Below are positions 1 through 64,000 of a stretch of DNA of 64,000 nucleotides, in pieces. The stretch covers positions 29,087 through 93,086 of the forward strand of contig JBGPYB010000002.1 in NCBI GenBank assembly GCA_041493035.1, in the 5' to 3' direction. The notes under the pieces were generated by a model, which ran no database searches, was not told where the DNA came from, and saw nothing but the letters and a program-made list of their open reading frames with translations. Made by a program: the position numbers and the translations under genes. The number at the start of each line of letters is the position of its first letter. Position 1 is the stretch's first letter. This DNA is from Vicinamibacteria bacterium (lineage in GTDB: Bacteria; Acidobacteriota; Vicinamibacteria; Fen-336).

Positions 1-150
1 TCCGATGCTGCGGTTTCCCAACTGCAGCCAAGCAGAAGCATTGCTGCTGCAGCACTTTGGTCCCCGGTGGGCCGCACGGCACAGAGCGTGCAAAGTCATT
101 GGTCCGTGGACCAGGGCAACATTCGCTTCGAGTCTTCTTCGGTCGCGCCC

Positions 151-732
151 ATGCAAAGGAGGTGTGCCGTGATAGCAAAGAACAGTCTCCTGGGGCTTCT
201 CTGCGGGTTGGTGCTCGTCGCTCCGGTCGCTGCCGAGAACCGTATCGGGATCCTGGGAGGCGTCAACCTCGCAACCTTCCACGAGACGCCTGCGGAAGAG
301 GGCCTCTTGAGCACACGGACTCTGTTCGAGGCAGGGGCCGTCGCGGACGTGGGTTTGGGCGGAAACCTCTCGATCCGGTTCGAGCCCATGTTTCTGGTGA
401 AGGGCAGCGACGTGAGCTTCGCTCTGTTCGGTCCGCCGCCGTCCGCCCCGAATGGTGGCTTGCGGCGGATCAACCTGGTGGACCTTCGAGAGGAGCCGCG
501 ACCGCTTGGCTTCGCGTTACATGCCGACACTGAAGGGCGACGTTCTTGGTCAAGAACTGTGGAGGCAGGCCATGAGAACCCGTTCGCTGGGAAAGCGAGG
601 TTGACATGCGATGTCACGAGTCTCAAGGTCGCGGCGCGGGCCCAGTTTCGCCGCCCAACGACACTGCTGGCGGTTGGAGCGGGCGTACAATTGGGACAGA
701 GAGGGACCTCGTGTGGCACTCCTGGGCGCTAA
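151..732 (+). CDS. Putative outer-membrane beta-barrel protein (OmpW/OMP_b-brl-like), probably C-terminally truncated
   Basis: The internal Met at 151 gives a signal peptide, MQRRCAVIAKNSLLGLLCGLVLVAPVAA. It is followed by alternating hydrophobic beta-strand-like segments (RIGILGGVNLATF, LSIRFEPMFLV). The ORF ends GTSCGTPGR without the usual terminal aromatic strand, 10 nt before the DUF4160 gene. Confidence 0.3.
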   Translation: MQRRCAVIAKNSLLGLLCGLVLVAPVAAENRIGILGGVNLATFHETPAEEGLLSTRTLFEAGAVADVGLGGNLSIRFEPMFLVKGSDVSFALFGPPPSAPNGGLRRINLVDLREEPRPLGFALHADTEGRRSWSRTVEAGHENPFAGKARLTCDVTSLKVAARAQFRRPTTLLAVGAGVQLGQRGTSCGTPGR

Positions 733-741
733 CTTCTGTCC

Positions 742-978
742 GTGCCCACGCTGCTCGTGGTCGAAGGGTTCCGGTTCTGGTTCTACAGCAACGAGGGGCA
801 AGAGCCGCCGCACGTGCACGTGAGCAACGGTGGGGCTTCTGCGAAACTTTGGCTGCAACCAGTTCGCATCGCGTACTCACACGGTTTGACTCCGGCCCAG
901 GTCCGGCGCGCCCGGGAGCTGGTCTTTGAGCACCAAGCCTCCTTCCTCGAGAGGTGGCATGACTACTTCGGTCGTTAG
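742..978 (+). CDS. DUF4160-family protein, the first gene of a DUF4160/DUF2442 toxin-antitoxin-like pair
   Basis: GTG start. The 78-aa product carries the characteristic FRFWFYSNEGQEPPHVHV motif of DUF4160. It overlaps the start of the next gene. Confidence 0.7.
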   Translation: MPTLLVVEGFRFWFYSNEGQEPPHVHVSNGGASAKLWLQPVRIAYSHGLTPAQVRRARELVFEHQASFLERWHDYFGR

Positions 979-1207
979 TCCGCCGAATGCTCGCGCCCGG
1001 AGCATCGACTTCGTACCGGACGCTTTCGTAGTGCACCTCGAAGATGGTCGGTCACTCACGGTGCCCATCGAGTGGTTCCCTCGCCTTCGAGACGCGACGG
1101 CGGAGCAGCGGAGCCGCTGGGAGCTGATCGGTCCTGGCTTCGGCATCCGCTGGCCCGATCTGGACGAGGACATTTCTGTGGCGGGTCTCCTCGGCCTCCC
1201 GGACTGA
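959..1207 (+). CDS. DUF2442-family protein, partner of the DUF4160 gene
   Basis: The internal ATG at 959 overlaps the stop of the upstream gene. The 82-aa product is small and acidic and matches DUF2442, which is usually paired with DUF4160. Confidence 0.65.
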   Translation: MTTSVVSPPNARARSIDFVPDAFVVHLEDGRSLTVPIEWFPRLRDATAEQRSRWELIGPGFGIRWPDLDEDISVAGLLGLPD

Positions 1208-1359
1208 CGTCACCCTTCCGCCTGCGCACTTCTCTGACCCTGCTGACGTGAGCGCCAATGGCGCTGCGCCAATTGCGCCAATGCCGATCGTTGACTCGCC
1301 AATGGTGGGGGGCGTACAGTCGTGCCCGCGGCCTCCCTCGCGGCCGTCCAGGTGGGTGC

Positions 1360-2613
1360 ATGATGCGCGGGCTTGGCACGATGTTGCTGGGAGTCGCGAT
1401 CGCAGGCGGCCTGCAAGCCAACGAGGAGCGAGATCCTCCGCTGGTGATAGAGAGCGCCGTTGCCGATCTGGACAACGGGCGCCTCGTCATCCAAGGCCGG
1501 GACTTCGGGACGGAACGCCTCGGAGTAAGGCTCGCCGGACGGACCCTGAAGGTGCTCCTGGCGAAGCCCAGGCAGATCACCGCGGCCCTGCCGCCCGGAA
1601 TCGCGCCGGGGAGCTACCTGCTCGTCGTGTCCCTTCGCGACGGAGGCCGGAAGAGCAACTCATTTGCCGTGACCATCGGAGCGGTCGGGCCGCCAGGACG
1701 CCAAGGGCAAAAAGGCGATAGGGGAGATCCTGGGCCAGCCGGCCCTGCCGGGATACAGGGGCCTGAAGGGCCAAAGGGCGCTGAGGGTCAAACCGGTCCA
1801 GCAGGCCCGCAAGGTCCTCCGGGCATCGTCGGCGCGTTCGATAGTCTCGCGGGTCTTCCCTGCACGCGAGGCGGTGTTGTTGGGTCCATCGTTCTCCTCT
1901 ATGCGACCAACGGCGACGCAAGTCTTCGCTGCGTGTTGCCCGACGTCCCCCCCCCGCCTCCCTCGCCGACGCCCTCGACCCCAGCGGTCCTTCTCCTCAA
2001 TGAGGTGAATCCGAACATCGTCGACATCGCTGGTACCCGGGACCTGATCGAGCTGGAAGTGGTCAGCGCGGGCAACTTGCAGAACATCACGGTTCAGATG
2101 CGCTTCACCAGCCCTCTAGTGCTGGCCACCCTGCCCGACCTGGCGGTGTCGGCCGGCGATCTCATTCTTGTGCACCTCAACCCACTGCCAGGCTGGATCA
2201 CCGAGTCTGCTAGTCGAGGCGATTGCACGGATGCTTCATGCGTGGCGAGCGCTTGGGACGTCAGGGGGAATGCCACTAGCATTCCTTTCACTACCGGTGT
2301 GTTGCTCGTGCGGGCCCCTGACGGCACGGTCCAGGACGGCGTCTCGTTCACGACGGGCGGCAGTATCAACCCAAACTTTGCGACTGACCTCCAGTCGCTT
2401 CAGGCTCTGGGGCTCTGGAGCCCCGCGGACTGCGGTGGCTCACTCTGCACGCTCACGTCTACGCCAACCGCACTGGATATATCGGCTTCGTGGGCCGGAT
2501 CGGCAAACAACGCAAGCGGGAGCAGCATTGGCCGCCACCCGAATGCGCAGGACACCAATTCCGCCAGTGATTGGCAAATCGAATTCGCGACTTTCGGAGG
2601 CCCGAACCCATAG
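1360..2613 (+). CDS. Secreted IPT/TIG - collagen-like triple-helix - lamin-tail-domain (LTD) protein
   Basis: ATGATG start with a signal-like N-terminus ([20 protein letters not shown]). An IPT-like block follows (LVIQGRDFG ... SYLLVVSL). Then come 17 uninterrupted GXY triplets ([52 protein letters not shown]) and a poly-Pro linker ([12 protein letters not shown]). The LTD-like motif LLLNEVNPN ... DLIELEV comes next, followed by a Cys-containing C-terminal domain. Confidence 0.7.
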
Positions 2614-2693
2614 CAAGGGCTGCGGGCGGACTCCGGGATGGGTTGGTTGGGACGGAGACTCAAGATGCGCGGTGACTTAGGAGGTATTGGGCC

Positions 2694-3233
2694 ATGGTGT
2701 CGATTGGAAGGATGTCGTCAGTGAGTCTCTTGGTGACAGGTTTGCTGGGGTTGGCACCGCCGACCACACAATCAGCGCCCGCAGTTCAGCCCCCGCCGAC
2801 GACTCAGGCGGCGCCAGCGAAAGCGGCGCCTGCGGCAGCGGCAAACCCGCCCTCTGCCGGAGTCATCCAGACCCAGGAAACCAACACCCAGGGCGTGGTC
2901 GCCGATGTAACCGAGTGCAAACGGAAGGACGGGGTGTTGACCGTCAAGCTCCGCATTCGGAACACCTCCGGCGGGACAGTGTCGTTCTATACGGACCGAC
3001 TCCGCGATTACGACAAGGTTTATCTCACCGCGGACAACAAGAAGTACTTCGCCCTGACAGACTCGGAGAAGCAGCCTCTTTGGGGCAGCACGACAGGAAA
3101 TGAGTCCCTGAGTCCCGGCCAGAGCTACCGGTGGTGGGCGAAGTTCCCGGCGCCTCCTGCGGCGGCGAAGAGTATCAACCTGCTCACGCCAGTGGCTTCA
3201 CCCTTCGACGACGTTCCCATCAGCGACCAATAG
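2694..3233 (+). CDS. Secreted hypothetical protein with a Pro/Ala/Thr-rich linker
   Basis: An AGGAGG Shine-Dalgarno (SD) sequence lies 9 nt upstream of the ATG. The signal peptide is MVSIGRMSSVSLLVTGLLGLA. A low-complexity PTTQ/AAPA linker is followed by a beta-rich domain. A 1-nt gap separates it from the OmpA-like gene downstream. Confidence 0.55.
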   Translation: MVSIGRMSSVSLLVTGLLGLAPPTTQSAPAVQPPPTTQAAPAKAAPAAAANPPSAGVIQTQETNTQGVVADVTECKRKDGVLTVKLRIRNTSGGTVSFYTDRLRDYDKVYLTADNKKYFALTDSEKQPLWGSTTGNESLSPGQSYRWWAKFPAPPAAAKSINLLTPVASPFDDVPISDQ

Positions 3234-3234
3234 G

Positions 3235-3843
3235 GTGATGGCGAAACGACTGCTGGTCTCGATCGGAATACTCCTCCTACTCGCTCGCGCCGTCCCTGCG
3301 CAGGGCAAGTACCCAGACCCGGATTCGCCCGCCGTAGAAGGCGCGGCGCGTGCGGCGCTCGCCAACGCGAAGGTCTTGGAGGTCAAAGCCAAGGTTCTGG
3401 ACATCATCGGTGTCAGCCGCGGTCTCAGCGGCGTCATGAAAGACCTTGGGGCCAAAGTGACCGATCAGGAGATCACCATCGAGCTGGCGGCTGACTTTCT
3501 CTTTGACTTTGACAAGTACGCTCTGAGGAGCGAGGCCACCGACAGCCTCCGCAAGGTCGGAGAGGTCGTCAAAGCTTATCCAAGAGCGCCGCTGCTGATT
3601 GAGGGGCACACGGACGGCAAAGGCACGCATCCCTACAACATGACGCTGTCGGAGAGCCGTGCTGTCTCGGTGAAGAACTGGCTGGTGCAAAATGCCGGGG
3701 TCGATCCCGCGCGGATCACCACCAGGGGCCTGGGAGAAACCAAGCCCGTCGCATCCAACGCCAACCCCGACGGCAGCGACAATCCCCAGGGCAGACAGAA
3801 GAACCGGCGAGTCTCGATAACACTGCGTACACGCTCTAACTGA
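3235..3843 (+). CDS. OmpA-family (OmpA/MotB C-terminal domain) protein
   Basis: GTG or ATG start at 3235 or 3238, with a signal peptide. The C-terminal OmpA_C motif reads FDFDKYALRSEA ... LLIEGHTDGKGTHPYNMTLSESRA ... ITTRGLGETKPVASN ... NRRVSI. Confidence 0.85.
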   Translation: MMAKRLLVSIGILLLLARAVPAQGKYPDPDSPAVEGAARAALANAKVLEVKAKVLDIIGVSRGLSGVMKDLGAKVTDQEITIELAADFLFDFDKYALRSEATDSLRKVGEVVKAYPRAPLLIEGHTDGKGTHPYNMTLSESRAVSVKNWLVQNAGVDPARITTRGLGETKPVASNANPDGSDNPQGRQKNRRVSITLRTRSN

Positions 3844-3859
3844 TTGATAATAAGCATAA

Positions 3860-3902
3860 TATAGATTGGAACTCTGAATGACTAGATAAGTTCCAATCTA
3901 TA
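3860..3902. promoter_or_regulatory. Perfect 14-bp inverted repeat inside an 82-bp AT-rich intergenic island: candidate operator, or a terminator for the upstream OmpA-like gene
   Basis: The left arm tatagattggaact spans 3860-3873. The right arm agttccaatctata spans 3889-3902, with a 15-nt spacer between them. Region 3844-3925 is strongly AT-rich in a 68% GC genome. A TACAAT box at 3914-3919 lies 6 nt before the GTG at 3926, and no SD is visible. Confidence 0.4.
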
Positions 3903-3925
3903 GTAGTTAGAGTTACAATAGTCCC

Positions 3926-4972
3926 GTGAAAGCACGTTCGGAGATCACGCAATTCATCGCTGCTCACATCGCCGAGCAGCAGTCCGGTCTTGCCCGGATG
4001 GTCTCCGAGCGATTCGGAATCAGTCGACAGGCGGCGAATCGAAACATCGCGCGCATGGTGAAGTCTGGGCTCGTTCTTGCCCATGGCAAGACGCGTGGTC
4101 GGCAGTACCGGCTCGCGACCCTGGGTCGGGTGCATGAGACCTTGGCCATCACACCGGAGCTGCAGGAGGATCAGGTCTGGGAGCGCCGTGTGCTACCCCT
4201 GTTGCGCGACGCGCCCGAGAACGTGCGGGACATTTGCAGCTACGGCTTCACCGAGATGGTCAACAACGCGAAGGACCATTCGGGTTCGCCCACGCTACTC
4301 ATCTTGGCCGAGGTCACGGCGGACGGCGTCACGATGGTGGTGAGAGACGAGGGTGTCGGGATTTTCCGCAAGATCAAGGACGCTCTGCACCTGGAGGATG
4401 AGCGCCACGCGATCCTGGAGCTCACCAAGGGGAAGTTCACCACGGACCCGGAACGCCACACGGGCGAAGGCGTCTTCTTCGCGTCACGCATGTTCGACTC
4501 GTTTGGCATAGGGTCCGGGCGACTCGGCCTCCTTCACCGGCGCGACACCCAGGACTTCCTGAGCGAGGACCGGCCGGAACATGCTGGCACGACGGTGGTC
4601 ATGGAGGCAAAGTTCGTTTCACAACATACAGCGAAGGAGGTGTTCGACCGGTACTCGACCGAGCAGGACGACTACGCGTTCCAGCGAACCCGCATCGTGG
4701 TCGCTTTGGCGGAGATCGAAGGCACGAAGCTCGTCTCTCGTTCTCAGGCCAAGCGAATCCTCGCCCGGCTCGATCGGTTCAAGGAGGTGATCCTCGACTT
4801 CAAGCGGGTCGAGAGCGTCGGACCCGCCTTCGCCGACGAGATGTTCCGCGTATACAGGTGTCAGCACCCGCAGGTGAACCTGATCCCGACCGAGGCCAAT
4901 GAAGAAGTGCAGAGGATGATCCGGCGCGCAGAGGCAGCCAGACAAACCATGATTCCCGCCCCGGGCTCTTGA
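3926..4972 (+). CDS. One-component regulator: N-terminal winged HTH + GHKL/HATPase_c (RsbW-like) domain + C-terminal STAS-like DUF4325 domain
   Basis: GTG start. The HTH segment is LARMVSERFGISRQAANRNIARMVKSGLV. The GHKL ATP-binding motifs are NNAKDHSG and VRDEGVGI ... TGEGVFFASR. The C-terminus (LDFKRVESVGPAFADEMFRVY) fits the STAS-like DUF4325 domain. Confidence 0.7.
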   Translation: MKARSEITQFIAAHIAEQQSGLARMVSERFGISRQAANRNIARMVKSGLVLAHGKTRGRQYRLATLGRVHETLAITPELQEDQVWERRVLPLLRDAPENVRDICSYGFTEMVNNAKDHSGSPTLLILAEVTADGVTMVVRDEGVGIFRKIKDALHLEDERHAILELTKGKFTTDPERHTGEGVFFASRMFDSFGIGSGRLGLLHRRDTQDFLSEDRPEHAGTTVVMEAKFVSQHTAKEVFDRYSTEQDDYAFQRTRIVVALAEIEGTKLVSRSQAKRILARLDRFKEVILDFKRVESVGPAFADEMFRVYRCQHPQVNLIPTEANEEVQRMIRRAEAARQTMIPAPGS

Positions 4973-5022
4973 CCACGACGCCGAACTCCGCGCTATGCTT
5001 CCTGTTCGGGGAGATCGCCTTC

Positions 5023-6177
5023 ATGCCCTTCTACCACCAGCTCGGCCGTGTCCCACCGAAGCGCCACGTGGTGCTTCGCACGGCGGACGGGGCGCTATGC
5101 TTCGAGGAGCTGGTCGGGAACAAGGGTTTCACCGGGCCGTCGTCGCTGCTCTACCACCTCCGGCTTCCGACGGCCGTCAAGAGCGTGCGCCTCTTCCGAG
5201 ACCTCGCGTGGGCGCGGGAGGAGGACCAGACGCTGCGCCACCGGCACTTTCGGACGGCTTCCCTCGAGACGGGGCCGAGTGCCGTTCTCGACCGCGTGCC
5301 TTTGCTCTACAACGACGACGTCGCCCTGGAGATGGTGAGGCCGCGGCAGGAGGACGAGTTCTTCTACAGGAACGGCCAGGGAGACGAGGTCGTCTTCGTG
5401 ACCGAAGGCGAGGGGGTTCTCGAGTCGCCCTTCGGCGTGGTCGCGTTCCAGTCGGGCGACTACGTCGTGATTCCCCGCGGGGTGCTTCATCGCTACCGTC
5501 TCGCCCCCTGCCCCCAGCGCTTTCTCGTGATCGAGAGCCGCGGCGATGTGCGCACGCCGAAGCGATATCGGAACGAGCACGGTCAGATGCTGGAAGGCGC
5601 GCCTTACTCGGAGCGGGATTTCCGGCGTCCGGAGAAGCTCGAGACCCGCGACGAGGCCGGAGAATTCCGGGTCCTCGTCAAGGCCGCGAACCGCATCACG
5701 GAGATCATCATGGCTCACCATCCCTTCGACGTGGTGGGCTGGGACGGGTACTACTATCCGTGGGCCTTCAGCATTCACGACTTCGAGCCCAAGGTAGGCC
5801 GCGTCCACCTGCCCCCGCCCGTGCATCAGACGTTCGAGGGAGACGGCTTCGTGATCTGCTCCTTCTGTCCGCGTCCTTATGACTTCGATAAAGACGCGAT
5901 CCCCGCTCCCTACAGCCACCAGAACGTGATGTCCGACGAGGTCCTCTACTACGCCAACGCGGAGTTCATGAGCCGGAAAGGGATCGAGTATGGCTCCATC
6001 ACCCTCCACCCCGACGGCCTGCCCCACGGTCCGCAGCCAGGGAAGACGGAAGAGTCGATCGGCGCGAAGTGGACGGGCGAGCTGGCGGTGATGGTGGACA
6101 CGTTCAAGCCGCTCCGCGCGAGTCGGCAGGCTCTCGCCCTCGAGGATGCCGGCTATGCCTTGTCGTGGCTCGTATGA
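5023..6177 (+). CDS. hmgA: Homogentisate 1,2-dioxygenase
   Basis: Conserved HGD blocks are present, including HLPPPVHQTF, SFCPRPYDF and SHQNVMSDE. An ATG at 5023 has GGGGAG upstream. A TTG at 4969 is an alternative start. Confidence 0.85.
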   Translation: MPFYHQLGRVPPKRHVVLRTADGALCFEELVGNKGFTGPSSLLYHLRLPTAVKSVRLFRDLAWAREEDQTLRHRHFRTASLETGPSAVLDRVPLLYNDDVALEMVRPRQEDEFFYRNGQGDEVVFVTEGEGVLESPFGVVAFQSGDYVVIPRGVLHRYRLAPCPQRFLVIESRGDVRTPKRYRNEHGQMLEGAPYSERDFRRPEKLETRDEAGEFRVLVKAANRITEIIMAHHPFDVVGWDGYYYPWAFSIHDFEPKVGRVHLPPPVHQTFEGDGFVICSFCPRPYDFDKDAIPAPYSHQNVMSDEVLYYANAEFMSRKGIEYGSITLHPDGLPHGPQPGKTEESIGAKWTGELAVMVDTFKPLRASRQALALEDAGYALSWLV

Positions 6178-7067
6178 TCGCGGCCGCCACGTCATCGCTG
6201 CTCGCGTCCCTCGTCGACTACGCCGGGCTCTTTCCGCCGGCCGGTCTCGACACGGAGAAGGCGGTGGAGCAGTACGCGCGCCATCGCCGTTCCCCGGAGC
6301 GCTGGATTCTCGGACGCTTCGTCGTCCCGGCCACGCGCCTCGACGAGATGGCGACGGCGGCTGCGCCGTACCTGCCGACCCTTGGCGCGACGGATCCCTG
6401 GCGCGTGACGGCGCTCCTTGGGAATCGTCCCGCAGCCGAGGCCGCCCAGGCGGTGGCGTTTGGCCAACGCCTCGGCGGCCAGGCGGTCGTCGATTCGGTC
6501 GAGCTGAAAGGCTCGACGGTGGGTGAAATCGAGTCGGCCCTCGACGGACTGCCATCCGGCGTCACGGCCTACGTCGAGTTGCCGATCGACGCCGTTCTGC
6601 CGCCGCTTCTGCAAGCGCTCAAGGCCCGCGGCGCGCGGGCCAAGGTGCGCACCGGTGGGGTGACGCCCGAGGCGATACCGTCGCCGGAGCAGGTGGCCCG
6701 ATTTCTCGTTGCCTGCGGCGCAGCCAAAGTTCCGTTCAAGGCGACAGCCGGGCTCCATCATGCGGTGCGCTCCGTTCGGCCGCTCACCTATGCCTCCGAC
6801 AGCCCGCGAGCCACCATGCACGGCTTCCTGAACGTCTTCTCCGCCGCCGCCCTCGTCTGGCACGGCGCCTCCGTGGACGCGGTCGAGGCCGTGTTGCGAG
6901 AGGAGAATCCCGAGGCCTTTCGGATCGACGACGGCGGCCTGTCGGTGGGGGATCGCCACGTTTCCGCCGGCGATGTCGCCGCGTCGCGCGCCGAGCTTTC
7001 CATCGGGTTCGGCTCTTGCTCCTTCGCGGAGCCGATCGCCGACCTGAAGGCCCTCGGCATCTTGTGA
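6174..7067 (+). CDS. Uncharacterised protein translationally coupled between hmgA and fahA (297 aa)
   Basis: Its ATG at 6174 overlaps the hmgA stop (ATGA). Its stop overlaps the fahA GTG (GTGA). I recognise no family signature. The two Cys residues sit in VACGAAKVPF and GFGSCSF. Confidence 0.6.
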   Translation: MIAAATSSLLASLVDYAGLFPPAGLDTEKAVEQYARHRRSPERWILGRFVVPATRLDEMATAAAPYLPTLGATDPWRVTALLGNRPAAEAAQAVAFGQRLGGQAVVDSVELKGSTVGEIESALDGLPSGVTAYVELPIDAVLPPLLQALKARGARAKVRTGGVTPEAIPSPEQVARFLVACGAAKVPFKATAGLHHAVRSVRPLTYASDSPRATMHGFLNVFSAAALVWHGASVDAVEAVLREENPEAFRIDDGGLSVGDRHVSAGDVAASRAELSIGFGSCSFAEPIADLKALGIL

Positions 7068-8380
7068 TCGCCGCGATCGACGAGACCCACGCCCCTGCGC
7101 TCCGGAGCTGGGTCGAATCGGCCAACGATCCCGCCACTGACTTTCCCGTCCAGAACCTGTCGATGGGTGTCTTCCAGCGGAAAGGAAATGGAACGGCGGG
7201 CGTCGGCGTTGCCATCGGCGATCAGATCCTGGATCTCGCCGCCTGCGCCGGGCGCGGCCTCCTCCGCGGCCTGCCGACCGCGATCGAGGAGGCCTGTCGC
7301 GCCGCGTCCCTGAACGCCTTCATGGCGCAACCGGCCCGCCTGCGGAGCGCGCTCAGGAACCGGATCAGTCACCTGCTTCGTGCCGAGGGCGGGTTCGTGA
7401 CGGCGCGCAGCGAGGCCGCAGCGGTCCTTCTGCCGCAGGCCGAGGCTGAGATGCGCCTCCCGGCCGAGGTGGGGGACTACACCGACTTCTACGCGTCGAT
7501 CTTCCACGCGAGCAACGTCGGCGCCATGTTCCGCCCCGACAGCCCGCTGTTGCCGAACTACAAATGGGTGCCGATCGGCTATCACGGGCGCGCGTCGTCC
7601 CTCGTGGTCAGCGGCACGCCGGTGCGCCGTCCTTCGGGGCAGACCGAAGGGACCGACGGTGGGCCACCGTCGTTCGGCCCGACTCGCGCCCTCGACTACG
7701 AGCTGGAGATGGGAGCCTTCCTCGGGCCGGGAAACGACCTCGGAACGCCCATCCCTCTCCGTGAGGCCGCGGATCACCTCGTCGGCCTCTGCCTCCTGAA
7801 CGACTGGTCCGCTCGCGACATGCAGAAATGGGAGTACCAGCCCCTCGGTCCGTTCCTCGCGAAGAGCTTCGCCACGTCGCTCGGACCATGGGTGGTTACC
7901 CGCGAGGCGCTGGCGCCCTTCCGCGTCTCGGCCTTGTCGCGGCCGGCAGGAGACCCCGCTCCGCTTCCGTACCTGAGCGACGAGGAGGATGCAGCTCACG
8001 GGGGTTTCGACGTGCATCTCGAAGTGCGTATCGCATCGCGCGCCATGCGCGACGCGCGGCACCCGGCGATGACGGTGAGCCGTAGCCGTCTCCGCGACCT
8101 TTACTGGACGCTTGGCCAACTGCTCACTCATCACGCGAGCAACGGCTGCAACCTGCGCCCTGGGGACCTGATCGCCAGCGGCACCGTCTCCGGGCCGGAG
8201 ACGGAATCCCGCGGCTGCCTCCTGGAGCGGACGGGACGGGGGAACGAGCCGCTCACGCTCCCGACGGGGGAAAGGCGCCGCTTTCTCGAAGATGGCGACG
8301 AGGTGATCTTCCGCGGGCGCTGCGAGCGGGAGGGCTTCGTCTCGCTGGGCTTCGGCGAATGCCGCGGCGTGGTAGGTTAG
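7064..8380 (+). CDS. fahA: Fumarylacetoacetase (fumarylacetoacetate hydrolase)
   Basis: The N-terminal domain carries FPVQNLSMGVF. The FAH core carries DYTDFYASIFHASNVG, LGPFLAKSFATS, and a Ca/Mg-binding region. Start at the GTG at 7064. Confidence 0.85.
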   Translation: MIAAIDETHAPALRSWVESANDPATDFPVQNLSMGVFQRKGNGTAGVGVAIGDQILDLAACAGRGLLRGLPTAIEEACRAASLNAFMAQPARLRSALRNRISHLLRAEGGFVTARSEAAAVLLPQAEAEMRLPAEVGDYTDFYASIFHASNVGAMFRPDSPLLPNYKWVPIGYHGRASSLVVSGTPVRRPSGQTEGTDGGPPSFGPTRALDYELEMGAFLGPGNDLGTPIPLREAADHLVGLCLLNDWSARDMQKWEYQPLGPFLAKSFATSLGPWVVTREALAPFRVSALSRPAGDPAPLPYLSDEEDAAHGGFDVHLEVRIASRAMRDARHPAMTVSRSRLRDLYWTLGQLLTHHASNGCNLRPGDLIASGTVSGPETESRGCLLERTGRGNEPLTLPTGERRRFLEDGDEVIFRGRCEREGFVSLGFGECRGVVG

Positions 8381-8395
8381 GGACCGGAGGGAGCC

Positions 8396-9544
8396 ATGCC
8401 GAAAGTCGAGTCCCTCGGGATCAAGCGGATCGAGTCGATCCACTACTACGTCCACGACCTGGAGCGGAGCCGGCGCTTCTACACCGGGACCATGGACTTC
8501 GCGGAGATCGGCGGCAGCTCCGAGACGATGACACGCGAGGGCCGCGAGCAGTCCGTGGTCTTCATGGCGGGGAACTGCGTCGTGACCTGCATCGCTCCTC
8601 GCGGAGAAGACGGCCGCGCCGCGCGCTACCTGCGGAAGCATCCGGACGGCGTCGGGACGCTGAACTTCGAGGTGGAGGACGCGGGGCGCGCCTTCGCTCT
8701 TCTGGAGAAGCGGGGCGGCACGCCCATCGGCGAGATCCACCGAGAGAAGGATGGGAGCGGCGAGATCGCCTTCTTCTCCATAGCGACCCCGTTCGGCGAC
8801 ACCACGTTCCGGTTCGTGGAGCGCCGCGGTTACCGGTCGCTCTTTCCCGGCTTCGAGTCCCTCGAAGCACCTCGGGGCGGCGCCAACGCCTTCGGCTTCG
8901 TCGGCTTCGACCACGTCACCTCCAACTTCCAGACCATGAGCCCGGCTCTGCTGTGGTTGGAACACGTCCTGGGTTTCGAGCGCTACTGGGAGGTGCAGTT
9001 CCACACCACCGATGTCGCCATCGACCAGTCCCACGGCTCGGGCCTCAGGTCGGTGGTGATGTGGGACCCGGCTTCGGGGGTGAAGTTCGCCAACAACGAG
9101 CCGTGGCGGCCGTTCTTCAAGGACTCGCAGATCAACGTCTTCAACGAGCAGCACCGAGGCGACGGCGTCCAGCACCTGGCCATCGGCGTCAAGGACATCG
9201 TGTCGTGCGTCCGCGGCCTCCGGGTACGCGGTCTAGAGTTCATGCCGACGCCCGGGACGTACTACGACGCCCTCTCGGCTCGGCTCCAGACCATGGGCGT
9301 CGGCTCCATCGACGAGGACATCGAGCTCCTGAGGTCCCTCGAAATCCTGGTCGACGGCGACCGGGAGCACTCGTATCTTCTCCAGATCTTCCTGAAGGAG
9401 GCGGCCGGCCTCTATCGCGAGCCCGAAGCCGGGCCCTTCTTCTACGAAATAATCCAGCGCAAAGGGGACGAAGGATTCGGCGCCGGGAACTTCCGCGCCT
9501 TGTTCGAGTCCATCGAGCGCATGCAGCAAGGGGTGAAAGCATGA
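8396..9544 (+). CDS. hppD: 4-hydroxyphenylpyruvate dioxygenase
   Basis: The VOC-fold tandem carries FDHVTSN, QHLAIGVKDI, and the C-terminal EIIQRKGDEGFGAGNFRALFESIE typical of HPPD. Confidence 0.9.
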   Translation: MPKVESLGIKRIESIHYYVHDLERSRRFYTGTMDFAEIGGSSETMTREGREQSVVFMAGNCVVTCIAPRGEDGRAARYLRKHPDGVGTLNFEVEDAGRAFALLEKRGGTPIGEIHREKDGSGEIAFFSIATPFGDTTFRFVERRGYRSLFPGFESLEAPRGGANAFGFVGFDHVTSNFQTMSPALLWLEHVLGFERYWEVQFHTTDVAIDQSHGSGLRSVVMWDPASGVKFANNEPWRPFFKDSQINVFNEQHRGDGVQHLAIGVKDIVSCVRGLRVRGLEFMPTPGTYYDALSARLQTMGVGSIDEDIELLRSLEILVDGDREHSYLLQIFLKEAAGLYREPEAGPFFYEIIQRKGDEGFGAGNFRALFESIERMQQGVKA

Positions 9545-10089
9545 TGATGCGCCGCGTACTCGTCTCTTCCGCGGTTGTGGCGGCCTTCGCCACGTCGGTC
9601 TTTTCGGGAGATGCCATGTCCTTCTATTCGCTCAAGACGACCACGCTCTCGGGGAAGCCGGCCGACCTCGGCGACTATTCCGGCAAGGTCACTCTCGTCG
9701 TCAACGTGGCGAGCCAGTGCGGATTCACCCCGCAGTACAAGGGGCTCGAGGCCCTCCACCAGGAGTTGGCACCCAAGGGGTTTTCGGTCCTCGGCTTTCC
9801 GAGCAACGAGTTCGGAGGACAAGAGCCGGGGAGCGCCGAGGAAATCCAGACCTTCTGCCAGAAGAACTACGGTGTGACGTTCCCGATGTTCTCGAAGCTC
9901 GTCACGAAGCCGGGTTCGGACCAGTCGCCCATCTACGCGCTTCTGACGAAGGCCGGCGACGTCCCCTCGTGGAACTTCTGCAAATACCTGGTCGGCAAGG
10001 ACGGCAAGGTGATCGCTTTCTTCCCGAGCAAGGTCACGCCTGAGTCGAAGGAACTGCGCGACGCCATCACGGCTGCCCTCGGGAGGTAG
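9541..10089 (+). CDS. gpx: Glutathione peroxidase, with signal peptide
   Basis: Its ATGATGATG start overlaps the hppD stop. The conserved motifs are VNVASQCGFT and LGFPSNEFGGQEP ... WNFCKYLV. Confidence 0.9.
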   Translation: MMMRRVLVSSAVVAAFATSVFSGDAMSFYSLKTTTLSGKPADLGDYSGKVTLVVNVASQCGFTPQYKGLEALHQELAPKGFSVLGFPSNEFGGQEPGSAEEIQTFCQKNYGVTFPMFSKLVTKPGSDQSPIYALLTKAGDVPSWNFCKYLVGKDGKVIAFFPSKVTPESKELRDAITAALGR

Positions 10090-10159
10090 GCGGCCTTGCC
10101 GCAAGCGGCTTGGCATTGTTTGGACGCTTACTGGATAATGCCGATTGAGTAAGTCATAA

Positions 10160-11599
10160 ATGCGCCTGACCGGTTCGGCCCTGGGCACGCTCGCAGTCCT
10201 CTCTGCCGCCGTGGCCGCGGCTGCGCAGGATCCGGCGGCCCTCAAGAAGACCTGTGACAAGGGGAGCTTCCAGGACTGCTTCACCCTCGCTGGTCTCCAC
10301 CTCCAGGGGCAGGGCGTTCCCAAGGACGTGGCGAAAGCCACGTCCCTCTACAAGAAGGCGTGCAACGGGAACGATGCCCGGAGCTGTCTCGAGTTGGCAC
10401 GGCTGACCCGCGGTGGTGAAGCGGGCGCCAAGGACGCGGCGGGCGCCGTCAAGCTCTTCGACAAGGCCTGTACCCTCGGCAGCGCCGAAGCCTGCGGCCA
10501 GATGGGTGTCCTCTACCAGACCGGCCAAGACGTGGCGAAGGACATGGCTCGCGCCGCCGAGTTCTATGGGCGCGCCTGCGAAGGGAACTTGGCGAAGAGT
10601 TGCCTGGCTCTCGGCGAGATGCATCGGCAGGGACGGGGCGTTCCGCAAGACGTCAATCGCGGGGCCGCGCTGTTCAAGAAGGCCTGCGACGGAGGAGAAG
10701 CCGATGGCTGCGGCGCACTCGGGTTCGCGTTTCGATCCGGGGAGGGGGCCGTCAAGGACCTCCCCCACGCGGCCGCCCTCTTCAAGCAAGCCTGCGGAGC
10801 GGGCTCGGCCGTGGGTTGCTACGGGCAGGGCCTTTCCCAGGAGAAGGGCGACGGCATGACACGGGATCTCGCCGCTGCTTTCGCGTCCTTCGGCAAGGCG
10901 TGCGAGGCTGGGGAGCCCCGGGCGTGTCACAGCGTCGCTCTCATGATGCGCGACGGCACGACGGTTCCCAAGGACGCCGCCAAGGCCGCCGAGTTCTTCC
11001 AGAAGGCGTGCGACGGCGGCGCGGGGCAAGCGTGCCACGACTTGGGCGTCTTCGCCGAGACAGGGCGCGGGATGCGACGGGACCTGGCGCGCGCGGCCAC
11101 GCTCTACGGTCAGGCCTGCTCGGGGGGCGACATGCGCGGCTGCCTGAGGCTGGGCCTCCTGTACAACGGCCGCGTGGGCATCGAGGCCGAACCCGGGCGT
11201 GCCGTGGCTCTCTTCAAGCAGGCGTGCGACGGCGGCGAGATCGGCGGCTGCGCCAAGCTCGCTCCGATGTACGAAAACGCCGAGGCCCCGCTCACCCGTG
11301 ATCTCGTCCAGGCTGGGGCCCTTTACAAGAGGGCCTGCGATTCGGGTCTCGCCGCCGAGTGCTACAGCCTCGGCCGCCTCGTGGCACGCGGCGACGGCAT
11401 GTCGGCCGATCTCGCGAAGGCAGCGGGTTTCTACAAGCAGGCCTGCGAAGGCGGCTCTGCTCCCGGATGCTACGAACTCGGCCTGCTGACCCAGAGCGGC
11501 CAGGGGGTCGCCCGCGATCGTGACGGCTCGCGCTCTCTCTTTCAGAAGGCCTGCGACGCCGGCGACAAACGGGGCTGCGAGAAGGTCAAGTACCGGTAG
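10160..11599 (+). CDS. Secreted Sel1-like repeat (SLR) protein with about 12 repeats
   Basis: A signal peptide is followed by roughly 36-aa units repeating the pattern KDxxKAxxLYKKACDGGxxxGC throughout. Confidence 0.85.
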   Translation: MRLTGSALGTLAVLSAAVAAAAQDPAALKKTCDKGSFQDCFTLAGLHLQGQGVPKDVAKATSLYKKACNGNDARSCLELARLTRGGEAGAKDAAGAVKLFDKACTLGSAEACGQMGVLYQTGQDVAKDMARAAEFYGRACEGNLAKSCLALGEMHRQGRGVPQDVNRGAALFKKACDGGEADGCGALGFAFRSGEGAVKDLPHAAALFKQACGAGSAVGCYGQGLSQEKGDGMTRDLAAAFASFGKACEAGEPRACHSVALMMRDGTTVPKDAAKAAEFFQKACDGGAGQACHDLGVFAETGRGMRRDLARAATLYGQACSGGDMRGCLRLGLLYNGRVGIEAEPGRAVALFKQACDGGEIGGCAKLAPMYENAEAPLTRDLVQAGALYKRACDSGLAAECYSLGRLVARGDGMSADLAKAAGFYKQACEGGSAPGCYELGLLTQSGQGVARDRDGSRSLFQKACDAGDKRGCEKVKYR

Positions 11600-11606
11600 G
11601 ATCGCG

Positions 11607-12881
11607 CTAGGTGAGCTCGCGTCCCCGGGTTTCGGGCAACGCCAACGCGAGAAGGGCAGCAACGAAAAAGGCGGCGGCCTGAAGGAAGAACGCGGAGCCG
11701 AGGCCGAATCGACCCGCGAGAGCGCCGACGATGAAGGGCGCCGCCGCTGAGAACCCACGCCCCAGGTTGTAGCTCAGTCCCATGGCCGTCGCGCGGATCT
11801 CGGTGGGGAAGAGCTCGGCGGCCAGGGGGCCGAAGCCCGAGAAGAAGCCGGTGCCGAAGAACGCCACGAATGGTCCGAGAACGAGAAGCCACAAGGGACG
11901 CGTCGCCATGCCGTAAAGCGGGACGAGGAGCGTCGCTACGAGGAGATAGGTGGCGTAGGTCCTGCGGCGCCCGACCGAGTCGGCGAAGAAGCCGAAGAGG
12001 GCGTATCCAAGCCACTTGCCCACACCCATCACCACGAGCCACGTCGTGGTCCTGAAGATGTCCAGCCCTCGGCCGCCCTGCTCCACCGGCAACGAGAGGT
12101 AGGCCGGGATCCACGTGAAGAGACCCCAGTAACCGAACATTCCCGCCGCGTTCATGGCCGTGGCCAGAAGTCCGTTCCAGCGGATGTCAGGGCGGAGGAG
12201 CAGCCAGAGCGAGCCCCGCTGCCCTCGTCCCCGCTCGAGCCACACCGCCGACTCCGGGACGTCGCGACGGATCCAGAAGACGAGGAGGGCGGGAAGGATT
12301 CCCACGAAGAACACGGCGCGCCATCCGAAGCGGGGAAGGACGTAGCCCGCTACCGCAGCGGCCGCCATCTCGCCGATCGCCCACGTCGATTGCATCAGGC
12401 CGAGAGCCTTCCCCCGGTGCTCGGCCGGCCAGACCTCCGCGATGAGCGCGGCGCCCGTCGTCCATTCTCCGCCCATGCCGAGCCCCAGGATGAAGCGAAA
12501 GATCGCGAGCTGGATGACGCTGTCCGACAGGCCGCAGGCGCCGCTGGCCACGGAGTAGACGAGGATCGACAGCATCAGGGAGCGCGTGCGGCCGATGCGG
12601 TCGGCCAGGAAGCCGAACGCGGCTCCTCCGAGCGCCGAGGCCAGAAGGGTCAGGGAGTTGAGGAGCCCCGCGGTGGACTTCGCCATCCCGAGGTCCCGCA
12701 TGAGGTGCGCGAGGACCATCGAGTACAGCATCACGTCCATCGCGTCGAGCATCCACCCGAGGCCGCCGGCCACGAGGGACTGCCGCTCCGCCGGCGTGAC
12801 GCGCGCGGGCCAGACGAAACCCAGCACCTTGCGGGTCGGCCGCGGTCCGGTGGCTGCCGCGGCGGACATGGCCGGGATCAT
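11607..12881 (-). CDS. MFS transporter
   Basis: The product has 12 predicted TM segments. MFS motifs are present (GFLADRIGRTRS, GGEWTTGAAL). Start chosen at MIPAMSAAA, where the revcomp ATG lies at 12881-12879. The upstream extension of the ORF is GC-rich noise. Confidence 0.8.
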   Translation of the reverse strand: MIPAMSAAAATGPRPTRKVLGFVWPARVTPAERQSLVAGGLGWMLDAMDVMLYSMVLAHLMRDLGMAKSTAGLLNSLTLLASALGGAAFGFLADRIGRTRSLMLSILVYSVASGACGLSDSVIQLAIFRFILGLGMGGEWTTGAALIAEVWPAEHRGKALGLMQSTWAIGEMAAAAVAGYVLPRFGWRAVFFVGILPALLVFWIRRDVPESAVWLERGRGQRGSLWLLLRPDIRWNGLLATAMNAAGMFGYWGLFTWIPAYLSLPVEQGGRGLDIFRTTTWLVVMGVGKWLGYALFGFFADSVGRRRTYATYLLVATLLVPLYGMATRPLWLLVLGPFVAFFGTGFFSGFGPLAAELFPTEIRATAMGLSYNLGRGFSAAAPFIVGALAGRFGLGSAFFLQAAAFFVAALLALALPETRGRELT

Positions 12882-12910
12882 ACCCCCGGGGTCCAGAGGG
12901 TGAGCGGACG

Positions 12911-13228
12911 TCAGCTCGCGGTTTCGACCCAGGAGTCGAACACGCGCACCGCTTTCCAGTTGCTCGAGTTCTCCAGGGTGAAGCGGGCGTGGCGAGGATG
13001 GGCCTGGTAGGCGTCGTGGGCGGCCTTGTCCTCGAGGTAGACGTGGAGCGCCACGCCGAAACCGCGGTCGTTCACCGGGCGGTCCAACTCCGAGGCCACG
13101 ATCCCGACGGTGAAGAAGACGGTGCCGGAGTGCCCCGACAGATACGTGTGGCATGCCGCGGCCAGGCGTTGCCGCGCTTCGGCCGAGTCGTCGTTCAGCG
13201 TGAAGTAGACGTCGTGAGCCAGGATCAA
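12911..13228 (-). CDS. Dabb-type stress-responsive alpha/beta-barrel protein (105 aa)
   Basis: Only the distal 105 codons of ORF 12911-13729 look protein-like (LILAHDVYFTLNDDS ... AVRVFDSWVE). The TTG start is preceded by GGAGGGGAGG. Confidence 0.5.
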   Translation of the reverse strand: MILAHDVYFTLNDDSAEARQRLAAACHTYLSGHSGTVFFTVGIVASELDRPVNDRGFGVALHVYLEDKAAHDAYQAHPRHARFTLENSSNWKAVRVFDSWVETAS

Positions 13229-13345
13229 TGGGCCTCCCCTCCTTGGGCACGGCATTCTAAGGCAGAGATGAATAAATCGTTGACCCGACCGGCCCTTCGG
13301 CCGTAGGCTGGCTCCAGAGTCCCCGCCCTTTCGAAGGAGGCGCAC

Positions 13346-13876
13346 ATGCAACTGAGCGAGTTCGACGACGCCCACGAGGACGACACGACGGCGCGTGACC
13401 TCGAGGAGCAGCGGTTGGGCGAAGCGATCCTCGGTGCGCCCATCCGCGCCCTCGACCCAAGAAGAGCCGTAACCGTCCCCGAGACGGCGACGATTCGCGA
13501 GGCCATCCACCTCATGCTCGACGGCGAGATCGGCGCGGTGCTCGTAGTGCGGGACGGGCGCTCGGTCGGTATCTTCACGGAGCGCGACGTCCTCCGGCGA
13601 GTGGCAACAACAGGAATGGATCTGTCCCGACCCGTGGCCGAGGTCATGACCCGCGATCCCGAGGTGCTGGCCCCGGACGACGGCATCGCCTTCGCCCTCA
13701 ATCGGATGATCGTCGGCGGGTTCCGCCACGTGCCCATCGTCGCCGGCGAAGGGACGCCACTGGCGGTTCTCTCCCTGCGCGAGGTCGTCGCATTCGTGGT
13801 CTCACTCCTTCCGGCACGGGTCCTCAACCTGCCGCCGGAGCCGCATCTGGCCGCTCGATCAGCCGACGGCGGATAG
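13346..13876 (+). CDS. Protein with a CBS domain pair
   Basis: An AAGGAGG SD lies before the ATG. Two CBS motifs are present (VTVPETATIREAIHLMLDGEIGAVLVV and PVAEVMTRDPEVLAPDDGIAFALNRMIVGGFRHVPIV). Confidence 0.8.
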   Translation: MQLSEFDDAHEDDTTARDLEEQRLGEAILGAPIRALDPRRAVTVPETATIREAIHLMLDGEIGAVLVVRDGRSVGIFTERDVLRRVATTGMDLSRPVAEVMTRDPEVLAPDDGIAFALNRMIVGGFRHVPIVAGEGTPLAVLSLREVVAFVVSLLPARVLNLPPEPHLAARSADGG

Positions 13877-13919
13877 GCTCGGGCTCGTCCGCGGCTTCGA
13901 GGATCGCCTCCAATCACCT

Positions 13920-14420
13920 TCATGCTTCGTCCCGCGACGTTCCCATCACGACCACCGAGAAGTCGCGTGGTCGCGGCCCATCCAGCTCGACCAGGAAGAC
14001 CCGTTGCCATTCCCCGAGGAGCAACCGCCCGCCCATCACGTTGAGGCTCACGGAAGCCCCGAGAAGCGCCGCCCGGCAGTGGGCGTCGCCGTTCGGCCTT
14101 TCGTCGGGAGAGATGCGCGGGTCGCGTCGGGTCCAATCGTTGTGGGCGTAGACGGCGTCGGCGGGCACAAGTCGTTCGAGTAGCTGTCGGAGGTCGCTCA
14201 TGAGGAGCGGCTCGTTCTCGTTCACGATGATGGCGGTCGTCGTGTGTTGGGTCTGAACGGAGGCGATGCCGTAGCCGACACCGGAACGCCGGACCCGCTC
14301 GGCCACGACCTCCGTCACGTCGACGAGCTGGATCCGTTCCTCGGTCCTCAGTCGAACGGCATCGCCGCAGACGCGGAGGCCCGTCTGCTCAGCCTCCCAT
14401 TCGAACAGCTTTGTGGCCAT
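13920..14420 (-). CDS. YjbQ/UPF0047 family protein (secondary thiamine-phosphate synthase-like)
   Basis: Start at MATKLFEWEA. The conserved YjbQ core includes HTTTAIIVNENEP. Confidence 0.75.
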   Translation of the reverse strand: MATKLFEWEAEQTGLRVCGDAVRLRTEERIQLVDVTEVVAERVRRSGVGYGIASVQTQHTTTAIIVNENEPLLMSDLRQLLERLVPADAVYAHNDWTRRDPRISPDERPNGDAHCRAALLGASVSLNVMGGRLLLGEWQRVFLVELDGPRPRDFSVVVMGTSRDEA

Positions 14421-14604
14421 GGTGTCTCTCCTTCCGAGCCCGCGCATTTCGGGGCCCCGTGACAGGAAAGGTCGGCCGGCCGTTCGGCGAAGGCTTGTCC
14501 AAACGGTGAGGGAAGAGTGAGGATCGTCTGATCGGAACGGGAGGGCGCGCTCAGGGCCTCATGCGAGCCCTGAAACCGCTCTCGAGCGGGCGGATCGAGA
14601 AAGG

Positions 14605-15510
14605 CTAGCCGGCGCTCGCCGGGGGGTAGGGCGTCACTTCGGTGAAGGCCCGCAGAGGTACGGCGCGCCCATCGCGCCAGAACGACTGAAGCTGCGCAAT
14701 GGCCATGCCGGTGTTCGCCGGGGTCGTGATGCTCGCCGTCAGACCTCCCGCGTCCACCAGCCTCCTCCCGTAGCGCGGGCTCGCGTCGACGCCCAGGTAC
14801 TTCGCCTTCGAGAACATGTCCCGGTGGGCCGGGTTCGCGAGAGCCTTCGCGGCGTTCTTCGCTCCCGTCGCCAACTCGTCGTTGTGAGCCGCGACCACAT
14901 GGATCGCATCGGTGCGAGCCTTGAAGACGCCGTACCAGCTGTTGAACGCTCCGATCCCGTCCGCTTCCGTCCACTGGCCGGCCTCGGTGTCGAAGAGGTT
15001 CACGCCGGCGCGGAGCGTCGATTTGGCGCCCGCGAGGCGCTGCTGCGCCGCCGACGAGCGCTGCGGGCCCGTGACGCAGAGGGCGTTGCCTCCGTTGGGC
15101 AGGAGAGCGGAGATCTGCCGCCCCTGGATTTCGCCGATCTTCGTGTGGTCGGTGCTGACGGTTCCAAACGGATGGTCGGAGCCCCACGCCCGAGCGTGCT
15201 CCTCGACCGACGGCCCCCAGGCGTTCAGCAACACGAGGCCCGTCCGTCCCTTGAGGTCACGAAGGATGAGGTCCATGGTCGCGACGCTGGCCGGCTCTGT
15301 CACCACTGCGTCGAGAGGTTTGGTTGGCGCGTCGAGCAGTCTCTTCCGCAGAACGCGAAGCTGATCGAAGCCCGGTGCGAAGGCCACTTCGACGTCGGCC
15401 CCGAGACGTTTTCCTTCGCTTAGAGCCGTTTCTTCTTGCAGCAGTTGGTAGCCGTTGGTTTCTCCGCGCTCCTTGTTGCCGATGAGGAGCACGAAGATGC
15501 TCTTCGCCAT
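14605..15510 (-). CDS. Periplasmic-binding-protein type I fold (LacI/RbsB-like sugar-binding domain) protein without HTH
   Basis: An AAGGAGG SD lies 8 nt upstream. The sequence is PBP-like (FVLLIGNKERG ... VVAAHNDELATGA), with no DNA-binding domain. Confidence 0.65.
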   Translation of the reverse strand: MAKSIFVLLIGNKERGETNGYQLLQEETALSEGKRLGADVEVAFAPGFDQLRVLRKRLLDAPTKPLDAVVTEPASVATMDLILRDLKGRTGLVLLNAWGPSVEEHARAWGSDHPFGTVSTDHTKIGEIQGRQISALLPNGGNALCVTGPQRSSAAQQRLAGAKSTLRAGVNLFDTEAGQWTEADGIGAFNSWYGVFKARTDAIHVVAAHNDELATGAKNAAKALANPAHRDMFSKAKYLGVDASPRYGRRLVDAGGLTASITTPANTGMAIAQLQSFWRDGRAVPLRAFTEVTPYPPASAG

Positions 15511-15641
15511 TCCCCAAGCCTCCTTTTTTGTCGCGCCTTTCTCATAGCCTACACCGGGAAGGCCGTCGGGCGGAGAGCTTCCGAAAGGGGTTTCGTAGAC
15601 TGTAACGTATTGTGTCTACCAACTTTGCGAAGTGTGGGGGG

Positions 15642-15995
15642 CTACTTCTTCTGTTGGGCGAGGAGGTCCCGGATCTCCCGGAGCAGCGCCTCCTGGGGGG
15701 CCGAGGGCGGAGCCATTCGAGCCGCATAGCGGTTGAAGGGGAGGACGATCAGGAAGTAGAGACCGGCCGCCTTGATCAGGAAGCTGACGAGAGCATTCAA
15801 GAGGTTCCCCACGCCGATCGATCCCAGTTTGATGGCGGAGAAATCGGGCTGCCCGCCGAGCATTCCGATGATGGGCGTGATGAGATCCTTGACGAGAGAG
15901 TCGACGACGGCGCCGAACGCCGCGCCGATGATTACGCCGACGGCCAGATCGATGACGTTGCCGCGGGCAATGAAGTCCCGAAAGCCCTTGATCAT
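15642..15995 (-). CDS. mscL: Large-conductance mechanosensitive channel
   Basis: The N-terminus MIKGFRDFIARGNVIDLAVGVIIGAAFG is a canonical MscL start. The product is 117 aa with two TM helices. Confidence 0.9.
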   Translation of the reverse strand: MIKGFRDFIARGNVIDLAVGVIIGAAFGAVVDSLVKDLITPIIGMLGGQPDFSAIKLGSIGVGNLLNALVSFLIKAAGLYFLIVLPFNRYAARMAPPSAPQEALLREIRDLLAQQKK

Positions 15996-16057
15996 TTTCG
16001 GCTCCTCTCCAAAAGCTGCCGGAGTCTATCCAAAGGCCCCTTCCGCCGCCAGCGTGC

Positions 16058-17131
16058 TCAGGCTGTGGCGGCGAGGCGGCGCCGCCGAGCCCGGGAGGCT
16101 TCGGCGAGGTCGTCCAGGAGCGGCTCCGTGCGTTCCCAGCTCATGCAGGCGTCGGTGATGCTCTGTCCGTACGTGAGGCTCGACTTTCCCTCGTGGTCCT
16201 GCCGGCCGGCGACGAGGAAGCTCTCCATCATCACGCCCATGATCCCGCGGTTTCCCTCGCGCACCTGCTCCGCCACGTGGCGGGCCACCTCCGCCTGACG
16301 CTCGTGGTCCTTGCCGCTGTTGGCGTGGCTGCAGTCGAGCATCAGACGCGGGGGAAGCGCCGCCGCTGAAAGCGCATGGACCGAGGCGGCGACCTTTTCC
16401 CGAGAGTAGTTGGGCCCCGTGCTCCCGCCCCGCAGGACGAGATGGCAATCGCGGTTTCCCGCCGTGGCCACGATCGCGGCAACACCCTGCTTGGTCACGC
16501 TCAGGAAATGGTGGGGGTGGGCGCTCGACCGAGCGGCGTCGATGGCGACCTGGACGTTGCCGTCGGTTCCGTTCTTGAAGCCGACGGGCATCGACAACCC
16601 CGAAGCCAGCTCCCGATGCACCTGGCTCTCCGACGTCCTCGCCCCGATGGCCCCCCACGCGACGAGATCGGCGAGGAACTGGGGCGTGATCGGGTCGAGG
16701 AACTCTGTCCCCGCCGGAAGCCCCATCTCCGCCAGGTCGACGAGGAAGCGGCGGGCGAGGCGCAGGCCTTCGTTGATGGCGAAGCTGCCGTCCAGACGCG
16801 GGTCGTTGATGAGCCCCTTCCAGCCTACGGTGCTCCGCGGCTTCTCGAAGTACACGCGCATCACGACGAGGAGGTCCTGAGCGCGAGCCTCGGCCCGCTC
16901 CTTCAACTTGCGGGCATAGTCGAGGCCGGCCTTCGTATCGTGGATCGAGCAAGGACCCACGACGACCAACAGGCGATCGTCATGCCCGTGGAGGATGCGT
17001 GCGGCCGCAAGGCGCGCGGCTGAAACCACGGTCGTCCCCTCCTCGCTGACGGGGATTTCCTCCATCAGGATGGCCGGCGGCAGGAGGGGCCGGAGGCTCT
17101 CAATCCGGACGTCGTCGGTCTGATGGCGCAT
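16058..17131 (-). CDS. aroG: 3-deoxy-7-phosphoheptulonate (DAHP) synthase, class I
   Basis: Start at MRHQTDDVRIESLRPLLPP, which compares with the canonical MNYQNDDLRI. Further motifs are VVVGPCSIHD and LDCSHANS. Confidence 0.9.
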   Translation of the reverse strand: MRHQTDDVRIESLRPLLPPAILMEEIPVSEEGTTVVSAARLAAARILHGHDDRLLVVVGPCSIHDTKAGLDYARKLKERAEARAQDLLVVMRVYFEKPRSTVGWKGLINDPRLDGSFAINEGLRLARRFLVDLAEMGLPAGTEFLDPITPQFLADLVAWGAIGARTSESQVHRELASGLSMPVGFKNGTDGNVQVAIDAARSSAHPHHFLSVTKQGVAAIVATAGNRDCHLVLRGGSTGPNYSREKVAASVHALSAAALPPRLMLDCSHANSGKDHERQAEVARHVAEQVREGNRGIMGVMMESFLVAGRQDHEGKSSLTYGQSITDACMSWERTEPLLDDLAEASRARRRRLAATA

Positions 17132-17316
17132 GAAAGTCGAATGGTAGCGTGTCCTCACACCCGTGGCCAGTGGCGCGGGCGCCCACCTCAGGCACTACGA
17201 CGATGCCGACGAGCGATCTAGCTGTGTAATGGACGACATTAGAAGAATGCGTTGGACTAATGGCATGAGGCTTTCGTACAACAGTGTGGGAGGCGGACTC
17301 CCGACGGGAGGATTTC

Positions 17317-18153
17317 ATGGGCGAACCCAAGGACGTGCGGCGCCACTATCTGCTGGCCAGCGATTTCGATCAGACCCTGAGCTTCAACGACTCCGGGATG
17401 GTCCTGAGCGATCTGCTCGGAACCTCCGGGTTCGGGCAGAAGGTCGCCGGTCTGGCTCGGATCAACCTGGTCCAGCAGGGAGGCGAGCTGGCCTACCTGC
17501 TTCTCCACGATCCGGAGTATCGGCGGGTCCGGCGCGAGCACCTCTTCGAGGTGGGGAAGCGGATCCGGCTGAAGCACAACATCGGCCGTCTCGTCGAGAT
17601 GCTGGCGAGCGGAATCGCGGGGTATCACTTCTCGTTCTTCGTGGTGTCGGCGGCCCCGGAAGAGGTGATCCAGTCGGCCCTCGAAGGGATCGTCCCGCCG
17701 GACCACATCTATGCGACGCGCTTCAACTACCATCCGGTGACGGGGGAGATCGAGTCCATCGTCCGGGTGCCCGCGGGGTACGGGAAGGTGGCAGTCCTGA
17801 ACGATCTTCGGTCGACGCTTCAGGTGAGCCCCGACCACATCGTCTACGTGGGGGACGGCAACTCCGACATCCACGTCATGCTCCACGTCAATCGCCTGGA
17901 CGGATACACCATCGCCGTCTCGGAGGGGAAGTACATCGCTCCCATCGCCAAGCGCACGATCCTGAGCGACGACTCCTTGAGCGTCCTCGTGCCGATTCTC
18001 GAGGACATCGTGGGCTGGGAGGATCCGCTTCAGATCCGCTCCCTCTTCGAGCTCTATGGGTTGCAGATCCAGGAGTGGGACAAGGTGCGCACCGACTTCC
18101 TGACCATTCGGGAGAGCTCCCTCGGGAGCGCGGCGGAGGTCACCCGTGCTTGA
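17317..18153 (+). CDS. HAD-superfamily hydrolase (HAD-IB / phosphoserine-phosphatase-like)
   Basis: A GGAGG SD lies before the ATG. Motif I reads [10 protein letters not shown]. Motif IV reads VYVGDGNSD. Confidence 0.75.
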
Positions 18154-18373
18154 CGCGATCGGCTGGGTGGCGACGGCGGTCTTCGCCGTGTCCTACCTCT
18201 GCAAGGAGCCCAGGCTCTTGCGGAGGCTCCAGGCCGGCGCGGCGGTCCTCTGGATCGCGTATGGCGTGATCCTCAAGGCGCCACCGGTGATCGTCGCCAA
18301 CGTCATCGTCGCGACCCTCGCCGGCTGGTCGTCCCTCCGTCCCGCGCGAGAGCCGCGGCAGGAAGAGGCCTAA
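18146..18373 (+). CDS. Small two-TM membrane protein (CBU_0592-like family)
   Basis: GTG start with a GGAGG SD 6 nt upstream. It overlaps the HAD gene stop. The motifs are [16 protein letters not shown] and [16 protein letters not shown]. Confidence 0.55.
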
Positions 18374-18415
18374 CCGCACTACCATTGCGTCGGCGCCGCA
18401 GCCGCCGGAGGCCAG

Positions 18416-21400
18416 TTGATGACGAAGGCCCGCCGCGTTTTCCGACTCCTCGCGACCATCGTCGCACTCCTGTCCGCGACGCCGGCTTTCGCGACCGGCT
18501 CCTCGGACCCGCTCGAAGCGGGCTGGAGCGATCCGCCTCTCTCTGCGCGCCCCAAGGCTCTCTGGCCCTGGATCAACGGCAACGTGGACCAGGAGGAGAT
18601 CACCCACGAGTTGGAGGAGGGGAAGGCCAAGGGCATGGGGGGCTTCGACATCTGGGACATCCGTCCCGTCGTCGACGAAGAAAACGTGGTCCCCGCGGGC
18701 CCTGCTTTCATGAGTGCTCCCTCGGTTCGAGCCATCAGCCACGCGGTGCGCGAGGCGACCCGGCTCGGGCTCGAAATGGGGCTCGTGGTCTCGAGCGGCT
18801 GGAACGCGGGTGGTAGCTGGACGATCCCGGAGCACCGGACCATGGGGCTCTTCCGCTCCCGGCAGGTCTTCGATGGGCCGACGAATGTGTCGATCGTCCT
18901 CCCGTTTCCGGAGCTGCCCAGGGACTACGGCGACGAAGGGGCCGCGCTCATCGAGCGAGGCGCCGGTGGCCTTCCCGTCTTCTCGCGGGAGGTCGCGGTC
19001 CTTGCCATTCCCGTGACGCCGGACGGCGTCGTCCCGACTCCCGCGGCCGTGGTCGACCTCTCGAAGCGGGTGGACGCGGCCGGGAGGCTCACGTGGCAGG
19101 CGCCCGCCGGGCGATGGGAGATCGTTCGCTACGTTTGCGCGAACACCGGCCAGCCCCTCATCTCCCACTCCACGAACTCCGGCGGGCCGATGATCGATCA
19201 TTTCAGCCCGGAAGCCACCGAAGCTCACCTGCGCTTCTTCATCGACCTCCTCAAGGCTGAGCTCGGACCGCTTCAGAAGACGGCCCTCAAGTACTTCTAC
19301 ACGGACAGCTACGAGGTACGAGGCGAGCTATGGACGCCACGACTCCGGGAAGAGTTTCAGCGGCGCGCCGGCTACGATCTGCTTCCGTTCCTCGCGGCCC
19401 TCGACGGCCGGGTCGTCGCCGACCGTGATACGACGGACCGCTTTCTCTTCGACTACCGCAAGGTCCTCTCCGACCTCATCATCGAAGGGCACTACGTCAA
19501 GGCGAAAGAGATTTGCCACGGCGAAGGGATTGCCTTCGCAGCCGAAGCGGCGGGTCCGGGGCAGCCGATACATAACTGCCCTTTCGAGGCGCTCAAGTCG
19601 TCCGGCAGCCTGGATCTTCCTCGCGGGGAGTTCTGGCACAAGCTCGAGGGCGGGAGCGCGTCGGACCAGCTTCTTCAAGTGGTAAAGGGCGTCGCCTCCG
19701 CGGCCCACATCTACGGCCAGCGCTTCGTCGAGGCCGAGGCCTTCACGAGCGTCTGGCTCTGGCAGGAAAGCCTGGCCGAGCTGAAGCCCGATGCCGACCG
19801 TGCCTTCTGCGAGGGGCTCAACCGCATCGTCTTCCACACGTTCCCTCACACGCCGAAGGCCGCGGGGAAGCCCGGTTGGGTCTACAGCTTCGGCACACAG
19901 ATAAGCGAGACGCAGCCCTGGTGGCCGAAGGCGAAGCCGTTCATGGACTACCTGGCGCGCACCAGCTTCCTTCTCCAGCGGGGCGAGTTCGTGGCCGACG
20001 TCCTCTACTACTACGGTGACGGCGCGCCCAACTTCGTTCCACCGAAGCGCGTCGATCCGTCTCTGGGCTTCGGCTTCGACTACGACGTGGTGAACAGCGA
20101 CGCGCTCTTGAACCGCCTCGAAGTGAAGGACGGCCGGCTCGTCCTGCCGTCGGGGGGCAATTACGCTATCCTCGTTCTTCCCGACGCCGACGCGATGGAC
20201 CTGGACGTCCTCCGTAAGCTTGAGGTGCTCGTCCGCGGCGGCGCGACCGTCGTCGGGCCGAAGCCCACTCGCTCCCTCGGTCTCCGCGACCGCGCCGAGC
20301 GCGACGCGGAGGTACGCCGCGTGGCCGATCGCCTCTGGGGCGTCGCCGACGGTCATGCCGCCTTCGAGAACCGATTCGGCCTCGGGCGCGTCGTCTGGGG
20401 GCGGGAGCTTCGAACCGTTCTGGCGCAGGGGCGCATCGGCCCGGACTTCACGTACCGTGGCGCCGTTCCGGAGGGCGCCCTCGATTTCATTCACCGTCGC
20501 GACGGGGGCGCCGAGATCTACTTCGTTCGCAATACCCTGGCCCGCCCGCTCTCCGTCGACGGAGTCTTCCGCCTCTCCGGAAAGGGAGCCGAGATCTGGG
20601 ACCCGCTCTCCGGCGAGCGCCGGCTCGGAATCGTCGGCGCGGACGACGGGATCAGGACTCGCCTTCTTCTCGATCTGCCTCCCCATGGATCGGTCTTCGT
20701 CGTCTTTCGCCCGGGTGCTCCCGCGCCGGCCGTGGCCGTTCTCGAGCGGGACGGCGTACGTCTCTTCCCGCTTCCCGACGTCCTCGCCATGCCCCGCGAT
20801 CTGTCCGTCGTCTCGGACCCCACGGGCCGAGCCCTCTTCGCAAAGGCGCCGGGGCGCTATGTTGCGACGCGACCCGACGGGCGGCGAGTCTCTCTCGGAG
20901 ACTTCGTCGTTCCTCCGCCCGTCGAGCTGAAGTCAGGTTGGAACGTGGCGTTTCCACTCGACCAGGGCAGGCGCTCGTCGCCCCTTGCAAGCCTCGTGTC
21001 GTGGTCGCGCCTTCCCGATGACGATCGGCGCTACTTCTCGGGTATCGCCACGTACACGTATCGTCTCGACGTTCCGGCCGCGGTCGATCTCTCCCGCCAT
21101 CGTGCCCTCTTCGGGCTGGGACGGGTCGAGATCCTGGCACACGTGTTTGTCAACGGCGTCGACTGCGGTGTCGCCTGGGCCGAACCTTTCGTGGTCGACG
21201 TGACGGCGGCCGTGAAGCCGGGCTCCAACGAGGTGGTGATCGAGGTCGCGAACACATGGCCCAACCGTCTCATCGGAGACGCCCGCCTGCCGAAGGCTTC
21301 CCGCCGGACGAACACCAACATCACGCGGCTCCCGAACGCGTGGATGTACCCGATGAAGGACCTGCCCATGGCCGACTACCCGCTCCGGGATGGCGGCCTT

Positions 21401-21448
21401 CTCGGTCCCGTCCGTCTCGTCTTCGAGGCCCGAATCCCCCTGGACTGA
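18416..21448 (+). CDS. Large secreted glycoside hydrolase (GH106-like family, with a GH2-type sugar-binding domain at the C-terminus)
   Basis: A GGAGG SD and a signal peptide are present. The product is 1010 aa. The C-terminal FVNGVDCGVAWAEPFVVDVTAAVKPGSNEVVIEV resembles the galactose-binding-like domain of GH2/GH106 enzymes. The family call is tentative. Confidence 0.6.
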   Translation: MMTKARRVFRLLATIVALLSATPAFATGSSDPLEAGWSDPPLSARPKALWPWINGNVDQEEITHELEEGKAKGMGGFDIWDIRPVVDEENVVPAGPAFMSAPSVRAISHAVREATRLGLEMGLVVSSGWNAGGSWTIPEHRTMGLFRSRQVFDGPTNVSIVLPFPELPRDYGDEGAALIERGAGGLPVFSREVAVLAIPVTPDGVVPTPAAVVDLSKRVDAAGRLTWQAPAGRWEIVRYVCANTGQPLISHSTNSGGPMIDHFSPEATEAHLRFFIDLLKAELGPLQKTALKYFYTDSYEVRGELWTPRLREEFQRRAGYDLLPFLAALDGRVVADRDTTDRFLFDYRKVLSDLIIEGHYVKAKEICHGEGIAFAAEAAGPGQPIHNCPFEALKSSGSLDLPRGEFWHKLEGGSASDQLLQVVKGVASAAHIYGQRFVEAEAFTSVWLWQESLAELKPDADRAFCEGLNRIVFHTFPHTPKAAGKPGWVYSFGTQISETQPWWPKAKPFMDYLARTSFLLQRGEFVADVLYYYGDGAPNFVPPKRVDPSLGFGFDYDVVNSDALLNRLEVKDGRLVLPSGGNYAILVLPDADAMDLDVLRKLEVLVRGGATVVGPKPTRSLGLRDRAERDAEVRRVADRLWGVADGHAAFENRFGLGRVVWGRELRTVLAQGRIGPDFTYRGAVPEGALDFIHRRDGGAEIYFVRNTLARPLSVDGVFRLSGKGAEIWDPLSGERRLGIVGADDGIRTRLLLDLPPHGSVFVVFRPGAPAPAVAVLERDGVRLFPLPDVLAMPRDLSVVSDPTGRALFAKAPGRYVATRPDGRRVSLGDFVVPPPVELKSGWNVAFPLDQGRRSSPLASLVSWSRLPDDDRRYFSGIATYTYRLDVPAAVDLSRHRALFGLGRVEILAHVFVNGVDCGVAWAEPFVVDVTAAVKPGSNEVVIEVANTWPNRLIGDARLPKASRRTNTNITRLPNAWMYPMKDLPMADYPLRDGGLLGPVRLVFEARIPLD

Positions 21449-21494
21449 GGGGCGTTGACCGGTTAGGGTAGGGGCCGTTCTTCAGGGAGAAACG

Positions 21495-23351
21495 ATGAAA
21501 CCTTGGCTTCCCGTGACGGCGTCCGCCGCGATGCTCGCCGCCAGCCTCTTCACCGCGTCGGGGTCGCGAGCGGCGTCGGCGTCGCGAATCCGCTTCTCGG
21601 CCTACGACGGTCAGGTGCAGGCCCTTCTCTCCCAGATGACCCTCGAAGAGAAGGTCGGCCAGATGACCCAGCCCGACCAGAGTCTCCTGAAGGACGAGGC
21701 CGACATCGAGAGGTACTTCCTGGGGTCCGTTCTCTCGGGCGGAAACTCGGACCCGAAGACCAACAGCCTCGAGGACTGGACGGAGATGTACGACCGCTAC
21801 CAGACCCACAGCGCCAAGACCCGTCTCAAGATTCCGATCCTGTACGGCGTCGACGCGGTCCACGGCCACAGCAACGTCCTGACGGCCGTGATCTTTCCCC
21901 ACAACGTGGGCCTCGGAGCGACCCGAGACGCCGCCCTCGTGGAAGAGATCGGCCGCATCACGGCGGCCGAGGTGCGGGCCACGGGGATCCAGTGGGCCTT
22001 CGCCCCGTGCGTCACCGTGCCGCGCGACAGGCGATGGGGGCGTTCGTACGAAGGCTTTGCCGAGGATCCGACCCTCGTGGCCAAGCTGGGCGCGGCCGCC
22101 GTCCGCGGGTTCCAGGGGGCCGACCTCAAGGACCCGCTGCGTGTCCTCGCCTGCGCCAAGCACTACGCTGGCGACGGAGGCACCGCCTACGGAACCGGAC
22201 GCCCCGACGGGAAGGGGGGACGCTCTCCGCTGGATCAGGGAGACACCCAGCTCGACGAAACCACGTTGCGGAAGATCCACTTGCAAGGGTACGTCAGCGC
22301 CATCGAAGCGGGGGTCGGTTCCATCATGCCGTCGTACAGCAGTTGGAACGGGCTGAAGTGCTCCGGGAGCCATCGTCTCCTCACCGAGATCCTGAAGGAC
22401 GAGATGGGCTTCGAAGGGTTCCTCATCTCCGACTACAACGCCCTCGACGACCTCCCGGGAGACCAGCGCAGCCAGATCCGCCAGTCGATCAACGCGGGAA
22501 TGGACATGGTCATGGTTCCGGAGAGGTACAGGGAGTTCTTTGCGACCCTCAAGAGCCTCGCCGAAGCCGGCGAGGTCCCCATGGCGCGCATAGACGACGC
22601 GGTGAAGCGGATTCTCCGAGTCAAGTTTGCGATGGGTCTCATGGACCCGGCACGATCCCCGCTGTCGGATCGCACCGTCCAGAGGGACTTCGGATCTCCC
22701 GAGCATCGTGCGGTCGCCCGCCGCGCGGTTCGTGAGTCCCTCGTCCTGCTGAAGAACGAGAAGAAGGCCTTGCCGCTTTCCAAGAACGCCAAGCGGATCC
22801 ACGTCGCGGGGAAGAGCGCCGACGACCTCGGCAATCAATGCGGCGGTTGGACCATCAGCTGGCAAGGGGCGAGCGGGACGCCCACGACCGGGACGACGAT
22901 TCTCGCCGCCCTCAAGGGGGCCGTGTCGAAGGCCACGGCCGTGACGTTCTCGAGAGACGGCAGCGGCGCGGCAGGAGCCGACGTCGGCCTCGTCGTTGTC
23001 GGCGAGACGCCTTACGCCGAGGGCTTCGGCGATCGCACGGACCTGGCACTCGCCAGGGAAGACCTCGAGGCTATCGCCAACGTGAAGAAGGCCGGCATCC
23101 CGGTCGTGGTCGTGGTTCTGTCGGGCAGGCCGATGATCCTAGGGGACGCGCTCGCCAACAGCGACGCCCTCGTCGCTGCCTGGCTCCCAGGGAGTGAAGG
23201 GCTAGGCGTCACCGACGTCCTCTTCGGCGACTCCAAGCCCACGGGGAAGCTTCCGTTCACGTGGCCTCGCTCGATGGCGCAGATGCCCATCAACGTGGGG
23301 GACGCGACCTACGATCCCCTCTTTGCCTACGGCTCCGGCCTCACTTACTGA
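21495..23351 (+). CDS. Periplasmic family-3 glycoside hydrolase (beta-glucosidase / BglX-like)
   Basis: A signal peptide is present. GH3 N-terminal blocks include [23 protein letters not shown] and the catalytic-Asp region [11 protein letters not shown]. The C-terminal alpha/beta sandwich carries VLSGRPM. Confidence 0.9.
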
Positions 23352-23360
23352 GAGCGGTCC

Positions 23361-24212
23361 ATGAAATGGGAAGGCCGCGAGGAAAGCGACAACGTCGAGG
23401 ACCAGCGCGGGCGGAGCCCTCTTTCGGGGCGCGGTGCGGGCATCGGCTTGGGCGGCCTGCTCCTCGTGATCGTGATCGCGCTCATCACGGGGCGTGACCC
23501 AACCCAGATTCTTCAGCTCCTTCAAGGGACGCAGGGGACGGCCCGGCAGAGCGAGCCTGTTCCGAGGCAGGCCCCGCCCGCGAACGATACCCTCGGACGG
23601 TTCGCGAGTGTCGTCCTGCGCGACACCGAGAACACGTGGGAGGGCGTCTTCACGAAGGCCGGCCGGCGCTACGAACGGCCGAAGATGGTGCTCTTCACGG
23701 GCGCCGTCGATTCGGCCTGTGGCTACACGTCCTCGGCCGTGGGCCCCTTCTACTGTCCCGCCGATCGCAAGGTCTACCTCGACCTGTCCTTCTTCGACGA
23801 GCTCTCCCGCAAGTTCGGAGCGCCGGGGGACTTCGCTCACGCTTACGTGATCGCCCACGAGGTCGGTCATCATGTCCAGAACCTCCTCGGGATTTCAGGC
23901 AAGGTGGACGCCGCCCGGGCGCGCATGGGGGAGCGAGACGCGAACGCTCTCTCGGTCAAGGTCGAGCTTCAGGCCGACTGCCTCGCCGGCGTCTGGGCTC
24001 ACTACGCCGCGGGCAAGCCGGACATGCTCGAGCCCGGCGACCTGGAGGAAGGGCTCCGGGCCGCGGCCGCCATCGGCGACGACCGCCTCCAGCGCCTGAC
24101 CCGAGGGCGCGTGCAGCCCGAGTCCTGGACCCACGGCTCGTCGGCCGACCGCGTCCGCTGGCTCCGGGAGGGAATCAAGACCGGCGATCCGAACACCTGC
24201 AAGACGCTGTAG
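23361..24212 (+). CDS. YpfJ-family neutral zinc metallopeptidase
   Basis: A TM anchor is followed by CGYTSSAVGPFYCPADRKVYLDLSFF, the zinc motif AHEVGHHVQN and LQADCLAGVWA. Confidence 0.85.
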   Translation: MKWEGREESDNVEDQRGRSPLSGRGAGIGLGGLLLVIVIALITGRDPTQILQLLQGTQGTARQSEPVPRQAPPANDTLGRFASVVLRDTENTWEGVFTKAGRRYERPKMVLFTGAVDSACGYTSSAVGPFYCPADRKVYLDLSFFDELSRKFGAPGDFAHAYVIAHEVGHHVQNLLGISGKVDAARARMGERDANALSVKVELQADCLAGVWAHYAAGKPDMLEPGDLEEGLRAAAAIGDDRLQRLTRGRVQPESWTHGSSADRVRWLREGIKTGDPNTCKTL

Positions 24213-24228
24213 GGCCGACCGTCGAACG

Positions 24229-24297
24229 CTACCGGAAGTTCTCGATCATCAACAGGTCGCTGCCCTCGCCGACGACCTTCCCGTAGAGGATCGTTCC
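24229..24297 (-). repeat. Orphan copy A of the 3'-terminal segment of the Ser/Thr-kinase/PD40 gene (gene remnant)
   Basis: About 65 bp are near-identical to 25191-25262 and 28661-28720. The segment encodes ...YGKVVGEGSDLLMIENFR followed by TAG. It is not attached to a kinase body. Confidence 0.55.
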
Positions 24298-24401
24298 GAA
24301 AAGGAGCACCACCGCCTCACGGGTGGCCTTCTCCACGGATTGCTCAGTCTGGTCCAGAAGGGCCCCAAGGTTACGGTTCGCATGCAGGGAAGCGGTAGAA
24401 T

Positions 24402-24725
24402 ATGAGTGCCATGGCAACCGTTCCGGCAGTCCTCTACCCCCACATCTCCAAGAGGCCCGGGGTGTGTGGAGGCAAGGCCTGCATCGACGGAACCCGCATC
24501 CGCGTGATGGACATCGTGGCCCTTCATACCCAGGGCCACACCGTCGAGGAGATGCTCGAACACTTCGAGTCTCGGCCCCTCACCCCGGCCGAGGTCTACA
24601 GCGCGCTGGCCTACTACCACGACCACAAGGACGAGATCGAAGCCTCCTTCGCGGACGAGGAGAGGGCTGACACCGAACACGAAGGCAGGAAAGCCGAGTA
24701 CCTGAAGCGCCGCCCCGGCCAGTAG
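24402..24725 (+). CDS. DUF433-family protein (antitoxin-like partner of DUF5615)
   Basis: The 107-aa product has the DUF433 core KRPGVCGGKACIDGTRIRVMDIV. A TAGAAT box lies immediately upstream. A GTG overlaps the stop of the next gene. Confidence 0.7.
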   Translation: MSAMATVPAVLYPHISKRPGVCGGKACIDGTRIRVMDIVALHTQGHTVEEMLEHFESRPLTPAEVYSALAYYHDHKDEIEASFADEERADTEHEGRKAEYLKRRPGQ

Positions 24726-25090
24726 TGGCGGGACGATTCCCGATCTTCGTCGACGAGAACTCGGCGAAGGGCATCGCAGGAGGACTGATCGAGCGAGGCT
24801 GGGACGTGGTTCGCGGTGTCCGCACCTTGGCCCAAGGAACAGCCGACGAGATCGTGCTCGAGAAAGCCGTTGAACTGAACCGGGTGCTCCTCACTCGAGA
24901 CGTCGACCTCGAGGGGATCGCGGTGCGCTGGCTACAGCAATGGCGCCCCCTTCCCGGCGTGATCTTCTGGCGTCAGGAAGACAGACAGGAGAAGTCCACG
25001 CTCGGTCAGGTCGTGGCGGCCATCGAAGCCCTGGCCTTGGAGGACGAGCCCTTCGCCTACCCGATCGTTTACCTCAGGCCGCGAAAGTAA
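24725..25090 (+). CDS. DUF5615-family (PIN-like) protein, partner of DUF433
   Basis: Its GTG start overlaps the DUF433 stop. The product is 121 aa (FPIFVDENSAKGIAGGLIERGWDVV ... LLTRDVD). Confidence 0.65.
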   Translation: MAGRFPIFVDENSAKGIAGGLIERGWDVVRGVRTLAQGTADEIVLEKAVELNRVLLTRDVDLEGIAVRWLQQWRPLPGVIFWRQEDRQEKSTLGQVVAAIEALALEDEPFAYPIVYLRPRK

Positions 25091-25106
25091 CCAGCCGACC
25101 TCAGAG

Positions 25107-27821
25107 CTAGCACCTCTCGCCGGTACCCGCGTGACGCCGGGCTCCTTCAGCGCCCCCCGGTCCTAGGGCGTGGTCGTGCTGGCCGGAAGGCCACCGGAAG
25201 TTCTCGATCATCATCAGGTCGGAGCCCTCGCCAACCACCTTCCCGTAGCGGATCGTCTTCCCGTCGGGGGAGATGGTGATTCCGGCGATCCAGCCCACCA
25301 GCTTGCCGAGGAGCCGTTCACGGCCGGTGGCCGGATTTCGCAAGAAGAGAGTTGAGTCGTCCCCCCCGCATCCCACGTAGTAGACACCGCCGGAACCAAC
25401 GGCGAAGCTGGAGACGCACTCCACGACCCGCCGCTCCGGGCCTCCCGCGAGGGGCAGTGCAAGGAGCGGCGAAGCCTCCAAGCCTCGCGAGAAGAAAAGT
25501 GTTTGCCCGTCGATCGACTCGCAGGAGAAAAAGCCGCCCCCATGCGTCATGCGTTCCTCCGTGCCTCCCGCCGCGGGTATCCGCCACACTTCCGGAGGGC
25601 CGCCCTCCCGACGCGCGGCAAAGTAGACGGAGCGGCCGTCGCGCGACCAGCTCGGTGAGTTCTCGTCGCCAGGACCCTGCGTCAGCCGGCGAGGCGAGCC
25701 TCCGTCGGCATCGATTGTCCAGATATCCCAGTGCCCGTCCTCGCCCTGGGAATCGAAAGCGATACGGCGGCCGTCCGGCGACCAGAAGGGCGACCCTTGG
25801 ACGAGCCCCGGCCCGCGCGTGAGCTGGGACGGGTTGAAGCCATCGGGGTCGGCGAGCCAGATCTCGTGCTCGTCCCCCGAGCGCTCGGTCTCGAAGGCGA
25901 CCCGCCGTCCGTCCGGCGAGAAGCGGGGGTTGTAGTCCGCGAACGAAGACGCCAGCACGGGCTCGGCCGGGCGCCCCGTCTCGAACCGGTAGATGTCGAC
26001 ATTCGTCAACTCCTGCACGAAAACGAGGCGGTCCCGAGAGGCGGCGGTTGCCGGATGCATCGCATGCAAGCCGGCTAGCTCGATGGGTGTCGGGGGCTCT
26101 TTCCCGTCGATCCCGACGCGCCAGATCCTGCGGATCACAGCATCGACGAAGAGCACGGATTTCCCGTCGCGGGTCCAGGCGAGATCCCCGAACGGATAGA
26201 TAGGCCGCCGGCTGAGCCGCCGGGGCGCTCCCTTCGGCACGAAATCGGCGCTCAGCTCGACGACGTCGACATGGCACGACGCGACGCCGACGCAGGACTG
26301 ATAGGCCAAGTGGCGTCCGTCCGGAGAAAACATGGGGTTGTAGGGTTCGCCGGCTCCTTCTGGAAGGGGAATGGGGCGAGGCTCACCACCCTGCACGGGG
26401 ACAAGGTAGAGACCGTCGGACCGGGACCCGCGCGTCGGCCCCGGCTCGGCGCCGGGGCGGGCGCGCGCCGCGACCAGCCAACGACCGTCGGGAGACCACG
26501 ACGGCCTACCCCCGGCCGTGAGGAAGTCGGCAACCCTGCGGTCGGATCCACCCAGGGGCGAAACAAGCTGGATCGTGCCAGTTGGGTCTGGAAAGCGATA
26601 ACGCACGAAAGCGATCTGCCGTCCGTCGGGAGACCAGCTCGGAGTACCATCGAGTGCGGGATCCGTCGTGAGGCGCCGCACCTCCGGCGACCCGATCATC
26701 TGGATGTAGACGTCGAGGTTGTCCTGCTTCTCGCCATTCCACACGAATGCCACCTGCTCGCCGTCCGGAGACAAGGCCGGAAAGGCCTCGAAGCCGCGCA
26801 TGCTCGTGACCTGTACGACCCGCGGTGGCGGAGGCGGGGGCCGCAGTAGCAGCCACGCTCCCGCGGCCATCGCCAGAAGCCCGGCGAGACCCACCACCAG
26901 CCAGCGCCGACGTTTCGAACGAGCCGGCACTGCCGCCACACGTCTCGATTCCGATTCTTCCTTGATCTGCTCGAGCTCGAGCTTCACGTCCAGCATGTGT
27001 TGGAAGCGCCGCTCCGGCTCCTTCTGCAGGCAACGCTGGACTAGCCGATCCAGCTCCTTCGGCGCGGCCGGCACGACCTCACTCGGCGCCTTCGGTTGGT
27101 CCCTCACGACCGCTGCCAGGGTCTCTGCCGTCGAGCTGCCCGTAAAGGCCCGCCGACCTGTCACCATCTCGTACAGCATCGCCCCGAAGCTGAAGACGTC
27201 GCTGCGGGAGTCGACCTCCTTGCCCATCGCTTGCTCGGGTGACATGTAGCCGGCTGTGCCCGGCACGGTCCCCGGCCGGCTGAGCGGGCCTGCGTCGCCG
27301 TCCTCGCTCACCGTCTCGTGATCCGGGCTCCCCGGCTCAAGTATGACGAGCTTGGCCAGCCCGAAGTCCAGAACCTTCACCACGCCATCGGACCCGATCA
27401 TGACATTGGCCGGCTTCAGGTCGCGGTGGACGATGCCCGCAGCGTGGGCTCGGGCGAGAGCATCGGCGATGGGAATCGCGACCCGCAGGACTTCGCCGAG
27501 GCTCATTTCCTGGCGCGAGATGAGGGTGTCGAGCATCTTGCCCTCGACGTACTCCATGACGATGAAGTCGATGCCGTCCGCCGACTCGATCTCGTGGATC
27601 GTGACGATGTTCGGATGGTTGAGGGCGGAGGCGGCTCGGGTCTCCTGGACGAAGCGGCGGCGGCGGTTCTCGTCCGCCATACGCTCGGAGGGCAGGACCT
27701 TGATTGCGACGACGCGGCCGAGGCGGGTGTCCCGGGCGCGGTAAACCTCTCCCATTCCCCCCGCGCCCAGAAGGGAGAGCACATCGTAAGACCCGAGCTT
27801 CGATCCGAGGGTCAGGGCCAT
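25107..27821 (-). CDS. Membrane Ser/Thr protein kinase with C-terminal PD40/TolB-like beta-propeller
   Basis: Hanks kinase motifs are present (GAGGMGEVYRA, AIKVL, HRDLKPANVMI, DFGLA, GTAGYMSPE). A Pro-rich segment is followed by a TM helix. More than 8 PD40 repeats follow (SPDG ... FVW / SWSPDG ...). The conserved C-terminus ...MMIENFR is extended by 28 codons. Confidence 0.9.
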   Translation of the reverse strand: MALTLGSKLGSYDVLSLLGAGGMGEVYRARDTRLGRVVAIKVLPSERMADENRRRRFVQETRAASALNHPNIVTIHEIESADGIDFIVMEYVEGKMLDTLISRQEMSLGEVLRVAIPIADALARAHAAGIVHRDLKPANVMIGSDGVVKVLDFGLAKLVILEPGSPDHETVSEDGDAGPLSRPGTVPGTAGYMSPEQAMGKEVDSRSDVFSFGAMLYEMVTGRRAFTGSSTAETLAAVVRDQPKAPSEVVPAAPKELDRLVQRCLQKEPERRFQHMLDVKLELEQIKEESESRRVAAVPARSKRRRWLVVGLAGLLAMAAGAWLLLRPPPPPPRVVQVTSMRGFEAFPALSPDGEQVAFVWNGEKQDNLDVYIQMIGSPEVRRLTTDPALDGTPSWSPDGRQIAFVRYRFPDPTGTIQLVSPLGGSDRRVADFLTAGGRPSWSPDGRWLVAARARPGAEPGPTRGSRSDGLYLVPVQGGEPRPIPLPEGAGEPYNPMFSPDGRHLAYQSCVGVASCHVDVVELSADFVPKGAPRRLSRRPIYPFGDLAWTRDGKSVLFVDAVIRRIWRVGIDGKEPPTPIELAGLHAMHPATAASRDRLVFVQELTNVDIYRFETGRPAEPVLASSFADYNPRFSPDGRRVAFETERSGDEHEIWLADPDGFNPSQLTRGPGLVQGSPFWSPDGRRIAFDSQGEDGHWDIWTIDADGGSPRRLTQGPGDENSPSWSRDGRSVYFAARREGGPPEVWRIPAAGGTEERMTHGGGFFSCESIDGQTLFFSRGLEASPLLALPLAGGPERRVVECVSSFAVGSGGVYYVGCGGDDSTLFLRNPATGRERLLGKLVGWIAGITISPDGKTIRYGKVVGEGSDLMMIENFRWPSGQHDHALGPGGAEGARRHAGTGERC

Positions 27822-27901
27822 GGGCTGTTGTGAAGACGCTTGATTGTAAGACAGTCGCGGCTCGTGACACCCAACTCACCGATTCTCCGGTGTGGCGAAA
27901 A

Positions 27902-27914
27902 GGCTATAATAGCC
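27902..27914. promoter_or_regulatory. Palindromic -10 box / operator of the Phd-VapC module (GGCTAT-A-ATAGCC)
   Basis: A 13-bp palindrome contains TATAAT at 27905-27910, 6 nt before the antitoxin GTG. No SD is visible, which fits a leaderless, autoregulated toxin-antitoxin promoter. Confidence 0.45.
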
Positions 27915-27916
27915 TT

Positions 27917-28219
27917 GTGAGAACCGCCACCATATCCGAGACGAAGAACTCGCTCAGCGCCCTCCTGGACCAGGTGCGGCATGGGGAGACAGTTCTCATC
28001 ACGGACCGCCGTCGCCCCATCGCGAGGCTCGAGCCCGTGGCGACCGCCGAGGACGCCGGTCCCGACGAGGGACGCCTGGCGCGCCTGGAACGGGCTGGAG
28101 TGATTCGGCGCGCGCGCCGGGGCCGGCTCGAGGAGATCCTGCGAAGGCCCCCAGTCGTGCCGCAGGCAGGCGGCGACGTCCTCGCCGTCCTGCTCGACGA
28201 GCGTCGTACCGGTCGTTGA
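27917..28219 (+). CDS. Phd/YefM-type antitoxin
   Basis: GTG start. The product carries ISETKNSLSALLDQVRHGETVLITDRRRPIARLEPV. Its stop overlaps the toxin start. Confidence 0.65.
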   Translation: MRTATISETKNSLSALLDQVRHGETVLITDRRRPIARLEPVATAEDAGPDEGRLARLERAGVIRRARRGRLEEILRRPPVVPQAGGDVLAVLLDERRTGR

Positions 28220-28653
28220 GGTTCTGGGACAGCTCCGCCCTCGTCCCTCTCATCGTCCGTCAACGGTCGTCGGTCCGGATGCGAGCTCTGTACCGGTCGG
28301 ACTCCGGCGTCCTCGCCTGGTGGGGCACCCGGGTCGAGTGCGAGTCGGCCCTCTCGCGCCTCGAGCGAGATGGCCTGCTGCTGCCGCGGTCGGCGAGCCG
28401 GGCGCGCGGGCGGCTCGATCGCTTCGCGGCAACCTGGCAAGAGGTGCAGCCGTCCGAGCCCCTCCGCGACGCCGCGCGCCGACTGCTCCGCGTTCACGAT
28501 CTGCGGGCCGCCGACTCCCTTCAACTCGCTGCGGCTGGCGCCGCGTCCGAAGGCCGCCCCATGACTCTGGCCTTCGTCTGCCTCGACGAACGCCTCAGCG
28601 CGGCCGCGGAACGTGAAGGGTTCCCGGTGCTCGGAGGCGTATCGCGCCGCTAG
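28216..28653 (+). CDS. vapC: VapC-type PIN-domain toxin
   Basis: A TTG start overlaps the antitoxin stop. The product carries FWDSSALVPLIV and conserved acidic residues (DSLQLAAA). Confidence 0.7.
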   Translation: MRFWDSSALVPLIVRQRSSVRMRALYRSDSGVLAWWGTRVECESALSRLERDGLLLPRSASRARGRLDRFAATWQEVQPSEPLRDAARRLLRVHDLRAADSLQLAAAGAASEGRPMTLAFVCLDERLSAAAEREGFPVLGGVSRR

Positions 28654-28660
28654 GTCGCCG

Positions 28661-28949
28661 CTACCGGAAGTTCTCGATCAGCATCAGATCGCTGCCCTCG
28701 CCAACCAGCTTCATGGGGAAGCCACGCAATCGATCACCGTTCGCTCCGGACCTCCGGAAACAGGCACCGCCAATAGCGGCGGCTCCGCACCGTTCCCCAA
28801 GAAGAACAGCGCCTTGCCGTCGGCAGCCTCGTACGCGAGATGACCCTCCGCGTGCGGGACGGCCCAGCGCCCAGAAGGGAGAGAACCTCGTAAGGCCCGA
28901 ACTTCGACCCCGGGGCGATCACGTTCGGAGGCCTGGCCGCCTTCTGCAA
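28661..28949 (-). pseudogene. Internally deleted remnant of a paralogous Ser/Thr-kinase/PD40 gene (5' end fused to 3' end)
   Basis: Region 28870-28949 mirrors the kinase 5' end (MQKAARPPNVIAPGSKFGPYEVLSLLGAG, against MALTLGSKLGSYDVLSLLGAG). Region 28711-28860 mirrors the C-terminal propeller segment (KALFFLGNGAEPPLLAVPVSGGPERTVIDCV, against QTLFFSRGLEASPLLALPLAGGPERRVVECV). Region 28661-28720 is repeat copy C with its TAG. The frames are broken. Confidence 0.55.
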
Positions 28950-29005
28950 CCGCCCCCGCCGAGCGCACGAGGAGCGCAGCGCTCGGACAGGCCCTTCGCT
29001 AGTCG

Positions 29006-29425
29006 CTATAGCCGCGCCGCTCGCGCCACGGCATCGAGGAAGAGTCGAAGCGCGGGAAGGCCTGGACGCGACTCCTGGTGTACGCGCCTGTAGTCGACCA
29101 TGGCGTATCCATGGGCGATGCGATTCCGCAGCCCGGTGGCTGCGCGCAAGGCATCGGCCGTTGGGCGGTCGATAACGCCACGATCGGCCAGAACGTCGAA
29201 GGCTGAGCCGGCGTCGTCGGGAGGGGTCCAGCCTTCATCCGCCACCCAGTGGGCCGCGAGATCGATGCACTCTTGGATCGCAAGGAAGACGTAGAAAAGC
29301 GCGAGGTCTCGGCCGCTCCGGTCGGCGACAAAGTCCTCGGGCGGGCGTGCCAGGAGCGCCTCCGCGTCATTCAGCCACGCGTGTGCTCGGGCGATGCGCG
29401 CGGCCGCAACGTCACGGCGTACCAT
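29006..29425 (-). CDS. hepT: HepT-like (DUF86) toxin of a HepT/MNT toxin-antitoxin pair
   Basis: The Rx4HxY motif GLRNRIAHGY is present. The product is 139 aa and overlaps the MNT gene by 14 nt. Confidence 0.8.
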   Translation of the reverse strand: MVRRDVAAARIARAHAWLNDAEALLARPPEDFVADRSGRDLALFYVFLAIQECIDLAAHWVADEGWTPPDDAGSAFDVLADRGVIDRPTADALRAATGLRNRIAHGYAMVDYRRVHQESRPGLPALRLFLDAVARAARL

Positions 29426-29816
29426 GCCCGGCCCCCTCTCGAACGCGTCGCACTGCGGAGGCGTGGAGCCGGCGGGCGAGGGGAGCCCAGTCCCACCAGT
29501 CGAGCATCGCGCGCGCCTTGAAGTCGGCCCAGGAGTGGGGAACCCTCTCGACGAGGGTGCGCCCGTCGCGGGCGATCTCGAAGCGCAGGAGTGGCGGGGC
29601 TTCGTCGAGGAAGACGAGATCGACGTGGCGGCGGGTGGCGCGACTCAAGGCGACCTCGAACGACGCGGCCGGGCGACTGCCCGGTTCGAAAAGAACACCG
29701 ACGTCAAGGTCGCTGGCCTCCTTGCTCGCGCCCCGCGCTGTTGAGCCGAAGAGGACGGCGAGACGGACCCCCGGCGTCGCCTCCAGCACGCCGCGCAGCG
29801 ACTCCTCAGGTGTCAT
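29412..29816 (-). CDS. mnt: MNT-type nucleotidyltransferase antitoxin
   Basis: The nucleotidyltransferase motif reads LAVLFGSTARG ... SDLDVGV. Start at MTPEESLRGV. Confidence 0.8.
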   Translation of the reverse strand: MTPEESLRGVLEATPGVRLAVLFGSTARGASKEASDLDVGVLFEPGSRPAASFEVALSRATRRHVDLVFLDEAPPLLRFEIARDGRTLVERVPHSWADFKARAMLDWWDWAPLARRLHASAVRRVREGAGHGTP

Positions 29817-29889
29817 TTGCTGGCCGATTCTAGCACCGCGCGGAGAGGGGCTCCTGCCGGTTACGAGTTGTCGACCCGCCTCGGCTCGA

Positions 29890-32850
29890 TCAGAAGCCGA
29901 GACGGGCTTGCAACTCGATCCTGCGGTTCCCACCAGCGCCGCCGCCGCTGCCGAAGCCGCCGGCGGTGGAGAGGGACTGGCCGAAGAGCAGCGACGTGAG
30001 GTTGCCCACGGGCGTCGAGGGGTTGACGTGGTTCAGCAGGTTCTGGGCGAAGATGGAGATGGTGAGCCCCTTTCCGCCGCCGCCCTCGTCACCGCGTCCT
30101 CGACCACCGCCGCCGAAGCCCCCCGGTCCCCCGAAGCCGGGGCCGCCCCCCCCAGGGCCACCCGGGCCGCCAGGAGGCGCCGGTGCGGCAAGGCCCTTGC
30201 CGAAGGTGAGGGTCTTGCTGATGCGCAGGTTGACCACCGCGAACCCGGGGCCCACGCCGAGGTTCCTCGGGATGATCGCTTCGCCCGCGACCGGATCCGG
30301 ATCCAGGAGGCCATAAGGCGTCTGAACGACTCCGGGTTTGTCGGGATCGTCGGCGAAGGCCGGCCGATCGGTGAACACGCTGTCGAGGTTCAGATCGCGA
30401 CCGATGGTGATGTTGTAGGGCCGGCCGGTGGAGAGGATGACGAAGGGGCTGATTCGCACACCCCAGGGACCGGTGACGTTGCCTCCCAGGGTCACGCGGT
30501 GTCGCATGTCGTTCCCGGCCCGGCCGTACTCGCCCTTCAGATCGTACTGGTTGGCTGGGAAGCTCGATGAGCCGTCGGTGTCGCTCTTCGCCCAAGAGAG
30601 AAAGTACCGGACAAAGACGGTCAGCTTCTTGCTCAGTCGGTTGTTGATGCCGAGGATCCACTGATACTGGTTGAGGCGCCCGGCCGACTCGACCTGATAG
30701 ACGTCCCCGGCGGCCACGCCGAGGGGACGCGCTCCGTCCGCCAGGGGCGCGTTGATGTTCCGGGAACGGAGCTGCCTCCGTCCCTGAGCGGCGATGAGCG
30801 TCCCCGAGACGGTGAAGTTGCCGGGAAGCTGCCGCTCGAGGCTCAAGGACGATTGGAGCGTGTACGACGCTTGGAGGTCCGGCGCCACGTGCCACGTGGC
30901 CTGCGGGATCGCGAAGGCCTCCAGCTCCTCCACGGACGGCACCCCTGAGACGCTGCCGTCCGCGGCGAACCCGAGCTGGTCGAGGACGGCCGGTTGCATC
31001 ACGACGTACTGAGACGTCGAGACACCGTTGAACCGGTTGGCCCGAAGGGTGAGGTCTTCGCCGAAGCGGTCGTAGAAGATGCCGAAGCCCCCGCGGACGA
31101 CGGTGCGCGCCTGCCCCTGGGCGTTCTTGGGTCCGGCCGACCAGGCGAAGCCGAGACGCGGAGCAAAGTTCAAGTGGCTCTCGATGTTGTCCTGCGTCTC
31201 ATAGCGCAGCCCCGCGCTCACGAGGAGGTCCGGCGTGGCGTGCCAGTCGTCCTGGACGAAGGGGGCCACGTCCCACTGAGTCACCTTCGCGTCGGGGTCT
31301 CCGCCCACGATCTGAAGCTGGCTCGCACCACCTCCCAGGGCACGAATCGCCGCGGGGGAGAGGCCCAGGCCCTGGAGGACGATGGTGCGGCGATAGCGCT
31401 CCATGCTCGTGACGGGGACGAAGACCGGATTGCCGTCGGGGCCCGCGACGAGCTGGTTGTTCGCGTCGAGCTTGGGACCGAACCCCCCGGAGAAGACCAC
31501 GGTCCCGCCGAACCCCTGCCGGGCCAGGTCGTCCACGTCCACGGTGCGAAGGCGAAACCCGGCCCGCAGCGAATGCTTTCCGCTCGCCCACGAAGTCACG
31601 CTCTGCAACTCCCAGCGCCTCTGATCGTTGAAGGAGGGCCCCAGCGGGGATCCGCCCCCCGTGAAAGCGTCCTGGACCTGGAGGGTCGGCACGGAGTCGT
31701 CCCCCTCCCTGGTCTGGCGCTCCTTGAAATAGCGGAGGCGCGTTTCGCTGATCACCTTCCCGTAGACGGCGGTTTCCGTGAGCTGCAACGTGTGCTGCCG
31801 ATCGGTGGTGTCGTAGCCCCGGGACGGGAGGGAGAAGCCCCCTACTCCCGCATCGGTCTGATCCGAGGAGGTGTAGGCGTATCGCGCGACGAGGGTATGG
31901 GAGGGACTGATCTGCCAGTCGATGCGCGGGCTCACCGTCGTCCGGTGCTGGGGCGTGACGACGGACACGGCGAGCGGGACGATCGCCAGGTCCTCGGGTT
32001 CCAGGATGGTGGCGTTGATGAGTTGGTTGTCGTCCACGTCCCGGCGCTCGAAGTCGATGACGAAGGAGGCCTTCTTCGCCACGAGGGGGCCGCTGACGTT
32101 ACCTCCCCATTCCCGGCGCTGATACGGGGGCTTGTTCTGGGCGAAGGGGTTCCGCGAGTTGAGGATGTCGTCATTGAAGCGGTACGAGGTCTCTCCACGC
32201 CACTGGTCGGTTCCGGGCTTGGTGAAGATCTCGATGCGACCGAAGCCGAGCCGGTCGTATTCCGCCGAGAAGGGGTTCGCGTTGATCCGGATCTCGCGGA
32301 TGGACGCCTTCGGAGGCATGCGGCCCCCCGTAAAGCCGTCGATGAACACCTGGCCACCGTTCGGCCCCGCGGCGGGGCCGGCAAGGGCCTGCAGCGCGTC
32401 GGCCATCTCGTCGGGATCGTCGGGAAGGGCGTCGAGGTCGTCGCCTTTGATGGTGATGGCGCCCGCGTTGTTGCTGGGATCGATGCTGAGAGCCGGGGCG
32501 GCGGAGTCGACGTTCACGGTCTCCTCGATCGCCGCGACCGCGAGCTGAATGTCGAGGTCCGTCACGCGGCCAGCCGCCACCGCGATGGCACCGCTGCCGT
32601 AGGCCTCGAATCCCCTCTTCATGACCGTGAGGGCGTAGGTCCCCGGCACCAGGCCGTCCAGTGAGTAGATCCCTTTGCCGTCGGTCCTGGTTGTTTTCGT
32701 CGCCGGTCCTGTCACGGATATTTCGGCCCCCGGCATGACACCGCCCTGAGGATCGGTCACGTGACCACGGATGCCGCCGGTGTTGGACGACTGGGCGAAG
32801 GCACCCGGAGCCGCGAGCAGGGCCACGAGCAACGCTAGAGAGGCCCTCAC
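29890..32850 (-). CDS. TonB-dependent-receptor-like outer-membrane beta-barrel with an N-terminal carboxypeptidase-regulatory-like domain
   Basis: GTG start with a signal peptide (VRASLALLVALLAAPGAFAQ). The CarbopepD_reg-like block reads IRGHVTDPQGGVMPGAEISV ... DGKGIYSLDGLVPGTYAL. A plug/barrel follows. The product is 986 aa, with a Gly-rich insert near the C-terminus. Confidence 0.8.
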   Translation of the reverse strand: MRASLALLVALLAAPGAFAQSSNTGGIRGHVTDPQGGVMPGAEISVTGPATKTTRTDGKGIYSLDGLVPGTYALTVMKRGFEAYGSGAIAVAAGRVTDLDIQLAVAAIEETVNVDSAAPALSIDPSNNAGAITIKGDDLDALPDDPDEMADALQALAGPAAGPNGGQVFIDGFTGGRMPPKASIREIRINANPFSAEYDRLGFGRIEIFTKPGTDQWRGETSYRFNDDILNSRNPFAQNKPPYQRREWGGNVSGPLVAKKASFVIDFERRDVDDNQLINATILEPEDLAIVPLAVSVVTPQHRTTVSPRIDWQISPSHTLVARYAYTSSDQTDAGVGGFSLPSRGYDTTDRQHTLQLTETAVYGKVISETRLRYFKERQTREGDDSVPTLQVQDAFTGGGSPLGPSFNDQRRWELQSVTSWASGKHSLRAGFRLRTVDVDDLARQGFGGTVVFSGGFGPKLDANNQLVAGPDGNPVFVPVTSMERYRRTIVLQGLGLSPAAIRALGGGASQLQIVGGDPDAKVTQWDVAPFVQDDWHATPDLLVSAGLRYETQDNIESHLNFAPRLGFAWSAGPKNAQGQARTVVRGGFGIFYDRFGEDLTLRANRFNGVSTSQYVVMQPAVLDQLGFAADGSVSGVPSVEELEAFAIPQATWHVAPDLQASYTLQSSLSLERQLPGNFTVSGTLIAAQGRRQLRSRNINAPLADGARPLGVAAGDVYQVESAGRLNQYQWILGINNRLSKKLTVFVRYFLSWAKSDTDGSSSFPANQYDLKGEYGRAGNDMRHRVTLGGNVTGPWGVRISPFVILSTGRPYNITIGRDLNLDSVFTDRPAFADDPDKPGVVQTPYGLLDPDPVAGEAIIPRNLGVGPGFAVVNLRISKTLTFGKGLAAPAPPGGPGGPGGGGPGFGGPGGFGGGGRGRGDEGGGGKGLTISIFAQNLLNHVNPSTPVGNLTSLLFGQSLSTAGGFGSGGGAGGNRRIELQARLGF

Positions 32851-33983
32851 TGGAGTCCCCCCATCCCGAGGTCCATGAGGTCGGCGGGGAGGCCGACCTC
32901 GGCGCCGCGGCCCATGCGACGCCCGTTGCCTGTTGGCGCCCCGGACCGCAATGCCTCGAGACCCGAGACGACAGCGATGGCGGTCACGCGGGAGACATCG
33001 CTTCCCTTGGTACCCGCGACCAGGATTCGGTCGCCCGCCTTTAGCTCCGCAAGGGTGAGAACGGGCAGACGCTCCAGCAGATCCTCGGAGCCTCCGCCTC
33101 CTTCCCGACGCGCACCCCAACCTCCGGCTCCAGGGCCTGATCCCGGCGGCCCGCCCGTTCCTTCCCGCGGTCCGGCGAGCCGCGCGGCCATCTCCGGGGG
33201 GAGCCGTCGCAGGCGGGCATCGGGCCCCACCGAGACCGAAAGGCGATCACCGGCGTCGTCGGCCTTGACCGCGAGCTCTCGCTTGGCGACATCGACCGCC
33301 ACGACGTCGCCAACGATCGTGCGGAAGGTGCCGAAGACGATCTGCTCGGCCAGGAAGGTGGTCCCGTCCTGGCTGCGATCGCCCAGTGCCCGAAGCTGGT
33401 CACCCACCTGGACCTCGCCCAAGGCGCTCGGCTTCGCGTCGCTGAACTTCACCGAGTCGGGGGCGTACCGGCGGAAGGCGATCTTCCGGTCGGCCGTCGG
33501 CAGCGCGATCGGACTGGCGGCCCCGAAGCGCCGGGGCTGGAGTGTGATCTCCCTCTTGGCCGTATCGACCGCGGTGACCGTTCCGAGGACTCCTCGCTTC
33601 CGCCAGTCCGCCTGCTCGGCTTCCCGCTTCTGGGAGATGTCCCCCTTGGTCATCACCACGACCTGCCGCGCCGCGAGAGTGGTCTTGTCGTCGGAGAGGC
33701 GACCACGGACTAGGACCCTGTCGCCGAGCGCCAGCTCCTCGAGAGAGACGGGGCTCGCGTCGGTCAGGCTCGTGGCTCCGGGCTGCGCCCGCAGCAAGGA
33801 CGCGCCTTCGCCGATCGTGATCACGACGGCGCCGCCGGTATCCGGCTTCAGCGTGAGCTGGCGATGATCGATCGCCGTCACCTCGCCCACGACCGAGTCG
33901 GCCTTCCGTGGAGCGGTCTGGGCGGACGCCCAGACGGAGAGAATCAGAAGGAGAGGAGCCACGAAGACCTTGGATAGACGCAC
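32847..33983 (-). CDS. Secreted protein with four internal repeats (DUF5666-like)
   Basis: A signal peptide is followed by repeats of about 70 aa built on GxVTAvDxxxRELtLkpd. A Gly-rich segment is present. A GTGA overlap joins it to the downstream receptor gene. Confidence 0.6.
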   Translation of the reverse strand: MRLSKVFVAPLLLILSVWASAQTAPRKADSVVGEVTAIDHRQLTLKPDTGGAVVITIGEGASLLRAQPGATSLTDASPVSLEELALGDRVLVRGRLSDDKTTLAARQVVVMTKGDISQKREAEQADWRKRGVLGTVTAVDTAKREITLQPRRFGAASPIALPTADRKIAFRRYAPDSVKFSDAKPSALGEVQVGDQLRALGDRSQDGTTFLAEQIVFGTFRTIVGDVVAVDVAKRELAVKADDAGDRLSVSVGPDARLRRLPPEMAARLAGPREGTGGPPGSGPGAGGWGARREGGGGSEDLLERLPVLTLAELKAGDRILVAGTKGSDVSRVTAIAVVSGLEALRSGAPTGNGRRMGRGAEVGLPADLMDLGMGGLQ

Positions 33984-34140
33984 GAAGAAACCGCCTCCAA
34001 CCCCCCCACGGCATTAGAGCACATTTGTGGCTGAAGGGTTGAGGCTCCATCGGTGGACAAGCCCGCTGCGCTGACATAGGCTCGTTTCTGACGAGCTTGC
34101 AGCCGAGATCGCGTCGCTCACCCATCCCCCGCCCTTCCCA

Positions 34141-35751
34141 ATGATGTTGACCCCCTTCGCCCTCGCACTTCTCCTCGCGTCCGACGCGGACGCGACCCAG
34201 GCTGAGACGCCGCGCGTCCAGGAGATCGACATCCGCGGCGCCGCGGCCTTCGGCCGAGAAGAGGTGCTGGGGTTCATTCGCCTTCAGCCCGGCGCGCCGC
34301 TACGACGGGAGCCCCCGGCCATCGCCGCGGGCCTGGAGAGACGCTACCGGATCTCGGGCTACCCTGGGGCGCGCGTCGCCGCCTCGTTCGACGAGAACGC
34401 CGGCCGCCTCACGTTGGAGGTCGAAGAGGGACACCTGGTCGAAGTCTCCGTCGAGGGGTTGGAGGGATCAGCGCGTCAACGGGCCTCGAGGGTGCTCGGA
34501 TTCGAGGTCGGACGTGTCCTGCGGGAAGGGGACATCTGGGCGGCCGTGGCTCGTCTCGAGAAAGCCTCGGAGGGGACCGTCAAGCTCTCCGGTGATCCCC
34601 CATGGACCGTCGAGCCCGTGCCGGACGGCGCCCGCTTCGTGATCCACCTCGCGAGCACGCCCGCGCGGTTCGGCTTGGGCCTCTGGTCCCCTCGGGTTCA
34701 GGGCCGGCACGATCGGGTGGACGGCTATTCCGCTGGCCTGAGTTCGGAGCTGGTGCTGACCAACGCCTCGTCCTATGACCACCTTCGCCTGAAGGCGGCG
34801 GCCTCTTACGCCTTCGGCTCGAAGCGGCTGCGCTACACCCTGGGCTTCCACAAGCCCTTCTGGGCCGGGCGCGTTGGCGTCGGCTACGAGTACCACGACC
34901 TCACGGACAGCGAAGACTCGTTTCGTCGTGTCGGTCTGGAGGAAGTTCCCGGCGACAGCATCAACACCAAGGACCCCGACGACTTCTTTCGCCGCCTCGG
35001 TCACGAGGCTTACGCCTTCGCCCGCCTCGACGGTCGAACGCAGGTGGGAGCAGCGTTTCGGAGCGACGGGTATGGGAGCCTCACCACCCACTCGGCGGAT
35101 GACGAGCCCAACCCGCGCGTCGAGGAGGGGAGGATGCGCTCGATCGTCGGAACGATTCAATTCGCATCGCGAGGTGATCTCTTTCCCACGCCGAAGGTCG
35201 AACGAGAATCGTTTCTCCTTCCGAACCTGTATTCGGGCCCCGCGCTCAAGCCTGGGCGATTCCGCGCCGAGGCGACCTTCGAGGTCTCTCGCCCCGGTCT
35301 CGGCAGCGATTTCGATTTCTCCCGCCTCATCGTTCGACTCCGCGTCCACCGCCCGTTCGCGCATCGGTCCCGATTCGACGCGGTCACCTACGCCGGCCTC
35401 TCCGAGGGAGCGCCCCCCCTGCCGAAGCGCTTCTTCCTCGGAGGCCTCGGAACGCTGCGAGGGTTCGGCAAGAAGCAGTTCACCGGCAAGAATATGATGA
35501 TGACGTCACTCGAGTGGGCCTGGCTTCCGTTGTCGCGGTTCGTCCCGGCCCTCGTCCCGTTCTACGATGGTGGCGCCCTTTGGGGGGGCGATGCGGTCGC
35601 CACCGGCTGGAAGCACGACGCCGGCCTCGGCCTGCGCTGGCCCCAGCTGGCCCCGGTCTTCGCGCGGGTGGACGCAGCGGTGCCCTTCAACCCCGATCCC
35701 GGGCAGGCCCGCACGGTTCAGTGGAACTTGAGGATCCAGATCCCGTTCTGA
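34141..35751 (+). CDS. Omp85/BamA-TamA family outer-membrane protein (POTRA + surface-antigen barrel)
   Basis: A signal peptide and a POTRA-like segment (VQEIDIRGAAAFGREEVLGFIRLQPGAP) are followed by a C-terminal barrel with FFLGGLGTLRGF and a terminal ...IQIPF. Confidence 0.7.
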   Translation: MMLTPFALALLLASDADATQAETPRVQEIDIRGAAAFGREEVLGFIRLQPGAPLRREPPAIAAGLERRYRISGYPGARVAASFDENAGRLTLEVEEGHLVEVSVEGLEGSARQRASRVLGFEVGRVLREGDIWAAVARLEKASEGTVKLSGDPPWTVEPVPDGARFVIHLASTPARFGLGLWSPRVQGRHDRVDGYSAGLSSELVLTNASSYDHLRLKAAASYAFGSKRLRYTLGFHKPFWAGRVGVGYEYHDLTDSEDSFRRVGLEEVPGDSINTKDPDDFFRRLGHEAYAFARLDGRTQVGAAFRSDGYGSLTTHSADDEPNPRVEEGRMRSIVGTIQFASRGDLFPTPKVERESFLLPNLYSGPALKPGRFRAEATFEVSRPGLGSDFDFSRLIVRLRVHRPFAHRSRFDAVTYAGLSEGAPPLPKRFFLGGLGTLRGFGKKQFTGKNMMMTSLEWAWLPLSRFVPALVPFYDGGALWGGDAVATGWKHDAGLGLRWPQLAPVFARVDAAVPFNPDPGQARTVQWNLRIQIPF

Positions 35752-36542
35752 TGCTCGGCGCCGCCTTCGTCCTTCTCACCGCCACTTCGAGCTCCGCGTC
35801 TCTTCCCGACGGCAACGAGTACGTCCGCGTCCTCGTCGACAAGCAGAAGCGCCGCGAAGAGGCCCTGAACCACTACACCTACGATGTCGAGCAACTCCTG
35901 GAGGAGTTGGACGGCAAGGGCGCGGTCACGAGCCGCAAGGTCCGGCGATACGAAATCTTCTACGTGAAGGGGGAACCGCTCCAGAAGCTCGTGGCCGAGG
36001 ACGGGCGGCCCCTCTCGAGCGGGGCGCAAGAAGCCGAAGAGGCGCGGGTCCGGGACAAGGTCGCCGGGGCGGTGAAGACCCGCGTCAACCTGAACGACCC
36101 CGGTGTGCGCCTCTCGGCGATCCTGGAACGCTACGACTTCCGGACTACCGGCCGCGAGGACCTCGACGCCTGGCCGGCACTCGTTCTCGAGTTCACACCC
36201 CGACCAGGAAGACGCGACCTCGAGGGAGATGTCGTCCTGCGCAGCCTGGGCGGACGCATCTGGGTGGACGAAGCCGAGAAGGAAGTCGTCCGAGCCGAGG
36301 TGAAGAACACGGGCGACATCAAGTTCGCTTTCGGAATCGGGGCGACCGTCTCCGGTCTGGCCTTCACCATCGACTTTCGAAAGATCGAGGACGGGCTGTG
36401 GCTCCCGGCCCGGGTCGAGGCGACGGCCGAGGCGCGCGTGCTGCTGATGAAGGGCTTTCGTGGGCGAACGACCTCGATCTTCAGCCGCTACAAACGCTTC
36501 GAGGCGGCTTCGGAGGAGAACGTGAAGCCGCCGGCGCCCTGA
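35751..36542 (+). CDS. Secreted hypothetical protein (LolA-like / DUF4292-like fold suspected)
   Basis: Its ATG overlaps the Omp85 stop by 1 nt. The signal peptide is MLGAAFVLLTATSSSA. The product is 263 aa. Confidence 0.5.
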   Translation: MLGAAFVLLTATSSSASLPDGNEYVRVLVDKQKRREEALNHYTYDVEQLLEELDGKGAVTSRKVRRYEIFYVKGEPLQKLVAEDGRPLSSGAQEAEEARVRDKVAGAVKTRVNLNDPGVRLSAILERYDFRTTGREDLDAWPALVLEFTPRPGRRDLEGDVVLRSLGGRIWVDEAEKEVVRAEVKNTGDIKFAFGIGATVSGLAFTIDFRKIEDGLWLPARVEATAEARVLLMKGFRGRTTSIFSRYKRFEAASEENVKPPAP

Positions 36543-37249
36543 TCGAGCCGGCTCGCGGCTTCGGGATCCACGAGAACGAGGACACGGCGCGCCCCGCGCA
36601 TGGCGAGCGCCACGGGAAGGGGCGACGACGCATCGTGGAATGCCTCGCGGAGAACCGCCGCCTTGCTCGTTCCGAACGCGGCGATCACAAGCAGCCCCGC
36701 GGCCTGCACGACCGGAAGCGTCAGCGTCAGGCGTGCCGGCGGGGGCTTGGGAGAGTCAGCGACGAAGACGACCAAACGCTCGCGCTCCTGGAGCAGCCGG
36801 TGACCGGGGAACAGAGAGCAGATATGGCCGTCGGGCCCCACGCCCAGCAGGACCACGTCCAGTCGTGGCGGCGTTCCCAGAGCCTGCGTCAACGTCACGG
36901 CGTAGGCCTCGGCGGCCCGCTCCGGATCGGGCGCGTCGGCCTCCATGCGGTGGATTCGCCCAGCGGGAACGCCCGCCGGCTCGAGCCAGAGCCGCTGGGC
37001 CAGGCCGAAGTTGGACTCGGGATCGGAGGGCGGGAGCGCCCGCTCGTCGCACCAGAAGAACTCGGCCCGGGACCAATCGACAGGCACCTTGGCCAGTCGC
37101 GGGAAGAACGTGGTTCCGACCGATCCGCCGGAGAGAGCCACCGCCACTCGTCCCCGAGACTCGATGGCGAGCCGCGCCTCTTCTTCGAACCGCAGGGACA
37201 GTGCTTCGGCGAGGGCGCCGGGCTTGTCAATGATGATCTCCGGTGCCAT
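36488..37249 (-). CDS. pgl: 6-phosphogluconolactonase
   Basis: The conserved motifs are VALSGGS, DWSRAEFFWCDERALPPSDPESN and LGVGPDGHICSLFPG. Confidence 0.85.
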   Translation of the reverse strand: MAPEIIIDKPGALAEALSLRFEEEARLAIESRGRVAVALSGGSVGTTFFPRLAKVPVDWSRAEFFWCDERALPPSDPESNFGLAQRLWLEPAGVPAGRIHRMEADAPDPERAAEAYAVTLTQALGTPPRLDVVLLGVGPDGHICSLFPGHRLLQERERLVVFVADSPKPPPARLTLTLPVVQAAGLLVIAAFGTSKAAVLREAFHDASSPLPVALAMRGARRVLVLVDPEAASRLDQGAGGFTFSSEAASKRL

Positions 37250-37302
37250 AGTTTCGGTCCCGCGTGAACGGTACTACAGATCTCAGCCAAGGGAGCCGCG
37301 TC

Positions 37303-39360
37303 ATGCCCACCTCCGACAAGGACGCCCTCAGCATCAACACCGTCAGGACGTTGGCGATGGACGCGGTCCAGAAGGCGAACTCCGGCCACCCCGGAACGCC
37401 CATGGGCATGGCGCCCGTCGTCTACGCTCTCTGGCAGCGGCACCTGCGCTTCGACCCGAACGACCCCATCTGGCCGAACCGCGACCGCTTCGTCCTCTCG
37501 GCCGGCCACGCCTCGATGCTGCTCTACTCGATGCTGCACCTGGCGGGGGTCAAGGCGGTGAACCCGAAGTACGAAGCCCTGGGGCAGCTTGCCGTACCCC
37601 TGGACGACATCCAGCGCTTCCGCCAGCTCGACAGCCGCTGTCCCGGTCATCCCGAGTACCGGTGGACGTCGGGAGTCGAGACCACGACGGGGCCACTCGG
37701 CCAGGGCGCGGCGAACAGCGTGGGCATGGCCATCGCCTCGAAGTGGATGGCGTCGTACTTCAACCGGCCTGGCTTCGAGATGTTCTCCTTCGACGTGTAC
37801 GCCCTGGCGGGAGACGGCTGTTTGATGGAGGGTGTCTCGCAGGAAGCCGCGTCGCTCGCCGGCCACCTGAAGCTCGACAACCTCTGTTGGATCTACGACA
37901 GCAACCGGATCACCATCGAGGGGTCGACGTCCCTGGCGTTCAGCGACGATGTCGGGACGCGCTTCACTGGCTACGGTTGGGACGTCGTGCACGTCTCCGA
38001 CGCCAACGACCTCGCGGCTCTCGACAAGGCCTACGAGAAGGCCAAGGCCACGAAGAACAAGCCGACCATCATCATTGTCCAGAGCCACATCGGCTACGGC
38101 GCACCGACGAAACAGGACACCAAGGCCGCCCACGGCGAGCCCTTGGGCGACGAGGAAATCCGCCTCACAAAGCGCTTCTACGGATGGCCCGAAGACTCGA
38201 AATTTCTCGTCCCCGACGGTGTGCGCGAGAACTTCTCCGCCGGGATCGGAGCTCGCGGGGCGAAGCTGCGCGCCGAGTGGATGGTGCTCTTCGAGGCCTA
38301 CAAACAGAAGTACGCCACCGAGGCCGAGACGCTCTTCCGGATGCAGCATCGACAGCTCCCCGATGGCTGGGACAAGGGAATCCCGGTGTTCCCCGCCGAT
38401 CCCAAGGGCCTCGCCGGGCGGGACGCCTCGGCCAAGGTGCAGAACGCCGTCGCCCAGAGCATCCCGTGGCTGATTGGTGGCTCCGCCGATTTGGCACCGT
38501 CCACCAAGACGCTCCTGACCTTCGAGGGCGCCGGGGACTTCGAGGCGGGATCCTGGGGAGGACGCAACTTCCACTTCGGCGTCCGTGAGCACGCCATGGG
38601 CGCGGTCTTGAACGGGCTCTCGCTCTCCAAGGTGCGCCCCTACGGCTCGGGCTTCTTGATCTTCAGCGACTACGGCAAGCCGGCCATTCGTCTGGCCGCC
38701 CTCATGGAGATCCCGGTCATCTACCTCTTCACCCACGACTCGATCGGCGTCGGGGAGGACGGCCCGACTCATCAGCCCGTGGAGCAGCTCGTCTCGCTGC
38801 GGTCGATCCCCGGGCTCGTGACGATCCGCCCCGCCGACGCCAACGAGGTGGCCGAGGCCTGGCGCGTGATCCTCCAGTTCCGCCACGCTCCCGCCTGCCT
38901 CATCTTGACGCGCCAGGCGCTCCCGACTGTCGACCGCACGAAGTACGGGGCGGCTTCGGGTCTCGCCAAGGGTGCCTACGTGCTGGCCGACCCACAAGGC
39001 GCAGCACCCGAGGTGCTCCTCCTCGCCACCGGCAGCGAGGTGTACCTGTGCGTCGCAGCCCACGAGCAGCTCGCCAAGGAAGGGATAAGGAGCCGGGTGG
39101 TGAGCATGCCGTCCTGGGAGTTGTTCGATCATCAGACGCAGGAGTACCGAGACTCCGTTCTCCCCCCGGCGGTGAAGGCGCGCGTTTCGGTCGAGCAGGC
39201 GTCGACCTTCGGCTGGGAACGCTACGTCGGCTCGACTGGCCGGAGCATCGGCATGAACACCTTCGGGGCGTCGGCCCCCCTCAAGGACCTCCAGAAGAAG
39301 TTCGGCTTCGACCCCCAGAATGTCGTGGCCGTAGCAAAGCAACAAATCGGGCGAGGGTAG
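37303..39360 (+). CDS. tkt: Transketolase
   Basis: An AAGGGAG SD is present. The conserved motifs are [14 protein letters not shown], the ThDP motif [23 protein letters not shown] and the C-terminal domain. Confidence 0.95.
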
Positions 39361-39421
39361 GAATGGATTACGGAAGCAGCGAGCGGCGGATTCACTCCGA
39401 CCCAAGCGACATGGGGCCGGA

Positions 39422-39877
39422 TTGCCTATGAGGATCGTCGTCGGTTCCGACCACGCCGGCTTGTCGCTCAAGCAGTTGATCGCGGGAGAGCTGCGCCAGG
39501 CTGGCCACGATGTCCTCGACGTGGGGACCTTTTCCTCGGAACCCAGCGACTATCCCGACTTTGCGGAGGCGGTGGGCGAGGCGGTGATCTCCGGCCGCGC
39601 GGAACGCGGCGTGCTGGTCTGTGGTAGCGGCGTTGGCGCCTCGGTGGCCGCCAACAAGATCCCCGGAGTGAGGGCCGCCGTCTGCCACGACGCCTACTCG
39701 GCCCACCAGGGCGTCGAGCACGACGACATGAACGTGCTCGTCCTGGGGGGGCGCATAATCGGCACCGCTCTTGCCCACGACCTCGTGGCCGCCTTCGTGG
39801 GAGCCCGCTTCTCCGGCGAGGAGCGTCACGTGCGCCGTCTCAACAAAGTCAAGGCGTTGGAGAAACGCTACCGCTAG
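39422..39877 (+). CDS. rpiB: Ribose-5-phosphate isomerase B
   Basis: The conserved motifs are [28 protein letters not shown] and MNVLVLGGR. Confidence 0.9.
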
Positions 39878-39911
39878 GCTTCATTCGCGATTTCTGTCAG
39901 GAGAAGGTGGC

Positions 39912-42770
39912 ATGGGCAACCCCGTCAGCTCCCTCGGCCAATACCGGCAGTCGGTTTGGCTCGACTTCATCCGGCGCAGTCTCATCGCCGGGGGCGAGCT
40001 GAAGCGCCTCGTGGACGACGACGGCCTCGGGGGCGTGACGTCGAACCCCGCCATCTTCGAGAAGGCCATCGACGGCAGCAACGACTACGCGGTGGCCATC
40101 GAGGAGATCTCGAAGGATCCCTCCAAGGGCGCCAAGGAAGTCTTCGAGATCCTGGCCATCAAGGACATCCAGGACGCCGCCGACGTCCTGCGCCCCGTCT
40201 ACGACCGCACACGCTCGGGTGACGGCTACGTGAGCCTGGAGGTGGCGCCTGACCTGGCCAACGACACCGCCGGGACGCTGGAGGAGGCTCGCCGTCTCTG
40301 GAGGGCGGTAGGCCGACCCAACGTGATGATCAAGGTCCCCGCGACACCCGAGGGGGTTCCGGCCATAAGGACCCTGATCAGCGAGGGCGTCAACGTCAAT
40401 GTCACCCTCCTCTTCGCGCGCTCCGCCTACGAGACCGTGGCGCACGCTTTCATCGAAGGCCTCGAGGCTCGTGCGGCGCGGGGCGAAGCCTTGGGCAACG
40501 TCGCCAGCGTCGCCAGCTTCTTTGTGAGCCGTATCGACTCTGCCGTGGATGCCCTCCTCGAAGCGAAGCTGAAGACGGCGGCCGGCGCCGAGAAGAGACA
40601 GATCGAGAGCCTTCTCGGCAAAGTGGCCATCGCCAACGCCAAGGTGGCGTATCAGAGCTACAAGAAGATCTTCTCGGGCTCGAAGTGGGACGCCCTCAAG
40701 GCGAAAGGCGCCCAGACTCAGCGCGTGCTCTGGGCCAGCACGGGCACAAAGAACCCTCACTACCGCGATGTTCTCTACGTCGAGGAGCTGATCGGTGCCG
40801 AGACCGTCAACACGGTTCCGCCGGAAACGCTCTCGGCGTTTCGCGATCACGGCAAGCTTCGCGCGAGCCTCGAGGAGAACATAGGCGCGGCGACCGCGAC
40901 CCTGGCCGCTCTCGAGAAGGCCGGCATTTCCCTGGCCAAGGTGACCGACGACCTTCTCGCCGACGGCCTCAAGAAGTTCATGGAGCCCTTCACCAAGCTG
41001 CTCAAGGCCGTGGAGCGCCGCTGCCGCGAGGCCAACAAGGCGCGGATCAACGGCCAGACCCACGCCCTTCCCGCGGCCATCGCCGCCCTTGTCGACGCGA
41101 AGCTCAAGGAATGGGATCTGGGGGGAGGGACCCACCGCCTCTGGGCCGGCGACACGTCCCTCTGGACGGGAAAGGACGAGGCGAGCTGGATCGGCTGGCT
41201 CGGCATCGTGGAGTCTCAGCTCGACGACCTGACTCCTCTCGTCTCGCTCCGCGAGGAGGCGCGCAAGGAAGGGTTCACCCACGCCCTGCTTCTCGGCATG
41301 GGGGGCTCCAGCCTCTGCCCGGAGGTGTGGAAGGAGACCTTCGGGAAAGTCGCGGGCTCTCCCGAGCTGTTCGTCCTCGACTCCACCGATCCGGCGCAGG
41401 TCCAGGCCGTGGCCGACAAGGTGGATCTCGCCAAGACACTGTTCATCGTCTCGAGCAAGTCCGGATCGACCCTCGAGCCCAACATCTTCAAGGCCTACTT
41501 CTTCGATCGCGCGAAAAAGATCGTCGGTGCCGACAAAGCCGCCAGCCATTTCGTCGCCGTGACGGACCCGGACTCCCACCTCGAGAAGGAAGCGAAGGCC
41601 GACGGCTTCCGACACATCTTCGCAGGGGTGAAGAGCATCGGTGGCCGCTACTCTGCCCTGTCCAACTTCGGAATGGTCGCGGCTGCGGCCATGGGCCTCG
41701 ACGTGGAGCGCCTCCTCGACGAAGCGGAACGCATGCTCGCCGCCTGCGCCCCGGGCGTCCCCGCCTCCGAGAACCCCGGCCTCGTCCTCGGCACGATCCT
41801 CGGCGTGTGCGGGACGAAGGGGATCGACAAGCTCACGCTCGTCGCGTCACCGGGCGTCCATGACCTGGGCGCGTGGCTCGAGCAGCTCATCGCCGAGTCC
41901 ACAGGCAAAGAAGGCAAAGGGATCATCCCCGTCGATCGCGAGCGCGTCGCGTCCCCCAAGGCCTACGGCAAGGACAGGCTCTTCGCGTACCTCCGTCTGG
42001 AGAGCGCTCCCGACGCGGCCCAGGACGCGGCCGTTCTCGCCCTCGAAGCGGCCGGCCATCCGGTTGTCCGCATCCACGTGGCAACGCCCTACGACCTGGC
42101 CGAGGAGTTCGTGCGCTGGGAGATCGCCACGGCCATCGCGGGATCGATCCTGCGGATCAACCCCTTCAACCAGCCCGACGTCGAAGCGAGCAAGATCGCG
42201 ACGAAAGCCATCACCTCCGAGTACGAGAAGACCGGCAAGCTTCCGCCGGAAGCACCCTTCTTCGAGGGAGACGGCGTACGGCTCTTCGCCGACCCGAAGA
42301 ACGCCGAGGCACTGGCCAAGTCCGCCGGGTCGTCGCCATCCCTCGCCGGTTACCTGAAGGCACACCTGGGCCGCGTCGGTACGGGCGACTACCTGGGCCT
42401 CCTCGCCTACATCCAGATGACGCCCGCCCATGAAGAGACGCTCCAGAAGATCCGTCATCAGGTGCGGGACGAGAAGCGCGTAGCCACATGTCTGGGCTTC
42501 GGTCCGCGCTTCCTTCATTCGACGGGCCAGGCTTACAAGGGCGGCCCGAACAGCGGCGTCTTTCTCCAGGTCACCTGCGACGACGCGAAGGACGTGGCTG
42601 TCCCGGGGCAGAGGTTCACCTTCGGTGTCGTCAAGGCTTCCCAGGCGCGCGGCGACTTCCAGGTTCTCGCGGAACGAAACCGGCGGGCGCTCCGGGTGCA
42701 CCTCGGTCCCGACGTCGCTGCCGGACTCGAAACGCTGCGGGTGGCCGTCGACAAAGCACTTCATTCCTGA
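39912..42770 (+). CDS. Bifunctional transaldolase / glucose-6-phosphate isomerase fusion
   Basis: The N-terminal Tal domain carries VWLDFIRR and GVTSNPAIFEKAI. The C-terminal PGI domain carries LLGMGGSSLCPEV, FIVSSKSGSTLEP and GGRYSALSNFG. An AGGAGAAGGTGG SD is present. The product is 952 aa. Confidence 0.9.
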   Translation: MGNPVSSLGQYRQSVWLDFIRRSLIAGGELKRLVDDDGLGGVTSNPAIFEKAIDGSNDYAVAIEEISKDPSKGAKEVFEILAIKDIQDAADVLRPVYDRTRSGDGYVSLEVAPDLANDTAGTLEEARRLWRAVGRPNVMIKVPATPEGVPAIRTLISEGVNVNVTLLFARSAYETVAHAFIEGLEARAARGEALGNVASVASFFVSRIDSAVDALLEAKLKTAAGAEKRQIESLLGKVAIANAKVAYQSYKKIFSGSKWDALKAKGAQTQRVLWASTGTKNPHYRDVLYVEELIGAETVNTVPPETLSAFRDHGKLRASLEENIGAATATLAALEKAGISLAKVTDDLLADGLKKFMEPFTKLLKAVERRCREANKARINGQTHALPAAIAALVDAKLKEWDLGGGTHRLWAGDTSLWTGKDEASWIGWLGIVESQLDDLTPLVSLREEARKEGFTHALLLGMGGSSLCPEVWKETFGKVAGSPELFVLDSTDPAQVQAVADKVDLAKTLFIVSSKSGSTLEPNIFKAYFFDRAKKIVGADKAASHFVAVTDPDSHLEKEAKADGFRHIFAGVKSIGGRYSALSNFGMVAAAAMGLDVERLLDEAERMLAACAPGVPASENPGLVLGTILGVCGTKGIDKLTLVASPGVHDLGAWLEQLIAESTGKEGKGIIPVDRERVASPKAYGKDRLFAYLRLESAPDAAQDAAVLALEAAGHPVVRIHVATPYDLAEEFVRWEIATAIAGSILRINPFNQPDVEASKIATKAITSEYEKTGKLPPEAPFFEGDGVRLFADPKNAEALAKSAGSSPSLAGYLKAHLGRVGTGDYLGLLAYIQMTPAHEETLQKIRHQVRDEKRVATCLGFGPRFLHSTGQAYKGGPNSGVFLQVTCDDAKDVAVPGQRFTFGVVKASQARGDFQVLAERNRRALRVHLGPDVAAGLETLRVAVDKALHS

Positions 42771-42782
42771 GAGGTAGAAGCA

Positions 42783-43793
42783 ATGCAGTTCGGCATGATC
42801 GGTCTCGGACGGATGGGCGCCAACATGGTGCGCCGCCTCATGAGGGCTGGGCACACGTGCGTCGTCTTCGATCGCTCGGCAGATGCGGTGGCGGGCCTCG
42901 TCAAGGAAGGGGCGACGGGCTCGTCCTCCCTGGCCGAGTTCGTCAAGAAGCTCGACGCTCCGCGACACCTGTGCCTGATGGTTCCGGCGGCGTTCGTGGA
43001 TTCGAGCGTCGATGAGCTGGTGCCCATGCTTGCGAAGGGGGACACCATCATCGACGGTGGCAACTCCCACTATCACGACGACATCGCCCGAGCCAAGCGC
43101 CTCGCGACGAAGGGACTCCACTACGTCGACATGGGGACGAGCGGCGGTGTCTGGGGGCTGGAGCGCGGCTACTGCCTGATGATCGGTGGTGAGGCCGAGG
43201 TCGTGAAGCGCCTCGATCCGATCTTCGCCACGCTGGCGCCGGGCAAGGGCGATATCCCGCGCACCGCCGGCCGGGAGAAGCTCGGCGGCACCGCGGAGCT
43301 GGGTTACCTCCACTGCGGCCCGAACGGCGCCGGCCACTTCGTGAAGATGGTCCACAACGGGATCGAGTACGGTCTCATGGCGGCCTATGCCGAAGGGCTC
43401 AACATCCTGGCGAAGGCCAACATTGGCAAGGGAAAGCACGAAGTCGACGCCGAGACGACGCCGCTCCGTAACCCCGAGCACTATCAGTACGACTTCAACA
43501 TCGCCGACATCACCGAGGTCTGGAGGCGCGGCAGCGTCGTCGCGTCTTGGCTGCTCGACCTGACCGCGAGCGCCTTCGTCGGAAACCCGACCCTCGGGAA
43601 CTTCGCGGGGAAGGTGTCGGACTCGGGCGAGGGGCGCTGGACGATCGCCGCGGCCAACGACGAAGCGGTTCCAGCCCACGTCCTGACGGCGGCGCTCTTC
43701 GAGCGTTTCGCTTCTCGTGGCGAGGACGACTTCCAGAACCGCGTCCTCTCGGCCATGCGCTTCGGCTTCGGCGGCCACGTGGAGAAGAAGTAG
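42783..43793 (+). CDS. gnd: 6-phosphogluconate dehydrogenase (decarboxylating), short-chain form
   Basis: The NAD(P)-binding motif reads [15 protein letters not shown]. Further motifs are DGGNSHY and MVHNGIEYG. Confidence 0.85.
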
Positions 43794-45176
43794 ATGGCGG
43801 AGCGGCCGCGCTCCGACGCCCTCGTCTTCTTCGGCGCCACCGGAGACCTCGCGTACAAGAAGATCTTCCCGGCTCTCCAGTCCCTCATGCGCCGCGGTCG
43901 CCTCGACGTCCCGGTCGTGGGCGTCGCCAAGTCGGGGTGGACGCGAGAGCAGCTCATCGAGCGGGCCAAGGCCAGCGTCACCGAATACGGCGGCCTCGAC
44001 GAGACGCCTTTCGCGAAGCTGGCCGGGCAGCTCCGCTACGTGGATGGTGACTACAGCGATCCGACCACCTTCAGCCGCCTCAAGGCGGAGTTGGAACACG
44101 CCGAGCGGCCCGCTCACTACCTCGCCATTCCTCCGAGTATGTTTCCGACCGTTGTGGAGCGCCTCGAGCAGGGGGGCGTCTCGAGGGGCGCGAGGGTCAT
44201 CGTCGAAAAGCCTTTCGGGCGCGATCTGGCCTCGGCTCAATCGCTGAACGACACGCTCCACAAGGTCTTTCCCGAGGAGTCGATCTTCCGGATCGACCAC
44301 TACCTCGGCAAGGAAGCCGTCCAGAACATCCTCTACTTCCGTTTCGCCAACGCCTTCCTCGAGCCCATCTGGAACCGCCACTACGTCGAGAACGTGCAGA
44401 TCCTCATGGCCGAGAGCTTCGGCGTCAAAGGGCGGGGGAAGTTCTACGAGGAGACGGGCGTCATCCGCGACGTGATCCAGAATCATCTGCTCCAGATCGT
44501 CAGCTACCTGGCCATGGAGGCGCCATCCTCGACCTACCACGAGGCGATTCGCGACGAGCAGGCGAAGGTCCTGCGCAACGTGCGCCCTCTCTCCACCGAG
44601 CACATGGTGAGGGGACAGTTCCGCGGGTATCGCGACGAGCCGGGAGTTTCGAAGGACTCGTATATGGCGACCTACGCCGCCCTGCGTCTCTACGTGGACT
44701 CGTGGCGATGGGAGGGCGTTCCGTTCTACGTCCGCGCCGGAAAATGCCTGAAGTCGACGCTGACCGAGGTCGTGGTCGAGCTTCGGAATCCGCCCCAGGT
44801 CGTCTTCACCGAGCCGACGCCGTCGATGGGCAACTTCGTGCGCTTCCGCCTGAGCCCCGACGTGGCGATCACCATCGGCGCCCGAGCGAAGCGCCCCGGT
44901 GAGGGGATGATGGGCCAGCCGACGGAGCTGTCGGTCGTGGAGCAGGCAGGACAGGGGGAGGCTGGGCGCATGGAAGCCTACGAGCGCCTCCTGGGCGACG
45001 CCATGGCGGGGGACGCGACACTCTTCGCGCGTCAGGACGTGGTCGAGGCGGCCTGGGCCATCGTGGACCCGATCATCCACGGCCCGAGCCCGATGTACGA
45101 GTACGAGCCCGGAACCTGGGGCCCGCCCCAGGCCGACAAGCTGGTGGCCGATGTGGGAGGCTGGAGCACATTCTGA
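43794..45176 (+). CDS. zwf: Glucose-6-phosphate 1-dehydrogenase
   Basis: The conserved motifs are [22 protein letters not shown] and YFRFAN. Confidence 0.9.
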
Positions 45177-45937
45177 TGAAGATTCTCGTCATCGACGTGG
45201 GCGGCACGAACCTCAAGGTCGGTCTCACCGGGCGCAAAGAGCCTCTGAAAATCCCGTCGGGGCCTGAGATGAGCGCGTCCAAGATGGCGGCTGCCGTGAA
45301 GAAGGCCACCGCCGGATGGAAATACGACGCGGTCTCGATCGGTTACCCGGGGCCCGTCGTCAACAAGCGGCCGGCCCAGGAGCCCGCGAACCTGGGAGCG
45401 GGCTGGGTCCGCCTCGACTACAAGAAGGCCTTCGGCAAGCCGGTGCGAGTCGTGAACGACGCTGCGATGCAGGCCATGGGGAGCTACCAGGGAGGGCGAA
45501 TGCTCTTTCTGGGGCTCGGCACGGGTCTCGGGTCGGCACTCGTCGCCGATGGCGTCCTCGAGCCGCTGGAACTGGCCCACCTTCCGTATCGCAACAACCG
45601 CACGTACGAGGACTACGTGGGCCTCCGGGGTCTCGAGCGACTGGGCCGCAAGAAGTGGCAGCACCACGTGGAGACTGTCGTGGCACTGCTCAAGCACGGC
45701 CTGCAAGTGGACTACGTGACGCTCGGAGGGGGACAGACCAAGAAGCTCAAGGGTCTGCCCGCGGGCGTACGGCTGGGCACCAACGGCCACGCGATCCTCG
45801 GGGGTTTCCGGCTTTGGGACGAGCCCAGCCCGAAGCAGCGCCCCCGCCGAACCCACGTCGCGCGCACTCGCGGACGCGGGTCCGTCGAGGTCCGGGTGGC
45901 GGCAGACCAGGAGGCGCCTGCGGCGCCGTCGGCCTGA
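45176..45937 (+). CDS. ROK-family sugar kinase (glucokinase-like, possibly polyphosphate-dependent)
   Basis: The ROK signatures are [17 protein letters not shown] and LGLGTGLGSAL. A basic C-terminal tail is present. Confidence 0.65.
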   Translation: MKILVIDVGGTNLKVGLTGRKEPLKIPSGPEMSASKMAAAVKKATAGWKYDAVSIGYPGPVVNKRPAQEPANLGAGWVRLDYKKAFGKPVRVVNDAAMQAMGSYQGGRMLFLGLGTGLGSALVADGVLEPLELAHLPYRNNRTYEDYVGLRGLERLGRKKWQHHVETVVALLKHGLQVDYVTLGGGQTKKLKGLPAGVRLGTNGHAILGGFRLWDEPSPKQRPRRTHVARTRGRGSVEVRVAADQEAPAAPSA

Positions 45938-45944
45938 GTCTGTC

Positions 45945-46622
45945 ATGGCGACGCGCCTCTACCTAGTCCGTCACGGCGCCACGCAGCTCACGGCCGAGGA
46001 TCGCTTCTCCGGCTCCGTCGGCGTCGATCTCTCCGACGAAGGGCGGGAGCAGGTCCGGTGCCTCGGCGAGCGCCTCGGCCACGAGAGCATCGCAGCCGTC
46101 TACTGCAGCCCCCTGAGCCGCACGGCCGAGACGGCTGGCATCCTGGCCAAGGCCCACAAGCTCACGCCGATCCATCGCGACGGCCTTCGCGAGATCAGCC
46201 ACGGCCGCTGGGAGGGGCTGACGCGCCGCGAGGTGGAGAAGCGGTTCCCCGACGAGTACACCTCATGGGAGGCCGACCCCTTCACGTTCGCTCCACAGGA
46301 CGGTGAGTCGGGCCTCGGAGTCCTCGCGCGGGCTCTTCCCGTGATACGGGACATCGTGGTGGCCCATCCCGCCGAGACTGTGCTCGTCGTGTCCCACAAA
46401 GCCACGTTGCGCCTGATCCTGAGCAGCCTCCTGGGTTTCGACGCCCGCGGCTACCGGGATCGACTGGACCAGTCGCCCGCGTGCCTCAACGTCGTCGATT
46501 TCAAGGACCCGACCCGCGCCCGCTTGATGCTGTTCAACGACGTGTCCCACTACGCCGATCGCCCGCGGATGCCCGTGAAGAATCTCTCGAAATGGTGGGA
46601 CGCCCCGGCTTCGCGTCGCTGA
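45945..46622 (+). CDS. Histidine-phosphatase (phosphoglycerate-mutase family) protein
   Basis: The catalytic motif is LVRHGAT (RHG). A conserved SPLSRTAETAG block and a downstream His (VVSHKAT) are present. Confidence 0.8.
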   Translation: MATRLYLVRHGATQLTAEDRFSGSVGVDLSDEGREQVRCLGERLGHESIAAVYCSPLSRTAETAGILAKAHKLTPIHRDGLREISHGRWEGLTRREVEKRFPDEYTSWEADPFTFAPQDGESGLGVLARALPVIRDIVVAHPAETVLVVSHKATLRLILSSLLGFDARGYRDRLDQSPACLNVVDFKDPTRARLMLFNDVSHYADRPRMPVKNLSKWWDAPASRR

Positions 46623-46631
46623 AGGCCGCTC

Positions 46632-48296
46632 TCAGGGTTCGTCGATCTTCAGCAATTGGTCGGCCTTGACGTTCTCGAGGTGCGTCAGGGTCCCGTCGGG
46701 CCACGTTACCTCGACGACATCGGCCTGCTTCTCCGGACCGAGGCCGAAGTGCGGGCGCATGTCGTCCTGGGAGAGGTAGCTCGTTCCGCTGCGGACGAGG
46801 CGCGTGAGCGCGAGCCTTCCCGCTTTGACGCGAACCACGGCGCCGATCGCGTCGGTGTTCTCCCCTTTCCCCTTGAGCTCGAGGAGCAGCCAATGGCCGG
46901 TCCCTCGAAGCTCGTTGTGGAGGATCTGCGGGCTTCCATCCAGGTCGTTGATCACCACATCGAGCCGTCCGTCGTTGTCCAGGTCGCCCACCGCGAGGCC
47001 GCGGCTGACCCGCTCCTCGGTTAGCGTCGGTCCGTATCGAGTTGCCACCTCGTCGAAACTACCGTCACCGTGGCCGTGATAGAGAAGTTTCCGCTGCCGA
47101 TAGCCAGCTGATGCGCCCAGCCGCGCTTGGTCGAGCTGCGGGTAGACGTGGCCGTTGACAACGATGATGTCGAGGAAGCCGTCGTTGTCGTAGTCGAAGA
47201 GCGCCGTCCCCCACCCCACGTAGGGAAGGCTGCTGGCTGCGGTCTTCGAACGGAAGGACGCATCGGTGAAGTGGTCGCCGTCGTTGCGATAGAGGTCGTT
47301 GTACTCCTCGGAAAAGTTTGTCTTGAAGAGGCTCAGGCGCCCACTGCCGTCGTAGTCGCCCACCGCCACGCCCATGCCCCCCTGCTCGGAGCCGTCTTCG
47401 CTCACGGCGACACCCATCGGAAAGGCGACCTCCTTGAAGGTGCCGTCCTTCTGGTTGAGGTAAAGGAAGCTGGGCGTCGAGTCGTTGGCCACGAAGAGGT
47501 CGGGCCAACCGTCGTTGTCGTAGTCGAACCAGGCGATGCCCAGGCCGAAATACCCGCGCGGGTCCGAGACGCCTGCCTTGGCACCCACCTCGGTGAAGTG
47601 GCCGTTCCCGTCGTTGTGGAACAACAGATCCGACTCGCCCGGAAGGCCCCGCGGGCCGCACTGGACGGCGACGCCGCGGTACTCGCAGGTCTTCCCCTTG
47701 CCGAACTCGGGCAGGTGTTCGAGGTCGATCTTCACGTAGCGGCTCACGAAAAGATCCAGGTGGCCATCCCGGTCGTAGTCTGAGAAGCCGCAGCCGGTCG
47801 ACCAGCCCCCTCCCGCGACGCCGGCCCGTTCCGTGATGTCCGCGAACGTACCGTCGTGGTTGTTGCGATACAGGTGATTGCCGCCGATCGCCGTCACGTA
47901 CAGGTCTTCCCAGCCATCCCCGTCCACGTCGGCCGTGCAGACACCCATCGCCCATCCTGGATGTCCGATTCCGGCCCTGTCCGTGACGTCCTCGAATTTC
48001 CCGTTCCCGAGGTTCCGATAGAGCGCGCTCCGTGCAGCCTTCGGGTCCTTGGCCGTGTCCACGGTCAGCGAATCGACGAAGTAGATGTCCAAGAGGCCAT
48101 CGTTGTCGAAGTCGAAGAGGGCGACACCGCCACTCATCGACTCCACGATGTACTTCTTCTCCGGGGCCGCGTGATGCTGGAAGCTGATTCCGGCCTCCCC
48201 GGTGATGTCGCGGAAGAGGATCTGAGGCGCATCGGGCACGGCCTGGATCGCGGTGGCTGACAGAATCGACGCGACCCCGGCGATCGCGGCCTTCAC
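46632..48296 (-). CDS. CRTAC1-family protein (FG-GAP/VCBS repeats + ASPIC/UnbV domain)
   Basis: Repeated FDYDNDGxxDLFV / GDxDGDG calcium-binding propeller motifs are present, with a C-terminal UnbV/ASPIC-like region. Confidence 0.85.
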   Translation of the reverse strand: MKAAIAGVASILSATAIQAVPDAPQILFRDITGEAGISFQHHAAPEKKYIVESMSGGVALFDFDNDGLLDIYFVDSLTVDTAKDPKAARSALYRNLGNGKFEDVTDRAGIGHPGWAMGVCTADVDGDGWEDLYVTAIGGNHLYRNNHDGTFADITERAGVAGGGWSTGCGFSDYDRDGHLDLFVSRYVKIDLEHLPEFGKGKTCEYRGVAVQCGPRGLPGESDLLFHNDGNGHFTEVGAKAGVSDPRGYFGLGIAWFDYDNDGWPDLFVANDSTPSFLYLNQKDGTFKEVAFPMGVAVSEDGSEQGGMGVAVGDYDGSGRLSLFKTNFSEEYNDLYRNDGDHFTDASFRSKTAASSLPYVGWGTALFDYDNDGFLDIIVVNGHVYPQLDQARLGASAGYRQRKLLYHGHGDGSFDEVATRYGPTLTEERVSRGLAVGDLDNDGRLDVVINDLDGSPQILHNELRGTGHWLLLELKGKGENTDAIGAVVRVKAGRLALTRLVRSGTSYLSQDDMRPHFGLGPEKQADVVEVTWPDGTLTHLENVKADQLLKIDEP

Positions 48297-49255
48297 GGCT
48301 CATCCGTCGCCAGGTTCCCCACCTCGCTGCGGAGCTTCGCGACCAGAGCCTCGTTTTCCTCGGCCCGGCGCCGCGCGTCGTCCTCGTACCTCCGGGCGCT
48401 CGCTTGGTCGTTCAGGGCCGCGCAGGTGAGAGCGAGCTGGTGGTGGATCTTGGCGGACCCCGGATTTGCGGCCGCAGCCTTGTCGAGGACGCCGCGTGCC
48501 TCCACGGGGCGCTCCCGTGCAAGGAGCACCATGCCCAAGGCCAGGTTTGCGACAGCGTGGGCGGGGGATCGCGCCAGCACGCGCCGTGCGTGAGTCTCGG
48601 CCGACGACAGGTCACCGAGGCTCACCTCGCACTCCGCCAGGGCGGCCGTCGCGTCGGCGTCGTCGGGCTCCAGCTCGAGGCCTCGAAGAAGGTACGGCTC
48701 CGCCTGAGCGTAGAGATCGTGGCCAATCAGGGCGACCCCCAGTGCGATGAGAGTTGACGCTTTGGCGGGCTCCAGCCTCTCGGCGCGCCGCAAGACCGTG
48801 GCCGCTGCCTGCAGATCGCCAGCGCGTATCAAGGCCCTCCCGAGAATGAGGTGGTGTTGCGCGACGTTGGGCGACATGCGCGTCAGCGGCTCCAAGGCCG
48901 AGACGGCGGGCAACGAGGCGCCGACTGCGAGGGAGGCCTCGGCGAAGGCGACGAGGACGGCCTCCGAGTTCGGGGCCGCAGCCCGGGCCCGGGCGAGCGA
49001 GTCGAGGGCGCCTCTTGGATCGCCTCCGCTCGATTGAAGCTCGGCGAGCTGGAGCAGCGCCCGCACCGACCGAAAGCGGTCGGCCGCCTCACGCAGGCGA
49101 GCGGCTGCCTCGGCGCGGCGGCCGGCGGCGAGGTCCGCAGCCGCGCGTTGCAGGAGCATCCGCCGCTCGGGTGTAGGCGGGGCCGGGTACGTCGTCTGGG
49201 CCGCCACGGGCCCGGCCAAGAGAAGCATCCACGGGAGATGTCCGTTCGACCTCAC
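48293..49255 (-). CDS. TPR-repeat protein
   Basis: An ATGA overlap joins it to the CRTAC1 gene. It has multiple 34-aa TPR-like units and is rich in Ala, Leu and Arg. Confidence 0.7.
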   Translation of the reverse strand: MRSNGHLPWMLLLAGPVAAQTTYPAPPTPERRMLLQRAAADLAAGRRAEAAARLREAADRFRSVRALLQLAELQSSGGDPRGALDSLARARAAAPNSEAVLVAFAEASLAVGASLPAVSALEPLTRMSPNVAQHHLILGRALIRAGDLQAAATVLRRAERLEPAKASTLIALGVALIGHDLYAQAEPYLLRGLELEPDDADATAALAECEVSLGDLSSAETHARRVLARSPAHAVANLALGMVLLARERPVEARGVLDKAAAANPGSAKIHHQLALTCAALNDQASARRYEDDARRRAEENEALVAKLRSEVGNLATDEP

Positions 49256-50676
49256 GGTTCGCCTCCTCGTCGCTTTTCCTTCAACTCCCGGAAGACTTCG
49301 AACTGTTCCTGAGCGGGCTCCGCGCGCCCGAGCCTCTGGTACGCCTGCGCAAGCTGGTAGTGGGTGTTGGCCTCCTTCGGGGCGAGACGCACAGCCGCCT
49401 CCAGGTGCTCCACCGCCGCAGCCGCGTCACCCTGGGCCAGAAGGATCTTGCCGAGCAGGTATCGCGCATCGGCGAAGTCCGGCTTCAGCCTGAGGGCCGA
49501 GCGAAGCAGGGGAAGAGCCTCCTCCGTCCGTCCTTCGAGGTCGAGAACCGTCGCGAGGTTGTGTTCCGATTTCACGTCCGCAGGCTGCCCCTTCACCTCC
49601 GCCCGCAGTGCCGCCTCCGCCTCCGCAAGGCGACCTTGCTTGAGATACATCACTCCCAGCGTGGCGTTCGCCTCGGCCACCTCGGGCTTCAGATGGAGTG
49701 CTCGCTGCAACGACTCTATGGCCGATACGTAGTCGCCCTCCTTGGCGTAGGCCTGTCCGAGCATCACCGACAGCTCGGCCGAGTCGCCGTGTTCCCGGAG
49801 GAGCCGGGAGAAGACCTGCTCCGCCTCTGCCGCGCGGTCGCTGCGCACCAGCGCCAGGCCGTAGGTGTACTGGAGGGAGGAGTTCGTGTTGCGCTCCGGG
49901 TCGCCCCGGAGGAGGTCGGCGGCCTTGTCGTAGGCTTCGGTGTTGACCCAGGCCATCGCCAGCATGCTCTTGAGGGTCGCGTTCTCGGGGTGCGCCGCGA
50001 GCGCCCGCGAGAGGGGCTCCGCTGCGCGGTCGAACTGCCGTGCGTTGAAACGCGCGACGCCCAGGGAATACTGGATCTGCGGGAATTCGGGGTCGATCTC
50101 CGCCGCTGCGGCAAAGAGCTCGGCGGCGCGATCGAAGCGTTCGCCCTGGGCCTGCATCACGCCGAGGTTCAGATAAGCGCGGGCGAGGCCCGCGGTAGCC
50201 CGAGCGCGGAGTTCGTGCCGCTCCTCCGCGGTCAGCGCCCTGAGCGGAGAGGGGGCGCCCGGCGTCGTATCCAGGAGACCGATGGACCGGAGCGCGCGCT
50301 CCGTCTCGACCGCGACCGTCGATGCGTGGCGGAAGGCTTCGCGGGCCTGCGGCAGCCGCCCGTCGGCGGCCTCGAGGGATCCCATCAGAAGCCAGCCCTC
50401 CATGAGGGCGTCGCGATACCGGCTCTCCGCGCTCTCCCACTCCTCCTCGCGAAGGCCGCTCTCGGCCGCCGACATTGCGCGGTCGAGGGGGGCACCGAGG
50501 TCCGCCCCGACCGTACCTGAGAGCGCCGGCGAGACCAGGCTGATCAGGAGCAGGCCGGCGAGCCAGGGGACAGCACCAGGCGCGCCGCGTCGTTGCACTC
50601 CCACGGTCGCGATTCTATCCCGTGATTCGGGGCACGACCCGGCCATCATAGACGGACGCGGCCTTCGCCGCTCCAA
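49252..50676 (-). CDS. TPR-repeat protein with N-terminal signal/TM (start uncertain)
   Basis: It overlaps the downstream TPR gene by 4 nt. About 10 TPR units are present (AxxxLGxxYxxxGxxxxA patterns). Several in-frame Met codons lie near the 5' end. Confidence 0.7.
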   Translation of the reverse strand: MERRRPRPSMMAGSCPESRDRIATVGVQRRGAPGAVPWLAGLLLISLVSPALSGTVGADLGAPLDRAMSAAESGLREEEWESAESRYRDALMEGWLLMGSLEAADGRLPQAREAFRHASTVAVETERALRSIGLLDTTPGAPSPLRALTAEERHELRARATAGLARAYLNLGVMQAQGERFDRAAELFAAAAEIDPEFPQIQYSLGVARFNARQFDRAAEPLSRALAAHPENATLKSMLAMAWVNTEAYDKAADLLRGDPERNTNSSLQYTYGLALVRSDRAAEAEQVFSRLLREHGDSAELSVMLGQAYAKEGDYVSAIESLQRALHLKPEVAEANATLGVMYLKQGRLAEAEAALRAEVKGQPADVKSEHNLATVLDLEGRTEEALPLLRSALRLKPDFADARYLLGKILLAQGDAAAAVEHLEAAVRLAPKEANTHYQLAQAYQRLGRAEPAQEQFEVFRELKEKRRGGEP

Positions 50677-50759
50677 AGACTCTTCGGCCTCTCTTACCGA
50701 TTCTCCCTGTTACCAGGCGTAGTTAACGCTGCGTCCCGACCACTGCATCAGAAAACCGC

Positions 50760-50787
50760 TTGACACCTGGTGGCCTCGTCCTTTAAT
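50760..50787 (+). promoter_or_regulatory. Sigma70-like promoter candidate upstream of the TonB-dependent receptor gene
   Basis: TTGACA lies at 50760-50765. A 16-nt spacer precedes TTTAAT at 50782-50787. Both sit in a locally AT-rich 165-bp intergenic region about 55 nt before the ATG at 50842. Confidence 0.3.
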
Positions 50788-50841
50788 AAGGACAGCAGAC
50801 TTAGTAAAGCAATTTAACTAAGAAACCCGGAGGCGGATCCC

Positions 50842-53800
50842 ATGCGTCAGCGGTTGCCCCTACTCGTCGCCCTCGTTGCCCTGGTCGCGGCCCCCGTCCA
50901 CGCTCAGCGGACCACCGCAACGATCCGCGGCTCCGTCACCGACCCCACGAAGGCGGTCATCGCCGGGGCGAAGGTCACCGTGACCGGGGAAGACACGGGC
51001 TTCACCCGCGTCGTGACCACCAACGCGTCGGGGGTCTACTCCTTCCCGGAGCTGCCCACGGGCAGCTACAGGATTGAAGTGGAGCTGACCGGCTTCAAGT
51101 CGGCCGCGCGCACGAAAGTGGTCCTGAACGTGGCCGACGACAAGAGCGTGGACTTCGAGCTCTCGACCGGTGCCGTCACCGAACAGGTGACCGTGGTGGC
51201 CGACTCCCTCGCGGTGAAGACCATCGGTGGCGAGGTCGCCGGTCTCGTCACGGGAGAGCAGGTGCGCGAGCTTCCATTGAACGGCCGCAACTTTCTCCAG
51301 CTCGCCACTCTCATGCCCGGCGTCAACGCGGGGGACGACTTCAACGCCAAGGACAGGGGCCTCATGGCCGGCATCGACTTCTCGGTGAGCGGCAGCGGGA
51401 CCGGCGGCAACATGTGGACCGTGGACGGCGCCAACAATAACGATGTCGGCTCCAATCACACCATCCTGGTCTTCCCCTCCGTGGATGCCATCGAGGAGTT
51501 CAAGGTCCACCGGAACAGCTACGGCGCCGAGTTCGGGGGGGCGGCCGGAGCACAGGTGAACATCGTCACCCGCAGCGGCACCAATGAGTTCCACGGCAGC
51601 GGCTACTACTTCGGACGCAACGATTCTCTGCTCTCCAAGAACTACTTCCTCGAGCAGGCGGGGCAGCCCAAGGACAAGCTGAGCAGCCACGATTTCGGGT
51701 GGACCCTCGGCGGCCCGATCGTCAAGGACAAGCTCCATTTCTTCGCTTCCCAGGAGTGGAACCGCGAGAAGCGCGGCCTCGTGCGGACCGCCTTCGTGCC
51801 CACGGCTGCCGAACGCACCGGCGACTTCAGCGGGCCCACGGTCGAGGGCTGTTCTTCCCCGGTACCGGTCGACCCGCTCACGGGCCTCGCTTTCCCCGGC
51901 AACAGGATCCCCCAGGGCCGGCTGAGCCCGGCGGGGCTGCTCGTCTTGCAGCTCTACCCGCTCCCCAACGCGACGCCGCGCGACAACTGCAACAACTGGG
52001 TCGACTCCCTCAACACGGGGATCAACTGGCGCCAGGAGAACGCTCGCCTTGACTGGACCATCGGCGCCAAGAGCCGCCTGATGTTGCGCTACACCCAGGA
52101 CAGCTGGACGAACAGCGCGCCCAGCGCCAACCTGTGGGGCGACGATCCGTTTCCGGCCGTGGACTCGAACTGGGAGCAGCCGGGCCGGTCCCTCACGGCG
52201 CAGCTCACCCAGAACATCGGCTCGAACGCGGTCAACACCCTGACGTTCGCTTATTCCGCCAACGTCATCACGGTGACGCGGGGCGGCCTTACCCCGGACC
52301 TAAACGACCAGATCAACGCCGCGATCCCCGGGATTTTTCCGGACAGCCTCAAGGAGTACGGCGCCGGTCGCGGCCATCCCATCTTCGGCAACAGGGGGAG
52401 CTACGACGCAGGTGACTCTGGACTTGCAAACATGGCCCCCTTCAAGAACAACCAGAACCTCTTCGTCCTCAAGGACGACTATTCGGCGGTTTTCGGCAAG
52501 CACTTCTTCAAGGCTGGACTCGTCGGCAGCTACAACCAGAAGAACGAGGACGTCTTCGACCAGGGCTCGGCCGAGTCGTCGACGTTCAACGATTCGGTGG
52601 GCCTGACGGGGAAGGGCGACACGACCGGCAACGTCCTCGCCGATCTCCTGCTCAGGGGGATGGCCTTCGACTTCAGCGAGCCCTCGGCCGAACGTTCGAT
52701 CCAGCAGCGCTGGCGGGACGTCGAAGCCTACGTGGCCGACTCCTGGAAGGTCCACCCCCACGTGACCTTGGACTACGGCCTGCGCTGGTCACGGTTCGAG
52801 AGCCCCTACGACCTCGGGAAAACCATCTCGAGCTTCGACGCGTCCACTTTCAATCCGGCTCTCGGCAGTGATGCGTGCAACGGCATGCTGATCCCCCCGG
52901 GTTCGAACGCCTGCCATGCGGCGGGGCTCCAGGGAGGGACGGCGGGACCCAACGGGGCTCTCGCGAAGACGAACAACTACTTCGCCCCACGCGTCGGGAT
53001 CGCGTGGGACGTCTCCGGAAACGGCAAGACCGCCCTACGCGCGGGCCTCGGCCAGTTCATCGAGCGCGAGTCGCTCCAGAATGGCCTGAACCTCGGCTTC
53101 AACCCGCCGTTCAACAGCCTCCAGGCGGGCAGCCGGACCCTCGACAGCAACGCGGAGCCGTTCCCCGGGGCCTTCGCGACGAACCAGGGCGTCCCGCAAT
53201 ACGGCCTCGATACGGCCGGGAAGTTCGGATACAACTGGCAATGGAACGTCACAGTGGAGCGCGAGGTCGTGCGCAACACGACCCTCGAGCTGAGCTACGT
53301 CGGGAGCAAGGGCTCGCGCCTCCTTCACCCCTACAACGCCAACGAGGTTGCCGGGGGCAATCGCCTCGACTACATCCATGCCGGGACCGACGACGCCGCC
53401 CGGTCGGCGCTGCGCCCGTACGGCATCTTCGGCAACGAGAACATCGCGATCCTGGACCACGGAGGCAGCTCGATCTACCACTCCCTTCAGTCGCAGCTCG
53501 TGAGCCGCTTCGGGCGGGGCTCCCAGTTCCAGGCGTCCTACACTTTCTCGCGCACCATCGGCGATGTGCCGCTGAACGGAAGTGAGAACGGCTTTGACTC
53601 CGGCACCGTCAGCCTCCTCGAGAACCGAGGTCTGGACCGCGGCCTGACCGCGACGCACCGCAAGCACATCTTCAACGCAAGCCTCGTCCTGGTCCTGCCG
53701 GAGCTGGAGGCCAAGTCGGGCTTCGTGAAGAACGTCCTCGGCGGCTGGGAGGTCGCGACCATCGCCCAGGCGGCCTCGGGCGCACCCCTCACGGTTTTCG

Positions 53801-54276
53801 TAGGGGACGTCCCCGACCTCGCTGGCGGCCCGTCAGGCACGGGACTCGCCGATAACCAGCGGCCGAACGTCGTGCCCGGTCAGCCCTGCCGCGCGAGCGA
53901 CCCGGCGCACCCGGAGCAGATCTTGAACCAGAACGCGTGGACGATCACGGGCTTCGAGCTCGGAACGTTCGGTAATTCCGGCCGCGGCATCTGCGAAGGC
54001 CCCAACTTTGTCCAAGTAGATCTGGCCCTCTACAAGAACTTCAAGGTGAGCGGGAAGGTGAAGGCCCAGTTCAGGTTCGAGGTCTTCAACGTCTTCAACC
54101 GCGTCAACTTCGTGAGCGTCAACACGAGCCTGAATCCCATCACCGCCGGCCTCGACACGGGGGACCAGGCGACAGCGACACGGATCACGAGCTTCCAGCC
54201 CGCGGGCGACTTCGGACAGGCCACCGGGACCCGCGATGCAAGGCAGGCCCAATTCGGCATCAAGCTGATGTTCTAG
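50842..54276 (+). CDS. TonB-dependent receptor (Acidobacterial long type with an N-terminal carboxypeptidase-regulatory-like domain)
   Basis: A GGAGG SD and a signal peptide are present. The CarbopepD_reg block reads IRGSVTDPTKAVIAGAKVTV ... SGVYSFPELPTGSYRI. A plug follows. A long barrel ends in ...FGIKLMF. Confidence 0.85.
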   Translation: MRQRLPLLVALVALVAAPVHAQRTTATIRGSVTDPTKAVIAGAKVTVTGEDTGFTRVVTTNASGVYSFPELPTGSYRIEVELTGFKSAARTKVVLNVADDKSVDFELSTGAVTEQVTVVADSLAVKTIGGEVAGLVTGEQVRELPLNGRNFLQLATLMPGVNAGDDFNAKDRGLMAGIDFSVSGSGTGGNMWTVDGANNNDVGSNHTILVFPSVDAIEEFKVHRNSYGAEFGGAAGAQVNIVTRSGTNEFHGSGYYFGRNDSLLSKNYFLEQAGQPKDKLSSHDFGWTLGGPIVKDKLHFFASQEWNREKRGLVRTAFVPTAAERTGDFSGPTVEGCSSPVPVDPLTGLAFPGNRIPQGRLSPAGLLVLQLYPLPNATPRDNCNNWVDSLNTGINWRQENARLDWTIGAKSRLMLRYTQDSWTNSAPSANLWGDDPFPAVDSNWEQPGRSLTAQLTQNIGSNAVNTLTFAYSANVITVTRGGLTPDLNDQINAAIPGIFPDSLKEYGAGRGHPIFGNRGSYDAGDSGLANMAPFKNNQNLFVLKDDYSAVFGKHFFKAGLVGSYNQKNEDVFDQGSAESSTFNDSVGLTGKGDTTGNVLADLLLRGMAFDFSEPSAERSIQQRWRDVEAYVADSWKVHPHVTLDYGLRWSRFESPYDLGKTISSFDASTFNPALGSDACNGMLIPPGSNACHAAGLQGGTAGPNGALAKTNNYFAPRVGIAWDVSGNGKTALRAGLGQFIERESLQNGLNLGFNPPFNSLQAGSRTLDSNAEPFPGAFATNQGVPQYGLDTAGKFGYNWQWNVTVEREVVRNTTLELSYVGSKGSRLLHPYNANEVAGGNRLDYIHAGTDDAARSALRPYGIFGNENIAILDHGGSSIYHSLQSQLVSRFGRGSQFQASYTFSRTIGDVPLNGSENGFDSGTVSLLENRGLDRGLTATHRKHIFNASLVLVLPELEAKSGFVKNVLGGWEVATIAQAASGAPLTVFVGDVPDLAGGPSGTGLADNQRPNVVPGQPCRASDPAHPEQILNQNAWTITGFELGTFGNSGRGICEGPNFVQVDLALYKNFKVSGKVKAQFRFEVFNVFNRVNFVSVNTSLNPITAGLDTGDQATATRITSFQPAGDFGQATGTRDARQAQFGIKLMF

Positions 54277-54339
54277 GCTCGCGAGCGGCCAGGACGTCGG
54301 TTTGACAGGGGCGCGCGGAACCTCTATCAAGTACCCGAG

Positions 54340-57300
54340 ATGCCTCCCCTCCTGCGTCAGCACCTGGCTCTCTATCCGTCGTTGGCTGCGCTCATTCTGG
54401 CCGGTCCCGGAGGCAGGACCGCGGCAGGCGGCGGCATCGCGGATGGCGCGGCGGCTCCGACCGACTTCGTCCGCGACGTGGCGCCCATCCTGGCCGTATC
54501 CTGCGTCCGCTGTCATGGCGAGCGGCCGCTGGGCAACCTTCGTCTCGACACACGCGAGGGTCTCGTGCAAGGCGGCGCGACCGGGCCCGCTGTCGTCCCC
54601 GGAAACGCCAAGGGGAGCCGCTTCTTCGAGCGCCTCGTCCTCGACGATCCGGTGAAGCGGATGCCGTGGCTCTCCGACCCCCTGACGGCCGGACAAATCG
54701 AAACGCTCGAGCGCTGGATCGACGAGGGGGCCCCTTGGCCCGACGGCGTCACCATCGCCGTCGCCACAGCACCGGTGTCCCCGGCTCCCGCGAAGCCACC
54801 GGTCGCGTCCACCACGCCTCTCAGTGCAGGCCCTCGGCTCGTGTTCAACCGCGACGTGCGGCCGATCCTCTCCGACAACTGCTATACCTGCCACGGCCCC
54901 GACCGGAACCGGCGGCAGATGGGCCTGCGCCTCGACCGCGAGGAGGTGGCCAAGTCGCCCCTCCCTTCCGGCAATGTCGCGATCGTTCCGGGCAGCCCCG
55001 AGGAGAGCGCCCTCATCCAGCGCATCACGAACCTCGATGAGCAGAAGCGGATGCCCCACGTCTCCAGCGGCAGGGGGCGCCTGAGTGCCGCGCAGATCGA
55101 GACGCTCCGCCGCTGGATCGAACAGGGGGCGGAATGGCAGCCCCACTGGTCCTACATTCCTCCGACGCGCCCGACAGCTCCCGAGCTCCAGCGCCCCGAC
55201 TGGCCGAGAAGCCCGCTAGACCGCTTCATCCTTGCCGGCATCGAGAGGCAGGGCCTGGCGCCGTCGGCCGAAGCCCTGCCGGGAGAGCTTCTGCGCCGCG
55301 CGAGCCTCGATCTCACGGGCCTTCCGCCGACCCCAGAGGAGGTGCTCATCTTCCTGGCCGACAAGGCGCCCGGCGCCTACGATCGCCAGATCGACCGGCT
55401 TCTCGCGTCACCACGCTTTGGCGAGCGCATGGCCTCCACCTGGCTCGACCTCGTCCGCTATGCCGACAGCGTCGGCTACCACAGCGACAACGCGCGCACC
55501 GTCTGGCGCTACCGCGATTACGTGATCGACGCCTTCAACCGCAACCTGCCCTTCGACCGCTTCACCACGGAGCAGCTCGCCGGGGATCTTCTCCCTGACG
55601 CCACGATGGAGCAGAAGATCGCTTCGGGGTACAACCGGCTCCTTCAGACGACCGAGGAAGGGGGCGCTCAACCGAAGGAGTACCGGGCCATCTATCTCGC
55701 CGACCGGACGAGGAACGCCTCGACGATCTGGCTCGGCGCGACCCTCGGCTGCGCGCAGTGCCACGACCACAAGTTCGACCCGTTCCTCGCGAAAGACTTC
55801 TACAGCTTCGGGGCATTCTTCGCCGATGTGAAGGAAGCGCCGGTGGGACGCCGCGAGCCCAACTATCTGCCCGACGAACGCCAGAAGGTCGTGATCGACG
55901 CCGCCCAGGCCGACATCGAGCGTCTCAAGAAGGAGCTGGAGACGCCGTCGGCGGAGTTGGAGGCCGCCGAGGAGCGATGGGCGAAGAGCATCGCAGGGAC
56001 TCGTGCCTCCGCGTTCACGACGCTCGAGCCGGTGGAAGCCTCCTCGGCGAACGGCACTCAAGTGCTGATACAGGGGAACGACTTCTCCATCATCGCCTCG
56101 ACGGCCTCGGGACCGAAGCCCCCGCGCGACACGTACACGGTCAAGTTCAAGACGGAGCTCAAGGAGATCACGGCCTTCCGGCTCGAGGCTCAGACGTTCG
56201 ACGAGCTGCCGAAGGGAGGGCCCGGTCGTGGGCCCGACGGAAACTTCGTCATCTCGGAACTAGTGGTCCTGGACGCGAGCGGCCGACGCGTCGGCCTTCG
56301 GAACGCGACGGCCTCGACGCCGCCAAGCTCCAAGAAGGGTTTCGGACCGCCGGCTGCGATCGACGGTCGCACCGACAAGGGAGGTTGGGTCCTCGATGCG
56401 GCCGACGGAGCGAGCCATCGTCTCGTCGCCGAGACCCTGACGCCCTTCGGCACGAGCGACGAGACCACTCTCACAGTGGTCCTCCACCAGAACGCGGGAG
56501 AGGGGCGCACCCTAGGTCGCTTCCGCATGGCGGCTTCCGCCGATCCGCAACCGGTGCGCACGGAAGCGGGCCCCGAGGTGCCTCGGGACGTCCGCGATAC
56601 TGCGACGATCGATCGAGGAGCGCGTACGAAAGAGCAGTCCGAGAGCCTCTCGCGCTTCTACCTGCGCATCGCCCCCGAGAAGGCCGCCGCTCGCGTGGCT
56701 CTCCGAGCCGCGGAGCTTCGGAAGGCTGACCTCCTGCGGGATGTCCCTCAATCTCTGATCACGACCACGGAGGAACCCGATACGGTGAAGATCCTGCCGC
56801 GGGGCAACTGGCAGAACGAGACGGGTGAGGTGGTCGAGCCGGCCGTTCCTCATTTCCTGCCCCAGCCTGACACAGGCGGAAAGCGCGCCACACGCCTCGA
56901 TCTGGCCCACTGGCTCGCGTCCAAAGACAACCCGCTCACCGCGCGCGTCTTCGTGAACCGCCTCTGGAAGCTCGCCTTCGGCCAGGGACTCTCCACGACG
57001 CTTCAAGATCTCGGTTCGCAGGGGGAGTGGCCGACGCACCCCGAGCTTCTGGACTGGCTCGCCGTCGAGTTCATCGAGAGCGGCTGGGACGTCAAGCACA
57101 TGGTCAAGACCCTGGTGACCTCGGCGACCTATCGACAATCCGCGCGGGCCTTGAAGGAGTTGGTGGAGCGCGATCCCTACAACCGTCTCTACGCTCGCCA
57201 GTCCCGCTTTCGGCTGGACGCGGAGATGGTGCGCGACAACGCACTCGCCGTCAGCGGCCTTCTCTCGACGCAGATGGGAGGGCCGAGCGTCCATCCCTAT

Positions 57301-57831
57301 CAGCCCAAGGGCTACTGGGCGTACCTCAACTTCCCGCCGCGGGAATGGGAGGACGACGCGGGCGCCCAGCAGTACCGCCGCGGGGTCTACACGTGGTGGC
57401 AGCGGACGTTCCCCCAGCCGAGCCTTCTCGCCTTCGACGCGCCCTCGCGCGAAGAGTGCGTGACGGAGCGCCCGCGTTCCAATGTGCCGCAACAAGCTCT
57501 CGTGCTCCTCAACGACCCGACGTATGTCGAGGCGGGGCGCGTCTTCGCCGAACGGATCGTCCGTCAAGGGGGGGCGAGCTTCGAAGCGCGGCTGCGGTGG
57601 GCCTACGCACACGCCCTCTCTCGTGAACCGAGCACCGAAGAGGTTCGGATCCTCTCGGAGCTGTATCAGAAGCACCGGGCGACGTATCGGGAGGACCGGC
57701 GCGCCGCCGAGAGCCTCGTGTCGACAGGCTTCGCACCGCCCGCGAAGGGGCTCGACGTGGGGGAGCTGGCGGCGTGGACCTCGGTGGCGCGGGCGATCCT
57801 GAACCTCCCCGAGCTCATCACGCGGTCATAG
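54340..57831 (+). CDS. PSCyt1/PSCyt2 (planctomycete-type cytochrome c) - DUF1549 - DUF1553 protein
   Basis: Heme-binding-like CxxCH motifs are present (CVRCHG, CYTCHG, and CAQCHDHKFDPF of the PSD1/DUF1553 region). The product is 1163 aa. Such proteins characteristically pair with DUF1501. Confidence 0.85.
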   Translation: MPPLLRQHLALYPSLAALILAGPGGRTAAGGGIADGAAAPTDFVRDVAPILAVSCVRCHGERPLGNLRLDTREGLVQGGATGPAVVPGNAKGSRFFERLVLDDPVKRMPWLSDPLTAGQIETLERWIDEGAPWPDGVTIAVATAPVSPAPAKPPVASTTPLSAGPRLVFNRDVRPILSDNCYTCHGPDRNRRQMGLRLDREEVAKSPLPSGNVAIVPGSPEESALIQRITNLDEQKRMPHVSSGRGRLSAAQIETLRRWIEQGAEWQPHWSYIPPTRPTAPELQRPDWPRSPLDRFILAGIERQGLAPSAEALPGELLRRASLDLTGLPPTPEEVLIFLADKAPGAYDRQIDRLLASPRFGERMASTWLDLVRYADSVGYHSDNARTVWRYRDYVIDAFNRNLPFDRFTTEQLAGDLLPDATMEQKIASGYNRLLQTTEEGGAQPKEYRAIYLADRTRNASTIWLGATLGCAQCHDHKFDPFLAKDFYSFGAFFADVKEAPVGRREPNYLPDERQKVVIDAAQADIERLKKELETPSAELEAAEERWAKSIAGTRASAFTTLEPVEASSANGTQVLIQGNDFSIIASTASGPKPPRDTYTVKFKTELKEITAFRLEAQTFDELPKGGPGRGPDGNFVISELVVLDASGRRVGLRNATASTPPSSKKGFGPPAAIDGRTDKGGWVLDAADGASHRLVAETLTPFGTSDETTLTVVLHQNAGEGRTLGRFRMAASADPQPVRTEAGPEVPRDVRDTATIDRGARTKEQSESLSRFYLRIAPEKAAARVALRAAELRKADLLRDVPQSLITTTEEPDTVKILPRGNWQNETGEVVEPAVPHFLPQPDTGGKRATRLDLAHWLASKDNPLTARVFVNRLWKLAFGQGLSTTLQDLGSQGEWPTHPELLDWLAVEFIESGWDVKHMVKTLVTSATYRQSARALKELVERDPYNRLYARQSRFRLDAEMVRDNALAVSGLLSTQMGGPSVHPYQPKGYWAYLNFPPREWEDDAGAQQYRRGVYTWWQRTFPQPSLLAFDAPSREECVTERPRSNVPQQALVLLNDPTYVEAGRVFAERIVRQGGASFEARLRWAYAHALSREPSTEEVRILSELYQKHRATYREDRRAAESLVSTGFAPPAKGLDVGELAAWTSVARAILNLPELITRS

Positions 57832-57834
57832 CAG

Positions 57835-59280
57835 GTGCCCATGGAGATCCTGACGGACGACCTTCGGACGATGGAAGAGCGCTGGACCCGCCGCGCGTTC
57901 CTGGGACGATCCGCAGCCGGCCTCGGTTCCCTCGCCCTGGGACTGCTCCTCGGCCCGAAGCGCCTCTGGTCCGAGGCCGCCGACAAATGGCGCGGCGTCG
58001 TCGAGCCTTTGCACTTCGTGCCGAAAGCCAAGCGCGTCATCCACATCTACCAGGCGGGCGGCCCGTCGCACCTGGAGCTCTTCGACTACAAGCCGAAGCT
58101 CGCGGAGATGAACGACCAACCGATGCCCGAGTCCTTCACGAAGGGGCAGCCCATTGCCCAGCTCCAGAACCAGCAGCTCCGCTGCTTCGGTCCGCAGCAT
58201 CCGTTCCAGCGCTTCGGCCAGTCGGGGCAAGAGATCTCGGCGTTGCTGCCACACATCGGCTCCATCGCCGACGACATCTGCGTCGTCCGCTCCATGCAGA
58301 CCGAGCAGATCAACCACGACCCCGCCCACACGTTCATGAACACGGGGAGTCAGATCTCGGGGCGCCCGTCGGCGGGATCCTGGGTCTGGTACGGCATCGG
58401 CGCCGAGGCCGAGGACCTGCCGGGCTTCGTCGTCCTGATGTCCCAGGGCCGTGGCGGGCAGATGCAGCCGATCGCCGCCCGGCAGTGGCACAGCGGCTTC
58501 CTGCCGAGCCGCTTCCAGGGGGTCCAGTTCCGATCGAAGGGCGACGCGGTCCTCTATCTGCGCGACCCCGCCGGCGTGACGCGCTCCCAGCAGCGCGACC
58601 TGATCGACACCGTCGAGGCGCTCACCAAGAGCCAGCCCGAGTGGGTAGACGACCCCGAGGTCTCGGCCCGCCTCAGCCAGTACGAGATGGCGTTCAAGAT
58701 GCAGACGAGCCTGCCGGCGCTCACCGACTTCTCGAGCGAGCCCCGAGCGGTCCTCGAGGCGTACGGCGTCGAGCGCATGGACGGCTCCTTCGCAGCCAAC
58801 TGTCTCCTGGCCCGCCGGATGGCCGAACGTGGCGTGCGCTTCATCCAGCTCTACCACCGCGACTGGGACCACCACAGCCGGTTGAAGGCCGACATCGTCA
58901 TGAAGGCCAAGGAGGTTGACCAGGCTTCGGCCGCACTCGTCAAGGACCTGAAGCAGCGCGGGATGCTCGACGAGACCCTCGTGCTCTGGGGCGGCGAGTT
59001 CGGCCGGACGCCGATGGCCCAGGGGGACGGCCGCGATCACCACATCAAGGGCTTCTCGATGTGGCTCGCGGGCGGCGGCATCCGCGGCGGGTTGAGCCAC
59101 GGAGCCACCGACGAGCTGGGTTACATGGCCGAGAAGGATGTTGTCTCCGTCCACGACCTCCACGCCACGATGATGTATCTCCTCGGCATCGACCACACCA
59201 AGCTGACGTTCAAGTTCCTGGGGCGGGACTTCCGCCTCACCGACGTCCACGGCGAAGTGGTCAAGCCGATCCTGGCTTGA
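57835..59280 (+). CDS. DUF1501-domain protein (sulfatase/alkaline-phosphatase superfamily-like) with a Tat-type signal
   Basis: It follows the DUF1553 gene after 3 nt. The Tat-like N-terminus reads RRAFLGRSAAGLGSLAL. The DUF1501 core is present. Confidence 0.85.
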   Translation: MPMEILTDDLRTMEERWTRRAFLGRSAAGLGSLALGLLLGPKRLWSEAADKWRGVVEPLHFVPKAKRVIHIYQAGGPSHLELFDYKPKLAEMNDQPMPESFTKGQPIAQLQNQQLRCFGPQHPFQRFGQSGQEISALLPHIGSIADDICVVRSMQTEQINHDPAHTFMNTGSQISGRPSAGSWVWYGIGAEAEDLPGFVVLMSQGRGGQMQPIAARQWHSGFLPSRFQGVQFRSKGDAVLYLRDPAGVTRSQQRDLIDTVEALTKSQPEWVDDPEVSARLSQYEMAFKMQTSLPALTDFSSEPRAVLEAYGVERMDGSFAANCLLARRMAERGVRFIQLYHRDWDHHSRLKADIVMKAKEVDQASAALVKDLKQRGMLDETLVLWGGEFGRTPMAQGDGRDHHIKGFSMWLAGGGIRGGLSHGATDELGYMAEKDVVSVHDLHATMMYLLGIDHTKLTFKFLGRDFRLTDVHGEVVKPILA

Positions 59281-60650
59281 TGGCGGAAGCCCCCGAGTCC
59301 ACCAGCGACGGGCTGCGGCGCGTCATCGGTTTCTGGGGCGGGACCGCCCTCATCGTCGGGATCACGATCGGCAGCGGCATTTTCCGGAAGCCCTACACCC
59401 TCGCGCGCGACGTCCAGGACCCCATCGTCATCCTGGCTCTCTGGGCGGGCTTCGGTGTCGTCAGCCTCTGCGGTGCCCTGGCCCTGGCCGAGCTGGCGGC
59501 GATGCTGCCGAAGACAGGCGGCGTCTACGTGTACCTCCGAGCGGCCTACGGAGACGGCGCCGCGTTCGTGGTCGGCTGGCTGTATCTGCTCGTGAGCACG
59601 CCCGCGACCCTCGGTGCTCTCTCCACGTTCTTCGCCGAGCTGCTGACGGGCCTCCTCGGCGTCGATGCAAGGACGAGACCCGAATGGGTGGTGCCGGTCG
59701 TCGCTGGAGCGACGATCGCGATCCTGTCGCTGGCCAACCTTCTCGGCGCGCGGCTTGGCTCCGCGATCCAGGGCGCCCTCACGATCATCAAGGTGAGCGC
59801 GATCGTGGCCATGGTGCTCACGATCTTTCTTCTGGCTCCGGGCAGCTTCGGCCACATCGCGCCGAGCGTGGGGGGTGCCCAGAACCTGGGGAGCGGCGCG
59901 GCCTCGGTGATCTGGGCCTACGACGGCTGGGTGGCCGTCAGCATGATCGCCGGCGAGATCATCGCTCCCGAGAAGAAGATGAAGGGCATCATCGTCGCCG
60001 GGATGCTCACCATCGTGGCCCTCTACCTGGGCGCGAACGTGGCCTATTTCTACGCCATGCCCATGGACGTCATGGCTCAGGAGGTCGGCGGCATCCCCCA
60101 GCGGCTCATGGGCGATCTCCTCGGGCCCTGGGCGCGCGCGGGGATCGGTGTCGCCATCTTGTGCAGCGTCTTCGGTGCCCTGAACGGCAACATCCTCTCC
60201 AAGCCTCGCGTCTCGTACGCCCTGTCCCGCGACGGCCTCACGTTCCAGTTCCTGGGGCGACCCCATCCGCGCTGGGCGACTCCCTACTGGGCCATCGTCA
60301 TCGAAGCGCTCGTCGCCCTCGTCCTCATCGCGGTGCTCCGAGACTTCGACGCTCTCACGACGTACTTCGTCGTGGTGGAGTGGGCGTCGCTCCTGTTCGC
60401 GGTCGGTGCGGTGTTCGTGCTGCGCCGCCGGATGCCGGATGCTCCACGGCCGTTCCGCACGCCCGCCTACCCGTGGGTGCCGCTCGTCTTCATCGTCGGC
60501 ACATTTCTCGGTCTCGTCGCCATCGTGAGCGGGGAGGTCGCGCGCCCGGTCCCGAACTACGCGCCGCTCTTCGGCCTCCTGATCGCAGTGGCGGGATTCC
60601 CCGTCTATCGAATCTGGCGGCGACTCGTCCCAGCGAAGGGAGAAGCATGA
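59280..60650 (+). CDS. APC-superfamily amino-acid permease
   Basis: Its ATG overlaps the DUF1501 stop (TGATG). The product has 12 TM segments and the APC signature GSGIFRKPYT. Confidence 0.85.
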   Translation: MAEAPESTSDGLRRVIGFWGGTALIVGITIGSGIFRKPYTLARDVQDPIVILALWAGFGVVSLCGALALAELAAMLPKTGGVYVYLRAAYGDGAAFVVGWLYLLVSTPATLGALSTFFAELLTGLLGVDARTRPEWVVPVVAGATIAILSLANLLGARLGSAIQGALTIIKVSAIVAMVLTIFLLAPGSFGHIAPSVGGAQNLGSGAASVIWAYDGWVAVSMIAGEIIAPEKKMKGIIVAGMLTIVALYLGANVAYFYAMPMDVMAQEVGGIPQRLMGDLLGPWARAGIGVAILCSVFGALNGNILSKPRVSYALSRDGLTFQFLGRPHPRWATPYWAIVIEALVALVLIAVLRDFDALTTYFVVVEWASLLFAVGAVFVLRRRMPDAPRPFRTPAYPWVPLVFIVGTFLGLVAIVSGEVARPVPNYAPLFGLLIAVAGFPVYRIWRRLVPAKGEA

Positions 60651-61051
60651 CCAAGCACGTGATTCAGACGGAGAAGGGCGTTCCGCCGCAAGGTGCTTAC
60701 TCCCAGGGATGGCGCGCAGGGGACTTCGTGTTCGTCAGCGGGACCGGGCCCGTCGATCCGGCCACTGGGAAGCTCGTGGGGGACACGATCGAGTCGCAGA
60801 CCGAACGCGTCATCGACAACCTCGAGCTTATTCTCGCCGCCGCCGGCGCCTCTCTCGGAGACGTCGTCAAGGTCACGGTCCACCTGAGCGACACGAGCCT
60901 CTTCCCCCGCTACAACGCGGTCTATGCGCGGCGCTTCCGGCAGCCCTATCCCGTGCGCACGACCGTGGGCAGCGACCTCGGCCATCTTCCGGGGATGCTC
61001 GTCGAGATCGACTGCACCGCGTATCTCCCGGTCAAGGCGTCCGAGAAATAG
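60647..61051 (+). CDS. ridA: RidA/YjgF-family reactive-intermediate deaminase
   Basis: An ATGA overlap joins it to the permease gene. The motifs are PQGAYSQGWRAGDFVFVSGTG and the C-terminal PVRTTVG. Confidence 0.85.
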   Translation: MTKHVIQTEKGVPPQGAYSQGWRAGDFVFVSGTGPVDPATGKLVGDTIESQTERVIDNLELILAAAGASLGDVVKVTVHLSDTSLFPRYNAVYARRFRQPYPVRTTVGSDLGHLPGMLVEIDCTAYLPVKASEK

Positions 61052-61112
61052 GGGCCCCGGGAAGCGCTCCACATCCGATAGACTGGGGTCGCACGGAATC
61101 GAAGGGGGCGAG

Positions 61113-61757
61113 ATGGGGAAGGTCGCGCTGTTGGTCCTCGTGGTGATCGTCGCGGTCGTGTTGATCGCCGGGTTGGGAGGTGTCGGCGTCTACAATCGAC
61201 TCGTCTCGCTCGGGCAAGGGGTCGACGCTCAGTGGGCGCAGGTGGAGAACGTCTACCAGCGCCGCGCGGACCTCGTGCCGAACCTCGTGGCCACGGTCCA
61301 GGGTGCCGCCAACTTCGAGAAGTCGACGCTCAGTGCCGTGACCGAAGCGAGGGCCAGCGTCGGAAAGGTCGAGGTCAGCGGCAAGGACCTCGTCAACAAT
61401 CCTGAGGCCTTCGCCAAGTGGCAGGCGGCGCAGGACGGCCTCTCGAGCGCGCTGTCGCGTCTCCTCGTCGTTTCCGAGAACTACCCGGAGCTGAAAGCCA
61501 CCCAGGCCTTCCGCGACCTTCAGGGCCAGATCGAGGGGAGCGAGAATCGGATCACCGTGGAGAGAGGGCGCTTCAACGAGGCGGCGCAGGCTTACAACAC
61601 CGCGCGCTTGCAGTTCCCCGGCAACCTCGTCGCCGGCATCGGCGGCTTCGGCGAAAAGGCCTACTTCAAGGCCCAGGCGGGCTCGGAGCGAGCACCGAAG
61701 GTGCAGTTCCAGTCCGCGGTGCCGAGTCGACTCGTTCTCGCCCCGACGCGCGTGTAG
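61113..61757 (+). CDS. lemA: LemA-family protein
   Basis: An N-terminal TM is followed by the conserved LemA blocks YNRLVSLGQGVDAQWAQVENVYQRRADLVPNLV and YPELKATQAFRDLQ. Confidence 0.85.
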   Translation: MGKVALLVLVVIVAVVLIAGLGGVGVYNRLVSLGQGVDAQWAQVENVYQRRADLVPNLVATVQGAANFEKSTLSAVTEARASVGKVEVSGKDLVNNPEAFAKWQAAQDGLSSALSRLLVVSENYPELKATQAFRDLQGQIEGSENRITVERGRFNEAAQAYNTARLQFPGNLVAGIGGFGEKAYFKAQAGSERAPKVQFQSAVPSRLVLAPTRV

Positions 61758-61783
61758 CCGGGCGGACTGCCCAGCCCGAAGCC

Positions 61784-62137
61784 TCAAGCCCCCGTCAAGA
61801 AGTCTGGCGGAGCGAGCAAGCGGCGCCGACGCAGCGGTTCGGGGCCCTCGTCCTCGCACAGCTTGCGCAAGCGCGGTAGGATCCCGGCCGCGCGGACAAG
61901 GAGGACGGGCACCGGGGCCGCGCCGACGTCACTCGTCCACGCCGGCGGCAGCTGAGACGCTCTCTCCGAAAGCATTTCCGCCACGCCCGCGGCGACCGCC
62001 ATGGCCGAAGCGTCGAGTCCGTCAGGCCGTAGGATTGTCGGCCAGAAGACTCCGGATCGGCGCGCGTCGGCGACCCATTGTCGAGCGGCGAGCGCGTCCT
62101 GGGCGAGCAGGGCCTCCACGAGATCACGCAGTTCCAT
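61784..62137 (-). CDS. Hypothetical protein (117 aa) downstream of rluA
   Basis: A GGGAGG SD lies 7 nt upstream of the ATG (revcomp of 62135-62137). I recognise no family. Confidence 0.45.
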   Translation of the reverse strand: MELRDLVEALLAQDALAARQWVADARRSGVFWPTILRPDGLDASAMAVAAGVAEMLSERASQLPPAWTSDVGAAPVPVLLVRAAGILPRLRKLCEDEGPEPLRRRRLLAPPDFLTGA

Positions 62138-62208
62138 GAGCGGCCTCCCACAGATCCTCGAAGGCGTGTGTTGAGTGTAGCAGGCTGACGGTTGCACTCC
62201 GTCTCGCG

Positions 62209-63036
62209 TCAAATGCGCAATTCGGCCGGCGGGGCGCATTCGAGGTCGAGGCGCCTTCCCGTGACCGGGTGCGTGAGGCTCAGCCTGTGCGAATGGAGCC
62301 GATACCCCGGGTCGCCCGGGAGCCCCGGATCCGCTCCCGGCACGCCCCCCGCGACGTAGAGAGGATCGCCCAAGAGCGGATGTCCCGCGGCGGCGAGGTG
62401 AATCCGGATCTGATGCGGTCGTCCCGTCGGTATCGTCGCCTCCACGACGCTGTTCCCGGCACGGCTGTCGAGGACCCTAACGTGGGTCAGGGCGGGCTTT
62501 CCATCCGGGGACGCAGCGTGCACGAAACCCAGACGGGAGTGGGGGACGTGGCCGATGGGCGCGTCGATCGAGAACGTCGCTCGATCGGGGACGCCGACGA
62601 CCAGGGCTCGATAGACCTTCTCCACTCGACCGTCTCGCCAGGCCGCCGAGACCTCGCGCCGCGCCAAGGGCGTTCGCGCGAAGAGCAGCAGGCCCGACGT
62701 GCCTCGTCCGAGGCGGTGCATGGGCGTGGCTTCCGGGAAGGATCGCCGCACCACGTGAAGCAGTGTGTGGGTCAGGAAGCCGCCGTTCGGGATGGAGGGG
62801 AGACCGCGGGGTTTTGCCACCGCCAGGAGGTGCTCGTCGCGGTAGAGGACGGCGAAGGCGAGAGGCACGTCGGCCTCTTCCCAGGGAGGTCGCCGCCAGA
62901 CGAGGGATTGCCCCCCGCGAAGCACGTCCTCGGCGTGAGCCGGAGCGCCATCGAGAAGCACTTCGCCCTCGGCGATCCGCTGGCGCCACGCTGCTTCGCT
63001 CGAGTGTCGGTGCCGCCGGGCGAAGTGGGCCAACAC
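62209..63036 (-). CDS. RluA-family pseudouridine synthase (RluD-like, S4 + catalytic domain); start uncertain
   Basis: The catalytic motif is LLAVAKPRGLPSIP ... HRLGRGTSGLLLFART. The GTG at 63036 was chosen as the start because the upstream extension overlaps the cNMP gene. Confidence 0.75.
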   Translation of the reverse strand: MLAHFARRHRHSSEAAWRQRIAEGEVLLDGAPAHAEDVLRGGQSLVWRRPPWEEADVPLAFAVLYRDEHLLAVAKPRGLPSIPNGGFLTHTLLHVVRRSFPEATPMHRLGRGTSGLLLFARTPLARREVSAAWRDGRVEKVYRALVVGVPDRATFSIDAPIGHVPHSRLGFVHAASPDGKPALTHVRVLDSRAGNSVVEATIPTGRPHQIRIHLAAAGHPLLGDPLYVAGGVPGADPGLPGDPGYRLHSHRLSLTHPVTGRRLDLECAPPAELRI

Positions 63037-63101
63037 CGTCGTCCCGCGGACCTCGGGGCCGACCTGCTCGCGGTAGTCGAAGCCTGCGTTCAGTGCCGCC
63101 G

Positions 63102-63473
63102 TCAGTCCCGCGCCAGCTCGCGGCGCAGGCGTCCCACGACGAGCCGCAGCAACTCCAGGGCGAAGCCGGGCACCTTTTGAACGAGCTGGTTGAAGGTCGG
63201 TTCGTCGATGACGGTCAGCCGGCAATCCGGGCCGGCCACGGCCGTGGCGCTGCGCGGGGCCGGGTCGATGAGCGACATCTCCCCGAAGAGGGCACCGGGT
63301 CCCAGCGTCTCGAGAAACTCACCGTCCTTCCGCAGTGACACCGTCCCATCCCGCACGACGAACAGCTCGTGGCCCTCTTGCCCCTCGGCGAAGATCACGG
63401 TCCCTTCCTCGAAGGCTCGCGGATGCTCGTCCACGAACGCGAGCATCTCACTGTAGCGTCGGACCTCTCGCAT
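63102..63473 (-). CDS. Stand-alone cyclic-nucleotide-binding (CAP/Crp effector-domain) protein, no HTH
   Basis: The cNMP-binding fold reads FEEGTVIFAEGQEGHELFVVRDGTVSL ... GPGALFGEMSLID ... RSATAVA. The product is 123 aa, with GGGAGGG 8 nt upstream of the ATG. Confidence 0.65.
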   Translation of the reverse strand: MREVRRYSEMLAFVDEHPRAFEEGTVIFAEGQEGHELFVVRDGTVSLRKDGEFLETLGPGALFGEMSLIDPAPRSATAVAGPDCRLTVIDEPTFNQLVQKVPGFALELLRLVVGRLRRELARD

Positions 63474-63501
63474 CTCCTGACCCTCCCTAGTTACGGGCGG
63501 C

Positions 63502-64000
63502 TCACCGGCTTTCCTCGGGCGAGGCGCCCGCCAGAAGGAACACCAGTGGAGCGTTCCAGTTGATGGCAATTTCGTTGGTGGCGTACGACGCCTCCTCGTC
63601 CAGATACATCTTGGCTGGTGGGAGGTCGGCGAGCTTCCCCATGGCCGGATCCTGCCGCGACCGGTTGGGGCCGCCGGACAGAAGGCCGGGCCACGGCTCG
63701 GGCTTGTCGTCGGCGCCGCTCGGTCGGTGATGGGGATGACGGAAGGGGTTGGCTCCCACCTGCGTGACGAAGGAGAGCGAGAACGTGTTCCGCCCCATGA
63801 GGTAGTGGAGATTCTCCATCGCCGCCTCGACATACCGTGGGTCGGCGCGCAAGGCGTTCGCCACGAGCAATTGGACTCCGTAGTTGGCGGCAACGCCGTT
63901 CGAGCCCCAGACGTAGTCGGACGACGTCATGCTGATGCGGTAGCCGTTGTGACCCGAACGCTCGACGATCGCGTCAGCCGCCGCCAGAGAGTCGTGGCGA
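63502..64000 (-). CDS. Glycoside hydrolase family 9 (endoglucanase-like), C-terminal part; the gene continues beyond the window edge
   Basis: The GH9 C-terminal catalytic region carries NEIAINWNAPLVFLLAG and GGPNRSRQD. The ORF stays open toward 64000. Confidence 0.6.
   Translation of the reverse strand, partial: RHDSLAAADAIVERSGHNGYRISMTSSDYVWGSNGVAANYGVQLLVANALRADPRYVEAAMENLHYLMGRNTFSLSFVTQVGANPFRHPHHRPSGADDKPEPWPGLLSGGPNRSRQDPAMGKLADLPPAKMYLDEEASYATNEIAINWNAPLVFLLAGASPEESR

Follow-up and report, generated by a model that had tools for sequence, protein, structure and literature searches.

The analysed window, a 64,000-nucleotide stretch of DNA from a Vicinamibacteria bacterium, harbours a group of three genes on the same strand, which we call P1, P2 and P3. 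P1 codes for a collagen-like protein, P2 for a small exported protein and P3 for an OmpA-like protein. The initial annotation presented them as a single surface cluster. The features that it described were recovered at their positions, with small corrections given below:

1291..1320, + strand: sigma70-like promoter match TTGACT-18-TACAGT, 5' of P1 (consensus scan, weak evidence)
1360..2613, + strand: P1, gene of the collagen-like protein, 417 aa (ORF list and gene callers)
1360..1419, + strand: P1 signal peptide, aa 1-20 (read from the sequence)
1441..1677, + strand: P1 N-terminal IPT/TIG-like Ig domain, aa 28-106
1678..1839, + strand: P1 collagen region, 18 uninterrupted GXY triplets, aa 107-160 (regular-expression count and Pfam Collagen)
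1840..1941, + strand: P1 post-collagen two-Cys beta-hairpin cap, a candidate module, aa 161-194, with C168 and C191 (AlphaFold2 and alignment)
1948..1983, + strand: P1 Pro-rich (poly-Pro) hinge of 12 residues, aa 197-208 (sequence)
1984..2610, + strand: P1 C-terminal domain of ~210 aa, PF26342 (TP_1001_2nd), with a lamin-tail-like Ig core
2679..3833, + strand: P2-P3 two-gene unit, as delimited by similarity to its closest relatives (blastn)
2694..3233, + strand: P2, exported protein with a Pro/Ala-rich linker and a C-terminal beta-sandwich domain (unannotated family)
3235 (GTG) or 3238 (ATG)..3843, + strand: P3, periplasmic OmpA-C-like peptidoglycan-binding protein (Pfam OmpA, PF00691)

The same P1 ORF was called by independent gene callers on four assemblies. 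Its product is 100% identical to the protein P0001, and the identical protein is present in a JGI metagenome, two NCBI MAGs and a Logan assembly. A Shine-Dalgarno-like AGGTGG motif lies ahead of the start codon at 1360, and the promoter match slightly favours this start over an upstream ATG at 1258. No paralogues were found within the window. The GC content of the P1 region is 0.60-0.65, compared with about 0.67-0.70, and a DUF4160/DUF2442 toxin-antitoxin-like pair adjoins the region.

The first 20 residues of P1 comprise an n-region, a hydrophobic core and an LQA motif, with pLDDT values below 50 in the AlphaFold2 (AF2) model. Given this predicted signal peptide, P1 is likely to be exported by the Sec pathway. 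The N-terminal domain has an IPT/TIG-type Ig fold. The IPT/TIG assignment of the initial annotation thus holds at the level of the fold, but the sequence of P1 scores below the gathering threshold of PF01833 (16.0 bits vs a cut-off of 20.9, E 0.012); the homologue P0006 passes it with 22.5 bits. In the AF2 single-chain model, both the N- and the C-terminal domains are predicted with confidence.

The collagen region is indeed uninterrupted, with 18 triplets rather than the 17 first counted. It is the sole such run in all six frames of the window, and P1 passes the threshold of Pfam Collagen PF01391 (38.7 bits vs 27.2, E 8.7e-10). Its Gly codons are mixed. The absence of a DNA tandem repeat and the identical protein in four assemblies led us to reject an assembly or tandem-repeat artefact. 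Homologues of P1 harbour 17-23 triplets at the same place. The segment might nevertheless not form a triple helix, in which case P1 would be a monomeric exported protein with a Gly/Pro-rich flexible linker between two Ig-type domains. The short length of the run (54 residues), the absence of hydroxyproline from bacteria and the low confidence of the AF2 monomer across the collagen region are compatible with such a linker. However, the strict Gly periodicity is kept in homologues despite their divergence and their different numbers of triplets, and in many proteins the run leads into a dedicated, conserved cap. Furthermore, 11 of the 36 X/Y positions are occupied by Pro, and the run also contains charged residues, of a kind that stabilise bacterial collagens. 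As for length, BclA-type proteins can work with as few as about 17 triplets. We thus consider it quite unlikely that the GXY segment is a mere linker.

The cap is predicted by AF2 to contain strands at residues 167-170, 173-181 and 187-192, with pLDDT values of 78-83. In an alignment of 15 collagen-like proteins, several of which differ in their C-terminal region, its motif SFD.L.GLPC-T..G..G.I.L.Y...G...L.C is conserved immediately C-terminal to the collagen run. This two-Cys cap could represent a new kind of module for the trimerisation or registration of collagen. Most homologues have a Pro-rich stretch after the cap, and the poly-Pro hinge first noted in P1 was confirmed.

The C-terminal part of P1 had been divided into a lamin tail domain (LTD)-like module and a separate Cys-bearing domain. 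The two form one conserved unit of ~210 aa (aa ~205-417), for which PF26342 is the precomputed Pfam match in P0001 and its homologues; this assignment comes from the precomputed listing, without a reproduced score. The domain contains the Cys pairs 289/294 and 358/363, and there are three Cys pairs in P1 overall. Its invariant residues include E215, D228, E231, H272 and D300. Using phmmer, 316 clusters were collected for this domain family, and almost all of the 150 that were listed match over the full length. Across the family the domain is mostly found at the C-terminus of the protein, preceded by five TIG domains, 5-12 CHB_HEX_C_1/Fn3_assoc domains, CARDB, Big_5 or a subtilase, and its relatives include multi-Ig proteins of up to 2947 aa.

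At the sequence level, P1 has no match to Pfam LTD PF00932 (E <=0.1), nor do its C-terminal half and seven relatives at E <=1, and NCBIfam likewise yielded no LTD match. Searches of the PDB with phmmer and with a 22-sequence family profile retrieved no lamin or LTD chain, only chance matches with E values around 0.7. The domain nonetheless has a lamin-tail Ig-like fold in the model. Since there is neither a PF00932 match nor a PDB relative by profile, the lamin-tail relation rests on predicted structure, and it is at this level, that of the fold, that the initial proposal of an LTD-like module stands. Some features of the sequence point in the same direction: the motifs NEV..., DL[IV]EL and the terminal DW...G..NP resemble LTD motifs, and the CHB_HEX_C_1 and Fn3_assoc domains that co-occur with the P1-type domain also accompany LTD. 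In contrast with LTD, the P1 domain is nearly twice as large, at about 210 aa, has Cys-loop and helical insertions, and belongs to a family of its own, PF26342.

P1 matches 27 PHROG families; among the 25 listed, 16 represent tails or tail fibres, with E values down to 6e-12. P1 might accordingly be viewed as a collagen-containing tail fibre, left behind or carried by a phage or a tailocin, and the lower GC content and the adjoining toxin-antitoxin-like pair would fit such an origin. However, all but one of the 25 listed matches fall within aa 99-179, i.e. the collagen run and its immediate flanks, and a phage origin was rejected on this basis. In addition, the flanks examined contain no genes for phage structural proteins, integrases or lysis, homologues of P1 are located among housekeeping genes, e.g. 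those of RuvX, YceG and NAD kinase, and a Sec signal peptide would be unusual for a virion protein. That P1 derives from a phage thus appears extremely improbable.

As initially described, P2 carries a signal sequence and a Pro/Ala-rich linker. It belongs to no Pfam or NCBIfam family. The copy of the window is devoid of a lipobox Cys, and a lipobox-like motif is present in 57 of 120 P2 homologues vs 4 of 69 P3 homologues. The OmpA-like nature of P3 was also borne out, with 79.7 bits vs a cut-off of 27.2 for PF00691 (E 2.1e-22). The peptidoglycan-binding motif GHTDGKG...YN..LSESRAVSV is conserved across the 69 P3 homologues, in the general form EGHTD.KG...YN..LS..RA..V, and the GRQKNRRV motif is conserved as well. 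The signal peptide of P3 looks cleavable, and the protein lacks a lipobox, transmembrane segments and a beta-barrel. Based on these features, P3 is predicted to bind peptidoglycan as a soluble protein of the periplasm and not to anchor a surface fibre in the outer membrane.

P3 shares with Pal, YfiB-YfiR, YiaD and TpgA the OmpA-C fold signature, the peptidoglycan-binding motif and a tight pairing with a small exported partner. Unlike those proteins, it is not a lipoprotein, and it scores below every NCBIfam equivalog cut-off (YiaD, 115 vs 175 bits; YfiB, 96 vs 128; Pal, 71 vs 125; TpgA, 42.5 vs 350). Its partner P2 is a beta-sandwich protein, possibly of the DUF4352 type (YcdA/YjhA), and not YfiR, CpoB or a trimeric autotransporter. 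Two other leads were set aside. PADLOC returned generic MotB/ZorB-type OmpA-domain matches for P3 and nothing for P1 or P2, and a defence-system reading was rejected. Putative P2 fusions, considered as Rosetta-stone clues, proved to be long ORFs without domains in the loci L054 and L055, apparently over-extended.

P2 and P3 form a conserved pair. A search of a collection with one genome per bacterial or archaeal species yielded 223 places with relatives of P2. In 75 of 80 P2 loci, from many phyla, P3 lies directly downstream on the same strand, and in one more it lies upstream. The gap between the two genes is commonly -4 to +36 nt among relatives; in the window, the 1-nt gap first reported applies if GTG 3235 is the start of P3, and it becomes 4 nt with ATG 3238, the choice of the gene callers. 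Conservation extends to the N-terminal part of P3, outside the OmpA domain, in about 50 loci. Neighbourhood clustering identified no third gene family in more than 8 of the 80 loci. P2-P3 is best regarded as an independent, presumably translationally coupled two-gene envelope module conserved across phyla.

Does P1 belong with this pair? The initial annotation took the three genes as one cluster, with a surface collagen fibre or adhesin held to the envelope through the P2 linker and the OmpA-like P3. The three genes are adjacent on one strand, with gaps of 80 nt between P1 and P2 and of 1-4 nt between P2 and P3. No terminator-like site was found between P1 and P2, and each of the three proteins has an export signal. 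A precedent in kind also exists for fibrous adhesins with an OmpA-like partner, namely TpgA with its trimeric autotransporter. The comparative data nevertheless speak against a single cluster. No match to the N-terminal, collagen or C-terminal domain of P1 was found within 6 kb in any of the 80 P2 loci. In turn, the 13 loci that carry P1-type genes or homologues of the C-terminal domain contain neither P2 nor P3. Such a lack of co-conservation is the very result by which the initial annotation said it would be refuted. The nearest homologues of P1 (P0002, P0004 and P0006) and nine further C-terminal-domain loci have other neighbours. Moreover, the closest relatives of the locus, L099 and L101 (~78% nucleotide identity), align by blastn only to positions 2679-3833 of the window, and six more distant loci align by tblastx only to ~2858-3831. 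P3 has no membrane anchor and, by its score, is not part of a TpgA-type system, and P1 has no recognisable docking motif. A joint fibre and anchor system thus seems very unlikely, and the proposed coupling to the OmpA partner did not survive. Judging from these gene neighbourhoods, P1 is functionally independent of P2-P3, to which it is adjacent without being co-conserved. It may be co-transcribed with them in this one lineage.

To place P1 among bacterial collagen-like proteins, we compared it with characterised members. Streptococcal Scl1 and Scl2 and Bacillus BclA combine GXY runs lacking hydroxyproline with a globular trimerisation or variable domain, and they form surface fibres or act as adhesins. 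P1 similarly has an uninterrupted GXY run with a flanking globular domain. The Scl proteins are LPXTG-anchored in monoderms, whereas P1 has no LPXTG motif. The head of BclA is a C1q/TNF-like trimer and differs in fold from PF26342. Against the Scl and Lcl equivalogs tested (NCBIfam NF038329, NF038330 and NF046116), P1 remains below all cut-offs, with 30.7 bits for SclB (cut-off 325), 23.1 for SclA (cut-off 400) and 31.9 for adhesin_Lcl (cut-off 500), and in each case the similarity is confined to the collagen residues.

Lcl of Legionella pneumophila is a trimeric 'lollipop' in which a collagen-like stalk is joined to a globular C-terminal head; this head binds ligands and was proposed to initiate collagen folding (PMC11162425). 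By analogy, Lcl is the closest functional precedent for P1. Both share the order of signal peptide, collagen region and C-terminal head, and Lcl is also exported by a diderm. At the N-terminus, Lcl carries an amphipathic helix by which it attaches to the surface, whereas P1 has its IPT/TIG-like Ig domain at this position. The heads differ too: that of Lcl has an unrelated, self-trimerising fold, whereas the lamin-tail-like PF26342 domain of P1 is set off by the Cys cap and the Pro hinge. Searches of the literature on TP_1001, on collagen-like proteins with a lamin tail domain, or on collagen-like proteins in Acidobacteria returned nothing relevant.

Altogether, it appears reasonably probable that P1 is a stand-alone exported collagen-like trimer and P2-P3 an independent envelope module, i.e. 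two unrelated things side by side. We favour the view that P1 adds a new member to the bacterial collagen-like proteins and that, comparably to Lcl, it forms a lollipop-type trimer. The 18 GXY triplets of three P1 chains would most likely wind into a triple helix with a length of about 15 nm, and the two-Cys cap located C-terminally to the run would probably nucleate the helix and set its register. In the resulting trimeric 'double-headed lollipop', one end would bear three IPT/TIG-like Ig domains and the opposite end three PF26342 domains of the lamin-tail-like type, the latter set apart by the Pro-rich hinge. The collagen rod might act as a spacer while adding trivalency; the role of spacer is suggested by the wider family, in which the same domain is placed at the end of long strings of Ig-type spacers. 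P1 would then likely serve in multivalent binding, for adhesion or to a matrix, outside the cytoplasm. An exported collagen-like protein that bears an Ig-type domain at either end could reasonably be the surface fibre or adhesin of the initial annotation; its anchoring to the envelope through an OmpA partner is not supported.

Where the trimer would reside is a related question. No anchor motif, LPXTG or secretion-system signal was found in P1. With a Sec signal only and no recognisable motif for translocation across, or anchoring in, the outer membrane, P1 might remain periplasmic, acting as a structural protein or as a spacer that spans the envelope. Its three Cys pairs would suit oxidative folding in this compartment, and the predicted rod is on the scale of the periplasmic width. 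We consider this rather unlikely, given that relatives of the C-terminal domain terminate very long multi-Ig proteins and that its partner domains, CHB_HEX_C_1/Fn3_assoc, subtilase and CARDB, are typical of extracellular proteins. Furthermore, folded collagen trimers of Lcl leave the diderm cell through the type II secretion system (PMC11162425).

For the P2-P3 pair, we propose that a flexible Pro/Ala tether carries the beta-sandwich of P2, and that P2 and P3 probably form a complex linking a membrane or periplasmic partner to peptidoglycan. About half of the P2 homologues are lipoproteins. A broader scenario is tentative and on balance doubtful: P2-P3 would be an undescribed, phylum-spanning envelope system in which the tethered beta-sandwich docks on the OmpA-like protein and couples membrane to peptidoglycan, the collagen gene having been inserted upstream, and maybe co-transcribed, in one acidobacterial-like lineage.

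The findings on P1 and P2-P3 do not overturn current understanding. Their main practical result is a caution, as adjacency in a single genome hinted at a three-gene system and comparative data disagree. P2 and its OmpA-like partner constitute an unannotated two-gene envelope module for annotators to name and a clean experimental target. Bacterial collagen-like proteins serve as adhesins and as recombinant biomaterials. If our reading of P1 is correct, its short collagen rod, compact two-Cys cap and modular heads would represent a new and possibly portable trimerisation cassette, in which collagen stands in for strings of Ig domains as the spacer of a lamin-tail-like binding head.

The interval 1360-3843 is filled by three ORFs, all on one strand, denoted P1 (collagen-like), P2 (linker/probable beta-sandwich) and P3 (OmpA-like). 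Their features are:

1360-2613, P1: ORF of 417 aa
1678-1839, P1 aa 107-160: collagen run of 18 GXY triplets, no interruption
1840-1941, P1 cap: ~30 residues with two Cys, directly after the last GXY triplet
P1 aa 197-208: hinge
2694-3233, P2: 179 aa
3235 (GTG) or 3238 (ATG) to 3843, P3: OmpA-C-like (E 2.1e-22)

Independent pipelines agree on the P1 ORF in contigs from a JGI metagenome and two NCBI MAGs as well as in a Logan assembly. A sigma70-like promoter match (1291-1320) and an AGGTGG motif close upstream argue for a start at 1360 rather than at the ATG at 1258, and the N-terminus of P1 is a typical signal sequence. The GXY run, the only one across all frames of the window, passes the Pfam Collagen cut-off (E 8.7e-10; 38.7 bits vs 27.2). 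That it might be an assembly artefact was rejected, since its Gly codons are mixed, Tandem Repeats Finder detected no DNA repeat there and identical copies exist in four assemblies.

An AlphaFold2 model of P1, built from an alignment of 30 sequences (mean pLDDT 82), showed a confident beta-sandwich at aa 28-106 and a confident domain from ~aa 205 to 417. Between them, a small beta-hairpin module occupies aa 165-192 (pLDDT ~80), and confidence is low over the collagen, as would be expected when only one chain is modelled. The six Cys residues fall into three pairs (168/191, 289/294 and 358/363). The Pfam TIG match of P1 is sub-threshold (E 0.012; 16 bits vs 20.9); P0006, a homologue of the same architecture and 40% identity, passes with 22.5 bits.

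The initial annotation had distinguished a lamin-tail-domain (LTD)-like module from a Cys-bearing C-terminal domain. Both are present, but as a single domain, because nearly all the matches listed run over its full ~210 residues. The matches come from scanning 1.84 billion representative proteins in full with phmmer, which yielded 316 clusters at E <=1e-3 (88 at <=1e-30), 150 of which were listed. Among the latter, the domain is usually at the extreme C-terminus of proteins of 200-2947 aa, and only six harbour GXY runs. In precomputed Pfam annotation, the database protein identical to P1 has its C-terminal half assigned to PF26342 ('TP_1001_2nd'). Pfam LTD (PF00932) has no sequence match in P1 or seven relatives, a family profile detected no PDB relative, and the NCBIfam Solibacter C-terminal domain matches P1 weakly. 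The domain is a lamin-tail-like core with Cys-loop insertions. Its invariant residues (E215, D228, E231, H272, W299, D300, W353 and W405) suggest a conserved putative binding site. In relatives, PF26342 is preceded by five TIG domains, 5-12 CHB_HEX_C_1/Fn3_assoc domains, CARDB, Big_5 or subtilase; such strings of Ig-type spacers are typical of extracellular proteins. In Myxococcus xanthus (CP017170, locus L089, 6001-11146), a Big_5 + PF26342 protein, P0015, is encoded among a series of genes for secreted proteins (Big_5/Big_7, PEGA, Peptidase_M64), directly upstream of a gene whose product combines He_PIG, Exo_endo_phos and a canonical LTD. This locus is a genetically tractable site for studying the PF26342 domain.

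The cap has no Pfam family. Its motif, SFD.L.GLPC-T..G..G.I.L.Y...G...L.C plus a subsequent Pro-rich stretch, recurs behind the collagen run in an alignment of 15 collagen-like proteins from metagenomes, with P0002-P0006, P0017, P0022, P0023, P0060, P0071, P0077 and P0102 among the carriers. These differ in their other domains: Calx-beta occurs in one and PEGA in two, and several lack any annotated head. Because collagen helices require a neighbouring nucleation domain, the ~30-residue hairpin appears to be a candidate collagen trimerisation or registration module. The Legionella pneumophila collagen-like protein Lcl exemplifies this reasoning (PMC11162425).

P2 matches nothing in Pfam, NCBIfam or PHROG; a homology search gave 228 homologues. 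An N-terminal signal and a Pro/Ala linker precede a ~120-aa domain marked by two motifs, WWAKFPAPP and PFDDVPI (the latter PFEDVPI in the family consensus). A lipobox-like motif occurs in 57 of 120 homologues and is absent from the P2 of the window. P2 would be a beta-sandwich protein on a tether, in many homologues a lipoprotein. P3 has a signal peptide, intact peptidoglycan-binding motifs and no lipobox, and scores under the respective cut-offs of the NCBIfam equivalogs (YiaD, YfiB, Pal, TpgA and others). Its sequence features indicate a soluble peptidoglycan binder.

The three genes had been proposed to form one OmpA-coupled surface system, which their distribution contradicts. Scanning the P2 alignment against one genome per GTDB species found 223 relatives, and 80 loci were kept. 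The relatives belong to Acidobacteriota, Alpha-, Beta- and Gammaproteobacteria, Gemmatimonadota, Campylobacterota, Methylomirabilota, Eremiobacterota and Desulfobacterota. A P3 homologue lies directly downstream on the same strand in 75 of the 80 loci; among the exceptions, P3 is upstream in one, and another lies on a contig that stops short. The P3 N-terminus outside the OmpA part is also conserved in ~50 loci. None of the 80 has a match to the N-terminal domain, collagen or C-terminal domain of P1, nor to the downstream DUF4325 gene, and all-against-all clustering of flanking ORFs found no further family in more than eight. Conversely, neither P2 nor P3 was found near the nearest P1 homologues, P0002 (adjoining RuvX/YceG and Peptidase_M23), P0004 (DUF5122 genes) and P0006 (a tandem paralogue), or at nine more C-terminal-domain loci. 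For P2 and P3, Candidatus Acidiferrum and other Acidobacteriota give the best matches; taken with the weak Solibacter match of P1, this points to a high-GC acidobacterial MAG (GCA_041484345.1). The closest P2-P3 relatives (amino-acid identity 66-77% for P2 and 81-83% for P3; ~78% at the nucleotide level) align to the window solely over 2679-3833 and have unrelated genes upstream, so the three-gene unit is not conserved.

An Acidobacteriaceae MAG (L011) has two P2-family copies ~0.8 kb apart (4878-5303 and 6145-6534), both upstream of a single P3 homologue, and a soil metagenome contig (L088) carries two tandem paralogues (880-2121 and 2195-3412), each complete with TIG, collagen, cap and PF26342.

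Directly upstream of P1, a DUF4160 gene (742-978) overlaps a DUF2442 gene (926-1207); the two look like a small toxin-antitoxin pair and include a weak match to the DhiT toxin of NCBIfam. The spacer that leads from the P3 stop to the next gene is unusually AT-rich (GC ~0.55) and contains a 17-nt inverted repeat (3857-3905, 94% complementary, TAATATAGATTGGAACT / AGTTCCAATCTATAGTA) that could be an operator or terminator hairpin. The gene at 3926-4972 codes for an HTH (MarR-like) region, a histidine-kinase-like ATPase region and a DUF4325 STAS-like domain. A tyrosine/homogentisate catabolism cluster (4969-9544) follows:

4969-6177: HgmA-like dioxygenase
7016-8380: fumarylacetoacetate hydrolase
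8396-9544: glyoxalase/4-HPPD-like gene

The GC content of window positions 1-5000 (0.60-0.65) is somewhat under that of the rest (~0.66-0.70), which would fit a variable or accessory region.

The features initially described were thus borne out with minor corrections, and of their interpretation the collagen fibre protein stands. P1 would be an independent gene whose product is an exported homotrimeric collagen-stalk protein ~15 nm long, bearing three IPT/TIG-like domains at one end and, across the hinge, three lamin-tail-like PF26342 heads at the opposite end, and acting as a trivalent binding or adhesive molecule. Its design is analogous to that of Lcl, but the end domains differ. P2 and P3 would be a separate, translationally coupled envelope pair, plausibly acting as a complex; the acidobacterial host would be diderm. 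Because the 80-nt spacer after P1 has no terminator-like site, P1 may be co-transcribed with P2-P3 in this lineage; such a juxtaposition would be specific to the lineage. P1 is a new, uncharacterised bacterial collagen-like protein whose domains all have existing Pfam families; more original are two by-products of the analysis, the P2-P3 module, which lacks annotation, and the cap behind the collagen.

Follow-up and report, generated by a model that had tools for sequence, protein, structure and literature searches.

The window (the whole 64-kb stretch of DNA that was analysed) carries at 3844-4972 a cassette of approximately 1.1 kb that is, as judged by sequence comparison, compact, self-contained and horizontally mobile, and we propose, with slightly better than even confidence, that it encodes an ATP-dependent, one-component, autorepressing DNA-binding regulator. 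Anti-sigma-type kinase-STAS pairs were recently shown to be active outside sigma control, i.e., in the CapK/CapS immune-operon regulators and the VapKSC toxin-antitoxin switch. The window locus is a third arrangement of kinase and STAS, far more widespread in environmental bacteria, in which the two are joined in one chain, the STAS phospho-acceptor is lost, the ATP site is strictly conserved, and the gene moves between genomes along with a phased array of its own candidate sites. If the proposed mechanism is true, the cassette would be a portable repressor of minimal size, gated by ATP and equipped with a clearly defined operator, and also a natural test of the role of a non-phosphorylatable STAS domain for a GHKL kinase; the co-varying pairs of recognition helix and site would provide material for dissecting wHTH specificity.

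The coding sequence (3926..4972, + strand) starts with GTG, specifies 348 amino acids (aa) and is probably leaderless. There is an in-frame TAG at 3908-3910, the first start codon 3' of this TAG is GTG 3926, and the GTG is supported as the start because homologues align from residue 2-6 on. Three domains are arranged on the + strand in the order of a winged helix-turn-helix (wHTH) domain (aa 1-75, 3926..4150; recognition helix at about aa 34-46, SRQAANRNIARMV), a GHKL ATP-binding domain of the anti-sigma-factor kinase class (aa 81-245, 4166..4660), and a STAS-like domain, Pfam DUF4325 (aa 254-340, 4685..4945). The first-pass annotation had read the same order (wHTH, RsbW/SpoIIAB-like GHKL, STAS-like DUF4325) correctly; the HMM support that it called for was obtained for the last domain (DUF4325, PF14213: 49.1 bits against a cut-off of 23, E 4.6e-13, residues 274-329), whereas HATPase_c_2 (PF13581: residues 97-195, E 7e-5, 23.2 bits against 27.4), HATPase_c (PF02518: 19.3 bits against 26.4) and a MarR_2/HTH match (residues 23-50, E 3e-5) fell under the Pfam gathering scores. 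Several homologues do carry Pfam HATPase_c_2/HATPase_c matches, and one relative is named "DUF4325 domain-containing protein" by NCBI. The GHKL motifs are all present, i.e., the N box (E110-x3-N114-x3-H118), G1 (D141-x-G143-x-G145) and G2 (G180-x-G182), and each of these residues is invariant in 121 distinct sequences. In the STAS-like domain, the phospho-serine S48 of VapS aligns with Pro300 of the window protein (codon 4823-4825), and this column contains Gln in 104 of the 121 family sequences, Pro in 11, Arg in 3, and His, Ala and Ile in one each, never Ser or Thr. By these alignments the protein is a wHTH domain joined to a SpoIIAB/RsbW-class GHKL domain with its ATP-binding/catalytic motifs intact and to a VapS-type STAS domain.

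More than 7600 full-length homologues of the window protein were found, forming at least 784 clusters at 50% identity (E<1e-30), with P0002 as the closest homologue (70% identity); this is a large family, kin to the CapK/CapS and VapK/VapS damage-sensing regulators. Cultured carriers of a family gene include the Lachnospiraceae isolates 1XD21-70 and D16-56 from mouse gut. Searches of NCBIfam, PADLOC and PDB sequences with the protein returned nothing informative, PADLOC giving weak HTH similarity only, and PHROGs gave only weak partial matches, among them one of the wHTH domain to a Ren-like exclusion protein (E 4e-5). The protein has no Pfam match above gathering score to the MarR/ArsR-type winged-helix repressors.

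The OmpA-family gene upstream ends at 3843, leaving an intergenic region at 3844-3925 (+ strand) that we regard as the AT-rich promoter region and candidate operator of the cassette. It was previously singled out as an 82-bp stretch standing out in a 68% GC genome; the AT-richness is real (30.5% GC), and the background figure is better given as the window mean of 66.8%. The lowest-GC 82-bp stretch of the entire 64 kb lies within this region, and just one further stretch falls below 45% GC. No Rfam match was detected in a scan of 3300-5300. The region contains three exact copies of a 9-bp site, the only ones in the 64 kb: site 1, ATTGGAACT (reverse complement AGTTCCAAT), in inverted orientation at 3865..3873 on the - strand; site 2, AGTTCCAAT, in direct orientation at 3889..3897 on the + strand, over the -35 position; and site 3, AGTTACAAT, at 3911..3919 on the + strand, including the -10 box. 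The direct pair is spaced 22 bp from start to start. Site 3 is a third half-site copy overlooked in the earlier reading, which had described a 14-bp inverted repeat (3860..3902) with arms tatagattggaact at 3860-3873 and agttccaatctata at 3889-3902. These arms are indeed perfect complements (14 of 14, with a 15-nt spacer), extending to 17 nt if one mismatch is allowed, but the palindrome is not kept as a unit, relatives retaining the inner 9 bp only. TTGGAA of site 1 and TTACAAT of site 3 are invariant in five relatives, in which the 15-bp length of the spacer after site 1 is held and its sequence varies, and the whole layout (inverted site-N15-site-N13-site with TACAAT-N6-start) is kept, with diverged spacers, in relatives of 54-65% identity. 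Across these relatives the conserved element is the 9-bp site, not the 14-bp palindrome. The inverted repeat can fold (-20.2 kcal/mol, z -3.3); a role as intrinsic terminator of the ompA-like gene was rejected, there being no U-tract after it and only the 9-bp core being conserved.

The putative promoter consists of the -35 hexamer TTCCAA (3891-3896), a 17-bp spacer and the -10 box TACAAT (3914-3919). The right arm of the inverted repeat does cover the -35 position by coordinates, as had been claimed, but TTCCAA agrees with TTGACA at 3 of 6 positions only, and the TTCCAA/TACAAT promoter was not called in a generic promoter scan. TACAAT sits 6 nt before the GTG with no GGAG-like Shine-Dalgarno sequence between them, exactly as first described, and TACAAT-N6-start is found again in the closest relatives. 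The leaderless signature was counted at 21 of the 113 distinct loci, compared with 0.3% of internal start codons, and a leaderless transcript of the regulator gene is thus plausible.

The upstream sites were compared across more than 110 homologous loci, with 113 distinct loci used for site counts. The family pattern is two to five direct repeats upstream of the gene, phased at 21-22 bp: the 113 loci contain a mean of 2.14 core sites per 150 nt upstream (0.05 in shuffled sequence), and 129 of 151 successive site pairs are spaced 21 or 22 bp apart. In 925 kb of sequence from family loci there are 146 phased repeat pairs, and every one is located no more than 300 bp upstream of the gene; none lies downstream, and no sites were detected at the 3' end of the cassette, where a transposon with two ends would be expected to have them. 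Among the 41 loci without the common motif, 27 repeat another 9-mer at 21-22 bp, and any other spacing between 10 and 40 bp accounts for at most three. The type of site follows the recognition helix, since two or more common sites are present in 63 of 75 loci with an R34-Q35..H40 helix and in 9 of the 36 whose helix is different (odds ratio 15.8, a value that carries no phylogenetic correction). In most family members the equivalent of site 2 is GTTGACAAT, which provides a consensus TTGACA -35; this common site is itself -35-like and -10-like, so that its conservation may be due in part to RNA polymerase and not to the protein. The two-site motif is also not exclusive to the family, because the same pattern occurs on 109 viral contigs without a family gene close by. 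Approximately half of these gene-less arrays lie within long open reading frames (ORFs), and several of those inspected read as repeated V-D-N codons. The occurrence of such arrays weakens the operator interpretation and does not overturn it. We consider it very likely, from the position, phasing and helix dependence of the repeats, that they are the protein's own operator.

In the mechanism that we favor, protomers would bind the 9-bp sites through their wHTH domains on one face of the DNA, 21-22 bp corresponding to two helical turns, and the bound protomers would cover the -35 and -10 elements and shut down expression of their own gene, the transcript of which is probably leaderless. Sensing or switching would fall to the GHKL-STAS pair, in which ATP binding/hydrolysis, or a ligand at the GHKL/STAS interface (ssDNA in CapK being an analogy), may alter oligomerisation or DNA affinity. 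Since it has no phospho-acceptor serine, the STAS domain would serve the kinase domain not as a substrate but as a docking partner that cannot be phosphorylated (pseudo-substrate) or as a ligand-binding partner, and might contact the kinase domain in cis or between adjacent protomers. Any output past autoregulation could involve unlinked operator arrays, a trans substrate of the kinase, or sequestration of an unlinked sigma factor. With its own promoter as the sole detectable target, such a regulator would bring the cell no obvious advantage, and the autorepressor account therefore lacks an essential part of the function.

The logic of this model has a precedent in the CapK-CapS system (Chambers et al., EMBO J 2026, PMC13373217; VapK-VapS-VapC is described in the same paper), in which the GHKL kinase CapK controls CapS, a STAS-wHTH autorepressor that acts on promoter-overlapping repeats and is able to form oligomers along the DNA (PMC13373217). 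In both cases anti-sigma-type GHKL, STAS and (w)HTH domains are combined for transcription control, and the candidate sites of the window family, which overlap the -35 and -10 elements, are gene-specific and vary with the recognition helix, may be compared with CapS-type promoter repeats. The two systems differ in gene number (adjacent capK and capS encoding two proteins versus a single gene here), in domain order (HTH-STAS-GHKL in CapK versus wHTH-GHKL-STAS), and in the DNA elements (TTAA palindromes for CapS versus 9-bp direct repeats at 21-22 bp). CapK and CapS both fail to reach Pfam DUF4325, and hhalign detected no full-length homology to either, aligning 29 HTH columns with CapS (probability 11%) and 47 columns with CapK (N box to G1, probability 73%). 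VapS, the first characterised DUF4325 protein (PMC13373217), does match that Pfam model (E 2.7e-17); it shares an EVILDFxxV...F motif with residues 287-302 of the window protein, and its partner is likewise a GHKL kinase. VapS differs in being a free-standing 116-aa antitoxin that is phosphorylated at S48 and bound to a PIN toxin, whereas the DUF4325 domain in the window is fused to a kinase-like domain and has Pro at the S48 position and no nearby PIN gene.

The regulator gene appears to travel alone. Its 144 immediate neighbours are spread over 130 Pfam families, none recurrent, and are mostly ordinary metabolic or housekeeping genes; the neighbourhood check suggested in the first-pass annotation accordingly turned up no conserved partner, nor did all-against-all blastp of flanking ORFs from 12 and then approximately 115 loci, or the gene tables of long contigs. 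No sigma factor or PP2C phosphatase was detected in the window neighbourhood, in three other gene tables, or among the most frequent families of the 144 neighbours, and no PIN gene is adjacent in the window or found among those most frequent families; at one locus (L015) a PIN gene lies 7.5 kb away as part of another module. Of the four genes that flank the regulator in the window, PADLOC recognised none as a defence gene, and the OmpA protein matched generic MotB/ZorB models only. Homology among relatives stops approximately 85-300 bp upstream of the gene and within approximately 190 bp past its stop codon. In the window, the right-hand synteny break falls at 4957..4963, from where the sequence aligns with cassette-less hmgA loci of related genomes (blastn alignments of L132, L133 and L134 begin at 4958, 4963 and 4957, respectively). 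In this genome the cassette occupies the margin of a variable segment with lower GC and directly adjoins the conserved sequence upstream of the homogentisate-degradation operon, which is not generally accompanied by the cassette. Horizontal acquisition, previously argued from base composition, is upheld by the broken synteny and the cassette boundaries; GC content was set aside as a sign of it because the three genes on the left are equally GC-poor (61-65%), so that the dip in the regulator gene (62.1%, below the window mean) is not specific to it.

Several other explanations were weighed against autorepression. The protein had been taken at first for a one-component partner switch, in which the GHKL kinase would phosphorylate the fused STAS domain, as RsbW does RsbV, and toggle the protein between states. 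We now regard a phosphorylation-driven switch of this kind as quite unlikely, because the canonical acceptor is Pro300 in the window protein and 115 of the 121 family members have Gln or Pro there, with Ser or Thr in none, whereas VapS and CapS retain an absolutely conserved Ser/Thr at this position, a phospho-serine in CapS (PMC13373217); there is also no conserved partner nearby, and neither neighbourhoods nor the neighbour census link a PP2C phosphatase or sigma factor to the gene. The SpoIIAB-SpoIIAA and RsbW-RsbV modules rely on separate proteins with a phosphorylatable STAS serine, on a PP2C phosphatase and on a cognate sigma factor; nothing of this kind was found here, and the modules have no DNA-binding domain. 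A fused version is represented by Mycobacterium tuberculosis Rv1364c, a PAS-RsbU-RsbW-RsbV fusion (structure 3ke6 covering the RsbU and RsbW domains). Rv1364c has sensor PAS and PP2C phosphatase domains and is not known to have a wHTH, and its STAS domain is reportedly phosphorylatable. A rather unlikely reading, which still deserves some weight, is that of a CapK-like sensor kinase for stress or DNA damage with a target encoded at a distance, or of an anti-sigma factor that is tethered to DNA and sequesters a sigma factor not linked to the gene, autoregulation then setting only the protein level. CapK has the same three domain types, though ordered differently; the shared N-box to G1 segment includes DHSxSP (34% identity), although the similarity is limited to those 47 columns. 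The groove in which CapK senses ssDNA lies between two of its own domains, STAS and GHKL, joined in one chain as they are here, and its STAS domain is not a substrate (PMC13373217), which is a precedent for a non-substrate STAS beside a GHKL domain, and for the anti-sigma option, sigma factors are bound by SpoIIAB-class domains (1l0o). Against both, the data point to no substrate and no sigma factor, and the window family has neither a CapS-like partner nor an immune operon close by, its neighbours being scattered and unconserved, whereas 348 of 443 capKS loci lie next to immune operons (PMC13373217). It is also conceivable, though we think it unlikely, that the cassette is a new autonomous one-protein switch, which would form a head-to-tail polymer along the direct repeats, the GHKL domain of one protomer contacting the serine-less STAS domain of the next across repeats two helical turns apart. 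The polymer would come apart through ATP turnover or a stress ligand (e.g., ssDNA), and the freed protein might find other targets, working as a kinase or an anti-sigma factor or on matching arrays in invading DNA, in which case the cassette would be a mobile stress/immunity module distinct from CapKS and VapKSC. Matching repeat arrays do occur in viral contigs that lack the gene.

The remaining two explanations concern the surroundings of the gene rather than its domains. A stand-alone anti-phage or exclusion gene ("moron") carried on mobile elements would be consistent with the patchy distribution across phyla, the compact cassette in unrelated contexts, 35 copies on predicted viral/prophage contigs, IS1595-like transposases adjoining the gene in 7 loci and integrases in 4, the work of DUF4325 relatives in the VapKSC anti-phage toxin-antitoxin system, and the weak Ren-like match of the wHTH domain. 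We nevertheless hold it to be very improbable: the protein has no effector or toxin domain, PADLOC gives nothing beyond the weak HTH similarity, and the neighbours are chiefly metabolic or housekeeping genes. A tblastn search of 50,697 GenBank phage records and 72,556 PLSDB plasmids also yielded no homologue, so the mobile character does not derive from known phages or plasmids. Least credible is a local regulator of the downstream homogentisate (hmgA) operon, to which we give hardly any weight. In its favor, that operon has the same orientation as the regulator gene, whose stop codon (4972) is followed after just 50 bp by the likely hmgA start (5023); no terminator was predicted in this gap, and the stop codon (4970-4972) falls inside a conserved TTGACC block upstream of hmgA. 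Closely related hmgA operons (78-85% DNA identity), however, keep this block with other genes in place of the cassette, the gene that follows in other family loci shows no conservation and has the opposite orientation in 47 of 84 of them, and within the 64 kb the three sites are confined to the regulator's own promoter region. Translational coupling to the downstream gene through TTG 4969, which overlaps the stop codon, was rejected because homologues of the downstream protein are 384-398 aa long and start at the equivalent of ATG 5023.

The reading frame at 3926-4972 (+ strand, GTG start) encodes a 348-aa protein that the first-pass annotation had described as a winged helix-turn-helix (wHTH), an RsbW-like GHKL ATPase and a STAS-like DUF4325 domain fused in one chain. 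In Pfam searches DUF4325 passed the threshold (E = 4.6e-13) but HATPase_c_2 (E = 7e-5) and a MarR-type HTH (E = 3e-5) did not; the domain set is nevertheless judged right, as all three parts are supported by a confident AlphaFold model (pLDDT 87, pTM 0.81, 58 homologues as input) that places a three-helix winged HTH at aa 1-75, a Bergerat-fold domain at aa 81-245 and an alpha/beta STAS-like domain at aa 254-340. Among 121 distinct family sequences no variation was found in the N box (E110/N114/H118), G1 (D141/G143/G145) and G2 (G180/G182), and strong selection acts on ATP binding and probably also on catalysis. Residues T255, S271, R272, S273 and R277 at the beginning of the STAS domain are invariant and the lid sequence TTDPxxHTGEG is highly conserved in the family; both mark surfaces of interest.

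Full-length relatives (340-370 aa) number more than 7600 in a protein collection clustered at 90%, and among representatives at 50% identity, searched exhaustively, matches amount to 784 clusters with E<1e-30 and 2679 with E<1e-3. They are named "anti-sigma regulatory factor (Ser/Thr protein kinase)", "ArsR family regulator" or "DUF4325 domain-containing protein" in the source databases, and a literature search on the wHTH-GHKL-STAS architecture found no functional study. Genome matches come from Vicinamibacteria, Eisenbacteria, Spirochaetia, a gammaproteobacterial symbiont, Fermentibacteraceae, Pseudobdellovibrionaceae, Planctomycetaceae and Lachnospiraceae, i.e., the distribution is patchy and crosses phyla. 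The window is itself probably of Vicinamibacteria origin, to judge by the named relatives of its downstream hmgA gene. The locus belongs to a large uncharacterised family in which the GHKL-kinase/STAS regulatory theme takes a new form.

Two systems with this theme have been described (Chambers et al., EMBO J 2026, PMC13373217). CapK has the order HTH-STAS-GHKL and becomes active as a kinase when ssDNA binds between the STAS and GHKL domains of its own chain. It phosphorylates a conserved serine of the STAS-wHTH autorepressor CapS, so that the CapS dimer comes apart and CapS leaves its promoter-overlapping repeats; in the toxin-antitoxin system VapK-VapS-VapC, phosphorylation of VapS S48 frees the PIN toxin. 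We compared the CapK, CapS and VapS sequences in the source files of that paper with the family. The family profile matches CapK over the N box-G1 region only (47 columns, 34% identity, DHSxSP in both, probability 73%) and CapS weakly in the HTH only, and neither protein matches Pfam DUF4325. VapS is clearly DUF4325 (E = 2.7e-17) and shares the motif EVILDFxxV....F with the window protein (residues 287-302), but its phospho-serine S48 aligns with Pro300. The equivalent column holds Gln in 104 of the 121 family sequences, Pro in 11, Arg in three and His, Ala or Ile in one each, with no Ser or Thr in any; the column after it is Ala or Gly in 118. The proposal of a partner switch by phosphorylation within a single protein is therefore probably wrong.

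The gene is preceded by an OmpA-family gene ending at 3843 and by an intergenic region (3844-3925) with a GC content of 30.5% versus 66.8% for the window, within which the 64 kb reach their highest AT content over 82 bp. The sole other stretch below 45% GC (82-bp frame) lies at 50739-50831, with a minimum of 41%. The inverted repeat reported earlier is exact, with arms at 3860-3873 and 3889-3902 complementary in 14 of 14 positions around a 15-nt spacer (17 nt if one mismatch is allowed). Its role as an operator is likely, with the modification that only the inner 9 bp of each arm (3865-3873, - strand; 3889-3897, + strand) are conserved and that the palindrome belongs to a larger operator with three sites: a third half-site, AGTTACAAT at 3911-3919, overlooked in the first-pass annotation, starts 22 bp after AGTTCCAAT (3889-3897) and includes the -10 box. 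These three are the only exact copies in the window; four one-mismatch matches elsewhere are dispersed and at chance level.

Similar repeats were found throughout the family. In 113 distinct upstream regions from 131 collected loci, the core TT[GT][AC]CAA, typically within (A/G)GTTGACAAT or GTTTACAAT, has a coding-strand density of 2.14 per 150 nt, compared to 0.05 in shuffled sequence. Successive sites are spaced by 21 or 22 bp in 129 of 151 cases and by 43-44 bp in nine more. All 146 phased pairs in 925 kb of family loci lie within 300 bp upstream of a family gene, with none downstream or elsewhere. The common core is absent from 41 loci, 27 of which have another 9-mer repeated at 21-22 bp (e.g., TTTTTGTCA, TATAGTTAA, AAACAACTA, CTTGTCAAT, GGTTTCTA and AGTAGCAA), while at any other single spacing of 10-40 bp at most three have a repeat; the phasing persists where the site sequence changes. 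The type of site also tracks the recognition helix: two or more common sites are present in 63 of 75 loci whose helix is R34-Q35..H40 and in nine of the 36 that have a different helix (odds ratio 15.8, p = 2e-9, without correction for shared ancestry). In the window the helix RQAANRNI goes with the site AGTT(C/A)CAAT.

The 21-22 bp phasing leaves 17-18 bp between TTGACA in one repeat and (T/G)ACAAT in the repeat that follows, which is promoter geometry, so that a bound protein would cover both hexamers. The common site resembles sigma-70 hexamers and may thus be conserved in part because of RNA polymerase; core-less loci, in which unrelated repeats keep this phasing, argue against polymerase as the whole cause. 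The pattern GTTGACAAT-N12/13-GTTGACAAT was also detected in 109 viral contigs (L135-L243) without a family gene. In 57 of these it lies inside a long ORF, several of those inspected being repeated V-D-N codons, and in 52 no long ORF contains it and any ORF that follows is an unrelated one; these 52 could be ordinary promoters, sites of other proteins or targets in trans. The flank TAAGGTTGACAAT of family operators is also seen in viral contigs L160, L170 and L173, and the flanks in L154 and L166 are similar. For the family's own arrays, being phased and specific to the gene, a role as predicted operator sites is the favored reading.

Four relatives (L244, L245, L019 and L020; 54-65% identity) share the window layout, i.e., inverted ATTGGAAAC, 15 bp, GTTTCCAA(T/A) or GTTTACAAT, 13 bp, (G/A)TTTACAAT, 6 bp and the start codon. 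Within this subclade TTGGAA, TT.CA and TTACAAT do not vary, and the spacers have unrelated sequences. Only in the window's genome do the arms extend outward by TATAG/CTATA, and only there is the region extremely AT-rich; in the relatives, whose genomes have 56-69% GC, the 82 nt before the start have 39-52%. An in-frame TAG at 3908-3910 makes GTG 3926 the earliest possible start, and homologue alignments begin at residues 2-6. TACAAT (3914-3919) stands 6 nt before this GTG with no Shine-Dalgarno sequence, and its recurrence in the subclade relatives supports a leaderless mRNA, which had been proposed from the window and is a likely prediction. Family-wide, a -10-like hexamer lies 5-9 nt before an in-frame start in 21 of 113 loci (0.3% for internal start codons), and 36 of 113 have a Shine-Dalgarno-like leader instead. 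Several database homologues (P0046, P0049 and P0100; protein alignment A1, columns 1-40) carry N-terminal extensions containing "VYN". Such extensions are start-codon overcalls, the translated GTT-TAC-AAT of the operator/-10 box, and serve as an annotation warning for the family.

The data show the domain composition, an ATP site that is intact, a STAS domain lacking the serine, phased and gene-specific sites that track the recognition helix and overlap the promoter hexamers, and a solo cassette. We infer a mechanism in which the wHTH would bind these sites along a single face of the DNA and the bound protein would repress its own promoter, probably a leaderless one. The GHKL-STAS pair would gate DNA binding or repression through nucleotide state or a ligand, the STAS domain acting as a docking or ligand-binding partner, not as phospho-acceptor. 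The prevalence of direct over inverted repeats would fit, speculatively, heterotypic head-to-tail contacts, possibly GHKL-to-STAS between neighbors. The operator array and the lost phospho-site lead to clear, testable predictions.

The gene is solo and travels as a cassette with its upstream sites. Flanking ORFs of the collected loci have nothing in common, so the conserved partners (e.g., defense or stress genes) for which a neighborhood search had been suggested are not found there. When 316 neighbors were clustered by similarity, the largest clusters were an IS1595-like transposase (n = 7) and a tyrosine integrase (n = 4); 144 immediate neighbors fall into 130 distinct Pfam families, the commonest, HTH_3, occurring four times, and in 47 of 84 loci the next gene downstream is read in the opposite direction. 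In independent close-relative pairs from differing contexts (L008/L009, L017/L018, L104/L105, L119/L120, L117/L119, L032/L048, L027/L028 and L075/L086), DNA homology begins about 85-160 bp before the start codon (about 300 bp in one pair) and stops within 50 bp after the stop codon (130-190 bp in two pairs). L008 and L009, from the mouse-gut Lachnospiraceae isolates 1XD21-70 and D16-56, carry copies 90% identical whose shared DNA begins 84 bp ahead of the start and reaches no further than the stop codon, the surroundings being entirely different; both strains are cultured carriers usable experimentally. No homologue was found in GenBank phages or PLSDB plasmids, and 35 copies lie on predicted viral or prophage contigs (IMG/VR). 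The IS1595-like DDE transposase adjoins the gene in L027, L036, L037, L039, L050, L061 and L077, a 3' remnant of one lies upstream of the cassette in L017 and L018, and tyrosine integrases are neighbors or near-neighbors in L023, L100, L102 and L129; such neighbors may hint at the mode of spread.

Three related loci of the downstream homogentisate dioxygenase-like gene (hmgA), 78-85% identical in DNA over several kb, align to the window only rightwards of 4957-4963 and have other genes to the left, which puts the cassette at the right edge of a variable, lower-GC segment. This segment (about 1-4956; 900-8000 in L013) is 60-64% GC, shows no synteny with related Vicinamibacteria-like contigs and encodes DUF2442, a collagen-repeat protein with a TP_1001_2nd domain, a 179-aa unknown protein and the OmpA-family lipoprotein; in the relative L134 a Pkinase/PD40/Tricorn_N gene directly precedes hmgA instead. 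Horizontal acquisition, suggested earlier from the GC content of the gene, is better supported by this broken synteny, because the gene GC (62.1%) is the same as that of its left-hand neighbors. The cassette stop codon (4970-4972) falls inside a block (4957-5022) kept in the three related loci, with TTGACC at 4969-4974 and TATGCT at 4994-4999, which is probably the hmgA operon promoter. The listed hmgA start, TTG 4969 (ORF 4969-6177, overlapping the stop codon), is probably wrong, the 120 best homologues being 384-398 aa long and covering only 95-96% of that ORF; ATG 5023 is most likely the true start. Next in the operon, which does not regularly accompany the family, are genes for a 297-aa unknown protein, an FAA hydrolase, a protein with two Glyoxalase domains (HPPD-like) and a glutathione peroxidase. 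Antisense ORFs within the family gene (4240-4509 and 4619-4945, both - strand), seemingly "conserved" in L001 and L002, were rejected as shadows of the conserved sense frame.

Follow-up and report, generated by a model that had tools for sequence, protein, structure and literature searches.

Tyrosine and phenylalanine are broken down via homogentisate in a textbook pathway, of which the isomerase step has been assigned only where a glutathione-dependent GST-zeta enzyme exists. Glutathione-independent homogentisate pathways were reportedly described biochemically, without a gene, in the 1970s and 80s (by Crawford and Frick in 1977 and by Hagedorn and Chapman in 1985). Full-text literature searches turned up no report of a maleylacetoacetate isomerase other than a GST, the gene for this enzyme has been explicitly reported as unidentifiable in Gram-positive bacteria (PMC6193087), and the GapMind catabolism paper makes no mention of the step. 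The stretch of DNA analyzed here, 64 kb in length and called the window in what follows, raises the question directly. Between the genes hmgA and fahA lies an uncharacterised gene, here named X, which an earlier note on this DNA had placed at the position where the missing isomerase would be expected. Is X this isomerase, and, if so, of which kind?

Gene X and the block in which it lies

The block opens with hmgA (5023..6177, + strand), which encodes a short-form homogentisate 1,2-dioxygenase of 384 aa when read from the ATG at 5023, in agreement with public gene calls; the mechanical ORF opens further upstream, at TTG 4969. The protein matches HgmA_N (E = 1e-10) and HgmA_C (E = 0.005) of Pfam and reaches just 58.6 bits on TIGR01015, for which the cutoff is 510. 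Its identity is 55% with the Priestia RefSeq 'homogentisate 1,2-dioxygenase', 46% with the Streptomyces counterpart and 24% with the canonical enzyme of Ralstonia; the protein is a divergent short form. X follows on the same strand (6174..7067, +) as an ORF of 297 aa that runs from the ATG at 6174 to the TGA at 7065-7067. The stop of hmgA, ending at 6177, shares an ATGA with the start of X, where the junction reads CTCGTATGATCGCG, and the stop of X shares a GTGA with the start of fahA, a GTG at 7064, where the junction reads ATCTTGTGATCGCC. The fumarylacetoacetase encoded by fahA (7064..8380, + strand, 438 aa) scores 537 bits on TIGR01266 (cutoff 375) and carries the Pfam domains FAA_hydrolase_N and FAA_hydrolase. 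For the 4-hydroxyphenylpyruvate dioxygenase gene hppD (8396..9544, + strand, 382 aa), Glyoxalase domains were found with Pfam, and the score of 268.8 bits on TIGR01263 is slightly below the cutoff of 277, so that this call leans on the operon context too. A gpx-family gene (9541..10089, + strand, 182 aa), to which public annotation of the identical contig assigns PF00255 (GSHPx), overlaps the hppD stop by 4 bp and is the last of the tight block. The arrangement given in the earlier note, a 297-aa gene joined to hmgA and fahA by ATGA and GTGA overlaps, is seen in the sequence, and the order of hppD and then gpx downstream of fahA agrees with the domain matches.

A scan for promoters and terminators gave nothing promoter-like within the block; its two terminator-like matches did not exceed the chance level in shuffles. 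The block hmgA-X-fahA-hppD-gpx contains X as a genuine and translationally coupled gene. Its GC3 of 0.84 resembles that of the neighbouring genes (0.84-0.89), its homologues at the protein level number in the thousands, and its structural model has a pLDDT of 95.6, which together argue for a real gene and against a chance ORF. An overlapping antisense ORF (6192-6959) was also considered as the gene and was overruled by its GC3 of 0.75 and by the homology evidence.

When grouped at 50% identity, the homologues of X form about 5,800 clusters, and 595 relatives were found in reference genomes with two peptide patterns, one of which is the F-K189-A-T191-A-G-L-H195-H196 peptide described below. The earlier note had proposed HMM and structure-prediction searches. 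The former, made against Pfam, NCBIfam and PDB sequences with the single sequence and with a profile, gave no match for X or for its divergent subfamilies; the family is very large, has never been annotated and is in this sense 'dark'. The latter gave a (beta/alpha)8 TIM barrel and not a GST fold (AlphaFold2, pTM 0.93). When the model was compared with the PDB by Foldseek, only generic TIM-barrel matches with TM values of 0.3-0.5 were obtained. The nearest solved folds are class I aldolases. Neither X nor five divergent homologues matched GST_N or GST_C of Pfam, or TIGR01262, even at E = 1, in a scan where genuine GSTZ1 matches GST_N at 1e-16 to 1e-18. This result and the predicted barrel uphold the view that X has no GST N-terminal motif. 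In one protein, P0125, X is preceded by an N-terminal Rce1-like CAAX-protease domain; this protein may be a gene-calling merger and was judged uninformative.

Across 57 sequences and down to 28% identity, D15, E110, E135, K157, R159, K189, T191, H195, H196, N220 and C282 are invariant, and conservation of R48 and R272 is high, though not universal. In the model the invariant residues map to the predicted strands beta-1, 4, 5, 6 and 7 and to the end of the last strand, which would give the barrel a catalytic face with about eleven invariant polar residues. The motif K157-V-R159-T-G-G (6642..6659, + strand) falls on beta-6 as predicted by DSSP of the model, with K157 and R159 invariant in A1, A2 and A4, and K157 is a candidate Schiff-base or enolate-stabilising lysine. 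The motif F-K189-A-T191-A-G-L-H195-H196 (6735..6761, + strand), in which K189, T191, H195 and H196 are invariant, covers the predicted beta-7 and the loop after it. The motif F-G-S-C282-S-F (7008..7025, + strand) comes directly after the last predicted beta-strand (276-281), and C282 is likewise invariant in A1, A2 and A4. Two cysteine peptides, VACGAAKVPF and GFGSCSF, had been pointed out in the earlier note, and both are present in the translation of X. The second holds the sole conserved cysteine of the family, C282, a candidate nucleophile, whereas C181 in the first varies among homologues. Judging from the strand positions, C282 may be close in space to K157 and K189.

Neighbourhoods of X, fahA and maiA

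Conservation of the neighbourhood, which the earlier note had suggested examining, was evaluated from both sides. A set of 80 reference-genome loci selected by X spans Acidobacteriota, Gemmatimonadota, Planctomycetota, Bacteroidota, Cyanobacteria, Chloroflexota and Latescibacteria. In 67 of them a co-directional fahA is located downstream of X, and the gap is at most 60 bp in 47 of the 67. No other neighbour is conserved nearly as often: hmgA comes next with 22 loci, and then hppD with 17. In 80 metagenome loci selected by fahA, with the Acinetobacter protein as reference, X is directly upstream in 19, and a profile HMM confirms the same 19. Adjacency to fahA is therefore kept across phyla (67/80 and 19/80), and the X family is found beside fahA in at least ten bacterial phyla. 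The remaining 13 loci selected by X have no downstream fahA, three of them being cut by a contig end. In about ten loci, mostly from Phycisphaerales, X has no fahA within 6 kb and its neighbours are unrelated: a PD40 repeat protein, AXE1-like esterases, FIST, RNase III, signal peptidase and an indigoidine-synthase-A-like protein. These neighbours suggest no alternative function.

The link with fahA extends to gene fusion. P0271, a protein of 771 aa present in two independent assemblies, consists of X and a complete FAH read in a single frame, and the FAH portion reaches 558.8 bits on TIGR01266 (cutoff 375). P0153 is a second in-frame X-FAH fusion, 49% identical to P0271 and broken only by a scaffold gap.

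The same pair of genes is found in operons that are complete but for the isomerase. In Priestia megaterium the order is lrp, hppD, X, fahA, aminotransferase, HGD and permease. A Streptomyces plasmid and S. albidoflavus assemblies have iclR, HGD, X, fahA and CoA-transferase A/B, with 4-bp overlaps. In the Streptomyces and Priestia operons all enzymes of the homogentisate pathway are annotated except the isomerase, and X sits in that slot. A metagenome-assembled genome labelled Deltaproteobacteria carries X, fahA, an acetoacetate-CoA-ligase-like gene, marR, hppD and hmgA, and the X-fahA layout is common to Streptomyces, Priestia, Nocardia and Kovacikia. Across taxa, X has the co-directional and tightly linked placement with hmgA and fahA that characterizes homogentisate operons. 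In Acinetobacter, which served as control, the layout is fahA-maiA, with maiA in the corresponding place beside fahA. Bacillus thuringiensis is without maiA and, judging by its published three-gene operon, also without X, which indicates that X is not the sole solution.

The earlier note had seen no GST-fold isomerase in the window, and for zeta-class GSTs this holds: tblastn with human GSTZ1, a validated probe, gave a best E of 9 in the 64 kb, and Acinetobacter MaiA gave nothing at E <= 1e-3. No match to MaiA or GSTZ1 at E <= 1e-3 was obtained in 1.07 Mb of X-bearing DNA, made up of flanking DNA to a distance of at most 10 kb and of the window. Among the 80 metagenome loci selected by fahA, maiA is directly downstream in three, X being thus six times as frequent beside fahA in this sample (19 versus 3 loci), and X and maiA occur together in none; describing the two as mutually exclusive involves small numbers on the maiA side, given that only these three loci and one plasmid have maiA adjacent.

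The reaction of X and competing explanations

The fact that a family of predicted TIM barrels is adjacent to fahA, is at times fused to it, and never lies beside the glutathione-dependent isomerase makes X most likely the missing glutathione-independent enzyme of tyrosine breakdown. We consider X to be a maleylacetoacetate cis-trans isomerase, non-homologous to zeta-GST/MaiA and probably glutathione-independent, with a probability of about two in three (0.65). The case is one of guilt by association combined with a pathway hole, from which the reaction is inferred. The adjacency, the two fusions, the operons and the local absence of maiA strengthen the proposal of the earlier note that X occupies the slot of the missing isomerase and is not a GST.

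According to this proposal, X would act on 4-maleylacetoacetate, the product of HmgA, and yield the 4-fumarylacetoacetate that FahA, encoded directly downstream, takes as its substrate. How it might do so is a weaker proposal than the reaction itself, and catalysis would proceed without a cofactor. The thiolate of C282 would carry out a Michael addition at C2 of the enone, rotation about the C2-C3 bond would follow, and the thiolate would then be eliminated. K157 on beta-6 and K189 on beta-7 could, in the manner of class I aldolases, make an iminium of the C4 carbonyl, or else stabilise an enolate, while R159 together with R48/R272 may bind the two carboxylates, and H195/H196, D15, E110 and E135 may act as acid/base groups or metal ligands. 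The broader notion that X defines a new class of TIM-barrel, cofactor-independent cis-trans isomerases, working by covalent catalysis through C282 and a lysine pair, and that it prevails over GST-zeta among environmental bacteria other than the classic models from Proteobacteria, as the 19 loci with X against 3 with maiA would suggest, is put forward tentatively and is less likely than not to hold.

Within the isomerase reading, the source of the thiol deserves attention. Mycothiol is the low-molecular-weight thiol of Actinomycetota, bacillithiol that of Bacillota, and glutathione is made in Cyanobacteria. Since X occurs in mycothiol and bacillithiol lineages, a dependence on glutathione is unlikely, although the presence of X in Cyanobacteria, which make glutathione, counts against this argument. 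X could instead be an isomerase that uses whichever diffusible thiol its host provides (mycothiol, bacillithiol, cysteine or glutathione), in the manner of the DinB-type maleylpyruvate isomerases, an explanation that overlaps with the preferred one. To our knowledge, every maleylpyruvate or maleylacetoacetate isomerase that has been characterised relies on an external thiol, and a Gpx-family gene is co-transcribed with X in the window. We nonetheless regard it as unlikely, because a single closely conserved family is found in hosts with different thiols and has an invariant cysteine where a barrel strand is predicted to end. A nucleophile carried by the enzyme itself, like that of maleate isomerase, is the simpler solution and could allow one family to serve all these hosts.

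Synteny and fusion demonstrate a functional link to FAH and do not by themselves specify which reaction X catalyses. X could thus be an enzyme of another reaction, such as keto-enol tautomerisation of maleyl- or fumarylacetoacetate, the handling of side products (maleylacetone, succinylacetoacetate), or a reaction of the aldolase or decarboxylase type, and in favor of this are the class I aldolases as closest solved folds and the invariant lysines on the predicted beta-6 and beta-7. With any of these functions, however, the obligatory isomerase step would be left without a gene in operons that are otherwise complete. A CoA transferase or CoA-ligase-like gene follows fahA, indicating that acetoacetate is kept and activated, which argues against a decarboxylase acting on it; as for a tautomerase, we know of no enzyme that is required for beta-diketone tautomerisation in the homogentisate pathway. 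Another reaction for X therefore appears improbable.

Gene order and the orientation of the fusions also leave the order of reactions unfixed, and FahA might cleave maleylacetoacetate directly to maleate and acetoacetate, with X acting afterwards as a maleate-to-fumarate isomerase or a hydratase; the known cofactor-free maleate isomerase has an enzyme cysteine as well. The FahAs adjacent to X are, however, equivalog-level fumarylacetoacetases (537 and 559 bits; cutoff 375) and 45-60% identical to proteobacterial FahAs, including that of Acinetobacter, which adjoins a canonical maiA. A changed substrate geometry is therefore not indicated, and this route is very improbable. Least credible of all is a non-catalytic accessory or regulatory factor comparable to Aspergillus fumigatus HmgX, which is needed for HppD function and, likewise unannotated, is encoded in a tyrosine-degradation cluster and indispensable when the fungus grows on tyrosine (PMC3203155), but has 256 aa, is confined to Ascomycota, adjoins hppD and coexists with MaiA, whereas X tracks fahA (67/80 loci) far above hppD (17/80), is fused to FAH and is predicted to be a barrel with a polar, invariant catalytic face. 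The identity of X with HmgX was rejected on context, X being bacterial, tied to fahA and without maiA nearby.

If X is the maleylacetoacetate isomerase, a hole of long standing in the pathway would be closed in Actinomycetota, Bacillota, Acidobacteriota, Gemmatimonadota, Planctomycetota, Bacteroidota, Cyanobacteria and others, and a function would be given to a family that lies outside the coverage of Pfam, NCBIfam and PDB. Metabolic reconstructions in which tyrosine catabolism is rated incomplete would be corrected, and a new fold, probably with a new catalytic strategy, would be added to the cis-trans isomerases.

Comparison with known enzymes

MaiA/HmgC/GSTZ1 (TIGR01262) and X, as predicted, share the step between HmgA and FahA and the slot beside fahA. 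MaiA, however, has the thioredoxin-like GST fold, and X, a predicted TIM barrel, has no relationship to it in sequence or fold.

Glutathione-free cis-trans isomerisation is known from Gram-positive maleylpyruvate isomerases, and Corynebacterium has a glutathione-independent gentisate pathway. The mycothiol-dependent enzymes of the NCgl2918 type and the L-cysteine- or bacillithiol-dependent enzymes of the BagL type belong to the DinB/MDMPI family, act on maleylpyruvate, and use a diffusible thiol and a metal; MDMPI_N/DinB_2 is a DinB-like helical-bundle N-terminal domain with a metal-binding histidine triad. As would be the case for X, their reaction consists of thiol addition, rotation and elimination. 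In contrast to them, X has no Pfam match to this family, is predicted to be an alpha/beta barrel, and has fumarylacetoacetase as its partner and not fumarylpyruvate hydrolase. Of the alternatives in the earlier note, kinship with the mycothiol-, bacillithiol- or Cys-dependent maleylpyruvate isomerases is thus contradicted by the predicted fold, whereas 'a new type' is the one that stands.

The class I aldolases of the DERA/DeoC family (PF01791) share the (beta/alpha)8 barrel with the model of X. The invariant lysines K157 and K189 of X, on the predicted beta-6 and beta-7, may correspond to the DERA pattern of a Schiff-base lysine on beta-6 and a further lysine on beta-7. Membership of X in the DeoC family was rejected: hhalign of the A1 profile against E. 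coli DeoC gave a probability of 0.5%, and Pfam gave no DeoC match. No aldolase was found in the profile search of PDB sequences with X.

Maleate cis-trans isomerase, of the Asp/Glu racemase superfamily, is cofactor-independent and has two catalytic cysteines, with an enzyme cysteine adding to the double bond. X differs from it in predicted fold and in substrate, has one invariant cysteine instead of two, and shows no sequence similarity in Pfam or PDB. By analogy, maleate isomerase would nonetheless be the closest mechanistic precedent for the role proposed for C282.

Operon structure of the X gene

The window gene at 6174-7067 (+ strand) extends from an ATG at 6174 to a TGA at 7067 and encodes a protein of 297 aa, here called X, as is its family. 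Its ATG overlaps the stop of the hmgA-like gene located 5' of it (...GTATGATC...), and its own stop overlaps the GTG start of fahA (...TTGTGATC...; 7064-8380, +), the product of which scores 537 bits on TIGR01266 versus a cutoff of 375. These genes are followed by hppD (8396-9544, +; 269 bits on TIGR01263, slightly below the 277-bit cutoff) and by gpx, a gene of the glutathione-peroxidase family with which the operon ends (9541-10089, +). The intergenic gaps from hmgA to gpx are -4, -4, +15, and -4 bp, and the reading frame, the 4-bp overlaps of X with hmgA and fahA, and the gene order described in the earlier note are all confirmed. A scan of the hmgA-gpx block found no promoter-like sites and two terminator-like matches, which is not above chance. 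The GC3 of the X frame (0.84) is like that of its neighbours, versus 0.75 for the antisense frame that overlaps it. The operon is flanked upstream by the gene of a 348-aa DUF4325 protein (3926-4972) and downstream by that of a secreted-looking protein of 479 aa with no Pfam hit on record (10160-11599), in which repeated 'A..LY..AC..G....C..LG' units appear Sel1-like by eye. The gpx-family gene at 9541-10089 is translationally coupled to hppD by its 4-bp overlap and may give protection from the oxidative stress of homogentisate auto-oxidation; its presence does not by itself show that the host uses glutathione.

The hmgA gene (4969-6177, +, with the likely true start at ATG 5023) encodes a short-form homogentisate dioxygenase (HGD) of 384 aa, which scores 58.6 bits on TIGR01015 versus a cutoff of 510 and is 24% identical to the canonical Ralstonia HGD, 55% to that of Priestia, and 46% to that of Streptomyces. 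X has this short form as its direct neighbour in the window, in five further loci (L004-L007, L043; four acidobacterial and one of Brocadiaceae), and in Streptomyces; in Priestia and locus L088 the two share a cluster. The remaining X loci have the canonical long-form hmgA upstream in its place.

Association of X with fumarylacetoacetase

The HMM searches proposed in the earlier note, and searches of PDB sequences, returned no Pfam, NCBIfam, or PDB sequence match to X, whether the query was the single sequence or a profile, and the same was found for its divergent subfamilies. The family is nonetheless large: a word-indexed search gave at least 8,000 candidate relatives, and searching 1.84 billion representatives exhaustively with a profile gave 5,814 clusters (50% identity) at E <= 1e-3, 2,771 of them at E <= 1e-30. 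In NCBI, UniRef, and JGI the relatives are always named 'hypothetical' or 'uncharacterized', including many from cultured Streptomyces, Nocardia, Janibacter, and Nocardioides. In one relative (P0125, 545 aa) a full X domain is preceded by an Rce1-like CAAX protease domain (PF02517, residues 67-155), which may reflect a genuine fusion or a merged gene call.

A scan with two conserved peptides, using one genome per GTDB species, retrieved at least 595 relatives. The 80 best loci are distributed over Acidobacteriota (about 31), Gemmatimonadota (24), Planctomycetota (16), Bacteroidota (3), Cyanobacteria (2), Chloroflexota, Latescibacteria, and others. The neighbourhood is conserved: 67 of the 80 loci have fahA 3' of X in the same orientation, 47 of them with a gap of <=60 bp, and in 3 of the 13 loci without a downstream fahA the sequence stops within 100 bp of X. 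All-against-all clustering of the open reading frames in these 80 loci gives fahA as the dominant neighbour, followed by hmgA (22) and hppD (17), with no further family in more than 10 loci. Wide gaps between X and fahA correspond to short toxin-antitoxin-like cassettes in two loci, which indicates that the pairing survives insertions. By eye, the cassette at L047:2381-3292 contains a 62-aa HicB-like frame, and that at L079:6883-8265 a 229-aa frame together with a YefM/YoeB-like pair of 91 and 87 aa. The true exceptions to the linkage are mostly Phycisphaerales, where the neighbours are unrelated, and in some Planctomycetota X is unlinked to fahA. In seven Phycisphaerales loci (L030, L033, L039, L045, L046, L053, L054) X does not adjoin fahA: 5' of it are AXE1-like esterase genes and one for a PD40 beta-propeller protein, and a FIST-domain gene lies 3' in convergent orientation. 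In other loci of this order, fahA still lies 50-800 bp 3' of X.

For the reciprocal control, 80 metagenome fahA loci were sampled with Acinetobacter FahA as reference and, therefore, were not selected on X. X is directly upstream of fahA in 19 of them, and a profile HMM returns the identical 19; the upstream sequence is long enough to reveal X in 60. The usual glutathione-dependent zeta-class GST isomerase gene, maiA, is directly downstream of fahA in 3 loci, the two occur together in none, and 58 have neither, with canonical hmgA adjoining fahA in 20 of these 58. No other recurrent candidate isomerase adjoins fahA among these loci. In line with the earlier note, which had seen no GST-type isomerase in the window, a validated human GSTZ1 probe and an Acinetobacter MaiA probe found no zeta-class GST in its 64 kb, and neither MaiA nor GSTZ1 has a match at E <= 1e-3 in the window and 91 X-bearing loci together (1.07 Mb). 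X and maiA are locally exclusive, with a small maiA side (n=3 loci). In nine loci with neither gene, a frame of about 400 aa without a Pfam hit lies directly 3' of fahA (L143:9346-10554 and eight others, cluster 13), and it possibly encodes a further pathway protein that lacks annotation.

Protein fusions are a classic sign that the two partners act consecutively or in a coupled way. P0271 (771 aa) joins X, through a short linker, to a complete fumarylacetoacetase (558.8 bits on TIGR01266) in a single uninterrupted frame, found in a 248-kb NCBI/ENA contig and, independently, in a Logan assembly. A second in-frame fusion, P0153, shares only 49% identity with P0271; its linker is long, acidic, and rich in proline, and its fumarylacetoacetase part runs on past a scaffold gap. 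The full-length fusion gene, at L084:7769-9875, does not adjoin hmgA. Its 5' neighbours encode a cupin (weakly matching CDO_I), an unknown protein of 138 aa, and a type III polyketide synthase; possibly, the diketo-acid substrate has another origin in this organism.

In cultured organisms, a tblastn search located X on 24 PLSDB replicons (Streptomyces 11, Priestia 6, Pseudonocardia, Rhodococcus, Nonomuraea, Tsukamurella, and Kovacikia), and it abuts fahA in all five records with coordinates in both searches. The gene order is lrp, hppD, X, fahA, aminotransferase, HGD, amino-acid permease in Priestia megaterium; iclR, HGD, X, fahA, CoA-transferase A/B in a Streptomyces plasmid and S. albidoflavus assemblies, with 4-bp overlaps as in the window; X-fahA in Nocardia; and X, fahA, an acetoacetate-CoA-ligase-like gene, marR, hppD, hmgA in a MAG labelled Deltaproteobacteria. 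In these layouts the cis-trans isomerisation alone, of all steps from 4-hydroxyphenylpyruvate/homogentisate to fumarate and activated acetoacetate, has no assigned gene, and X is the sole gene without an assignment. The corresponding slot adjoining fahA is held by maiA in Acinetobacter, and Ralstonia has hmgA-fahA with no isomerase adjoining.

X has an enzyme-like barrel, is conserved and co-transcribed as a partner of fumarylacetoacetase, to which it is at times fused, and fills the single empty step of otherwise complete operons. Its functional tie to fumarylacetoacetase and the homogentisate pathway is close to certain. The proposal of the earlier note that X sits where the missing isomerase would be expected is supported by the fahA synteny, the fusions, the operons without another isomerase, and the local exclusivity with maiA. 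From this sequence evidence, X is probably (roughly 0.65) the maleylacetoacetate isomerase that converts 4-maleylacetoacetate to 4-fumarylacetoacetate.

Conserved residues and alternative functions

Alignment of 57 sequences, which cover all subfamilies and reach down to 28% identity, shows these polar residues to be invariant: D15, E110, E135, K157, R159, K189, T191, H195, H196, N220, and C282; S283, E286, and R199 are near-invariant, and C181 and H216 are not conserved. Both peptides quoted in the earlier note (VACGAAKVPF, GFGSCSF) occur in X, but of their two cysteines only C282 is invariant, whereas C181 varies. According to DSSP of the AlphaFold2 model, a TIM barrel, D15 lies on strand 1, R48 (highly conserved, not invariant) on strand 2, E110 on strand 4, E135 on strand 5, K157 and R159 on strand 6, and K189 and T191 on strand 7, with H195 and H196 directly past strand 7 and C282 directly past the last strand. 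In the model, this predicted layout is that of a usual TIM-barrel active site.

To our knowledge, all enzymes of this type act by addition of a thiol(ate) to the activated double bond, rotation, and elimination of the thiol. The thiol is glutathione in GST-zeta enzymes, mycothiol or cysteine in DinB-type enzymes, and the enzyme's own cysteine in maleate isomerase. In X the nucleophile would be the enzyme-borne C282, the sole invariant cysteine, at the predicted mouth of the barrel; K157 and K189 would act either on the C4 carbonyl through an iminium, in the manner of class I aldolases, or by stabilising the enolate, and conserved arginines would bind both carboxylates. An enzyme-borne nucleophile is the simplest choice given that there is one invariant cysteine and that the hosts have different low-molecular-weight thiols. 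This specific Cys/Lys mechanism is tentative, the proximity of the residues having been read from predicted strand positions. X may instead require a diffusible thiol, a sub-variant that overlaps with the main explanation.

It is rather improbable that X catalyses another reaction linked to fumarylacetoacetase, such as tautomerisation, side-product handling, or aldolase- or decarboxylase-type chemistry, given that the isomerase hole would then stay open and that the CoA-transferase and CoA-ligase genes speak against destruction of acetoacetate. A maleate isomerase acting after fumarylacetoacetase is unlikely because the FahAs adjoining X are equivalog-level fumarylacetoacetases. Also unlikely is an accessory factor like HmgX of Aspergillus fumigatus (PMC3203155), which the context and architecture of X do not fit.

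Comparison with known systems

Full-text literature searches found no description of an enzyme like X. Work on B. thuringiensis published in 2018 describes the isomerase gene as not identifiable and possibly unlike those known; this organism seems to have neither maiA nor X. A paper of 2024 on Streptomyces includes, among the genes of l-tyrosine metabolism, one of the mycothiol-dependent maleylpyruvate-isomerase family, with a locus tag distant from fahA and hmgA.

The role proposed for X as maleylacetoacetate isomerase is the same as that of MaiA/GSTZ1, but by structural membership tests X falls outside the GSTs, and likewise outside the DinB-type isomerases and maleate isomerase, while with DERA it has only the fold in common. 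The reaction and the operon are rated as known, and the unannotated, structurally unrelated enzyme family of X as new.
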